The notes under the pieces: generated by a model
The model's input: the letters and a program-made list of their open reading frames with translations, nothing else
Told to the model about the DNA's origin: nothing
Database searches by the model: none
In this document: positions 1 through 9,283 of the stretch, piece by piece
How the letters are laid out: the number at the start of each line of letters is the position of its first letter
Position numbering within the stretch: the first letter of the stretch is position 1
Virus record (IMG/VR): IMGVR_UViG_2534681766_000007
Location: 1-9,283 of that record
Source of the DNA: a virus
Lineage: Duplodnaviria > Heunggongvirae > Uroviricota > Caudoviricetes
Strand: one strand, 5' to 3'
Length of the DNA stretch: 9,283 bases
Position numbers and translations under genes: made by a program

Positions 1-1284
1 TTACTTCTTCGCCTCTGCAACCACTTTACTACCCACGCCGCGGTTATTGTATTCCCACATGCGGTTGTAGTTAGTGTCATTCAGATTGCGCTGTATTTCG
101 TCGTTATCATCTACGCTGCCGGTATTACCCGCAAACGGACGATTAGAGATCACCGCATCGGCCCACGGTTTAGCCGTGTTAAAACCTTCGTTGATGGCGC
201 TATCACGGATCACCACCTGACCGTTGGTATTGGCATCAACATCCAGCGAGCGGCCCAGTTGCGCCACACCATCACCGAAAGCATTGAAACGGCTGTTTAC
301 GGCGAGGAAACCGTAGTAAATGTTGGACAGCGTAGCCGGTGCAAACACATACGCTTCTTGCTGAGTACGTGAGTTCACCACGCGGAATTCGGTGTTATCG
401 AACACCACTGCGCCGCGACCAGAAACGATATCCACATCCCCTTCAATGTAGCTGTTGGTCACCAGCGTACGCGGCTGACGATTCGTTTCCAGACGGTTCT
501 GCACACCGCTGTTGGTGACAAAGAAGGTGTTCTGACGACCGAGAATGTTAACGTTGTTAATCTGTACCTGGTCACCATCAGTACGCAGTGCCACCGCCGG
601 ATGGTTACCTGCATCTACGCTATCGCCCAGCGTGTTTTCGATGGTCAGATTTTGCAGTTGCAGGCCATTGTTTTGTGACCAGAAGACCGCAGAGCAGAGA
701 ACACCGATACTGTCGCTGCGTTTGCTCTGGCAGCTATCGTACATATACCACGCTGGTTTACCTGGCATATATTTGCCGCGCGGGTTGACGTCGTGACGCC
801 AGTCGGCAGGGCTCATGCCACCATCAAGGGAAAGCCCAATCTTCACATCAATCGGTTTTTCACCTGTACCGTACAGAGTAATTCCACCCGGAGCGGCAGG
901 GACATATACCGTTCCCTGATACTCACCAGGCATCACGGCAATATACTGGCGCTTGTTGGTACGCTTGATAATTGCCGCATCTACCGCCGCCTGAATCGTG
1001 GTATGCGTTACACCTTGAGTGCCCGCCGGGCCGACAACAAAGTCAGGTTGCGCAGGCAGGGTAATCGGGGAAGGATTCCACGCTGCTGCACCTGGTGTCA
1101 GGGATGCAAAATAGTGTTGAGCATCGAAATTCTGCGCTTCTTTTGCCGACAGAATCGGGCGAGAAGAGGTACCAGGCGCGGTTTGATCAGAAGGACGTTG
1201 ATCGGGCGGGGTTGAGCTACAGGCGGTCAGCGTCACGCCAAAAGCCAATGCCAGCGCCAGACGGGAAACTGAAAATGTGTTCAC
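1..1284 (-). CDS. ybhC: YbhC-like outer-membrane lipoprotein (pectinesterase / acyl-CoA thioesterase family); host gene flanking attB-lambda
   Basis: Complete 427-aa ORF on minus strand; stop TAA at 1-3, GTG start at 1282-1284 with GGAG about 8 nt upstream. N-terminus MNTFSVSRLALALAFGVTLTAC has a signal peptide plus lipobox (LTAC). Sequence recognised as E. coli YbhC from memory. G+C-rich relative to the prophage cargo. Confidence 0.9.
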   Translation of the reverse strand: MNTFSVSRLALALAFGVTLTACSSTPPDQRPSDQTAPGTSSRPILSAKEAQNFDAQHYFASLTPGAAAWNPSPITLPAQPDFVVGPAGTQGVTHTTIQAAVDAAIIKRTNKRQYIAVMPGEYQGTVYVPAAPGGITLYGTGEKPIDVKIGLSLDGGMSPADWRHDVNPRGKYMPGKPAWYMYDSCQSKRSDSIGVLCSAVFWSQNNGLQLQNLTIENTLGDSVDAGNHPAVALRTDGDQVQINNVNILGRQNTFFVTNSGVQNRLETNRQPRTLVTNSYIEGDVDIVSGRGAVVFDNTEFRVVNSRTQQEAYVFAPATLSNIYYGFLAVNSRFNAFGDGVAQLGRSLDVDANTNGQVVIRDSAINEGFNTAKPWADAVISNRPFAGNTGSVDDNDEIQRNLNDTNYNRMWEYNNRGVGSKVVAEAKK

Positions 1285-1330
1285 AGGTTGCTCCGGGCTA
1301 TGAAATAGAAAAATGAATCCGTTGAAGCCT

Positions 1331-1345
1331 GCTTTTTTATACTAA
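1331..1345. other. attL: phage lambda att common core (GCTTTTTTATACTAA) in attL (B-O-P') configuration
   Basis: Exact 15-bp lambda core at 1331-1345. Flanks read CTGCTTTTTTATACTAAGTTG, i.e. bacterial B arm on the ybhC side and phage P' arm on the int side. Core lies 47 bp upstream of the ybhC start. Confidence 0.9.
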
Positions 1346-1418
1346 GTTGGCATTATAAAAAAGCATTGCTTATCAATTTATTGCAACGAACAGGTCACTA
1401 TCAGTCAAAATAAAATCA
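1346..1418. promoter_or_regulatory. attP P' arm: IHF H'-type site and tandem Int arm-type binding sites
   Basis: TATCAATTTATTG at 1371-1383 fits the IHF consensus WATCAANNNNTTR. Tandem arm-type-like repeats AGGTCACTAT (1392-1401) and CAGTCAAAAT (1402-1411), with a third AAATCATTAT-like copy next to the int stop. Arrangement matches the lambda P' arm as I remember it. Confidence 0.7.
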
Positions 1419-2489
1419 TTATTTGATTTCAATTTTGTCCCACTCCCTGCCTCTGTCATCACGATACTGTGATGCCATGGTGTCCGACTTATGCCCGAGA
1501 AGATGTTGAGCAAACTTATCGCTTATCTGCTTCTCATAGAGTCTTGCAGACAAACTGCGCAACTCGTGAAAGGTAGGCGGATCCCCTTCGAAGGAAAGAC
1601 CTGATGCTTTTCGTGCGCGCATAAAATACCTTGATACTGTGCCGGATGAAAGCGGTTCACGACGAGTAGATGCAATTATGGTTTCTCCGCCAAGAATCTC
1701 TTTGCATTTATCAAGTGTTTCCTTCATTGATATCCCGAGAGCATCAACATGCAATGTTGTTGGGATGGCAATTTTTACGCCTGTTTTGCTTTGCTCGACA
1801 TAAAGATATCCATCTACGATATCAGACCACTTCATTTCGCATAAATCACCAACTCGTTGCCCGGTAACAACAGCCAGTTCCATTGCAAGTCTGAGCCAAC
1901 ATGGTGATGATTCTGCTGCTTGATAAATTTTCAGGTATTCGTCAGCCGTAAGTCTTGATCTCCTTACCTCTGATTTTGCTGCGCGAGTGGCAGCGACAGG
2001 GGTTGTTGTTATATGGCCTTCAGCTATTGCCTCTCGGAATGCATCGCTCAGTGTTGATCTGATTAACTTGGCTGACGCCGCCTTGCCCTCGTCTATGTAT
2101 CCATTGAGCATTGCCGCAATTTCTTTTGTGGTGATGTCTTCAAGTGGAGCATCAGGCAGACCCCTCCTTATTGCTTTAATTTTGCTCATGTAATTTATGA
2201 GTGTCTTCTGCTTGATTCCTCTGCTGGCCAGGATTTTTTCGTAGCGATCAAGCCATGAATGTAACGTAACGGAATTATCACTGTTGATTCTCGCTGTCAG
2301 AGGCTTGTGTTTGTGTCCTGAAAATAACTCAATGTTGGCCTGTATGGCTTCAGTGATTGCAATTCGCCTGTCTCTGCCTAATCCAAACTCTTTACCCGTC
2401 CTTGGGTCCCTGTAGCAGTAATATCCATTGTTTCTTATATAAAGGTTAGGGGGTAAATCCCGGCGCTCATGACTTCGCCTTCTTCCCAT
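1419..2489 (-). CDS. int: tyrosine site-specific integrase, phage lambda Int type (356 aa)
   Basis: Full-length ORF starting MGRRRSHERRDLPPNLYIRNNGYYCYRDPRTGKEFGLGRDRR and ending HLLGHKSDTMASQYRDDRGREWDKIEIK; recognised as essentially lambda Int (catalytic C-terminal domain present). ATG at 2487-2489, stop at 1419-1421, 74 bp from the att core as in lambda. Confidence 0.96.
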   Translation of the reverse strand: MGRRRSHERRDLPPNLYIRNNGYYCYRDPRTGKEFGLGRDRRIAITEAIQANIELFSGHKHKPLTARINSDNSVTLHSWLDRYEKILASRGIKQKTLINYMSKIKAIRRGLPDAPLEDITTKEIAAMLNGYIDEGKAASAKLIRSTLSDAFREAIAEGHITTTPVAATRAAKSEVRRSRLTADEYLKIYQAAESSPCWLRLAMELAVVTGQRVGDLCEMKWSDIVDGYLYVEQSKTGVKIAIPTTLHVDALGISMKETLDKCKEILGGETIIASTRREPLSSGTVSRYFMRARKASGLSFEGDPPTFHELRSLSARLYEKQISDKFAQHLLGHKSDTMASQYRDDRGREWDKIEIK

Positions 2490-2685
2490 TTCTGATCCTC
2501 TTCAAAAGGCTACCTGTTACTGGTCGATTTAAGTCAACCTTTACCGCTGATTCGTGGAACAGATACTCTCTTCCATCCTTAACCGGAGGAGGGAATATCC
2601 TGCACTCGCGTACCCATCGACGAACTGTTTCAAGGCTTCTTGGGCGTCGCTGGCGTGCGTTCCACTCCTGAAGTGTCAAGTACAT
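2467..2685 (-). CDS. xis: excisionase Xis (72 aa), lambda type
   Basis: ORF MYLTLQEWNARQRRPRSLETVRRWVRECRIFPPPVKDGREYLFHESAVKVDLNRPVTGSLLKRIRNGKKAKS recognised as lambda Xis. Its 3' end overlaps the int start by 23 bp (2467-2489), the known lambda arrangement. Confidence 0.95.
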   Translation of the reverse strand: MYLTLQEWNARQRRPRSLETVRRWVRECRIFPPPVKDGREYLFHESAVKVDLNRPVTGSLLKRIRNGKKAKS

Positions 2686-2752
2686 CGCAAAGTCTCCGCA
2701 ATTACACGCAAGAAAAAACCGCCATCAGGCGGCTTGGTGTTCTTTCAGTTCT

Positions 2753-2881
2753 TCAATTCGAATATTGGTTACGTCTGCATGTGCTATATGCGCCCACAGC
2801 ATCCAGTGGTCTGATGTTCTCGGCTTCGATAACTCTGTTGAATGGTTCTCCATTCCATTCACCTGTGACTCGGAAGTGCAT
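2753..2881 (-). CDS. hypothetical 42-codon ORF downstream of xis in the leftward operon (uncertain)
   Basis: ATG at 2879-2881 preceded by a strong SD (GGAGATGATAA then ATG on the minus strand); translates MHFRVTGEWNGEPFNRVIEAENIRPLDAVGAYSTCRRNQYSN. The ORF track instead lists an overlapping 82-aa ORF in another frame (2725-2973), so the frame assignment is unresolved. Confidence 0.25.
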   Translation of the reverse strand: MHFRVTGEWNGEPFNRVIEAENIRPLDAVGAYSTCRRNQYSN

Positions 2882-2931
2882 TTATCATCTCCATAAAACA
2901 AAACCCGCCGTAGCGAGTTCAGATAAAAGAA

Positions 2932-2951
2932 ATCCTCGTCAGTGCGAGGAT
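2932..2951 (-). terminator. hairpin (7-bp stem ATCCTCG / CGAGGAT, 6-nt loop) followed on the minus strand by TTCTTTTATCTG; possible intrinsic terminator or RNA structure at the left edge of the substitution cassette
   Basis: Inverted repeat read directly from sequence; T-rich run follows on the minus strand. It lies where similarity to lambda, as I recall it, ends. Confidence 0.3.
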
Positions 2952-3123
2952 GCTGTTCATTGCTGCTATACACTTTTTTGCTCTCAACGTAAGCGGTAGC
3001 CCATTCTGTTGGGTTGGTGCAGTTGCTTTTAGGAAATGCTATTTACCCCTTAAATGTCGGCTGAAAGAGCTAAAATCCATGCAAAAAATTTACGCAATTT
3101 TGTGTATTATTGTGCAGTAAGTA

Positions 3124-3726
3124 ATGAGCTATTTTCTGCGCAAAAAATGGATGGTAAATTTGTCCGGGTCAGGAAAAATTTTATGGGCGCTAAACATGAA
3201 AAAAGATTCGTATCCTTATTTGATTTGCATGACAGTTTCAGGGCTGATCTTTATTTTCCTTTTCTTCTGGTGGCGGGCAGATATCTACAGGGTCACGTTT
3301 CTTAATCAGAGTATATCCCACTATTACATTCTGTTTAGCATGGGAATAGCTTTTCTGTTATCTCTGTTTTGGGTTAAGAAGGGGATAGTAAAACAAAGAG
3401 GCTGGAAGAGTCTGTCAGCATACCTTAAGGTTTATGCAGGGATGTGCATATTTGCTGGATTTTTTCTGATTATACCCCTTACGACACTAACTTATTTTTT
3501 GCCTGGAGAGACATCGTCTTATGTTGCACCGTATCGGTATACTTCCGGTAGTTCAAAAAGTTGTTCTGGAGCTGAGGTGGATGACCCCGATCTACATGAG
3601 AATATTCGCATTTGCTATCCGTATGGCAATTATGAGTACGATAATATTATCTATGTTGAAAAGAAAATTAATATATTAGGTGCGGTAGTGACATATGCAC
3701 AGACCGCGCGTGATGATACTGAATGA
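3124..3726 (+). CDS. hypothetical membrane protein, three predicted TM helices plus ~75-aa Cys-containing C-terminal domain (predicted periplasmic); AT-rich accessory (moron) gene, candidate superinfection-exclusion or defence factor
   Basis: 200-codon ORF on the opposite strand to the surrounding lambda early-left genes. Hydrophobic segments YPYLICMTVSGLIFIFLFFWW, HYYILFSMGIAFLLSLFWV and YLKVYAGMCIFAGFFLIIPLTTLTYFL; the TM2-TM3 loop is K/R-rich (KKGIVKQRGWK), consistent with N-in/C-out topology. Start is ambiguous (ATG 3124 or 3196, both with weak SD). A 60-nt sample (3301-3360) has 20 G+C, versus 26 of 60 in an int sample. No recognisable family. Confidence 0.6.
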   Translation: MSYFLRKKWMVNLSGSGKILWALNMKKDSYPYLICMTVSGLIFIFLFFWWRADIYRVTFLNQSISHYYILFSMGIAFLLSLFWVKKGIVKQRGWKSLSAYLKVYAGMCIFAGFFLIIPLTTLTYFLPGETSSYVAPYRYTSGSSKSCSGAEVDDPDLHENIRICYPYGNYEYDNIIYVEKKINILGAVVTYAQTARDDTE

Positions 3727-3760
3727 TATAGTATATAGCGGGCAAGTTTTAGTTAATTTA

Positions 3761-3784
3761 TCGAGGTAATATAATTTACCTCGA
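3761..3784 (+). terminator. hairpin TCGAGGTAA-TATAAT-TTACCTCGA downstream of the membrane-protein gene; putative terminator
   Basis: Perfect 9-bp inverted repeat with 6-nt loop, 35 bp after the stop at 3724-3726, followed by CTCGTTTGTTCTGG (moderately T-rich). Confidence 0.4.
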
Positions 3785-3936
3785 CTCGTTTGTTCTGGTA
3801 TTAATATTTCGCTTTACGACCGATTTTTATCTGATGATATCATGCGGTTTTCATATACTGACTTACTGTCTTTTCTCCGTTAGCGATTTTCTCCTGCTCA
3901 GCGATGATTTTATCTTTGGCTTCTAGTTAATTTCGC

Positions 3937-4158
3937 TCACTTCGAACCTCTCTGTTTACTGATAAGCTCCAGATCTTGCTGGCAACTGGCACAAGTCCGA
4001 CAACCCTGAACGGCCAGTCGTCTTCGTTCATCTATCGGATCGCCACACTCACAACAATGAGTGGCAGATATAGCCTGGTGGTTCAGGCGGCGCATTTTTA
4101 TTGCTGTGTTGCGCTGTAATTCTTCAATTTCTGATGCTGAATCAATTATGTCTGCCAT
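3937..4158 (-). CDS. TraR/DksA-family C4-type zinc-finger protein (lambda Orf73-like), 73 aa
   Basis: ORF MADIIDSASEIEELQRNTAIKMRRLNHQAISATHCCECGDPIDERRRLAVQGCRTCASCQQDLELISKQRGSK contains the CxxC...CxxC motif of the TraR/DksA zinc-finger family; ATG at 4156-4158. Size and position match the lambda TraR homologue as I recall it. Confidence 0.85.
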   Translation of the reverse strand: MADIIDSASEIEELQRNTAIKMRRLNHQAISATHCCECGDPIDERRRLAVQGCRTCASCQQDLELISKQRGSK

Positions 4159-4204
4159 CTTTCATTAATCCCTGAATTGTTGGTTAATACGCTTGAGGGT
4201 GAAT

Positions 4205-4234
4205 GCGAATAATAAAAAAGGAGCCTGTAGCTCC
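4205..4234 (-). terminator. intrinsic-terminator-like hairpin (GGAGC-loop-GCTCC) followed by a T-tract on the minus strand
   Basis: On the minus strand the sequence reads GGAGCTACAGGCTCC then TTTTTTATTATT; located between the stop of the upstream ORF (4257) and the Orf73 start (4158). Confidence 0.45.
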
Positions 4235-4256
4235 CTGATGATTTTGCTTTTCATGT

Positions 4257-4538
4257 TCACCGTTCCTTAAAGACGCCGTTCAACATGCCGATCGCCAGGC
4301 TTAAATGAGTCGGTGTGAATCCCATCAGCGTTACCGTTTCGCGGTGCTTCTTTAGTACGCTACGGCAAATGTCATCGACGTTTTTATCCGGAAACTGCTG
4401 TCTGGCTTTTTTGATTTCAGAATTAGCCTGACGGGCAATGCTGCGAAGGGCGTTTTCTTGCTGAGGTGTCATTGAACAAGCCCCATGTCGGCAAGCATAA
4501 GCACACAGAATATGAAGCCCGCTGCCAGAAAAATGCAT
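4257..4538 (-). CDS. small early-left protein (lambda orf61-region homologue); start uncertain, alternative start at 4472 gives 71 aa beginning MTPQQENALRSIARQ
   Basis: Open frame in the ORF track (93 aa). The ATG at 4538 lies immediately after an in-frame TGA, so the N-terminus may be an ORF-finder artefact; the ATG at 4470-4472 overlaps the stop of a 27-codon ORF in ATGA configuration. Confidence 0.45.
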   Translation of the reverse strand: MHFSGSGLHILCAYACRHGACSMTPQQENALRSIARQANSEIKKARQQFPDKNVDDICRSVLKKHRETVTLMGFTPTHLSLAIGMLNGVFKER

Positions 4539-4548
4539 TCAGTGGTTG

Positions 4549-4740
4549 TCATACCTGGTCTCTCTCATCTGCTTCTGCTTTCGCCACCATCATTTCCAGC
4601 TTTTGTGAAAGGGATGCGGCTAACGTATGAAATTCTTCGTCTGTTTCTACTGGTATTGGCACAAACCTGACTCCAATTTGAGCGAGGCTATGTGCCATCT
4701 CGATACTCGTTCTTAACTCAACGGGAGATGCTTTGTGCAT
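4549..4740 (-). CDS. small early-left protein (lambda Orf63-like), 63 aa
   Basis: ORF MHKASPVELRTSIEMAHSLAQIGVRFVPIPVETDEEFHTLAASLSQKLEMMVAKAEADERDQV; ATG at 4738-4740 preceded by a good SD (GGGGAG, 4-nt spacer); length and position match lambda orf63. Confidence 0.7.
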   Translation of the reverse strand: MHKASPVELRTSIEMAHSLAQIGVRFVPIPVETDEEFHTLAASLSQKLEMMVAKAEADERDQV

Positions 4741-4868
4741 ACAGCTCCCCGTTTATTATTTATCTCCTCAGCCAGCCGCTGGGCTTTCAGCGGATTTCGG
4801 ATAACAGAAAGGCCGGGAAATCCCCAGCCTCGCTTTGTAACGGAGTAGACGAAAGTGATCGCGCCTAA
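4713..4868 (-). pseudogene. 5'-truncated orf60a-like gene; N-terminal coding sequence lost at a deletion joint
   Basis: C-terminal 52 codons (GAITFVYSVTKRGWGFPGLSVIRNPLKAQRLAEEINNKRGAVCTKHLPLS) match lambda Orf60a as I recall it and overlap orf63 by 28 bp as in lambda. Upstream of about 4868 the frame runs into antisense tail-fibre sequence. Confidence 0.5.
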
Positions 4869-6229
4869 TGGATGAAACGAACAAGAAAGCGCCCTTAAAT
4901 AGTCCTGCACTGACCGGAACGCCAACAACGCCAACTGCGCCAAAAGGTACTAATAATACTCAGATCGCAAGTACGGCTTATGTGATGGCCGCGATTGCCG
5001 CCCTTGTAGACTCGTCGCCTGACGCACTGAATACGCTGAACGAGTTAGCGGCGGCGCTGGGCAACGACCCGAATTTTGCGACCACCATGACTAACGCGCT
5101 TGCGGGTAAGCAACCGAAAGATGCCACCCTGACGGCGCTGGCCGGGCTTGCTACTGCGGCAGACAGGTTTCCGTATTTTACGGGGAATGATGTCGCCAGC
5201 CTGGCAACCCTGACAAAAGTCGGGCGGGATATTCTTGCGAAATCGACCGTTGCTGCCGTTATCGAATACCTCGGTTTACAGGAAACGGTAAATCAGGCTT
5301 CTGGCGCATTACAGAAAAACCAGAACGGCGCAGATATTCCGGGAAAAGATACCTTCACCAAAAACATTGGTGCCTGCCGCGCATATAGCGCATGGCTGAA
5401 TATTGGTGGCGATAGTCAGGTCTGGACAACTGCGCAATTTATTTCGTGGCTGGAGAGTCAGGGGGCATTTAACCATCCTTACTGGATGTGCAAAGGCTCA
5501 TGGGCTTATGCAAATAATAAGGTTATTACAGATACAGGTTGCGGAAATATTTGTCTTGCAGGTGCTGTGGTGGAAGTTATTGGCACTCGCGGCGCAATGA
5601 CCATACGCGTTACTACGCCGAGCACGTCCAGCGGTGGCGGAATTACTAACGCTCAATTCACTTATATTAATCATGGTGATGCTTACGCTCCTGGCTGGCG
5701 ACGAGACTACAACACGAAAAACCAGCAGCCTGCATTTGCTTTAGGGCAAACAGGACGCAGGGTCGCAAATGATAAAGCTGTTGGCTGGAACTGGAATAGC
5801 GGTGTTTATGATGCAGATATCAGTGGTGCATCGACATTAATCCTCCACTTCAATATGAATGCGGGGAGTTGCCCTGCTGTACAGTTCCGCGTGAATTACA
5901 GGAACGGCGGTATTTTTTATCGTTCAGCGCGTGATGGTTATGGCTTTGAAGCTAACTGGTCAGAGTTTTACACCACAACACGCAAACCCTCTGCGGGGGA
6001 TGTTGGTGCATATACGCAGGCAGAATGTAACTCAAGGTTTATTACAGGTATTCGCCTTGGCGGTCTGTCATCTGTTCAGACATGGAAAGGCCCCGGCTGG
6101 TCTGACAGGTCAGGTTATGTCGTTACGGGTTCAGTTAACGGAAACCGTGATGAATTAATTGATACAACTCAGGCAAGGCCAATTCAGTATTGCATTAATG
6201 GGACGTGGTATAACGCGGGGAGTATTTAA
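4868..6229 (+). CDS. side tail-fibre protein, C-terminal portion (5'-truncated at deletion joint): constant region to about 5284 plus variable domain Sv
   Basis: 453-aa ORF containing the conserved Stf stretch KAPLNSPALTGTPT...IASTAYVMAAIAALVDSSPDALNTLNELAAALGNDPNFATTMTNALAGKQPKDATLTALAGLATAADRFPYFTGNDVASLATLTKVGRDILAKSTVAAVIEYLGLQETVN, which normally sits in the C-terminal third of lambdoid side tail fibres. No SD before the in-frame ATG at 4868; the N-terminal part of the gene is absent. Confidence 0.85.
   Translation: MDETNKKAPLNSPALTGTPTTPTAPKGTNNTQIASTAYVMAAIAALVDSSPDALNTLNELAAALGNDPNFATTMTNALAGKQPKDATLTALAGLATAADRFPYFTGNDVASLATLTKVGRDILAKSTVAAVIEYLGLQETVNQASGALQKNQNGADIPGKDTFTKNIGACRAYSAWLNIGGDSQVWTTAQFISWLESQGAFNHPYWMCKGSWAYANNKVITDTGCGNICLAGAVVEVIGTRGAMTIRVTTPSTSSGGGITNAQFTYINHGDAYAPGWRRDYNTKNQQPAFALGQTGRRVANDKAVGWNWNSGVYDADISGASTLILHFNMNAGSCPAVQFRVNYRNGGIFYRSARDGYGFEANWSEFYTTTRKPSAGDVGAYTQAECNSRFITGIRLGGLSSVQTWKGPGWSDRSGYVVTGSVNGNRDELIDTTQARPIQYCINGTWYNAGSI
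5259..5284. repeat. 26-bp Gin/Pin/Hin/Cin-type crossover site, left end of invertible segment (TTATCGAATACCTCGGTTTACAGGAA)
   Basis: Close to the Mu gix site as I recall it (TTATCCAAAACCTCGGTTTACAGGAA). Inner 25 bp (5268-5292, ACCTCGGTTTACAGGAAACGGTAAA) is a perfect inverted repeat of 8304-8328. Lies inside the tail-fibre reading frame at the constant/variable boundary (EYLGLQETVN). Confidence 0.85.
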
Positions 6230-6231
6230 CG

Positions 6232-6765
6232 ATGATGCACTTAAAAAACATTACTGCTGGCAACCCTAAAACAAAAGAGCAATACCAGCTAACAAAGCAA
6301 TTTAACATCAAATGGCTTTATTCAGATGATGGAAAAAACTGGTATGAGGAACAAAAGAATTTCCAGCCAGACACTTTGAAAATGGTCTATGACCATAACG
6401 GCGTTATTATTTGTATTGAAAAGGATGTTTCAGCAATTAATCCAGAGGGTGCAAGCGTCGTTGAATTACCTGATATTACAGCAAATCGCCGGGCTGATAT
6501 TTCGGGGAAATGGATGTTCAAAGATGGCGTAGTGATAAAGCGAACTTATACCGAGGAAGAGCAGAGGCAACAAGCGGAAAATGAAAAGCAAAGCCTGTTG
6601 CAACTTGTCAGGGATAAAACCCAGCTATGGGACTCACAGCTACGGCTGGGCATCATTTCCGACGAGAATAAACAAAAATTAACCGAGTGGATGCTCTATG
6701 CGCAGAAAGTCGAATCTACAGACACTTCTGGCCTGCCAGTAACGTTTCCCGAACAACCAGAATGA
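6232..6765 (+). CDS. tfa: tail-fibre assembly protein (Tfa / U-type chaperone), 177 aa
   Basis: Starts 2 bp after the tail-fibre stop (TAACGATG). N-terminus [24 protein letters not shown] and overall length typical of Tfa; paralogous to the oppositely oriented ORF at 6794-7321. Confidence 0.85.
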   Translation: MMHLKNITAGNPKTKEQYQLTKQFNIKWLYSDDGKNWYEEQKNFQPDTLKMVYDHNGVIICIEKDVSAINPEGASVVELPDITANRRADISGKWMFKDGVVIKRTYTEEEQRQQAENEKQSLLQLVRDKTQLWDSQLRLGIISDENKQKLTEWMLYAQKVESTDTSGLPVTFPEQPE

Positions 6766-6769
6766 GAGA

Positions 6770-6793
6770 AGGCCCGCTATCGGGCCTTAATTT
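6770..6793. terminator. bidirectional intrinsic terminator between convergent tfa genes (AGGCCCG-CTAT-CGGGCCT followed by TAATTTTT)
   Basis: GC-rich 7-bp stem with 4-nt loop and a T-run on the plus strand; sits between the tfa stop (6763-6765) and the tfa' stop (6794-6796). Confidence 0.55.
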
Positions 6794-7321
6794 TTACTCT
6801 GGTTTTTGTGGCCATTCAGGATTTGCCGTATCCACACGGCTGACCAGAACACTGTAGCGTTCCCATGCTTCCAGTCGTGTGCGTTCCTCGTCTGTTGCCA
6901 TATTCAGCCTGACAGCGCGTTCCAGCGGTTGGATGACTGATTCAGCTTCGGAAAGCAATGCGGCCTTTTGTGATTCGGCCTGTTGTTGTTGCTCGTCTGC
7001 CGTATAAATCCGTTTAACCACAGCTCCGTCCCTAAACATCCACTTACCGGAATCATCAGCGCGGCGGTTGGCTGTAATATCTGGAACCTCAACGACGCTA
7101 TAACCTTCAGGGTTAAGCGTGGAGGCATCTTTGGTGATGGCGACAATAATATTATTTGCATCGTAAACAATCTTTATTGTGTCTGGCTGAAAGTTTTTCA
7201 CTTCCTCATACCAGTTTTTTCCGTCTTCGGACCATAACCAGATAACATCAAAATTCTTTGTTAGCTGATATTGTTCTTTTGTTTTTGGTTTTCCAGACTT
7301 AATATTTTTTAAATGCTGCAT
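6794..7321 (-). CDS. tfa: alternate tail-fibre assembly protein (Tfa' / U'), 175 aa
   Basis: N-terminus [24 protein letters not shown] is paralogous to the plus-strand Tfa, with a divergent C-terminal half; start ATG at 7319-7321, 3 bp after the Sv' stop. Confidence 0.85.
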
Positions 7322-7324
7322 AAA

Positions 7325-8323
7325 TTACACCTGTACGACGTTATACCATGTGCCATTGATGTATTTTTGTATTGGTCTGAATACTGCCGGATCATCGCCA
7401 TCAACTGCACCGATAATGCCAAGCCCCGTAATTGCATGACCTGATTTCTCATACATCACGCCTTTTTGCATAGTCTGAACAACACGTGTACCAAGTCGGA
7501 CATCTCTCACATAACGTGGGTCAAAATTACCATAATTGCCGGGAATAACTTGCGCACCGCAAAGCCAGTTGCCATTGTTGTCCATGTACGCCTGACCATC
7601 GGTGCCATTGGCTGTCCTTGAGTTATTAATCATGTAGATGCCAAATTGCTTATTCCCCAGTCCACCAATCATAAATTTGCGATCAGCGTGGTCCTGACGA
7701 AGTAATGCCTGCGCACCATCGGTGGATACCGCATTGCGTCCCAAAATAACATTCTGGTCACGCATATGAATCCACATGCCGGTACTACTGTTAATTGCAA
7801 AACGGTTTGCAAATATATCCCCTGTAACATCAAGACCATGCCCCATGCTTATCCGACCAGTTCTGAGATTAAGCGTAAAGGGGCGTAGTGGCCCTATATC
7901 ACCATTTTCTCCCTCATTCTCTCGTGTAGGGATGATATGCAGGCATTCTTCAGAGCGACGAAAAATAGCACCAAAAGATGAATTAAATATCCTCAGTGCA
8001 TTGACTGTCGATATTTTTACTTCACTGCTGAAAAGGGCTTTAACAAGGACAGACAAAGCATCCCATTTAAGAGTCATCAGGTCTTTTGTTGTGGTGCTCT
8101 GGCGGCTTCTCCATTTGAAATATTCATTGCCGTTGTCGCCTGTTTCAAACCACATGTATGAATCAGTGTCGCTGTCGGCATTATTTTTAAAACCAATCTT
8201 TGCCCAGTCAGTATTTCTAATCCAGGCAAGGATTGAGTCGTTTTCAAAAGTAAGCCCACCGGACAAGGTATCGCCATTCTTTTGCACGGCGTTCCTGGCC
8301 CTGTTTACCGTTTCCTGTAAACC
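7325..8323 (-). CDS. alternate tail-fibre variable C-terminal domain (Sv'); no start of its own, expressed only when inversion joins it to the constant region
   Basis: Reading from the right crossover site on the minus strand gives ...YLGLQETVNRARNAVQKNGDTLSGGLTFENDSILAW..., in frame with the constant-region motif and continuing to a stop at 7325-7327. Ends ...FRPIQKYINGTWYNVVQV, parallel to the Sv ending ...RPIQYCINGTWYNAGSI. Confidence 0.8.
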   Translation of the reverse strand, partial: GLQETVNRARNAVQKNGDTLSGGLTFENDSILAWIRNTDWAKIGFKNNADSDTDSYMWFETGDNGNEYFKWRSRQSTTTKDLMTLKWDALSVLVKALFSSEVKISTVNALRIFNSSFGAIFRRSEECLHIIPTRENEGENGDIGPLRPFTLNLRTGRISMGHGLDVTGDIFANRFAINSSTGMWIHMRDQNVILGRNAVSTDGAQALLRQDHADRKFMIGGLGNKQFGIYMINNSRTANGTDGQAYMDNNGNWLCGAQVIPGNYGNFDPRYVRDVRLGTRVVQTMQKGVMYEKSGHAITGLGIIGAVDGDDPAVFRPIQKYINGTWYNVVQV

Positions 8324-8337
8324 GAGGTTTTAGATAA
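8312..8337. repeat. 26-bp Gin/Pin/Hin/Cin-type crossover site, right end of invertible segment (TTCCTGTAAACCGAGGTTTTAGATAA)
   Basis: One mismatch to the Mu gixL sequence as I recall it (TTCCTGTAAACCGAGGTTTTGGATAA); inverted with respect to the site at 5259-5284. Confidence 0.85.
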
Positions 8338-8391
8338 TGGCGGTTTCTGGCCTGCATGGCATGATTTGTGCTTTTGGACGGGAGATTCAGC

Positions 8392-8625
8392 GTGCTGATT
8401 GGCTATGTAAGGGTATCAACAAATGACCAGAATACAGACCTGCAACGAAACGCTCTTGTTTGTGCAGGATGTGAACAAATATTTGAAGATAAATTAAGCG
8501 GAATAAGGACAGGCCGACCTGGATTAAAACGTGCTTTAAAGCGCCTTCAAAAAGGTGACGCACTGGTTGTCTGGAAACTGGACTGACTGGGTCACTGTAT
8601 GCGGCATCTTGTCGTGCTGGTGGTG
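8392..8625 (+). pseudogene. pin: serine DNA invertase (Pin/Gin/Hin/Cin family) remnant: N-terminal catalytic fragment interrupted by in-frame TGA after codon 64, then 3'-truncated
   Basis: GTG at 8392 with GGAG 7 nt upstream; translation VLIGYVRVSTNDQNTDLQRNALVCAGCEQIFEDKLSGIRTGRPGLKRALKRLQKGDALVVWKLD carries the invertase active-site serine context (VRVSTNDQ). TGA at 8584-8586 where family members have an Arg codon (DRLGRS), a few more invertase-like codons (MRHLVVLV), then unrelated sequence. The helix-turn-helix DNA-binding C-terminus is absent. Confidence 0.85.
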
Positions 8626-8718
8626 GAAGCCTGGAAAAAGTATCGGGGGTTGCTGAACCGTGTTGATACATCAACTGCACCGGATATTGAATGGCCAACA
8701 GGACCCATTATCGAATAG
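8626..8718 (+). pseudogene. 3'-terminal fragment of a tail-fibre assembly (tfa) gene fused in frame to the pin remnant
   Basis: Translation [30 protein letters not shown] then stop (TAG 8716-8718). This matches the Tfa C-terminal pattern seen in both tfa genes of this window (...[26 protein letters not shown] and ...LTEWMLYAQKVESTDTSGLPVTFPEQPE) and the lambda Tfa C-terminus as I recall it. Confidence 0.6.
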
Positions 8719-8729
8719 TGCATTACGAA

Positions 8730-8762
8730 CTGCAGGATATTATATGGGATAATATTCTGCAG
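8730..8762. terminator. 13-bp stem hairpin (CTGCAGGATATTA / TAATATTCTGCAG, one G-U pair) followed by TTTATT; putative bidirectional terminator between the convergent pin/tfa remnant and the GGDEF gene
   Basis: Inverted repeat read directly from sequence at 8730-8742 and 8750-8762 with a 7-nt loop; 30 bp upstream of the GGDEF gene stop (8792-8794) on the opposite strand. Confidence 0.4.
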
Positions 8763-8791
8763 TTTATTGGGGCTGTATTTTAAAAAGGTGT

Positions 8792-9283
8792 TTATTTTGA
8801 GTGAGTTATCACCTTGTTTTTTCCGGTTCTTTTGGCTTGATATAACGCTTTATCGGCATTGACTAACATTTCAGATGGACTGAGATTATTCTCTTTTGAA
8901 GTAAAGCAACCAATACTGACAGTTATTTTCTCAGGTCCATGCGATAATAATTTTTCCGAGCATTGCTCTTCAATGTTTTTTCTGATTCGCTCTGCAATTG
9001 ATAGCAAGAGCTTTTGAGTATTACCTTTAATGATAATACCGAACTCCTCACCGCCTAAGCGCCCTAATATATCCTCTTTCCTGATGGATTTTTTTATTAT
9101 TCTGGTAACCATTACTATGACTTGATCACCCATATGATGCCCCCATTTGTCATTGATGCTTTTGAAATTGTCAATATCTAACATTATTACTGAGAAATCA
9201 TGGTGTTTTGATATATTCTTCAATGAGTCAATAAAGTATCTTCTATTGTATGTATTCGTTAGTGGATCATGAATTGCCATATG
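8792..9283 (-). CDS. GGDEF-domain diguanylate cyclase, C-terminal catalytic domain (5' end of gene lies beyond the window)
   Basis: Frame contains the GGDEF-domain start motif DPLTNTYNRRYF, the active-site motif GGEEF (LGRLGGEEFGIII) and an RxxD I-site (RKED) five residues upstream of it. The frame is open to the window edge, so the listed Met is probably internal. AT-rich: 20 G+C in the 60 nt 8881-8940. Confidence 0.8.
   Translation of the reverse strand, partial: HMAIHDPLTNTYNRRYFIDSLKNISKHHDFSVIMLDIDNFKSINDKWGHHMGDQVIVMVTRIIKKSIRKEDILGRLGGEEFGIIIKGNTQKLLLSIAERIRKNIEEQCSEKLLSHGPEKITVSIGCFTSKENNLSPSEMLVNADKALYQAKRTGKNKVITHSK

Follow-up and report, generated by a model that had tools for sequence, protein, structure and literature searches.

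The described systems closest to the locus reported here are exclusion and abortive-infection proteins of prophages and a defence hotspot of P2-like prophages. SieA of phage P22 is an inner-membrane protein of 162–164 aa with three TM helices, which is expressed from its own promoter and blocks DNA injection (PMC10461980). HK97 gp15, a T4 Imm-like exclusion protein, is cited in the same source as a small protein, predicted to lie in the inner membrane, that is encoded by a lambdoid-prophage moron and blocks the entry of genomes (PMC10461980). In P2-like prophages, the locus between gpQ and gpA is an anti-phage hotspot that holds old/tin (Rousset et al., 2022; PMC9122126). SieB of lambda and P22 and RexB of lambda are abortive-infection effectors; they too are membrane proteins, whose genes run opposite in strand to the lambdoid early operon or are independent of it.

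Here we compare with these systems a gene carried by the viral record IMGVR_UViG_2534681766_000007, of which positions 1–9,283 were analysed (the whole stretch of 9,283 nucleotides, hereafter the window). The gene is real, modular and under purifying selection, and two unrelated types of temperate phage carry it in accessory slots.

The segment in place of ea8.5 and ea22

Alignment with lambda (BLASTN) shows that window 2952–3924 (973 bp) stands in place of lambda 29356–30379, between a left flank (window 1331–2951, lambda 27724–29355) at 97.8% identity and a right flank (window 3925–4867, lambda 30380–31323) at 97.0% identity, the edges of the substitution being nearly exact. According to the lambda annotation, the lost content comprises ea8.5 together with ea22 minus its first 16 nt. 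The segment contains a single rightward ORF followed by a hairpin. Its G+C content is 38.0% (2955–3925) compared with 45% (int), 49% (xis) and 47% (orf73), and exactly 20 G+C fall within 3301–3360. An earlier sequence-only reading of this DNA had proposed an AT-rich swap of ea8.5/ea22, had given the same count for these 60 nt and had recognised a five-codon ea22 stub at the right edge; the BLASTN edges with the 38% G+C, a recount and the sequence itself bear out all three. The segment and the elements at its edges are:

2952–3924, no strand: segment replacing ea8.5 and most of ea22 (BLASTN against lambda, lambda annotation, composition)
2932–2951, minus: hairpin of a leftward terminator bordering the segment on its left, named "t-L4" in the 434 int-xis record (terminator scan; mapped from M60848 feature 2292–2322)
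2956–2997, minus: possible degenerate ea8.5-like remnant, TAYVESKKVYSSNE, matching Ea8.5 residues 43–56 (tblastn; weak, E = 0.04 in a search space of 1.1 kb)
3882–3926, minus: possible coiled-coil remnant of a P2-prophage-type Ea22-like gene, LEAKDKIIAEQEKIA (weak; tblastn E = 0.02, BLASTN 44 bp at 77%)
3923–3940, minus: residual lambda-type ea22 start, GTG-S-E-I-N-stop, five codons (GTG AGC GAA ATT AAC TAG, read from 3940 to 3923; sequence, with lambda homology back from 3925)

A transposon-like cassette was rejected for want of terminal direct or inverted repeats, and a search for RNA elements gave no Rfam match in the non-coding parts of the segment. A 56-aa ORF (2950–3120) annotated in one 434 record is probably spurious as a gene, because it has no family match, lies mostly outside the shared module described below and is absent from the RefSeq annotation.

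Module, coding sequence and predicted protein

Upstream region, ORF and hairpin together form a unit that is also found in a P2-like prophage:

3059–3816, plus: module of upstream region, ORF and hairpin, also carried by a P2-like prophage at 76.5% DNA identity (BLASTN against L026; search hits H74 and H75)
3090–3116, plus: three direct repeats with a 10-bp period, TTACGCA / TTGTGTA / TTGTGCA (upstream alignment; 434 annotation)
3124–3195, plus: first 24 codons of the mechanical ORF, not conserved and probably untranslated (ATC in the P2-type copy; homologues start at M25)
3132–3160, plus: putative promoter with a weak −35, TTTTCT (3132–3137), and an extended −10, TGgTAAATT (3152–3160) (from the upstream alignment)
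3196–3726, plus: conserved CDS, 176 aa and stop (alignments; dN/dS)
3761–3784, plus: terminator-like hairpin within the shared module (terminator scan, folding, BLASTN)

Missing in lambda, present as the same DNA in phages 434, mEp332 and 2B8, and with a G+C of 38% against 45–49% in the flanks, window 3059–3816 is likely a moron in the Juhala/Hendrix sense, that is, a self-contained accessory gene that would have its own promoter and terminator. The gene is oriented opposite to the early-left (pL) operon. The putative promoter, from which transcription is predicted to begin near 3167, has a spacer of 17 bp, counted to the hexamer, and the position of the extended −10 is kept in seven of nine diverged upstream regions; a consensus promoter scan of the window did not call it. 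The direct repeats are kept upstream of the E. coli P2-type copy and of two Salmonella copies. Their middle pair is labelled as a CII-site pattern in the 434 record, and the corresponding CII-activated promoter was not adopted: TTGY-N6-TTGY is not enriched, being found five times against 2.8 expected, and in the E. coli P2-type copy the pattern is imperfect, its second half-site being broken. The ORF had also been credited with its own hairpin terminator. A 9-bp stem does lie at 3761–3784 (−12.9 kcal/mol, z = −2.8), but the tail 3′ of it is only moderately T-rich, so we call it terminator-like and not textbook.

The 200-codon rightward ORF of the sequence-only reading is present (3124–3726), but its start was placed 24 codons too early. 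The P2-type copy has ATC at the position of ATG 3124, and a conserved start, MKK(D/Y)SYP, lies at M25 in all aligned homologues of 42–78% identity, three rows of that alignment having called N-termini longer than the M25 start; the real CDS is therefore 3196–3726. Values of dN/dS between the 434-type, P2-type and Salmonella copies are 0.09–0.17, which argues for a real gene; nearly all clusters have an intact ORF, and the reading frame is kept whole across genera in the alignment. The ribosome-binding site ahead of M25 is poor in the window. The ORF-22+ start at 3183 given in M60848 is in another frame than the conserved protein and was rejected, and a natural short single-TM isoform, hinted at by phrog_1416 (90 aa) and by database entries of 112 aa, was dropped, the one case examined being a miscalled start. 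The predicted parts of the 176-aa protein are:

3208–3282, plus: TM helix 1, residues 5–29 (AF2 model; hydropathy)
3283–3306, plus: conserved periplasmic loop IYRVTFLN, which in the model contributes a short strand packed against the C-terminal domain (alignment; AF2 strand E34–36)
3307–3378, plus: TM helix 2 (hydropathy; AF2)
3379–3402, plus: K/R-rich cytoplasmic loop, KKGIVKQRGWK... (charge count; positive-inside rule)
3403–3498, plus: TM helix 3, residues 70–101 (hydropathy; AF2)
3502–3723, plus: periplasmic C-terminal domain, a five-stranded small beta-barrel and the most conserved part

Hydropathy gives three hydrophobic segments at ~31–50, 65–85 and 105–126, and the C-terminal 74 residues, with a net charge of ~ −5, hold C147 and C164 (all in the numbering of the 200-codon ORF; the cysteines are C123 and C140 of the 176-aa protein). 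The TM2–TM3 loop holds six K/R and is placed in the cytoplasm by the positive-inside rule, and this charge distribution puts the C-terminus outside. AlphaFold2 (AF2) models the whole protein at a pLDDT of 87.6 and a pTM of 0.73 as three TM helices and a C-terminal beta domain, and that domain modelled alone reaches a pLDDT of 91; topology and fold are predicted with high confidence. Invariant residues gather in loop 1, where I, T and L of IYRVTFLN are invariant and R and F nearly so, and in the C-terminal domain, where CSGA and ICYPxGxY are invariant, both cysteines included; TM2 and TM3 are kept only as hydrophobic stretches. This pattern points to a periplasmic site of action and not to a cytoplasmic sensor, and the two invariant cysteines of the modelled domain probably form a disulfide. 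Three hydrophobic helices, a charged TM2–TM3 loop and a two-cysteine C-terminal domain facing the periplasm had all been anticipated from the letters alone, and hydropathy, charge and AF2 agree with them, the loop and the domain as predictions. A lack of any catalytic motif had been anticipated too, and this holds.

Relatives and their genomic settings

Neither the protein nor all 25 aligned members gave an informative match in Pfam or NCBIfam, and no curated family cut-off (Pfam, NCBIfam) or significant PDB match was reached. PADLOC-DB v2 gave no match at E ≤ 1 for the window protein and only two noise matches (E ~0.4) with the 25 family members, PHROGs matched only a family of unknown function, and BFVD held no relative. 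DUF1093/YxeA-like and other small OB/SH3-like beta-barrels scored below the level that would support homology, at ~10% identity, and have no known function in common. In hhalign comparisons the family profile reached a probability of 0.1% against P22 SieA, with which it has no PHROG in common, and of 0.25% against P22 SieB; at <1%, kinship to either is ruled out. Profile and structure searches, which had been suggested as a check, thus assigned no known family, housekeeping or other. The protein had been called uncharacterised, which holds, although it is already in databases, for phage 434 and in a table of Rousset et al. (2022). A literature search by accession, phage name and topic found no functional study. 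The family is small, with 57 representatives among 1.84 billion proteins, and its range is Enterobacterales only.

The DNA of the segment is present in 906 of 5426 complete E. coli genomes, among them O104:H4 outbreak strains; the flanks of its slot, ORF55–orf73, occur in roughly 2900 E. coli genomes. The phage 434 copy (OL657226, CPT_434_36) is annotated "putative membrane protein", and the 434 int-xis deposit (M60848) includes a fragment of the region. A textbook phage and about one in six complete E. coli genomes thus carry this gene.

Homologues at 50–78% identity all lie in P2-like prophages, in the slot between portal gpQ and replication gpA, in E. coli, Salmonella, Klebsiella and one metagenome; the window copy lies in a lambdoid prophage. 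The window protein's homologues fill exactly the slot of old/tin, whereas it is itself unrelated to Old, Tin or the validated systems of that locus. One homologue, WP_000711113, appears as "hypothetical" in Table S5 of Rousset et al. (2022; PMC9122126), not among the systems cloned and tested. The Klebsiella P2-like copy adjoins an AAA_16 two-gene unit, and cargo of the P2 hotspot also includes non-defence genes (ParM/StbA partition genes, Ea22-like genes). As in the window, the P2-like copies replace the 3′ end of an Ea22-like gene. The module has thus displaced such a 3′ end twice, once on a lambdoid and once on a P2-like backbone, a concrete case of accessory-gene exchange between unrelated temperate phages.

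Homologues at 35–56% identity are chromosomal or lie on megaplasmids with no phage genes nearby. Their hosts are the Enterobacter cloacae complex (syntenic), Citrobacter, Cedecea, Klebsiella, Serratia, Pantoea, Erwinia, Phytobacter and Kosakonia. The clade that diverges most is chromosomal, with its synteny kept across Enterobacter species, and adjoins a GGDEF gene and an AI-2E transporter gene; Pantoea megaplasmids keep the gene in 25 records, and further copies in Cedecea, Citrobacter, Klebsiella and Serratia lie in small chromosomal islets. Among the chromosomal and megaplasmid copies, neither a constant neighbour nor an operon was seen that would hint at a cellular pathway. A general link to PTS permeases, which serve as receptors in phage DNA entry, did not hold across 11 further genomes; as a weak lead, the gene adjoins ptsG in Serratia and a bglF-type gene in Klebsiella.

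Candidate functions

Presence in phage 434 and in the P2-like defence hotspot makes the protein a reasonable candidate superinfection blocker, the homologues between gpQ and gpA being real but indirect support for a role in defence or exclusion. We tentatively propose, at a little under an even chance, that it is a prophage-expressed factor that acts on the periplasmic side of the inner membrane to keep phage DNA from entering. The protein would be made in the lysogen from its own promoter, and its three TM helices would anchor a disulfide-bonded small beta-barrel and the conserved short loop on the periplasmic face. From there it would stop superinfecting phages at DNA entry. Its target may be the incoming conduit (tail-tip, tape-measure or ejection proteins) or, alternatively, an inner-membrane host factor that the phage conduit needs; such a mode of action is proposed for P22 SieA and HK97 gp15 as well.

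With SieA the protein shares a similar size (162–164 vs 176 aa), a predicted inner-membrane location with three predicted TM helices, and a solo prophage gene with its own promoter, putative for the window gene. They differ in genome position, and no homology is detectable; SieA is expressed from the prophage and blocks DNA injection, which is proposed only for the window protein, whose conserved part is modelled as a 74-residue disulfide-type periplasmic beta-barrel. Like the window protein, HK97 gp15 is a small predicted inner-membrane protein of a lambdoid prophage; it comes from a promoter-gene-terminator moron, a layout that the window gene probably shares. No PHROG or PADLOC match links the two. 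HK97 gp15 is smaller than the window protein, and its gene is located among tail genes.

That the protein is the founding member of a new superinfection-exclusion family is possible, if on balance doubtful. A three-TM anchor would display a disulfide-locked mini beta-barrel in the periplasm and keep out the genomes of competing phages, its mechanism being unrelated to those of SieA, Imm, gp15 and Cor. The promoter-gene-terminator unit, set within Ea22-like genes, would be swapped ready-made between lambdoid and P2-like prophages, and in some Enterobacterales the gene would have become fixed in the chromosome. As an exclusion factor it would be a structurally new, periplasm-acting addition to the short list of phage-DNA-entry blockers, and would matter for predicting host range and designing phage therapy in E. 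coli, Salmonella and Klebsiella.

The defence or exclusion reading is weakened by homologues that reside stably in chromosomes and on megaplasmids without a prophage, and a general envelope function fits those at 35–56% identity at least as well. The protein may then be a lysogenic-conversion or host-fitness envelope protein, not directed at phages and captured from an enterobacterial chromosome, which could modulate, for instance, a process of the inner membrane or periplasm, the tolerance of stress or the resistance to some external agent. We regard this as possible but not probable. It is favoured by the synteny of the most divergent clade in Enterobacter, by the conservation on Pantoea megaplasmids and in chromosomal islets, and by the lack of a match to known defence families in PADLOC; however, the phage-borne clade sits in slots known for exclusion genes, the chromosomal copies have no constant neighbour or operon, and single-gene defences are common in chromosomes too. 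If the role is a cellular one, the Enterobacter and Pantoea copies allow phage-free study.

It is distinctly unlikely that the protein works in the manner of SieB or RexB, as an abortive-infection effector in the membrane that would kill or depolarise the cell once infection is sensed. Its gene does resemble sieB in P22, in that it encodes a lone membrane protein and lies in the early region, opposite in strand to pL, and TM proteins are often suicide effectors (Rousset et al., 2022; PMC9122126). However, the window protein has no cytoplasmic domain able to sense infection and no partner sensor gene, its conservation lies in the periplasmic domain and not in the TM helices, which points to a binding domain there, and hhalign detects no homology to P22 SieB.

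There is a slim chance that the protein confers immunity, as an orphan, to a toxin acting in the periplasm or inner membrane (a colicin, contact-dependent inhibition or a type VI effector), its anchor holding a small binding domain where the toxin arrives. A role in the phage's own development, succeeding ea8.5/ea22 in the lysis-lysogeny decision or in lysis timing, is very unlikely. Genes of the exo-xis region, where this gene is located, influence lysogenisation and induction (PMC7093339, PMC3824215), and the 434 record marks the CII-type pattern upstream; against this, the gene is antisense to the early operon and also occurs in P2-like prophages and chromosomes without lambda-type circuitry, and the pattern is at chance frequency and broken in the E. 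coli P2-type copy. A decaying, functionless remnant is scarcely credible: although many database entries are short (81–128 aa) and the ribosome-binding site is weak, the low dN/dS and the frame intact across genera speak against decay, and the one short entry examined (P0082/L043) is a miscalled start on a full-length 173-codon ORF with a GTG start.

The substituted segment, its gene and the encoded protein

Two collinear blocks of the window (1331–2951 and 3925–4867) match lambda 27724–29355 and 30380–31323 in BLASTN at 97–98% identity. Between them, 973 bp (2952–3924) stand in place of 1024 bp of lambda DNA, which by the lambda annotation comprises ea8.5 and ea22 except for the first 16 nt of ea22. 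Because the BLASTN blocks leave exactly this interval, the edges proposed in the sequence-only reading (2955–3925) were right to within three bases. The other features described there are also present: the segment is AT-rich (38% G+C vs. 45–49% in the flanks, with exactly the 20 G+C reported for 3301–3360), a five-codon ea22 stub (GTG AGC GAA ATT AAC TAG) lies on the minus strand at 3940–3923, and a nine-base-pair hairpin (3761–3784; −12.9 kcal/mol, z = −2.8) is found 3′ of the ORF.

The same reading gave the 200-codon ORF a 200-aa product. The mechanical ORF exists (3124–3726), but homologue starts and the alignment of upstream DNA define a conserved CDS of 176 aa at 3196–3726. A search of 5.8 billion proteins returned 74 relatives, and the full-length ones below about 90% identity are all 169–186 aa long. 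These start at the residue aligned with M25 of the 200-codon ORF (motif MKK(D/Y)SYP; three rows have longer called N-termini), and the ATG at 3124 is not conserved, reading ATC in the nearest diverged copy. Pairwise Nei–Gojobori dN/dS is 0.12 between the window gene and the E. coli P2-type copy, 0.09 and 0.17 against two Salmonella types, and 0.11–0.16 among the P2-type and Salmonella copies. By this measure the gene is protein-coding and under purifying selection, a signal that excludes a decaying remnant. A short isoform, hinted at by database entries of 81–128 aa and by the 90-aa phrog_1416, was rejected: the one entry examined is a full 173-codon ORF whose GTG start was missed by the gene caller.

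Hydropathy gives three hydrophobic segments behind a short N-terminus (MKKD), with six K/R between the second and third and an acidic C-terminal stretch of 74 residues. The positive-inside rule predicts a cytoplasmic N-terminus and TM2–TM3 loop, and a periplasmic TM1–TM2 loop and C-terminal domain. An AlphaFold2 model built on a 25-sequence alignment is confident (pLDDT 87.6, pTM 0.73) and has helices at 5–29, 38–61 and 70–101, a short strand in the first loop and five strands across 105–171; the C-terminal domain modelled by itself reaches pLDDT 91. The three helices, K/R-rich loop and periplasmic C-terminal domain proposed earlier are thus borne out, as a prediction, by hydropathy, charge and model. 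Invariant and near-invariant residues cluster in the first periplasmic loop (IYRVTFLN) and the C-terminal domain (LPG, Y.Y, SCSGA.V, P.L, I.IC.P.G.Y and EK..N.LG.VV), and only hydrophobicity is conserved in TM2 and TM3. Both cysteines are among the conserved residues and sit at the base of the β2–β3 hairpin in the model, an arrangement compatible with a disulfide. We infer a periplasmic working part, for which the helices serve as an anchor.

No known family accounts for the protein. In Pfam, NCBIfam and PADLOC, neither it nor any of the 25 aligned members produced a hit above threshold, PDB sequences searched with the profile gave no match, and Foldseek against predicted viral structures gave none at E < 0.001; the description of the protein as uncharacterized is upheld. 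The sole PHROGs match is phrog_1416, of unknown function, and profile comparison with P22 SieA and P22 SieB gave probabilities below 1%. When 1.84 billion cluster representatives were searched exhaustively with an HMM, only 57 proteins came up, all of the same size class or fragments. The family is small and, judged by the source organisms that are named, restricted to Enterobacterales.

Mobility and distribution

Positions 3059–3816 give a 76.5% alignment with L026, a P2-like prophage carrying the module (NZ_CP027388). Because the alignment begins 137 bp before the start codon and extends 90 bp beyond the stop, hairpin included, the mobile unit is, on this comparison, upstream region, gene and putative terminator, the classical moron format. 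In seven of nine diverged sequences an extended −10 (TGgTAAATT, 3152–3160) occurs at a conserved position, and a weak −35 is located 17 bp upstream of the hexamer. This putative promoter, uncalled by a consensus promoter scan of the window, would place the transcription start near 3167, past the non-conserved ATG. Upstream of it are three TTGTGCA-like repeats at 10-bp spacing (3090–3116), which two Salmonella copies and the E. coli P2-type copy also retain. Two of the three are labelled in the 434 record with the CII-site pattern, which shows no enrichment in the window.

L026 and L027, two P2-like prophages otherwise 97% identical, differ at the hotspot between the portal gene gpQ and the replication gene gpA: L027 has an intact ead/Ea22-like gene, whereas in L026 the module replaces its last 258 bp, leaving an ea22 pseudogene without its C-terminus. 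The relationship is the same as that of lambda (ea22 intact) to phage 434 and the window (module and ea22 stub). In the window, minus-strand translation of the 45 nt beside the stub gives LEAKDKIIAEQEKIA, which is like P2-type Ea22-like residues 84–98, and 14 codons at the left edge resemble Ea8.5 residues 43–56; both matches are weak (E about 0.02–0.04 in a tiny search space). A 59-bp stretch (3059–3117) immediately to the left of the module also matches the flank of the module-free P2-like prophage. On the simplest reading, the module would have replaced the 3′ part of an Ea22-like gene, and the block would later have been swapped between phage types by recombination via Ea22-like sequence. 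Terminal repeats that might suggest a transposon are absent.

A first group of copies is in lambdoid prophages: coverage of the 1.1-kb region reaches 80% or more in 906 of 5426 complete E. coli genomes. Phages 434, mEp332 and 2B8 are the only carriers among 50,697 phage records, and the 434 copy (98.5% identity) is annotated CPT_434_36, “putative membrane protein.” The gene is already in databases and in a classical phage, yet uncharacterized and in no described family. P2-like prophage homologues (50–78% identity; E. coli, Salmonella, Klebsiella and a metagenome) all sit between the portal gene and gpA, an interval that holds old and tin in P2 and is a hotspot for anti-phage systems (Rousset et al., 2022; PMC9122126). 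The E. coli P2-type homologue, WP_000711113, is listed there as “hypothetical” in Table S5, outside the systems tested. At the Klebsiella hotspot (L022–L024, 2281–5623) the homologue is accompanied on the opposite strand by genes for an AAA_16 protein of 790 aa and a second protein of 279 aa, which probably form a two-gene defence system of their own.

A third group of homologues lies on chromosomes or megaplasmids with no phage genes nearby, and no constant neighbour is found across it.

Chromosomal and megaplasmid homologues
Enterobacter species: syntenic, beside a GGDEF gene and an AI-2E transporter gene
Klebsiella and Enterobacter sp. 10-1: beside a LysR gene and a bgl-type PTS gene
Serratia: immediately downstream of ptsG
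Pantoea: megaplasmids, 25 records
Cedecea, Citrobacter: chromosome or megaplasmid
Erwinia, Phytobacter, Kosakonia: chromosome or megaplasmid

Genes for PTS permeases of the Glc/Bgl family adjoin two of these chromosomal homologues, one directly downstream of ptsG in Serratia marcescens (L030, pE28_003, 3333–5510) and the other divergent from a bglF-type gene in Klebsiella (L009, 3882–6543). Since PtsG and ManYZ are inner-membrane factors in siphophage DNA entry, this adjacency, noticed post hoc and not seen in the other genomes, could be a lead. With mltG-tmk-holB-ptsG on it, the Serratia “plasmid” looks more like a chromosomal fragment than a plasmid. In Pantoea coffeiphila (L034, 8538–9125) and Erwinia sp. 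(L035, 8538–9128), an ORF of about 195 aa that matches nothing in Pfam lies 27 nt beyond the homologue in the same orientation and could encode a partner particular to these lineages. A 3.5-kb contig in a Saccharibacteria metagenome bin (L032, JARKOR010000073.1, “Candidatus Nanosynbacter”) encodes a protein with 100% identity to that of the window, almost certainly E. coli or prophage contamination.

Possible functions

The data favour a periplasmic binding domain anchored in the membrane. Its gene would form an autonomous unit, antisense to the early operon, in exclusion-gene slots of temperate phages. From the periplasmic domain, these slots and the analogues SieA and gp15, we tentatively rank first a role in which the protein would stop phage DNA from entering at the inner membrane's periplasmic face. 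Among functional analogues P22 SieA comes closest: this inner-membrane protein of 162–164 aa, with three predicted TM helices and its own promoter, interferes with the ejection-protein conduit and in this way prevents DNA injection (PMC10461980). A second analogue is HK97 gp15. A phage-independent envelope function seems somewhat less probable, and stays a serious rival because the chromosomal clade of homologues is stable. An abortive-infection effector is less likely, as the protein has no cytoplasmic domain or partner and conservation of its helices is poor. Two further readings are minor: orphan immunity against a periplasmic toxin, and a part in the development of the phage itself.

If the protein does act in exclusion, the system would be of a known kind and its fold arrangement would be new. 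Hypothetical morons are many, and this one stands out modestly for its prevalence, its confident unmatched structure, the same ea22 association in two phage lineages, and its chromosomal relatives.

The surrounding prophage remnant

The window opens within the chromosomal gene ybhC and passes into a lambda-type prophage at the lambda attachment site.

Features flanking the segment
1–1284, minus strand: ybhC, chromosomal gene
1419–2489, leftward: int
2467–2685, leftward: xis
2725–2892, leftward: 55-codon ORF
2932–2951, minus strand: leftward hairpin at the segment's left edge, terminator t-L4 in the old 434 int-xis record
3937–4158, leftward: orf73, TraR/DksA-type
4257–4538, leftward: phrog_303 ORF
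4549–4740, leftward: orf63/DUF1382
From 4868: 453-aa fibre gene, with tfa at 6232–6765 (plus strand), in the invertible segment
6794–7321, minus strand: inverted tfa gene facing the fibre/tfa pair
7325–8287, minus strand: alternative fibre C-terminus, in the invertible segment
8792–9280, minus strand: GGDEF-domain gene, after the invertase gene

Upstream of xis/int, the lambda pI CII-binding repeat TTGCGTGTAATTGC (2698–2711, minus strand) is preserved intact, so the int-xis control region looks unimpaired. In phage 434, ORF114 lies on an extra 437 bp between xis and ORF55 (L001, 2367–2802), a stretch missing from the window (site 2713–2716) and lambda alike.

Lambda homology ends at 4867, within orf60a (lambda 31323), and the tail-fibre gene begins at 4868; by this alignment the prophage is mostly gone, with exo through the tail genes almost entirely missing from the window. 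The junction (4741–4868) occurs in none of the 5426 complete E. coli genomes, where no place reaches 80% coverage. In the same set each side is common alone, the right side being intact in 63 genomes. The junction reflects either an assembly join or a deletion or rearrangement particular to this strain. Beyond it, 4868–8350 is an invertible tail-fibre segment beside a Pin-type invertase gene (8368–8700), which has an in-frame stop after 72 codons (WKLD*) and looks like a pseudogene, because recombinase sequence remains recognizable briefly past that stop.

Follow-up and report, generated by a model that had tools for sequence, protein, structure and literature searches.

The window, i.e., the whole 9,283-nt stretch of DNA analysed here, very probably represents a 9.4-kb remnant of a dgcX-carrying lambda-like prophage at attB-lambda that was made by one internal deletion of about 37.9 kb. 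In this process, a single illegitimate recombination event with a 2-bp TA microhomology would have joined nucleotide 29 of orf60a to codon 493 of stf. The DNA lost would comprise exo, bet, gam and kil, the immunity region including pL and pR, the genes for replication, nin and Q, as well as the lysis genes, cos, every gene for head and tail shaft, J and lom together with the 5' half of stf. The survivors would be attL, int, xis, the exo-xis genes without pL and a promoterless, start-less 3' half of stf, followed on the right by the cis part of a P2-like inversion cassette, a dead pin stub, dgcX and attR. The molecular route could be replication slippage or end joining, both independent of RecA. 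The individual features are listed in Table 1.

Table 1. Features of the window with coordinates, strand and the evidence used for their assignment.
Feature	Position	Strand	Evidence
ybhC, chromosomal gene on the gal side of attB-lambda	1..1284	-	427-aa ORF; annotated ybhC in all relatives
attL core GCTTTTTTATACTAA	1331..1345	+	exact lambda att core; lambda homology begins there
int, intact, 356 aa	1419..2489	-	ORF; ~352/356 residues equal to lambda Int
xis, intact, 72 aa	2467..2685	-	~71/72 residues equal to lambda Xis
200-aa ORF	3124..3726	+	phrog_1416
orf73-type TraR/DksA zinc-finger gene, exo-xis region	3937..4158	-	Pfam zf-dskA_traR; phrog_54
orf61-position gene	4257..4538	-	phrog_303; inside the stretch collinear with the lambda orf61 region
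orf63 (DUF1382), intact	4549..4740	-	Pfam DUF1382 positions 1-60 of 60
orf60a (DUF1317) remnant, codons ~10-60 and stop	4713..4867	-	Pfam, BLASTP, base alignment
deletion joint	4866..4867	.	TA common to both parents; three-way alignments with 2018-11-3CC/ET76/13C1065T and with the proxy parent C2
stf 3' part, codons 493-945, without native start, SD or promoter	4868..6229	+	parental alignments, promoter scan, PHROG
left crossover site of the invertible segment, resembling a Pin/Gin-type site	5255..5292	.	38-nt inverted repeat, 92% complementary to 8304-8341
tfa, tail-fibre assembly gene for the current orientation	6232..6765	+	Pfam Caudo_TAP
tfa', alternative assembly gene	6794..7321	-	Pfam Caudo_TAP
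Sv', alternative tail-fibre C-terminal segment	7325..8287	-	Pfam Gp34_trimer; PHROG tail-fibre families
right crossover site of the invertible segment	8304..8341	.	inverted repeat; inverted in PEC1003
pin' remnant, 64 codons of a ~195-codon serine invertase gene	8392..8586	+	Pfam Resolvase positions 2-73 of 145
3' fragment of a lambda-type tfa	8621..8718	+	lambda homology; matches 2018-11-3CC tfa from 8621; partial tfa in relatives
dgcX 3' part (MASE4-GGDEF diguanylate cyclase), truncated where the window and the source contig stop	8792..9283	-	162-aa ORF, open at the window edge

The leftward early-left sequence of lambda type reaches to position 4867 and rightward side-tail-fibre DNA sets in at 4866, such that the base alignments limit the crossover to between 4865|4866 and 4867|4868. 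As parents for the three-way alignments, we used strain 2018-11-3CC on the left (L003) as well as strains ET76 and 13C1065T on the right (L006 and L001, respectively). Across the breakpoint, the left parent reads ...GATCGTGCCTA|CGCGGATATT, the right parent ...AAGGCGGTA|ATGGATGAAACG and the window ...GATCGCGCCTAATGGATGAAACG; the TA dinucleotide at 4866-4867 is the only parental overlap. Alignment to lambda and a search for microhomology, both proposed in a preliminary description of this DNA, place the joint at lambda 31323 (left arm) and 20809 (right arm), with TA shared. That description had located the joint at 4862-4875, an interval that contains the mapped breakpoint, and had let the minus-strand early-left sequence stop at about 4868, where we find the homology to end at 4867. 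Both its coordinates and its account of the joint are correct.

An overlap of at least 2 bp is expected in about 16% of random joints by our own calculation. The 2-bp microhomology is thus within chance; it points to illegitimate recombination and singles out no mechanism. A site-specific origin of the deletion was rejected, as no IS, att-core-like or crossover-site-like sequence is present at either parental breakpoint.

With regard to the left arm, window 1331-2951 corresponds to lambda 27724-29355 and window 3925-4867 to lambda 30380-31323 (97.0% identity) in the alignment with the lambda reference. Megablast against 50,697 phage records yields up to 99.3% identity between window 4200-4867 and lambdoid early-left DNA. 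The orf61-position gene has 71 aa as called in the source contig and 93 aa as a mechanical ORF. From orf60a, 28 nt are missing at the 5' end, i.e., codons 1-9 are gone (lambda orf60a is complement(31169..31351)). The truncation of orf60a, already claimed earlier, also manifests in the Pfam DUF1317 profile, which is matched at positions 10-59 of 60, and in the BLASTP alignment with residues 10-60 of lambda orf60a. The window has no full-length orf60a-like ORF; the mechanical ORFs run on to 4910 or 4943 through the antisense of stf. All 10 of the 10 sampled orf63 contexts show a full 60-aa orf60a next to exo, and this canonical order supports the abnormality of the joint while being uninformative on hotspots. 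Since pL is deleted, the surviving exo-xis genes would have lost their native promoter.

The right arm enters stf in its middle. In the alignment with the prophage of strain C2 (see below), the ATG at 4868 corresponds to codon 493, inside an stf gene of 945 codons (motif KAVKAV|MDETNKKAPL), and the PHROG tail-fibre profiles are entered internally as well, e.g., at 358-767 of 1376. Window 4866-5274 corresponds to lambda stf 20809-21216 with 77.5% identity, and dozens of the 5,426 complete E. coli genomes show tail-fibre homology at 100% from base 4866 on. A scan of the 650 nt upstream of 4868 returned no promoter-like site on the plus strand (scan hits overall were at chance level), and no Shine-Dalgarno-like sequence can be read ahead of the ATG; the late promoter region and the stf start lie in the deleted DNA. 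That is, the plus-strand fibre frame begins mid-gene and without SD or promoter, just as had been noted from the sequence before. Given the lack of such signals upstream, the 453-aa 'hypothetical protein' and the 65- and 76-aa chimeric DUF1317 ORFs are best treated as pseudogene fragments, and meaningful expression of stf' and orf60a' would not be expected.

The C-terminal half of stf together with the inversion cassette is 95.6% identical to a P2-like prophage of strain 1442 over the window-equivalent range 4786-8582, i.e., the P2-like module starts 80 nt upstream of the deletion joint. The prophage of strain 1442 has baseplate genes upstream of the module and a full 195-aa invertase downstream. 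Both the C-terminal half of stf and the cassette are thus of P2-like origin.

To relate the two arms to an intact prophage at attB-lambda, a comparison that the preliminary description had suggested, we used strain C2 (NZ_CP010117.1). It carries a near-complete prophage of 47,380 bp (core to core) between ybhC and ybhB/bioA that contains both arms: window 1-4867 aligns to positions 49461-44584 of the C2 prophage (L020) with 99.10% identity and window 4866-9283 to positions 6649-2232 with 99.80%. The gene order of the C2 prophage starts with int, xis, the same 200-aa ORF, orf73, the orf61-position gene, orf63 and the full 60-aa orf60a. Next come exo, bet, gam and kil, then the immunity genes, O and P, nin, Q and a porin moron. 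These are followed by the genes for lysis, terminase, head and tail, by J and lom and by the 945-aa stf, and the end is formed by the same tfa/tfa'/Sv' cassette, 64-aa recombinase stub, tfa fragment and cyclase gene as in the window.

The window is collinear with this prophage except for one contiguous gap of 37,936 bp, and its junction genes are truncated and not naturally adjacent (orf60a lacks 28 nt and stf runs from codon 493/945). Removing the gap (L020 6648-44583) from C2 predicts an element of 9,444 bp, compared to 9,433 bp core to core in the independent assembly GCA_049988725.1; the difference of 11 bp is one 11-nt indel that is already part of the arm alignment. The single internal deletion from orf60a to stf that had been proposed is therefore sufficient, and it matches the strand layout and gene content of full-length relatives at the same site. 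Among these, a further full-length prophage, that of strain 2018-11-3CC, shares the left arm (99.55% identical) and has orf60a abutting exo. In ET76 and 13C1065T, the right arm is preceded by additional stf sequence. The left arm of C2 is less similar (99.1% vs. 99.55%), which suggests that C2 is a proxy only and that the real parent was a slightly different mosaic. Some relatives also show decay of their own: 13C1065T has IS1 beside xis and has lost the DNA from cos to stf, ET76 has IS1 within int, and BKQ37E shows a gam-to-stf deletion.

The element lies between ybhC on one side and ybhB/bioA on the other, and a copy of the lambda att core stands at each end, with attL in the window and both cores in GCA_049988725.1 (at 2464 and 11897 of that locus, where P arm and core match lambda 27471-27742). 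In this assembly, the joint is followed by full dgcX, attR, ybhB and bioA. The full-length dgcX found there and in relatives is a 443-aa MASE4+GGDEF gene. Richter et al. (2014, PMC4287979) described DgcX at attB-lambda, immediately beside DNA of a lambdoid prophage or what is left of one. A 43-kb circular record of SZQ1 has dgcX between tfa and attP-int, which shows that dgcX is phage-borne. The preliminary description had let the element keep only its integration module, a few early-left genes and the tail-fibre switch; these are indeed kept, but so are dgcX and attR.

We also assessed how widespread the joint is. At 100% identity, the window is part of draft contig APXD01000032.1 (GCA_000356325.2), whose end lies 1 base past the window inside dgcX. 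Of the 5,426 complete E. coli genomes, very many follow the window over 1-4867 and diverge after it, while the joint itself is absent from all of them, i.e., a 401-nt query centred on the joint was never covered to 80% or more. None of the 50,697 phage records spans both arms, and a separate set of records matches from 4866 on. Likewise, neither the phage records nor the complete genomes contain an intact genome with early-left genes abutting stf. Searches for the joint sequence in exact and degenerate form returned nothing from one-genome-per-species contigs or JGI metagenome contigs. For the fused 76-aa ORF, no exact record was found, and its 65-aa version is recorded in the source contig only. 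The joint is a rare, lineage-private allele that was previously undescribed.

Such rarity, together with the origin of the window from a draft contig of 33.6 kb whose end falls within dgcX, could be taken as a sign of an assembly chimera, since no complete genome searched has the joint. We consider this barely credible: the independent assembly GCA_049988725.1 shows the identical joint within a 319-kb contig (99.97% identity), there are records of the source contig for three samples and four further places where these neighbouring genes occur, and neither flank of the joint has a repeat boundary or an IS element. About as negligible is the probability that a small functional mobile element, e.g., a phage satellite or minimal integrative element, is natively arranged like this. 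The intact int, xis, attL and attR make excision conceivable, and a cargo gene (dgcX) is retained. According to the ORF list as well as the Pfam and PHROG scans, however, the element is without a regulator, replication, packaging or cos module of its own. Furthermore, both junction genes are truncated, the element is collinear with full-length prophages bar one gap, and the exo-orf60a order is the canonical one in the sampled orf63 contexts.

The P2-like character of the right arm raises the question whether the lambda-like prophage underwent an illegitimate exchange with a distinct P2-like prophage, such as that of strain 1442 with its gene H and invertible cassette (95.6% identical to the right arm). 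This is very improbable, since the P2-like module already resides inside the lambda-like stf of the C2, ET76 and PEC1003 prophages. The left boundary of the module precedes the joint by 80 nt and the right end shows the same pin'/tfa'/dgcX/attR arrangement; moreover, the right arm is 99.8% identical to C2 compared to 95.6% for the P2-like copy, and the chromosomal flanks are in normal order in GCA_049988725.1. Harder to separate from one deletion are two or more successive nested deletions, e.g., an IS-mediated or internal one first and a second one that removed the first scar, because the final joint would be identical. Stepwise loss is common, as seen from the many independent partial decays in relatives (13C1065T, ET76, BKQ37E). 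We nevertheless regard nested deletions as unlikely: nothing is left between the arms, one event explains the length to within the 11-nt indel, and no intermediate with this left or right endpoint was found among the 5,426 complete genomes.

We thus favour one deletion in a dgcX-carrying lambda-like prophage. The alignments establish the joint, its two parents and the sufficiency of one deletion, and the element is a case of ordinary prophage decay. As immunity, replication, lysis, cos and virion genes are gone, the remnant should no longer be inducible, replicating or packageable. Since int, xis, attL and attR are intact, the 9.4-kb remnant might still excise. Losing lethal functions while keeping dgcX may have been neutral or favoured.

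The tail-fibre cassette shows the layout of a Din-type switch, i.e., inverted sites, two Caudo_TAP genes, two fibre C-termini and a frame that is open both ways. Homology to lambda stf stops at 5274, inside the left crossover site, and in-silico inversion joins Sv' in frame to the constant part of stf. What the cassette does not have is a full-length serine invertase with catalytic and C-terminal DNA-binding domain, as only the first half of the Resolvase profile is covered (positions 2-73 of 145). The resolvase-family stub has 64-72 codons, depending on the start (8368/8392-8586). Homology of pin to the intact 195-aa recombinase gene stops at 8582 and is followed by 38 nt (8583-8620), after which window 8621-8696 corresponds to lambda 22460-22535, the 3' end of tfa, with 93% identity. 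This pin'/tfa' joint is common to all relatives, the full-length C2 prophage included; the pin truncation is older than the deletion joint.

The segment 5255-8341 has the opposite orientation in strain PEC1003, and at least 13 complete genomes match the flipped junction at 100%. Since PEC1003 has the same truncated pin'/tfa' joint, the inversion would have happened after the truncation of pin, presumably by an invertase supplied in trans from another prophage. The tail-fibre switch had been described as retained, which holds for the crossover sites and the alternative ends but not for pin, which is cut to 64 codons. The 'tail-fibre switch' is therefore its cis part only, without a working invertase.

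Beside the joint itself, we made some observations on orf60a. Three independent deletion endpoints in this prophage family lie within 70 bp in orf60a. In coordinates of 2018-11-3CC (L003), the crossover of the window is at 43684/43685, strain 027_SK3 has L003 43678-43684 joined to rrrD with 7 bp of microhomology, and in strain NCTC11023 the left end of a deletion is at L003 43748, also in orf60a. The three endpoints bracket a terminator-like hairpin at window 4809-4831, which is probably lambda tL3. The lambda record marks a misc_recomb at 31266^31267, inside orf60a; in the literature, we found nothing usable on its meaning or on tL3 coordinates. Folding the 5' region of orf60a as single-stranded DNA gave z = -0.03, i.e., nothing exceptional beyond the one hairpin. 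Two further candidates for deletion alleles, obtained with BKQ37E as query, were rejected, as ET220 has a tandem or permuted arrangement and SZQ1 is the circular phage-like record mentioned above. That the 5' part of orf60a is a recurrent breakpoint for prophage-killing deletions seems doubtful to us. If it were one, either a local fragile site or selection would steer how these dgcX prophages decay; in the latter case, the exo-xis genes and dgcX would be kept and everything from exo rightwards lost. On this reading, the inversion cassette, orphaned as it is, might still be turned by an invertase acting in trans.

The K-12 prophages Rac, Qin, DLP12 and e14 are defective by internal deletions and keep the integrase end and fragments of stf/tfa. 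Of these, e14, Rac and Qin keep the Pin-type invertase region, and the Pin of e14 is active in K-12. The window element shows the same type of decay but resides at a different attachment site, has a truncated pin and, unlike the K-12 cryptic prophages, has a parent that can be reconstructed almost exactly from living relatives. Switches of the Din family are known from Mu (Gin/G segment), P1 (Cin/C segment) and e14 (Pin/P segment). Their likeness to the window cassette includes inverted sites with one inside the fibre gene, two C-terminal exons each with its own tfa, a frame that stays open after inversion and the occurrence of both orientations in nature. In contrast to them, the invertase has 64 codons and the fibre gene is without its 5' half, such that the switch cannot change any virion. 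The cassette thus fails as a functional Din-type switch on its invertase, and the element as a whole would be a deletion-derived defective lambdoid prophage of a familiar kind.

The exo-xis region of lambda comprises orf60a, orf63, orf61, orf73 and ea22 (PMC6213356, PMC3824215, PMC9239242). The left arm has orf73, the orf61-position gene, orf63 and orf60a in lambda order with 97% nucleotide identity. Unlike in lambda, orf60a is without codons 1-9, the 200-aa plus-strand ORF replaces ea8.5 and ea22, and pL, which drives these genes in lambda, is deleted. For dgcX-linked prophages and their remnants, PMC4287979 reports the same site, the same MASE4-GGDEF gene beside attR and prophages of variable completeness, and it notes 'what has remained of these' prophages in strain E24377A. 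H10407, a strain named in that paper, shares the left arm of the window. Compared to those remnants, the allele studied here has shrunk much further, to 9.4 kb, and is marked by a private orf60a-to-stf joint that none of the 5,426 complete genomes shows.

Neither a new mechanism nor an open question hangs on the joint. Its value is mainly one of annotation, i.e., the 453-aa 'hypothetical protein' and the 65- and 76-aa 'DUF1317' ORFs are truncation or fusion artefacts and not genes, and the appropriate label for the element is that of a defective prophage in which dgcX, a cyclase gene related to biofilms, is still present. It also provides a clean, base-resolved case of a prophage reduced to its cargo and integration module.

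The lambda-like side-tail-fibre gene stf is, judged by sequence comparison, a lambda/P2 mosaic, because the stretch from its C-terminal half through the invertase gene pin shares 95.6% identity with a P2-like myovirus prophage of strain 1442 (from the equivalent of window position 4786 to 8582). Besides the C-terminal half of stf and pin, the shared stretch holds both tail-fibre assembly (tfa) genes and the alternative fibre end, and it is preceded in strain 1442 by baseplate genes. The lambda and P2-like parts of stf meet 80 nt upstream of the orf60a/stf deletion joint.

A second joint, older than the orf60a/stf one, is located at window 8368-8720. Here, the pin-type invertase gene is truncated past about codon 64, i.e., homology stops at 8582, and 38 unassigned nt (8583-8620) separate the stub from a 3'-terminal piece of a lambda-type tfa. 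This pin/tfa joint is present in all relatives examined, the full-length C2 prophage included.

We also compared the orientation of the tail-fibre segment. In strain PEC1003 (L019 7232-10318), it is flipped relative to window 5255-8341, and the flipped junction constructed in silico finds 100% matches in at least 13 further complete genomes. Since PEC1003 carries the same truncated pin as the window, the comparison implies that the segment would have been inverted in trans by another invertase, after pin had been lost.

At the right end, dgcX is retained at least in part by all decay variants examined, most of which have an intact copy; it is already known as cargo of lambdoid prophages at attB (PMC4287979). 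The NCTC11023 copy is truncated by IS1, and in the 43-kb circular record SZQ1, dgcX, again truncated, adjoins attP-int. The window ends at 9283 within dgcX, and its source contig, APXD01000032.1, extends just one base further; the draft assembly break therefore falls inside the cyclase gene. For strain ET220 (L022 1-5000), stf-tfa-dgcX runs directly into int-xis-...-exo-bet-gam-kil-cIII, an order that suggests lambdoid prophages placed in tandem at this site, or else a permuted layout.

Coordinates of features in the window and in related records (L002, NCTC11023; L005, 027_SK3; L011, independent assembly with the same deletion joint)
Feature	Position	Strand	Remark
Clustered left deletion endpoints	window 4800-4867; L002 6311; L005 9155-9161		orf60a
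dgcX, MASE4-GGDEF diguanylate cyclase	window 8792-9283; L011 9925-11256		right-end gene
ORF, 200-aa protein	window 3124-3726	+	within non-lambda DNA

Non-lambda DNA replaces the lambda ea8.5/ea22 region at window 2952-3924. The product of its 200-aa ORF matches phrog_1416 with the C-terminal 88 residues, and a Pfam search with this protein returned no matches. The ORF is conserved in the prophages of C2, 2018-11-3CC and NCTC11023.

Finally, the left endpoints of three independent deletions (window, NCTC11023 and the 027_SK3 group) lie at most 70 bp apart inside orf60a and flank a terminator-like hairpin (window 4809-4831). The lambda RefSeq record annotates a misc_recomb feature (31266^31267) likewise inside orf60a. 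This cluster of three endpoints could be a hotspot of illegitimate recombination.

Follow-up and report, generated by a model that had tools for sequence, protein, structure and literature searches.

The window analysed here (the whole 9,283-nucleotide stretch of DNA) lies in a lambdoid prophage at att-lambda (ybhC-int-xis ... dgcX) that has undergone a large internal deletion. The genes ybhC, int and xis occupy positions 1-2685. At the opposite end, the 3' part of dgcX, coding a diguanylate cyclase (8792-9283, minus strand; Pfam GGDEF, E=7e-46), is cargo of the prophage right end and lies outside the switch described below; in relatives, dgcX is a 1332-nt gene and the right end reads dgcX-ybhB-bioA. 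Adjacency of dgcX to lambdoid prophage DNA at attB has been documented previously (PMC4287979). The deletion joint, at 4866-4867, connects the DUF1317 gene beside exo in the early-left operon to codon 537 of stf. Positions 1-4867 are colinear with ETEC H10407, which has a full early operon and where exo-bet-gam come next, and positions 4866-9283 are colinear with strain 13C1065T; the joint itself is absent from 5,426 complete E. coli genomes and from every GTDB species representative. Residue 1 of the tail-fibre ORF is the counterpart of residue 537 in a 1057-aa Stf, and the first 168 residues share 96% identity with Stf residues 537-704, confirming that the tail-fibre gene is 5'-truncated. 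All virion morphogenesis genes other than the truncated stf have been deleted from the element.

To the right of the deletion joint lies an invertible segment of ~3.05 kb (5272-8324) which, judging by nucleotide identity, is a homologue of the Mu G segment in the G(-) arrangement, and which is found cleanly inverted in other genomes. The side-tail-fibre ORF Sc-Sv (4868-6229, plus strand; 453 aa, 5'-truncated; Pfam gp37_C) comprises a constant part, Sc (4868-5271), and a Mu S'-like variable tip, Sv, located within the segment; 334 of 425 aligned residues are identical to Mu S'. It is followed by tfa, coding a Mu U'-like tail-fibre assembly chaperone (6232-6765, plus strand; Pfam Caudo_TAP, E=2e-36; 172/177 residues identical to Mu U'). 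On the minus strand are the alternate, Mu U-like chaperone gene tfa' (6794-7321; Pfam Caudo_TAP, E=1e-37; 164/175 residues identical to Mu U) and the alternate, Mu Sv-like tail-fibre tip Sv' (7325-8311; Pfam Gp34_trimer), the frame of which is open from the right repeat to its stop. Lacking a start of its own, Sv' is read only once the segment is inverted. When we exchanged strands in silico at the central dinucleotides of the crossover sites, an in-frame Sc-Sv' ORF of 467 aa was obtained (453 aa as the sequence stands), with 264 of 431 aligned residues identical to Mu S. The segment thus holds two opposed sets of tip and chaperone, either of which can be fused in frame to the constant part outside, as in the Din family. 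ORFs, Pfam matches and the simulated flip bear out the full switch architecture proposed in the initial annotation, with a constant region, Sv-tfa and an opposed Sv'-tfa' set.

The segment is bounded by inverted-repeat arms of 38 nt (5255-5292 and 8304-8341), complementary at 35 of 38 positions and sharing a perfect 25-nt core (5268-5292/8304-8328). A perfect inverted 25-mer match would be expected by chance ~4e-8 times in 9.3 kb, by calculation. Within each arm is a gix-type 26-bp crossover site: the left at 5259-5284 (reverse complement TTCCTGTAAACCGAGGTATTCGATAA; central dinucleotide TC at 5271-5272) and the right at 8312-8337 (TTCCTGTAAACCGAGGTTTTAGATAA; central dinucleotide GA at 8324-8325). 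Compared with the gix sites taken from the Mu record, TTCCTGTAAACCGAGGTTTTGGATAA, they match at 24/26 and 25/26 positions, respectively. The two changes in the left site are both in its outer half. The inverted 26-bp sites and the perfect 25-bp repeat were thus present on re-inspection of the sequence, in inverted orientation and with an identical central dinucleotide (TC/GA), as is characteristic of Din-family switches. At the nucleotide level, identity to Mu is 89% for window positions 5256-7846, which align in reverse orientation, and 95% for positions 8033-8337. Sites, gene content and Mu homology together support a Gin/Pin-type tail-fibre inversion switch.

Beside the right site is the stump of a gin/pin invertase gene (8392-8623, plus strand), made of 64 codons, a TGA at 8584-8586, and 12 further invertase codons. 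The first 64 codons and the TGA span 8392-8586, and the Pfam Resolvase match covers profile positions 2-73 of 145, which confirms that the open frame ends after 64 N-terminal codons and lacks the DNA-binding C-terminus. Ser9 is still present in the 64-aa product, but over half of the catalytic domain is missing, as is the whole C-terminal domain. By Pfam and sequence inspection of 8392-8623, we found neither an E-helix nor a C-terminal DNA-binding domain; invertase codons end at about codon 77, and an adjacent intact serine invertase, with Ser9 domain, E-helix and helix-turn-helix, is therefore lacking. Given an adjacent invertase without complete domains, the switch is an orphan, non-autonomous member of the Din family. 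The earlier proposition that its own invertase is dead, and that inversion would require an enzyme in trans, is supported.

Where invertase coding ends, a different gene begins. The invertase-like codons run past the TGA to 8623, and the unrelated sequence that starts thereafter comes from a lambda-type tfa (8626-8718, plus strand), of which it comprises the 3' end, namely the last ~30 codons and stop, fused in frame to the stump (Pfam Caudo_TAP 104-130 of 131, E=1e-11). This stretch aligns to the 3' end of lambda orf-194 (tfa), and in RefSeq it carries the annotation of a partial tail fibre assembly protein. The initial annotation had described the sequence beyond 8620 as unrelated, which is accurate; read-through of the stop codon would lead the frame into tfa. 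The primary lesion is not the TGA but the fusion or deletion joint with tfa at ~8624. In one sublineage, codon 65 reads TGG and a different stop (TAA) is present at codon 29, which suggests that nonsense mutations accumulated after the joint had formed. Positions 8600-8623 are identical to e14 pinE, and the sole Chi octamer of the window (GCTGGTGG, 8616-8623, plus strand) ends exactly at the gin/tfa joint. The same octamer also occurs within e14 pinE.

The cis elements are all intact, namely two gix-type sites, their matching central dinucleotides and the gin 5' end. The stump is identical to Mu gin at 187 of 195 nt, including all of the first 112, and gixR with the gin 5' end shows 93% nucleotide identity to Mu. 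The Mu enhancer lies within the first ~170 bp of gin. Considering this position and the near-identity of the gin 5' end, we regard a Fis-bound enhancer as putatively retained in the 5' part of the stump, where two Fis-consensus-like 15-mers (8462-8476 and 8485-8499) are identical in Mu. Three Fis sites have been placed inside the gin coding region of Mu (PMC3378877).

We searched complete E. coli genomes with an 811-nt probe spanning the inner end of the segment, gixR, the stump and the joint, in its present and simulated flipped versions. The orientation of the window was recovered in 97 genomes and the flipped version in 56, such that an identical stump and joint accompany both orientations across ~150 complete genomes. 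Among 12 fetched att-lambda loci, nine of which encode the 64-aa stump product (WP_001378636.1), the right flanks fell into three haplotype groups separated by ~20 differences, and each group contained both orientations. Two inverted pairs were compared over 3.5-4.6 kb of flank, with 0-1 differences. Strains 13C1065T and PSS-13 have no mismatches in 3862 + 748 nt of flank and carry the segment inverted relative to each other; its interior is 100% identical, and the only 6 mismatches are the 3 + 3 outer-repeat positions that stay in place. PSS-16 and 2018-02-2CC share TAA29 and TGG65 and differ by one flank mismatch, with the segment inverted and two internal differences. Other genomes hence carry the same orphan locus in both orientations. 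Changes of orientation within near-identical haplotypes, next to the same stump, show at the level of genome comparison that the orphan segment must have inverted several times since invertase loss in other E. coli genomes. A switch "frozen" by loss of its invertase, as initially proposed, is not supported at the population level.

Inversion most likely proceeds via Din-family invertases supplied in trans. By blastn, invertase homologues were present in 3,760 of 5,426 E. coli genomes, of which 1,103 carry near full-length ones. In 13C1065T and PSS-13, no second gin-type copy was found at >=85% identity (one place per record). Whether the segment is nevertheless truly frozen in the source strain itself, with cis sites present, no compatible invertase and no inversion ever, is a separate matter, and we regard this as doubtful. 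The resident invertase is dead, and ~31% of complete E. coli genomes have no blastn-detectable homologue of the invertase gene; however, ~69% do carry some Din-family homologue, transient infection by a Mu-, P1- or P2-like phage would bring the enzyme too, and segments beside identical stumps elsewhere have inverted three times or more within near-identical haplotypes.

The natural flips could also be attributed to homologous recombination by RecA across the 38-nt inverted repeats rather than to site-specific exchange, given that the breakpoints can be placed only somewhere inside the 25-bp identical core, which fits exchange anywhere in that core. We consider this very unlikely. Minimal processing segments in E. 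coli put 25 bp at or below the length for efficient RecA recombination. Furthermore, flips between loci with 0-1 flank differences imply a rate that is high relative to point mutation, and the repeats are bona fide gix sites beside a conserved enhancer region. It is highly improbable that the two orientations arose without inversion in place, by replacement of the cassette from an oppositely oriented copy in a P2-like or Mu-like prophage: 89-95% identical cassettes do exist in P2-like prophages and Mu, and some genomes carry two copies, but a donor with 5-11% divergence would leave dozens of differences, as opposed to the two in 3 kb between PSS-16 and 2018-02-2CC and the fully identical interior of the 13C1065T/PSS-13 pair, where only outer-repeat positions differ, and these identical or nearly identical interiors essentially refute replacement.

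Overall, we consider it highly probable that the locus is a Din-family (Gin/Cin/Pin/Hin) tail-fibre switch, homologous to Mu G, which was grafted into a lambdoid prophage, lost its invertase and is still flipped in trans. In this scenario, a Mu G-type segment would have been grafted onto the stf-tfa locus of a lambdoid prophage at att-lambda, with a homologous left crossover inside the constant region that the fibre genes have in common. On the right, an illegitimate crossover would have fused the invertase gene, at codon ~77, to the resident lambda-type tfa at its last ~30 codons; the invertase would thereby be without its E-helix and DNA-binding domain, either never present or lost at this crossover, and the nonsense codons would have come later. 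The segment would remain a substrate for any Din-family invertase that the cell produces from another locus, such as the PinE/PinQ/PinR-type enzymes of prophages, or that is brought in by an infecting Mu-, P1- or P2-like phage. Together with Fis, such an enzyme would exchange strands at the central dinucleotide and flip the 3.05-kb segment, swapping the S'/U'-like tip and chaperone for the S/U-like set. All virion genes of this element were subsequently removed by the deletion that runs from the early-left operon up to codon 537 of stf.

The resemblance to the Mu G segment extends to size (~3.05 kb), gene order, 26-bp gix sites (24-25 of 26), central dinucleotide, 89-95% nucleotide identity, chaperones with 94-97% aa identity and an identical first 112 nt of gin. 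Mu is a transposable phage, whereas the segment here resides in a lambdoid prophage at att-lambda. In place of Mu Sc, the constant part consists of the C-terminal third of a fibre gene of lambdoid or P2 type, and of the invertase a stump of 64 codons is left, joined to the 3' end of lambda tfa. The H/G cassette of P2-like prophages (e.g., E. coli S931B) shares a constant region at 95% identity, one tip and both chaperones at 94%, and gixR with the invertase 5' end at 95%, making it a likely donor type. It differs in that the second tip is another module, the surroundings are a myovirus rather than a lambdoid tail cluster, and the invertase (~200 aa) next to this cassette of 94-95% identity is intact.

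Precedents for flipping in trans come from two further systems. The e14 P segment of E. coli K-12 is likewise an invertible tail-fibre segment with a truncated fibre gene in a defective lambdoid prophage, although it has an intact adjacent PinE (pinE and the stump share 74% identity overall), a 1.8-kb segment, other sites (TTCTCCCAAACCAAGGTTTTCGAGAG) and other fibre modules. It can be inverted by invertases encoded elsewhere on the chromosome (PMC12529663; PMC4272514): PinQ, PinR and PinE all invert it, with PinQ and PinR derived from other cryptic prophages (PMC12529663). In Salmonella, the H segment is flipped not only by Hin but also by Fin of the unrelated prophage Fels-2 (cited in PMC12529663 and PMC4272514); unlike the present locus, it acts on a flagellin promoter and not on tail-fibre coding sequence, and has its own Hin intact. 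Gin, Hin and their sites are moreover interchangeable (PMC1904230).

What inversion does for this element has to be considered under the constraints of its deletion. Since stf is cut at codon 537 and the other morphogenesis genes are gone, the element is no longer able to make virions, and inversion here cannot affect its own host range or that of any other phage. The initial view that any inversion would be phenotypically silent is thus correct as far as the phage is concerned but unproven for the host: in the cryptic prophage e14, inversion by invertases from other prophages was reported to change phage sensitivity (PMC12529663). As a relic that is flippable in trans, the cassette may serve as a donor of tail-fibre modules by recombination. 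The same stump also occurs in a lambdoid prophage with an apparently complete tail and in a second one, located at ompW-yciE. Some dgcX-carrying lambdoid prophages with the orphan segment keep an apparently intact tail-gene end. We think it unlikely that the orphan segment is a maintained design in dgcX-carrying lambdoid prophages (att-lambda, ompW-yciE), with switching outsourced to the Din invertases of co-resident prophages or superinfecting phages, or that the truncated Stf in remnants is an invertase-toggled host phage-defence or decoy protein of the StfE2 type.

Taken by itself, the locus is a textbook case of a Gin/Pin-type switch of host range, residing in a decayed prophage, and thus a known kind of system. 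What it adds is a natural experiment, in which a single recognisable fusion killed the invertase and orientation still changes between otherwise identical loci. An annotation of "dead invertase" does not imply a fixed orientation, and 3-kb inversions should be expected between near-clonal isolates in genome comparison and assembly. This bears on the reading of cryptic-prophage tail-fibre remnants, which have lately been tied to phage defence. That an orphan segment is still flipping would imply that Din-family switches form a network which is serviced in trans and shared among the prophages of a single cell.

The tail-fibre segment (5272..8324, about 3.05 kb) is a further example of a well-known type of inversion switch. 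Its inverted repeat has arms of 38 nt (5255-5292 and 8304-8341) that are complementary at 35 of 38 positions around a perfect 25-nt core, a match far beyond chance. Within these arms lie the 26-bp sites, 5259-5284 and 8312-8337, which agree with the gix sites given in the Mu genome record at 24 and 25 of 26 positions, respectively; the inner half-sites are identical, and the central dinucleotide (TC/GA) is shared, in inverted orientation. The fibre tip in frame with the constant part runs to 6229 on the plus strand and is followed by its chaperone gene tfa (6232-6765, plus), while the opposed set comprises tfa' (6794-7321, minus) and a second fibre tip (7325-8311, minus) whose frame is open up to the repeat and which has no start of its own. 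After strand exchange in silico at the central dinucleotides, the constant part reads in frame into the second tip, giving a product of 467 aa versus 453 aa as the window stands. The inversion-switch architecture proposed in the initial annotation is thus borne out by the repeats, the sites, the opposed tip and chaperone sets and the in-frame fusion, and all the sequence features listed there were present on re-check. Two further inverted repeats were rejected as extra crossover sites: 6232-6392 versus 7161-7321 (161 nt, 75%) simply pair the two chaperone genes at their homologous 5' ends, and 6176-6215 versus 7339-7378 (40 nt, 78%) the two fibre tips at their homologous 3' ends.

The segment is closely homologous to the G segment of phage Mu. 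In alignments with Mu, window positions 5256-7846 are 89% identical in reverse orientation, 8033-8337 are 95% identical, and the right repeat together with the invertase 5' end (8300-8582) is 93% identical. At the protein level, Mu U' and the tfa chaperone share 172 of 177 residues and Mu U and the tfa' product 164 of 175, with lower values for the tips (334/425 between Mu S' and the tip now in frame; 264/431 between Mu S and the alternate tip). Because the in-frame tip is S'-like and the alternate one S-like, the window arrangement is equivalent to Mu G(-). The constant part is not that of Mu: it belongs to the long lambdoid Stf proteins and shares 95% identity with the equivalent stretch of a P2-like fibre gene, and a P2-like prophage carries a 94-95% identical cassette with an intact invertase of ~200 aa beside it. 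The simplest history would be a graft in which a G-type cassette, derived from a Mu- or P2-like phage, took the place of most of a resident lambdoid stf-tfa, with one crossover within the shared constant region and another, illegitimate one inside the invertase gene that would have left the resident tfa 3' end behind.

The invertase gene adjoining the right site is reduced to a stump (8392..8623, plus). Its 64-residue ORF (8392-8586) is identical to Mu gin at 187 of 195 nt, including the first 112 nt. The stump covers only positions 2-73 of the 145 of the Resolvase domain; it retains the catalytic serine and lacks over half of the catalytic domain and the entire DNA-binding domain, confirming that the invertase is dead. 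The TGA after 64 codons reported in the initial annotation is real (8584-8586), but it is not the whole lesion. Twelve further invertase codons follow it, and at ~8624 the same frame runs on into the 3' end of a lambda-type tail-fibre assembly gene, comprising its final ~30 codons and its stop (Pfam Caudo_TAP, positions 104-130 of 131), which aligns with the 3' end of lambda orf-194 and agrees with RefSeq annotation in relatives. A plain CGA-to-TGA hit in an otherwise whole gene is therefore ruled out, and the fusion joint rather than the stop codon is the primary lesion. In a sublineage comprising PSS-16 and 2018-02-2CC, codon 65 is TGG and not TGA, and codon 29 is a stop instead (CAA to TAA), which suggests that nonsense mutations accumulated after the joint had formed, as independent decay of an already truncated gene.

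The stump is also a mosaic: 8392-8582 is of Mu-gin type (96%), 8583-8599 shows six changes in 16 nt relative to pinE of the K-12 cryptic prophage e14, the TGA among them, and 8600-8623 is identical to e14 pinE and not to Mu gin. An e14 pinE allele is accordingly ruled out for the first 190 nt, only 8583-8623 being pinE-like. The sole Chi octamer of the 9.3-kb window (GCTGGTGG, 8616-8623) stops exactly at the invertase/tfa joint; e14 pinE naturally carries this octamer at the homologous position, and its presence at the joint could be a coincidence or a trace of RecBCD-stimulated recombination. No deposited phage genome covered at least 80% of 8290-8790, the region spanning the joint, and the orphan arrangement has so far been seen in chromosomal prophages only.

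The segment lies in a heavily reduced prophage. Chromosomal ybhC (1-1284, minus) at the left end of the window is followed by a lambda-type integrase gene (1419-2489), xis (2467-2685) and a few genes of the early-left operon up to ~4866. On the opposite strand to that operon, between xis and a TraR/DksA-type gene, a 200-aa ORF with hydrophobic stretches (3124-3726, plus), annotated in H10407 as a hypothetical protein only, may be a moron. In ETEC H10407 these 4,867 bases run on into exo-bet-gam-kil-cIII; in the window, early-left sequence is joined at 4866/4867 to the middle of the side-tail-fibre gene. The joint links the DUF1317 gene beside exo to stf codon 537, with ~2 bp (AA) common to both sides, and the first residue of the truncated stf ORF (4868) corresponds to residue 537 of a 1057-aa Stf (96% identity), in agreement with the 5' truncation noted previously. 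The window ends in the 3' part of a sensor diguanylate cyclase (GGDEF) gene that runs past its edge (8792-9283, minus; Pfam GGDEF E=7e-46) at the right end of the prophage, after which ybhB-bioA come in relatives. By its position at att-lambda, beside lambdoid DNA and before ybhB-bioA, this gene is dgcX of EAEC/O104:H4 and ETEC strains, which is described as always adjoining lambdoid prophage DNA at attB (PMC4287979); at least five dgcX protein alleles occurred in the 12 att-lambda loci that we fetched. The flanking gene order and the early-left/stf joint thus identify the element as a lambdoid prophage at att-lambda that lacks the entire stretch separating the early-left operon from the last 40% of stf. 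A probe for the deletion joint had no hit in 5,426 complete E. coli genomes, and an exact 35-mer over it had no match in the GTDB species representatives, placing the window lineage outside those two sets; nor did the whole window find a place with at least 80% coverage in the same 5,426 genomes. All four segment ORFs are intact, consistent with the deletion being recent and with a parent prophage family that still uses the cassette.

We compared orientations across E. coli using an 811-nt probe that starts in the segment interior, takes in the right site, stump and gin/tfa joint and ends at 8760, together with its simulated-flip counterpart. At least 80% of the window-orientation probe was covered in 97 complete genomes and the flipped probe was covered in 56, ~26 of them through the same att-lambda flank and the remainder in a second lambdoid prophage at ompW-yciE with the same TGA and the same joint. 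The 64-aa protein (WP_001378636.1) is annotated beside both orientations. When 3 kb of right flank (stump, dgcX, ybhB) was aligned for the 12 att-lambda loci, six per orientation, three haplotype groups ~20 differences apart were resolved, each containing both orientations. 13C1065T and PSS-13 have no flank mismatches in 3,862 + 748 nt and have an stf frameshift in common, and their segments are inverted with 100% identical interiors; the sole six mismatches are 3+3 outer-repeat positions that stay with the flanks. PSS-16 and 2018-02-2CC, both with the rare TAA29/TGG65 stump, differ at one flank position and at two positions inside an inverted segment, and the window shows the same clean inversion relative to BS15R-A, an apparently tail-complete prophage. 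At least three independent flips have thus occurred since the invertase was destroyed, contradicting the earlier description of the segment as frozen. All of them broke inside the 25-bp core of the gix-type sites. RecA exchange within these 25 bp is an unlikely source of the flips, as the events are too frequent relative to point mutation. The segments are too alike in sequence for the cassette to have been replaced from a divergent donor.

FDAARGOS_1077 carries two orphan cassettes, in lambdoid prophages at ompW-yciE and att-lambda, which are ~98% identical, lie in opposite orientations and share both stump and joint. Decay of the segment is under way in some strains: 74-2 has it truncated by IS1, 2017.17.03CC has IS903B within tfa', and M9682-C1 has lost part of it beside a J-gene fragment.

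Din-family inversion involves one invertase dimer on each 26-bp site and enhancer-bound Fis, which assembles the invertasome on supercoiled DNA; strands are exchanged by 2-bp staggered cuts at the site centre, 180-degree rotation and religation. The Mu enhancer lies inside the 5' part of gin. Our own Fis-consensus scan returned two candidate 15-mers 23 bp apart and did not reproduce the 48-bp spacing of Din-family enhancers. Three Fis sites have been described in the gin coding region (PMC3378877). The sites, the near-identity of the gin 5' end to Mu and the repeated inversion in the population are observed; we propose further that a Din invertase acting in trans, as the initial annotation required, would flip the segment, with an enhancer presumably complete at the 5' end of the stump. 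Within the Din family, enzymes and sites can substitute for one another (PMC1904230), and PinE, PinQ and PinR, three prophage invertases, each invert the e14 P segment in K-12 (PMC12529663). Invertase gene homologues were detectable in 3,760 of 5,426 E. coli genomes and near full length in 1,103. A search for gin-type genes (at least 85% identity) found no second copy in 13C1065T or PSS-13, the strains of the cleanest pair.

A search of 4300-5000 and 8250-8820 for a sigma-70-like promoter that could drive the truncated stf ORF or the stump found none, giving no positive support for expression of either. Inversion had been considered phenotypically silent, which holds for the host range of the element itself because no virion can be made, but not necessarily for the host: inversion in e14 is reported to make a fibre fragment that blocks T2 adsorption (PMC12529663), and by analogy a host-level effect in the window is possible. 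The useful twist is that an orphan G-type segment clearly keeps flipping in natural E. coli populations.

Follow-up and report, generated by a model that had tools for sequence, protein, structure and literature searches.

The stretch of DNA analysed here (the window, 9,283 nucleotides) is the attLambda region of an E. coli chromosome and carries a decayed lambdoid prophage. The gene ybhC (1-1284) and, after it, int and xis of the lambda type (1419-2685) are on the minus strand. Then come early-left genes of lambdoid origin, which occupy 2.2 kb, a tail-fibre gene that is represented by its 3' part and includes an invertible segment, a hybrid of pin and tfa sequences, and the 3' part of a diguanylate cyclase (GGDEF) gene (8792-9283, minus strand; Pfam GGDEF, E 7e-46). 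Positions 2700-4867 are a single piece, collinear with and 99.1% identical to the early-left region of the lambdoid phage mEp332, and within it a DksA/TraR zinc-finger protein and a DUF1382 protein are encoded. Because the mEp332-like piece stops exactly at the start of the tail-fibre block, a single deletion of most of the prophage made the joint at 4867/4868, and this separate, large deletion cuts off the fibre gene on the left. The original prediction counted at least three rearrangement scars in 9 kb; the one at 4867/4868 is real, but there is none at about 3925, which lies within the uninterrupted mEp332-like piece. The sequence TAATG was created at the 4867/4868 joint, and its ATG opens the truncated fibre ORF. 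At the other end of the window, the GGDEF gene marks the attR-side end of the prophage and is followed in relatives by ybhB and bioA. By its position it is very probably dgcX, a gene placed at attB, always beside lambdoid prophage DNA (Richter et al. 2014, PMC4287979). The invertase and tail-fibre remnants that adjoin it are unmentioned in that report.

Positions 4866-8582 form one block that shows 94-95% identity to the cassette of the P2-like phage P88 and that contains a constant part, a 3.1-kb invertible segment whose orientation is the reverse of that in the P88 record, and the 5' end of an invertase gene. The constant part of the tail-fibre gene is of the P88/Mu S type (4868-5254, plus strand), 4866-5297 being 95.4% identical to the P88 tail-fibre gene. 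It leads into the left inverted repeat (5255-5292), a gix/pix-type crossover site of 38 nt that is located within the tail-fibre ORF and is 92% complementary to the right inverted repeat (8304-8341), the crossover site directly upstream of the invertase remnant. Between the repeats lies the invertible segment of ~3 kb (5293-8303); measured with its repeats (5255-8341), it is 93.6% identical to P88 over 3105 nt in the opposite orientation. All four coding parts of the cassette are intact, namely the fibre ORF from 4868 through the Sv end of stf to 6229 and tfa at 6232-6765, both on the plus strand, and tfa' at 6794-7321 and Sv' at 7325-8287, both on the minus strand. A functional cognate invertase is absent from beside the segment, the invertase gene that adjoins one of the two inverted crossover sites being truncated and stopped. 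The prophage has no remaining tail genes, yet the stf ORF from 4868 is open in both orientations, with products of 453 and 467 aa, and this could reflect either recent decay or retained use.

This layout is that of the Mu G, P1 C and e14 P cassettes (of Gin, Cin and Pin, respectively), in which a constant fibre part precedes a 3-kb segment that is bounded by 38-nt inverted repeats and contains two convergent Sv-U sets, with the start of the invertase gene immediately beyond the right repeat; the sequences here are 92-95% identical to those of P88 and Mu. Unlike in those systems, the invertase here ends after codon 77 and is fused to a foreign gene, and the cassette resides in a lambdoid side-tail-fibre operon and not in a myovirus. 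Given that the invertase is truncated, inversion of the segment would depend on an invertase from elsewhere.

The pin-tfa hybrid and its breakpoint

Positions 8368-8718 can be translated in a single frame that passes from the invertase part through a TGA and pin-like codons into a Tfa tail. The invertase remnant (8392-8586, plus strand) consists of 64 codons and the premature TGA at 8584-8586. A pin-type continuation past the stop (8587-8623, plus strand) provides 12 invertase-like codons (8587-8622), and the remainder (8624-8718, plus strand) is the 3' end of the resident lambda-type tfa, encoding residues 165-194 of 194 (8626-8715) followed by TAG at 8716-8718. The translation thereby bears out the frame that had been claimed from the sequence alone, with its premature TGA, its 12 invertase-like codons and its in-frame switch to a Tfa C-terminus.

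The N-terminal 64 aa, called 'recombinase family protein' by PGAP, match positions 2-73 of the 145 positions of Pfam Resolvase (E 3.5e-18), and the translation includes the catalytic-serine motif YVRVSTxxQ, as GYVRVSTNDQ. The full Resolvase catalytic domain (PF00239, 145 positions) is absent, with the TGA at codon 65 and foreign sequence from codon 78, and the C-terminal helix-turn-helix (PF02796), present in full-length relatives, is also absent in the window. The tail matches Caudo_TAP at positions 104-130 of 131 (44 bits against a cutoff of 22, E 2.5e-11), with the match beginning at the E of EAWKKY. The full Caudo_TAP domain (PF02413) is likewise absent from the window; the allele of the intact locus L010, described below, covers positions 1-130. 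The tfa remnant has no start codon of its own, as the sole upstream in-frame ATG (8599) is located in pin-derived sequence and no stf precedes it. The hybrid ORF is a dead remnant, and neither a working gene nor a new kind of gene.

Aligning the window in register with pinE and the intact L010 tfa places the breakpoint at 8623/8624, between the first base of pin codon 78 and the second base of tfa codon 164. With a slash marking the breakpoint, pinE reads CTG GTG G/AG GAG, the resident tfa reads TCG TTG C/TG GAA GCA, and the window reads CTG GTG G/TG GAA GCC. The joint falls within the patch TGGTGGA (8621-8627, plus strand), for which pinE has TGGAGGA and tfa has TGCTGGA; the two parents agree at five of seven positions, and on this comparison the patch reads as imperfect microhomology. 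Illegitimate recombination of an invertase gene with a tfa gene had been predicted at this place, with microhomology to be looked for at about 8617-8626, and both the joint and the breakpoint are found where they were indicated. The addition of an extra TGG by slippage at the joint was considered and rejected, since the in-register alignment is simply pin up to 8623 and tfa from 8624.

At least two other pin::tfa fusions that are in frame and of independent origin were observed (L014:8001-8330 and L016:1378-1686, proteins P0030 and P0037). P0037 is composed of pinE codons 1 to ~76 and the last 26 residues of e14 TfaE; the 3' end of tfaE is natively placed there against tfaP, and the shared bases are GTGCTGG, at which the assembly has an N. 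In P0030, whose host element is a myovirus-type prophage, pin passes into the final 13 tfa residues at an octamer common to both genes, TTGATACA (Pin IDT, Tfa VDT). Joints between pin and tfa genes recur.

The invertase part of the hybrid has a composite ancestry. Positions 8300-8582 show 92.5-95.7% identity to the P88, D108 and Mu invertases, and all such matches end at 8582. To the right, 8600-8623 agrees with e14 pinE at 24 of 24 positions and has about ten differences from gin, the identity to pinE extending over 8599-8623. To the left, 8563-8583 is common to the invertases of the gin type (P88, Mu), and neither of two pinE alleles differs from it by more than one base. Between them, a cluster of four to six substitutions occupies 15 nt (8584-8598) and includes the change of CGA/AGG to TGA. 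As judged from the sequence, this cluster appears too dense for ordinary decay, the rest of the sequence being 95-100% conserved, and it may be the trace of a gin/pin crossover or of conversion by an unsampled invertase allele. The change from gin-like sequence (up to 8582) to pinE-like sequence (8600-8623) means that at least two recombinations are superimposed near the joint. No full-length version of this gin/pinE-mosaic invertase was found, the best full-length matches being ordinary pinE at 89%.

The resident tfa and the origin of the joint

The tail of 30 residues is derived from tfa, as had been predicted, and DNA identity, the Pfam match and contiguity with an intact locus rule out a chance resemblance. 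At the DNA level, 63 phage records match the tail, with ~89-95% identity among the matches listed, nearly all of which begin at window 8621. A synthetic unbroken query, made of 300 nt of lambda tfa upstream of the junction and window 8624-8920, found full-length matches of 98% identity in 319 complete E. coli genomes; these have an annotated tail fibre assembly protein, with a full tfa of 194 aa, and then a diguanylate cyclase. The gene order at L010 is J-lom-stf(1132 aa)-tfa(194 aa)-dgc-ybhB-bioA. Window 8621-9283 is collinear with this intact tfa-dgc locus at 98.6% identity, and the end of the L010 Tfa is the window tail with one substitution. The 319 intact loci and the match to L010 therefore indicate that the remnant is resident tfa sequence, namely the 3' end of the gene, and that it occupies its native position.

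The tfa remnant and dgc are convergent, and a stable AT-rich hairpin lies between them (8727-8765; -24.8 kcal/mol, z -5.5). A terminator hairpin had been proposed to follow the stop codon, and a stable hairpin does exist, but it has no GC-rich stem and no T tract, the next bases being TTTATTGGGG, and it is not a canonical intrinsic terminator; the terminator scan called none at 8727-8765. Alignment indicates that lambda, too, has a hairpin-forming inverted repeat downstream of tfa, but a different one.

We compared L010 with joint-bearing loci that retain more upstream DNA, two at attLambda (L011 and L012) and one at the ompW/trp site (L005). All three leave collinearity with L010 at its position 6881, corresponding to stf codon ~490 and measured to ~13 nt in L012, and rejoin it at 9298, which equals window 8621; after rejoining, L011 is 98.2% identical for 9.3 kb. 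A lambda-type stf N-terminus lies upstream of the module in each of the three, and in L005 the chimeric stf is an intact ORF of 968 aa followed by its tfa, indicating that the graft yielded a coherent gene. As both flanks belong to one stf-tfa pair, the module is embedded in a single pair and does not precede a second, distal set. In these relatives the left crossover zone of the graft lies only ~5-80 nt to the left of the position that corresponds to the window's 4867/4868 joint.

We consider it probable that a tail-fibre cassette was substituted and that the joint is a fossil of the right-hand boundary of that substitution. The starting point would have been a lambda-like prophage with one ordinary stf-tfa pair and then a cargo gene, in which stf codons ~490-1132 and tfa codons 1-163 gave way to a host-range cassette of the Mu/P2/e14 type. 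The incoming DNA would have consisted of the constant part, the Sv-U/U'-Sv' segment, which is invertible, the crossover site on the right and invertase codons 1-77. The left crossover would have been homologous, in a stretch common to lambda-type Stf and P2/Mu-type fibres, and the right crossover illegitimate, placing pin codon 78 onto tfa codon 164 at the imperfect 7-nt patch. Afterwards, lambdoid prophages at several attachment sites would have acquired the hybrid remnant, the DNA to the left of the joint would have been exchanged for other cassette alleles, and the TGA would have closed the ORF in most copies. The cis sites that were kept, the right crossover site and a putative Fis enhancer, plausibly still work and would let a Pin-family invertase encoded elsewhere flip the segment. 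Sequenced genomes display both boundaries, the intact ancestor-like state, the common joint and the two orientations. We infer that the graft occurred in a single step, the alternative being a graft with the whole invertase followed by a deletion; no intermediate that would tell the two apart was found.

The original prediction accounted for the joint differently, with a whole pin module that was followed by a second, distal lambda-like stf-tfa pair and a deletion that ran from pin into the second tfa. The joint does fuse two same-strand genes, as a deletion would, and stacked tfa 3' remnants do occur past tail-fibre operons, the second one in L005 being located at 7047-7223. However, the distal pair has no counterpart at this locus, where the tfa 3' end is that of the resident gene upstream of dgc, full-length in the 319 genomes. 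Both flanks align collinearly with a locus in which stf and tfa form a single pair, the N-terminus of the lambda-type stf is found upstream and not downstream of the module, and no genome or phage was found in which a full-length invertase of this lineage is followed by tfa. Such a deletion is, in our judgement, quite unlikely.

The locus resembles the lambda stf-tfa operon in its last 30 codons and downstream DNA (93% identity to lambda and 98.6% to the resident allele of L010) and, in relatives, in the lambda-type N-terminal half of stf upstream; it differs in that the stf and tfa codons specified above are replaced by a Mu/P2-type cassette. Exchange of tail-fibre segments among lambda, Mu, P1 and P2 was reportedly described by Haggard-Ljungquist et al. 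in 1992 and by Sandmeier in 1994. As in such exchanges, the left crossover lies in the similarity that these unrelated phages share, and the fibre gene is mosaic. Unlike in the earlier comparisons, both boundaries are mapped here to the base, and the right one is illegitimate and lies within the invertase gene. We know of no earlier fibre-exchange comparison with an illegitimate joint inside an invertase gene. The event itself is of a well-known kind, phage tail-fibre mosaicism; in the literature searched, no prior description was found of the joint, the two mapped boundaries, the prevalence or the orphan segment.

Distribution of the joint among E. coli genomes

A probe spanning the junction (window 8540-8700) detected the joint in 538 of 5,426 complete E. 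coli genomes (~10%), including EC958, and in 95 of the 538 the joint lies beside dgc. A prevalence figure of 509 genomes was discarded as inflated, loci at another site reaching ~80% coverage. No joint-spanning phage record was found among 50,697.

At the ompW/trp site the place of dgc after the joint is taken by a methyltransferase gene, and the divergence occurs only within the last tfa codons. In L005, the last tfa codons and everything downstream differ from the window, and the invertible segments of the two are different alleles (70-80% identity), whereas the right repeat, the pin remnant and the tfa remnant are 97% identical, indicating that cassettes have been swapped to the left of a conserved joint. 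The same prophage contains two stacked tfa 3' remnants (L005:6077-7300) with the methyltransferase gene between them and lambda-like DNA after each, which suggests repeated cassette or cargo insertions anchored at the tfa 3' end. Among the dgc-linked loci, large upstream differences are seen, for example in L001 (strain 1409) and L011 (strain 13C1065T), and the upstream variants include DLP12-like Q, lysis and terminase genes, an IS1 insertion and other fibre-gene deletion endpoints; the pin'-'tfa-dgc-ybhB side is constant, at 98-99.8% identity, across these loci.

The joint DNA is identical in the window, in L005 and L006, and in the open, pinE-type locus L013, indicating that it arose in one event. 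The copies examined in the window, L005 and L006 also carry the TGA. The joint had been ascribed to the decay of this one element, a view that is not supported, since the identical joint, with a TGA in the copies examined, is present in 538 genomes and at several chromosomal sites. Uninterrupted hybrids with the same junction DNA, in which Arg replaces the stop, are confined to rare contigs (P0001-P0003 and P0008). They are pinE-like throughout, and the L013 copy adjoins potB, a third site. None was found at 80% or greater coverage in the 5,426 complete genomes. This uninterrupted pinE-like version is probably nearer to the original product.

The open versions raise the question of whether the hybrid is, or recently was, a functional gene for a small protein with half a resolvase domain and a Tfa C-terminal tail. 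They share the same joint and have both Pfam domains, and other in-frame pin::tfa fusions exist (P0030 and P0037). However, the open versions are singletons that are lacking, at that coverage, from the complete genomes, the window, L005 and L006 carry the stop, and the truncated product of 64 aa is common in the protein collection (cluster P0076, 56 member sequences; cluster P0097, 136 contigs). The protein would be without Resolvase positions 74-145 and the entire helix-turn-helix and would retain only 27 of 131 Caudo_TAP positions. Moreover, a protein search sees only in-frame fusions, so the shared frame carries no weight. The original prediction had named a conserved functional hybrid elsewhere as one finding that would speak against a scar: the hybrid is indeed conserved elsewhere, with rare open versions, but shows no sign of being a functional gene, and we regard a functional origin as highly improbable. 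An origin by inversion between pin and an opposite-strand tfa, which could appeal to the presence of tfa genes on both strands around invertases and to the pinE::tfaE fusion P0037 in a rearranged e14-like element, is scarcely credible, given that from 8621 the sequence is collinear in the same orientation with tfa-dgc-ybhB-bioA, that L011 (99.7% identical to the window) is collinear for >9 kb, and that the reciprocal tfa5'-pin3' junction is absent.

An invertible segment beside a truncated invertase

Both orientations of the invertible segment occur beside the joint. A probe for the window orientation matched 97 genomes and a synthetic flipped probe matched 56, counts that represent P88-type alleles beside the joint, not all of them dgc-linked; linkage to dgc was verified for the best ten matches of each orientation, which show 99.5-99.9% identity. 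Comparison of L012 with the window reveals a clean inversion with its ends within the 38-nt repeats, at 99.5% identity. L012 also has an internal deletion of 984 bp (L012:5539-5541 against window 6059-7042), and the deleted DNA extends from the fibre gene's end into the second tfa.

With a single origin of the joint, the second orientation postdates the loss of the invertase. The simplest cause is that the segment was probably flipped in trans by an invertase encoded elsewhere; alternatively, homologous exchange with a sibling whose invertase was intact could have brought in the flipped state. Some pin-like sequence is present in ~78% of genomes, and PinQ, PinR and PinE have all been found to invert the e14 P segment, with PinE also inverting Mu G (PMC12529663). 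In addition to the crossover sites, a stretch of 110 nt within the invertase remnant (8392-8501) shows zero differences among the window, Mu gin and the P88 invertase, and its flanks vary every few bases. By analogy with Hin, this invariant stretch is a probable Fis-dependent recombinational enhancer kept in cis; the location of the recombinational enhancer has been established for hin (PMC2724282).

The closest parallel is the P segment of e14, likewise a cryptic-prophage fibre segment seen in both orientations among sequenced genomes, and one that is inverted by the invertases of other prophages (Kirigo et al. 2025, PMC12529663). The e14 element has an intact pinE of its own, whereas the local invertase here is dead, so that inversion could occur only in trans. 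A bolder reading, which we think unlikely, is that the joint marks widespread orphan host-range switches, in the form of lambdoid prophages, among them decayed ones beside dgcX, that keep the cassette, the crossover sites and the enhancer without an invertase of their own and whose segment is flipped by Pin enzymes of other prophages. If this were true, the truncated fibre ORFs (453 and 467 aa), which are still open, might be expressed, with an effect on susceptibility to other phages, by analogy with PinQ and StfE2.

For annotation, the 64-aa 'recombinase family protein' and the adjoining tfa pseudogene are to be read as the halves of one recombination joint and not as two separate genes. For the biology of these phages, the locus shows to the base how a host-range switching cassette passed from a contractile-tailed phage into a lambda-like side-tail-fibre operon, leaving a scar that is a stable marker in ~10% of complete E. 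coli genomes. It also leaves a segment operable in trans only, which bears on recent evidence for an effect on phage defence of the inversions that Pin enzymes drive in cryptic prophages. Finally, the joint and the intact tfa are alternative states beside dgcX, and they could be used to trace the history of this virulence-associated cargo gene.

Follow-up and report, generated by a model that had tools for sequence, protein, structure and literature searches.

The open reading frame (ORF) with which the window ends (the window being the whole 9,283-nucleotide stretch of DNA that was analyzed) is assigned, with a probability of approximately 0.9, to the 3′ part of dgcX, which is carried as a moron by a lambdoid prophage of the HK97/lambda-att type, at its right end between tfa and sib/attP. 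Judged by its sequence identity, this ORF is the already published dgcX and not a new gene. DgcX was described by Richter et al. in 2014 as an additional diguanylate cyclase, expressed at very high levels, in the O104:H4 outbreak strain, with the gene also being carried by EAEC 55989, ETEC H10407, and others and located at lambda attB, adjoining prophage DNA (PMC4287979); its cyclase action in vivo was reported by Cimdins-Ahne et al. in 2023 (PMC10459773).

The dgcX part of the window occupies positions 8792 to 9283 on the minus strand and specifies residues 281 to 443 and the stop codon (8792 to 8794), the assignment being based on Pfam, TIGR00254, and allele identity. The ORF remains open to the window end at 9283, with 163 residues visible, and the gene extends approximately 840 bp farther. 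Residues 3 to 157 of this visible part matched the Pfam profile PF00990 (GGDEF; E = 7.1e-46; 156.3 bits against a curated cutoff of 23.8 bits), positions 1 to 161 of the 161-position profile being covered by window residues, such that the full GGDEF domain is present, and TIGR00254 was also matched (E = 3.7e-49; 166.6 bits, with a curated cutoff of 37.4 bits). The A-site motif GGEEF, corresponding to residues 357 to 361 of the full-length protein, was read from the sequence at 9041 to 9055 (minus strand), and the I-site RxxD motif (RKED, residues 348 to 351), which precedes GGEEF by five residues, was read at 9071 to 9082 (minus strand). The first-pass annotation of the window had proposed an AT-rich gene encoding a GGDEF domain with intact GGEEF and RxxD sites; the domain and its motifs are borne out by the profile matches and by reading of the sequence, and the base composition by a GC content of 34.3% for the window part of dgcX (29.5% for the full gene) compared with 53% for ybhC and 48% for the H10407 prophage. 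The tail-fiber genes and dgcX are convergently oriented.

Compared with residues 281 to 443 of H10407 DgcX, the window protein is identical at 161 of 163 positions, and all 164 codons, stop included, are identical to those of the O104:H4 and strain 1409 alleles, while full-length dgcX alleles have 439 to 440 of 444 positions in common. The location of GGEEF at residues 357 to 361 agrees with the numbering of the E359A and E360A mutants (PMC10459773). Positions 8300 to 9283 of the window are present in 94 complete E. coli genomes at 99.6 to 99.8% identity, and no complete genome was found that matches the whole window at 80% coverage or more; extension of the locus, therefore, rests on genomes identical over the right end only. 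The extension locus is that of strain 1409 (L001, in which the window coordinate equals the L001 coordinate minus 3701), the attB regions of H10407 (L002) and O104:H4 (L005) being among the other loci. Extension past position 9283 in these near-identical genomes supplied the N-terminal part of the protein: the L001 gene spans 12494 to 13825 (1,332 bp) and encodes 443 amino acids, with an N-terminal MASE4 domain (E = 1.8e-36) and a C-terminal GGDEF domain (E = 9.4e-45) in the full-length protein of both L001 and L002. Because the window stops at residue 281, MASE4 is predicted to be intact in the source genome from relatives that are 99.8% identical. Farther along L001, ybhB is situated approximately 640 bp past dgcX, with bioA next, and the order dgcX-attR-ybhB-bioA was found in L001, L002, L005, and L010, in keeping with the earlier proposal that the gene is not the expected host neighbor, ybhB lying beyond attR in the extension loci.

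Placement of dgcX within the prophage is derived from mapping of the att cores. The locus is lambda attB, with ybhC, an att core, and int present in the window. The 15-bp lambda att core GCTTTTTTATACTAA has a single exact match in the window, at positions 1331 to 1345 (plus strand), between ybhC and int, where it forms the core of attL and the left end of the element, homology to HK97 starting at 1331. In L001, the same core is likewise found once, at 14463 to 14477, between dgcX and ybhB, and in H10407 two cores (L002 positions 2156 to 2170 and 49775 to 49789) flank a 47.6-kb lambdoid prophage with the order int-xis-...-J-lom-stf-tfa-dgcX-attR, in which an O-like replication gene and the tail tube gene are frameshifted. 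On the int side, window positions 1331 to 1500 share 99.4% identity with the core, P′ arm, and int of HK97, starting at the first core base; on the dgcX side, L001 positions 14278 to 14481 correspond to the sib, P arm, and core of HK97 (98%) and end 4 nucleotides beyond the core. A sib and P arm of the HK97/lambda type are thereby placed between dgcX and the second core, lambda matching at 27471 to 27741 (sib/attP) only. In genomes whose attB is empty, the match to the junction probe begins no earlier than query position 964, corresponding to the first core base at L001 position 14463. Because att cores flank dgcX and the HK97 sib and P arm adjoin the second core, the gene is considered to be part of the att-bounded element; on this sequence mapping, it is located inside attR, where its position and orientation are those of the lambda b-region. 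The suggestion of the first-pass annotation that the gene is prophage cargo at a lambda b-region site is supported by the cores on both sides, the sib and P arm, and the empty-attB probe, as well as by its location directly after tfa and its leftward transcription, and the gene was not found to lie outside attR, as a core separates dgcX from ybhB in both L001 and H10407. In view of the att mapping and the empty sites, dgcX is likely to be prophage cargo.

These data also bear on the notion that dgcX belongs to the core host genome, beyond the prophage, or specifies a degenerate GGDEF protein that is inactive like CdgI (YeaI), which is scarcely credible and is refuted by the att mapping and the intact motifs. 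CdgI does have the same MASE4-GGDEF architecture and is catalytically dead, but dgcX lies inside attR by att mapping, and it is absent from empty attB and from 86% of complete E. coli genomes, being present in 771 of 5,426 (14%). Moreover, the six translated dgcX alleles all specify 443 amino acids, with GGEEF and RxxD intact in six of six (RKED is kept in five, while EC9 has RKDD, still RxxD), and no inactivation of the catalytic domain was seen, the full-length protein being intact in the closest genomes. Overexpression of DgcX has been reported to increase cellulose and to repress motility, effects that are gone in the GGAAF and GGEAF mutants, such that mutation of the GGEEF glutamates abolishes the phenotypes (PMC10459773). 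The EC9 allele (L004 positions 7169 to 8500, in the argW-dsdC island) is the divergent one, its protein being identical at 417 of 444 positions (94%) and its DNA at approximately 90%, with a weaker −35 sequence (TTAATA) in its candidate promoter, and it may represent an older lineage of the dgcX cassette.

The boundaries of the dgcX cassette were delineated by alignment with empty sites, namely, the dgcX-free E. coli prophages of GN04530 (L008) and strain 3059 (L009). In both, the dgcX-linked type of tfa 3′ end is present, and its stop codon abuts a conserved hairpin element. Because related prophages without dgcX join the tfa stop to this hairpin element, dgcX is proposed to be an insertion (moron) of approximately 1.67 kb, of which the window holds positions 8707 to 9283. 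The left boundary of the cassette is at window positions ~8705 to 8708 (L001 ~12405), where homology to the dgcX-free prophages ends, and the right boundary is at L001 ~14073, homology resuming at L001 14074; the intervening DNA comprises the last few tfa codons, a 17-bp hairpin, dgcX, and 250 bp of upstream DNA. The order in HK97 and HK106 is tfa, approximately 124 bp of DNA, the conserved hairpin element of approximately 100 bp, sib, and the att core, with no gene in between. As the tfa of HK97 and HK106 is unlike the dgcX-linked tfa at the nucleotide level, these phages define the right boundary only, the left boundary being taken from L008 and L009.

Within the cassette, a 17-bp stem-loop followed by TTTATT on the plus strand (8727 to 8765) separates the tfa stub from the stop codon of dgcX. 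Its predicted free energy is −26.3 kcal/mol (z = −5.2), none of 200 shuffled sequences being equally stable, and it is kept in H10407 and MLI121 and missing at the empty sites. A simple terminator scan called nothing between 8500 and 9283, and across the whole cassette it returned two weak sites only, both elsewhere than at this hairpin; as the terminator rule did not call it, the hairpin is established by folding. It probably acts as a terminator that parts the convergent transcripts. Of the earlier proposal that the gene follows a tfa fragment and a terminator hairpin, the fragment and the hairpin were thus recovered as observed features, while the terminator role is a prediction. The best sigma-70-like site (TTGACA-17-TAGTAT, 10/12; L001 positions 13924 to 13896, minus strand) is found 70 to 100 bp upstream of the dgcX ATG and is designated a candidate promoter only, because such sites occur at chance frequency, promoter-like sites not being enriched in the cassette region (14 versus 13.2 expected from shuffles). 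Strong expression of dgcX from a single-copy reporter fusion has been reported (PMC4287979).

The conserved element of approximately 100 bp that adjoins the cassette (L001 positions 14074 to 14177; also L006 positions 2501 to 2605 and L008/L009 positions ~4100 to 4210) presents, on the minus strand and upstream of dgcX, an 11-bp hairpin followed by AUUUUCUUU. It may represent a leftward terminator or a recombination boundary and could plausibly insulate dgcX from leftward read-through. The element also follows tfa in HK97, HK106, and phi80 and occurs in thousands of E. coli genomes and some plasmids, where RefSeq sometimes labels it as a fragment of a “capsid/nucleocapsid protein.” Among Rfam candidates, CssrB was rejected for this element as a subthreshold, partial match (42.8 versus 76 bits), and the small RNA candidate IS009 (L001 positions 12298 to 12377; window ~8597 to 8676) was similarly rejected at 47.5 versus 117 bits (E = 3e-9); the latter match overlaps the tfa stub and is probably due to tfa sequence common to prophages and not to an RNA gene.

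Among the 771 carriers, 767 have at least 80% of dgcX covered, and the copy number per genome has a median of one and a maximum of two. The dgcX-sib-att-ybhB arrangement, i.e., insertion at attB, is found in 585 complete E. coli genomes. In MLI121, the tfa stub, hairpin, dgcX, and approximately 360 bp of upstream DNA are found beside zinT, where they terminate a different lambdoid prophage, and in EC9 the tfa stub, dgcX, and upstream DNA occur in the argW-dsdC island, which is the dgcX site reported for strain Fec101 (PMC10459773). The tfa 3′ stub accompanies dgcX at every insertion site. When full-length DgcX was used in a tblastn search of 50,697 phage records, none was found to contain dgcX, the matches being confined to the GGDEF domain at <40% identity, and dgcX was not detected among 72,556 plasmids by megablast, which matched only the conserved element of approximately 100 bp. 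In IMG/VR, the gene is present on 16 short predicted viral contigs only; it was otherwise seen in prophages and remnants, a negative result for phage records that does not prove its absence from packaged genomes. Among GTDB species representatives, dgcX was found in E. coli only, save for one contig of a “Bacillota bacterium” metagenome-assembled genome (MAG), in agreement with a published range limited to Escherichia (PMC10459773). This 2.5-kb contig (JAEWTL010000008.1; L027), whose encoded protein and E. coli DgcX share 100% identity, is probably a misbinned or contaminating E. coli contig.

A specialized-transduction origin was suggested by Richter et al. in 2014 (PMC4287979), and a 2023 review held that dgcX is not part of a mobile element; under such a scenario, dgcX would be host DNA taken up beside the att site by aberrant excision and would merely adjoin prophages. 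The absence of dgcX from isolated phage genomes and the chromosomal location of its closest paralogues, ycdT and yeaI, are compatible with this proposal, but we consider it improbable, as phage DNA is present on both sides of the gene (the tfa 3′ end borders it on one side, and the conserved lambdoid element borders it on the other, followed by sib, the P arm, and the att core), whereas a substitution of the gal-transducing type joins host DNA directly to the core, with neither sib nor P arm between them. Furthermore, identical phage-derived flanks accompany dgcX at three chromosomal sites. It is possible that dgcX ultimately arose from a host gene resembling ycdT/yeaI that was captured long ago, with recombination following.

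The prophage in which dgcX resides in the window, a moron-bearing lambdoid element as proposed above, is a decayed remnant of approximately 9 to 10 kb that keeps attL, int, xis, the tail-fiber module, and dgcX. The integrase gene (1419 to 2489, minus strand) is of the lambda/HK97 type and is intact, its product being identical to HK97 Int at 355 of 357 positions, and the adjacent ORF at 2467 to 2685 (minus strand) is annotated as an excisionase gene in H10407 and 13C1065T. Homology to H10407-type prophages was observed to end at 4867, the next ORF being the distal part of a tail-fiber gene. An internal deletion, running from the exo/bet region up to and including J, took nearly all of the prophage. 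A truncated DNA invertase gene of the Pin/Gin type (8368 to 8586, plus strand; 72 amino acids; PHROG DNA invertase, E = 4e-34), which is annotated as a “recombinase family protein” in L001, marks the decayed end of the tail-fiber module, and the 34-amino-acid tfa 3′ stub follows at 8614 to 8718 (plus strand; PHROG tail-fiber-assembly families, E ~1e-10). The remnant keeps intact int, xis, and attL, and probably attR, and it might still be excisable. Differently eroded attB remnants, namely, those of this window, of 13C1065T (which contains IS1 and lysis genes), and of strain 1409, all retain the right end with dgcX.

Several further features of these remnants were observed. Inverted repeats of 38 nucleotides (5255 to 5292 and 8304 to 8341; 92% complementary) contain TTCCTGTAAACCGAGGTTTT, which we take to resemble a Gin/Pin-type crossover site, and they flank two convergent pairs of tail-fiber tip and tfa genes (ORFs 4868 to 6765 on the plus strand and 6794 to 8287 on the minus strand). 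Since the adjoining DNA invertase gene is cut to 72 amino acids, the DNA between the repeats probably represents an invertible host-range segment that is now frozen. Between xis and a TraR/DksA-like gene (3937 to 4158, minus strand), an ORF at 3124 to 3726 (plus strand; approximately 38 to 40% GC) encodes a predicted membrane protein of 200 amino acids, with a counterpart in the H10407 prophage (L002 positions 3959 to 4561), and resembles a further cargo gene of the moron type. To the left of the truncated invertase gene, tfa stub, and dgcX, strain 1409 (L001 positions 1 to 12000) does not carry ybhC-int and instead carries DLP12-like genes (emrE, ybcK, rusA, quuD, a porin gene, essD, and rrrD), which suggests an inter-prophage rearrangement or a different lambdoid phage at attB.

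Prophage ends are hot spots for defense genes, and the window ends inside dgcX, which hid any partner genes from the first-pass annotation, where it had been proposed that the cyclase might belong to a signaling-based system whose partners lie past the window. That dgcX is a component of such a multigene signaling or antiphage system (CBASS-like or other) now appears very improbable: the DNA past dgcX consists solely of the 250-bp upstream region, the hairpin element, sib, attR, and ybhB, tfa is located on the other side, and the cassette moves as a single gene. Comparison of dgcX with the PADLOC-DB defense models returned no match, and no partner genes adjoin it on either side.

The prophage-borne dgcX described here is the same gene as that of O104:H4, EAEC 55989, and H10407, with which it shares the attB (ybhC-ybhB) site, the MASE4-GGDEF architecture, GGEEF at residues 357 to 361, and RxxD, although its host element is a short, eroded remnant in comparison with the larger prophages of O104:H4 and H10407. 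The closest full-length homologues of DgcX according to the literature are DgcT (YcdT) and CdgI (YeaI) of E. coli K-12, which have a similar MASE4-GGDEF architecture; their genes, however, are situated at core chromosomal loci with no prophage link, whereas dgcX is prophage borne. Among phage-encoded proteins, those with a GGDEF domain (PHROG 5594 and others, including examples from Bacillus phage SP-15, Acetobacter phage phiAX1, and E. coli phage vB_EcoS-683R6) have this domain in common with DgcX at <40% identity, but, unlike DgcX, none has MASE4 and none is encoded by a lambdoid b-region gene.

Morons of HK97 and HK022 were reportedly defined by Hendrix and colleagues, and the lambdoid morons and lambda b-region accessory genes include ea47, ea31, and ea59, as well as lom and bor. 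The dgcX gene resembles morons in being a single gene between neighbors that are contiguous in related phages and in having a deviant GC content, its own flanking hairpin, and its own upstream region, and it resembles the lambda b-region genes in its leftward transcription beside sib/attP. It has no sequence relationship with ea47, ea31, or ea59, however, and its product is a second-messenger synthase and not a surface or exclusion protein.

DgcX, with 443 amino acids, is predicted to reside in the inner membrane and to act as a diguanylate cyclase, MASE4 at the N terminus serving as the sensor and the GGDEF domain being located at the C terminus. In the PleD and WspR paradigms of GGDEF biochemistry, dimers make c-di-GMP from two GTP molecules, and the RxxD site mediates product inhibition; by analogy, GGDEF dimers of DgcX would condense two GTP molecules into c-di-GMP, the RxxD site would exert product inhibition, and MASE4 would gate this activity in response to a signal. 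Transcription of dgcX is envisaged to start in the 250-bp upstream region of the cassette itself and to end at the 17-bp hairpin. The c-di-GMP output would presumably act via the usual E. coli c-di-GMP effectors, such that the lysogen would acquire a conversion trait in which biofilm formation is promoted and motility is lowered, and the survival of dgcX in eroded prophages would be explained by such a trait. Expression of dgcX has been found to be very strong and to depend on both RpoD and RpoS (PMC4287979), and deletion of the gene in strain Fec101 had minor phenotypes only, with motility slightly increased in the mutant (PMC10459773).

A further, more speculative reading is that dgcX is a true lysogenic-conversion gene which benefits the phage, the surface of the lysogen being remodeled and the gene being selectively retained while the prophage erodes. 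Here, DgcX would increase matrix and decrease flagella, and superinfection would be limited or persistence in the gut improved as a consequence. We hold this to be doubtful at present; if true, it would represent a rare case of a temperate coliphage that directly rewires the second-messenger signaling of its host.

The DgcX papers describe the gene as “adjacent” to a prophage or deny that it belongs to a mobile element, while in the present analysis it is placed inside attR as an insertion. The increment over the published work is, therefore, the location of dgcX inside an att-bounded lambdoid genome and not merely beside a prophage. A contribution of DgcX to the profile of the 2011 O104:H4 outbreak strain, in both virulence and biofilm formation, has been suggested, which makes recognition of dgcX in a genome a useful annotation. 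Its insertion inside a prophage would explain the movement of dgcX between strains and sites, and lysogenization by itself is predicted to be sufficient for transfer of a c-di-GMP synthase that is expressed at a high level.
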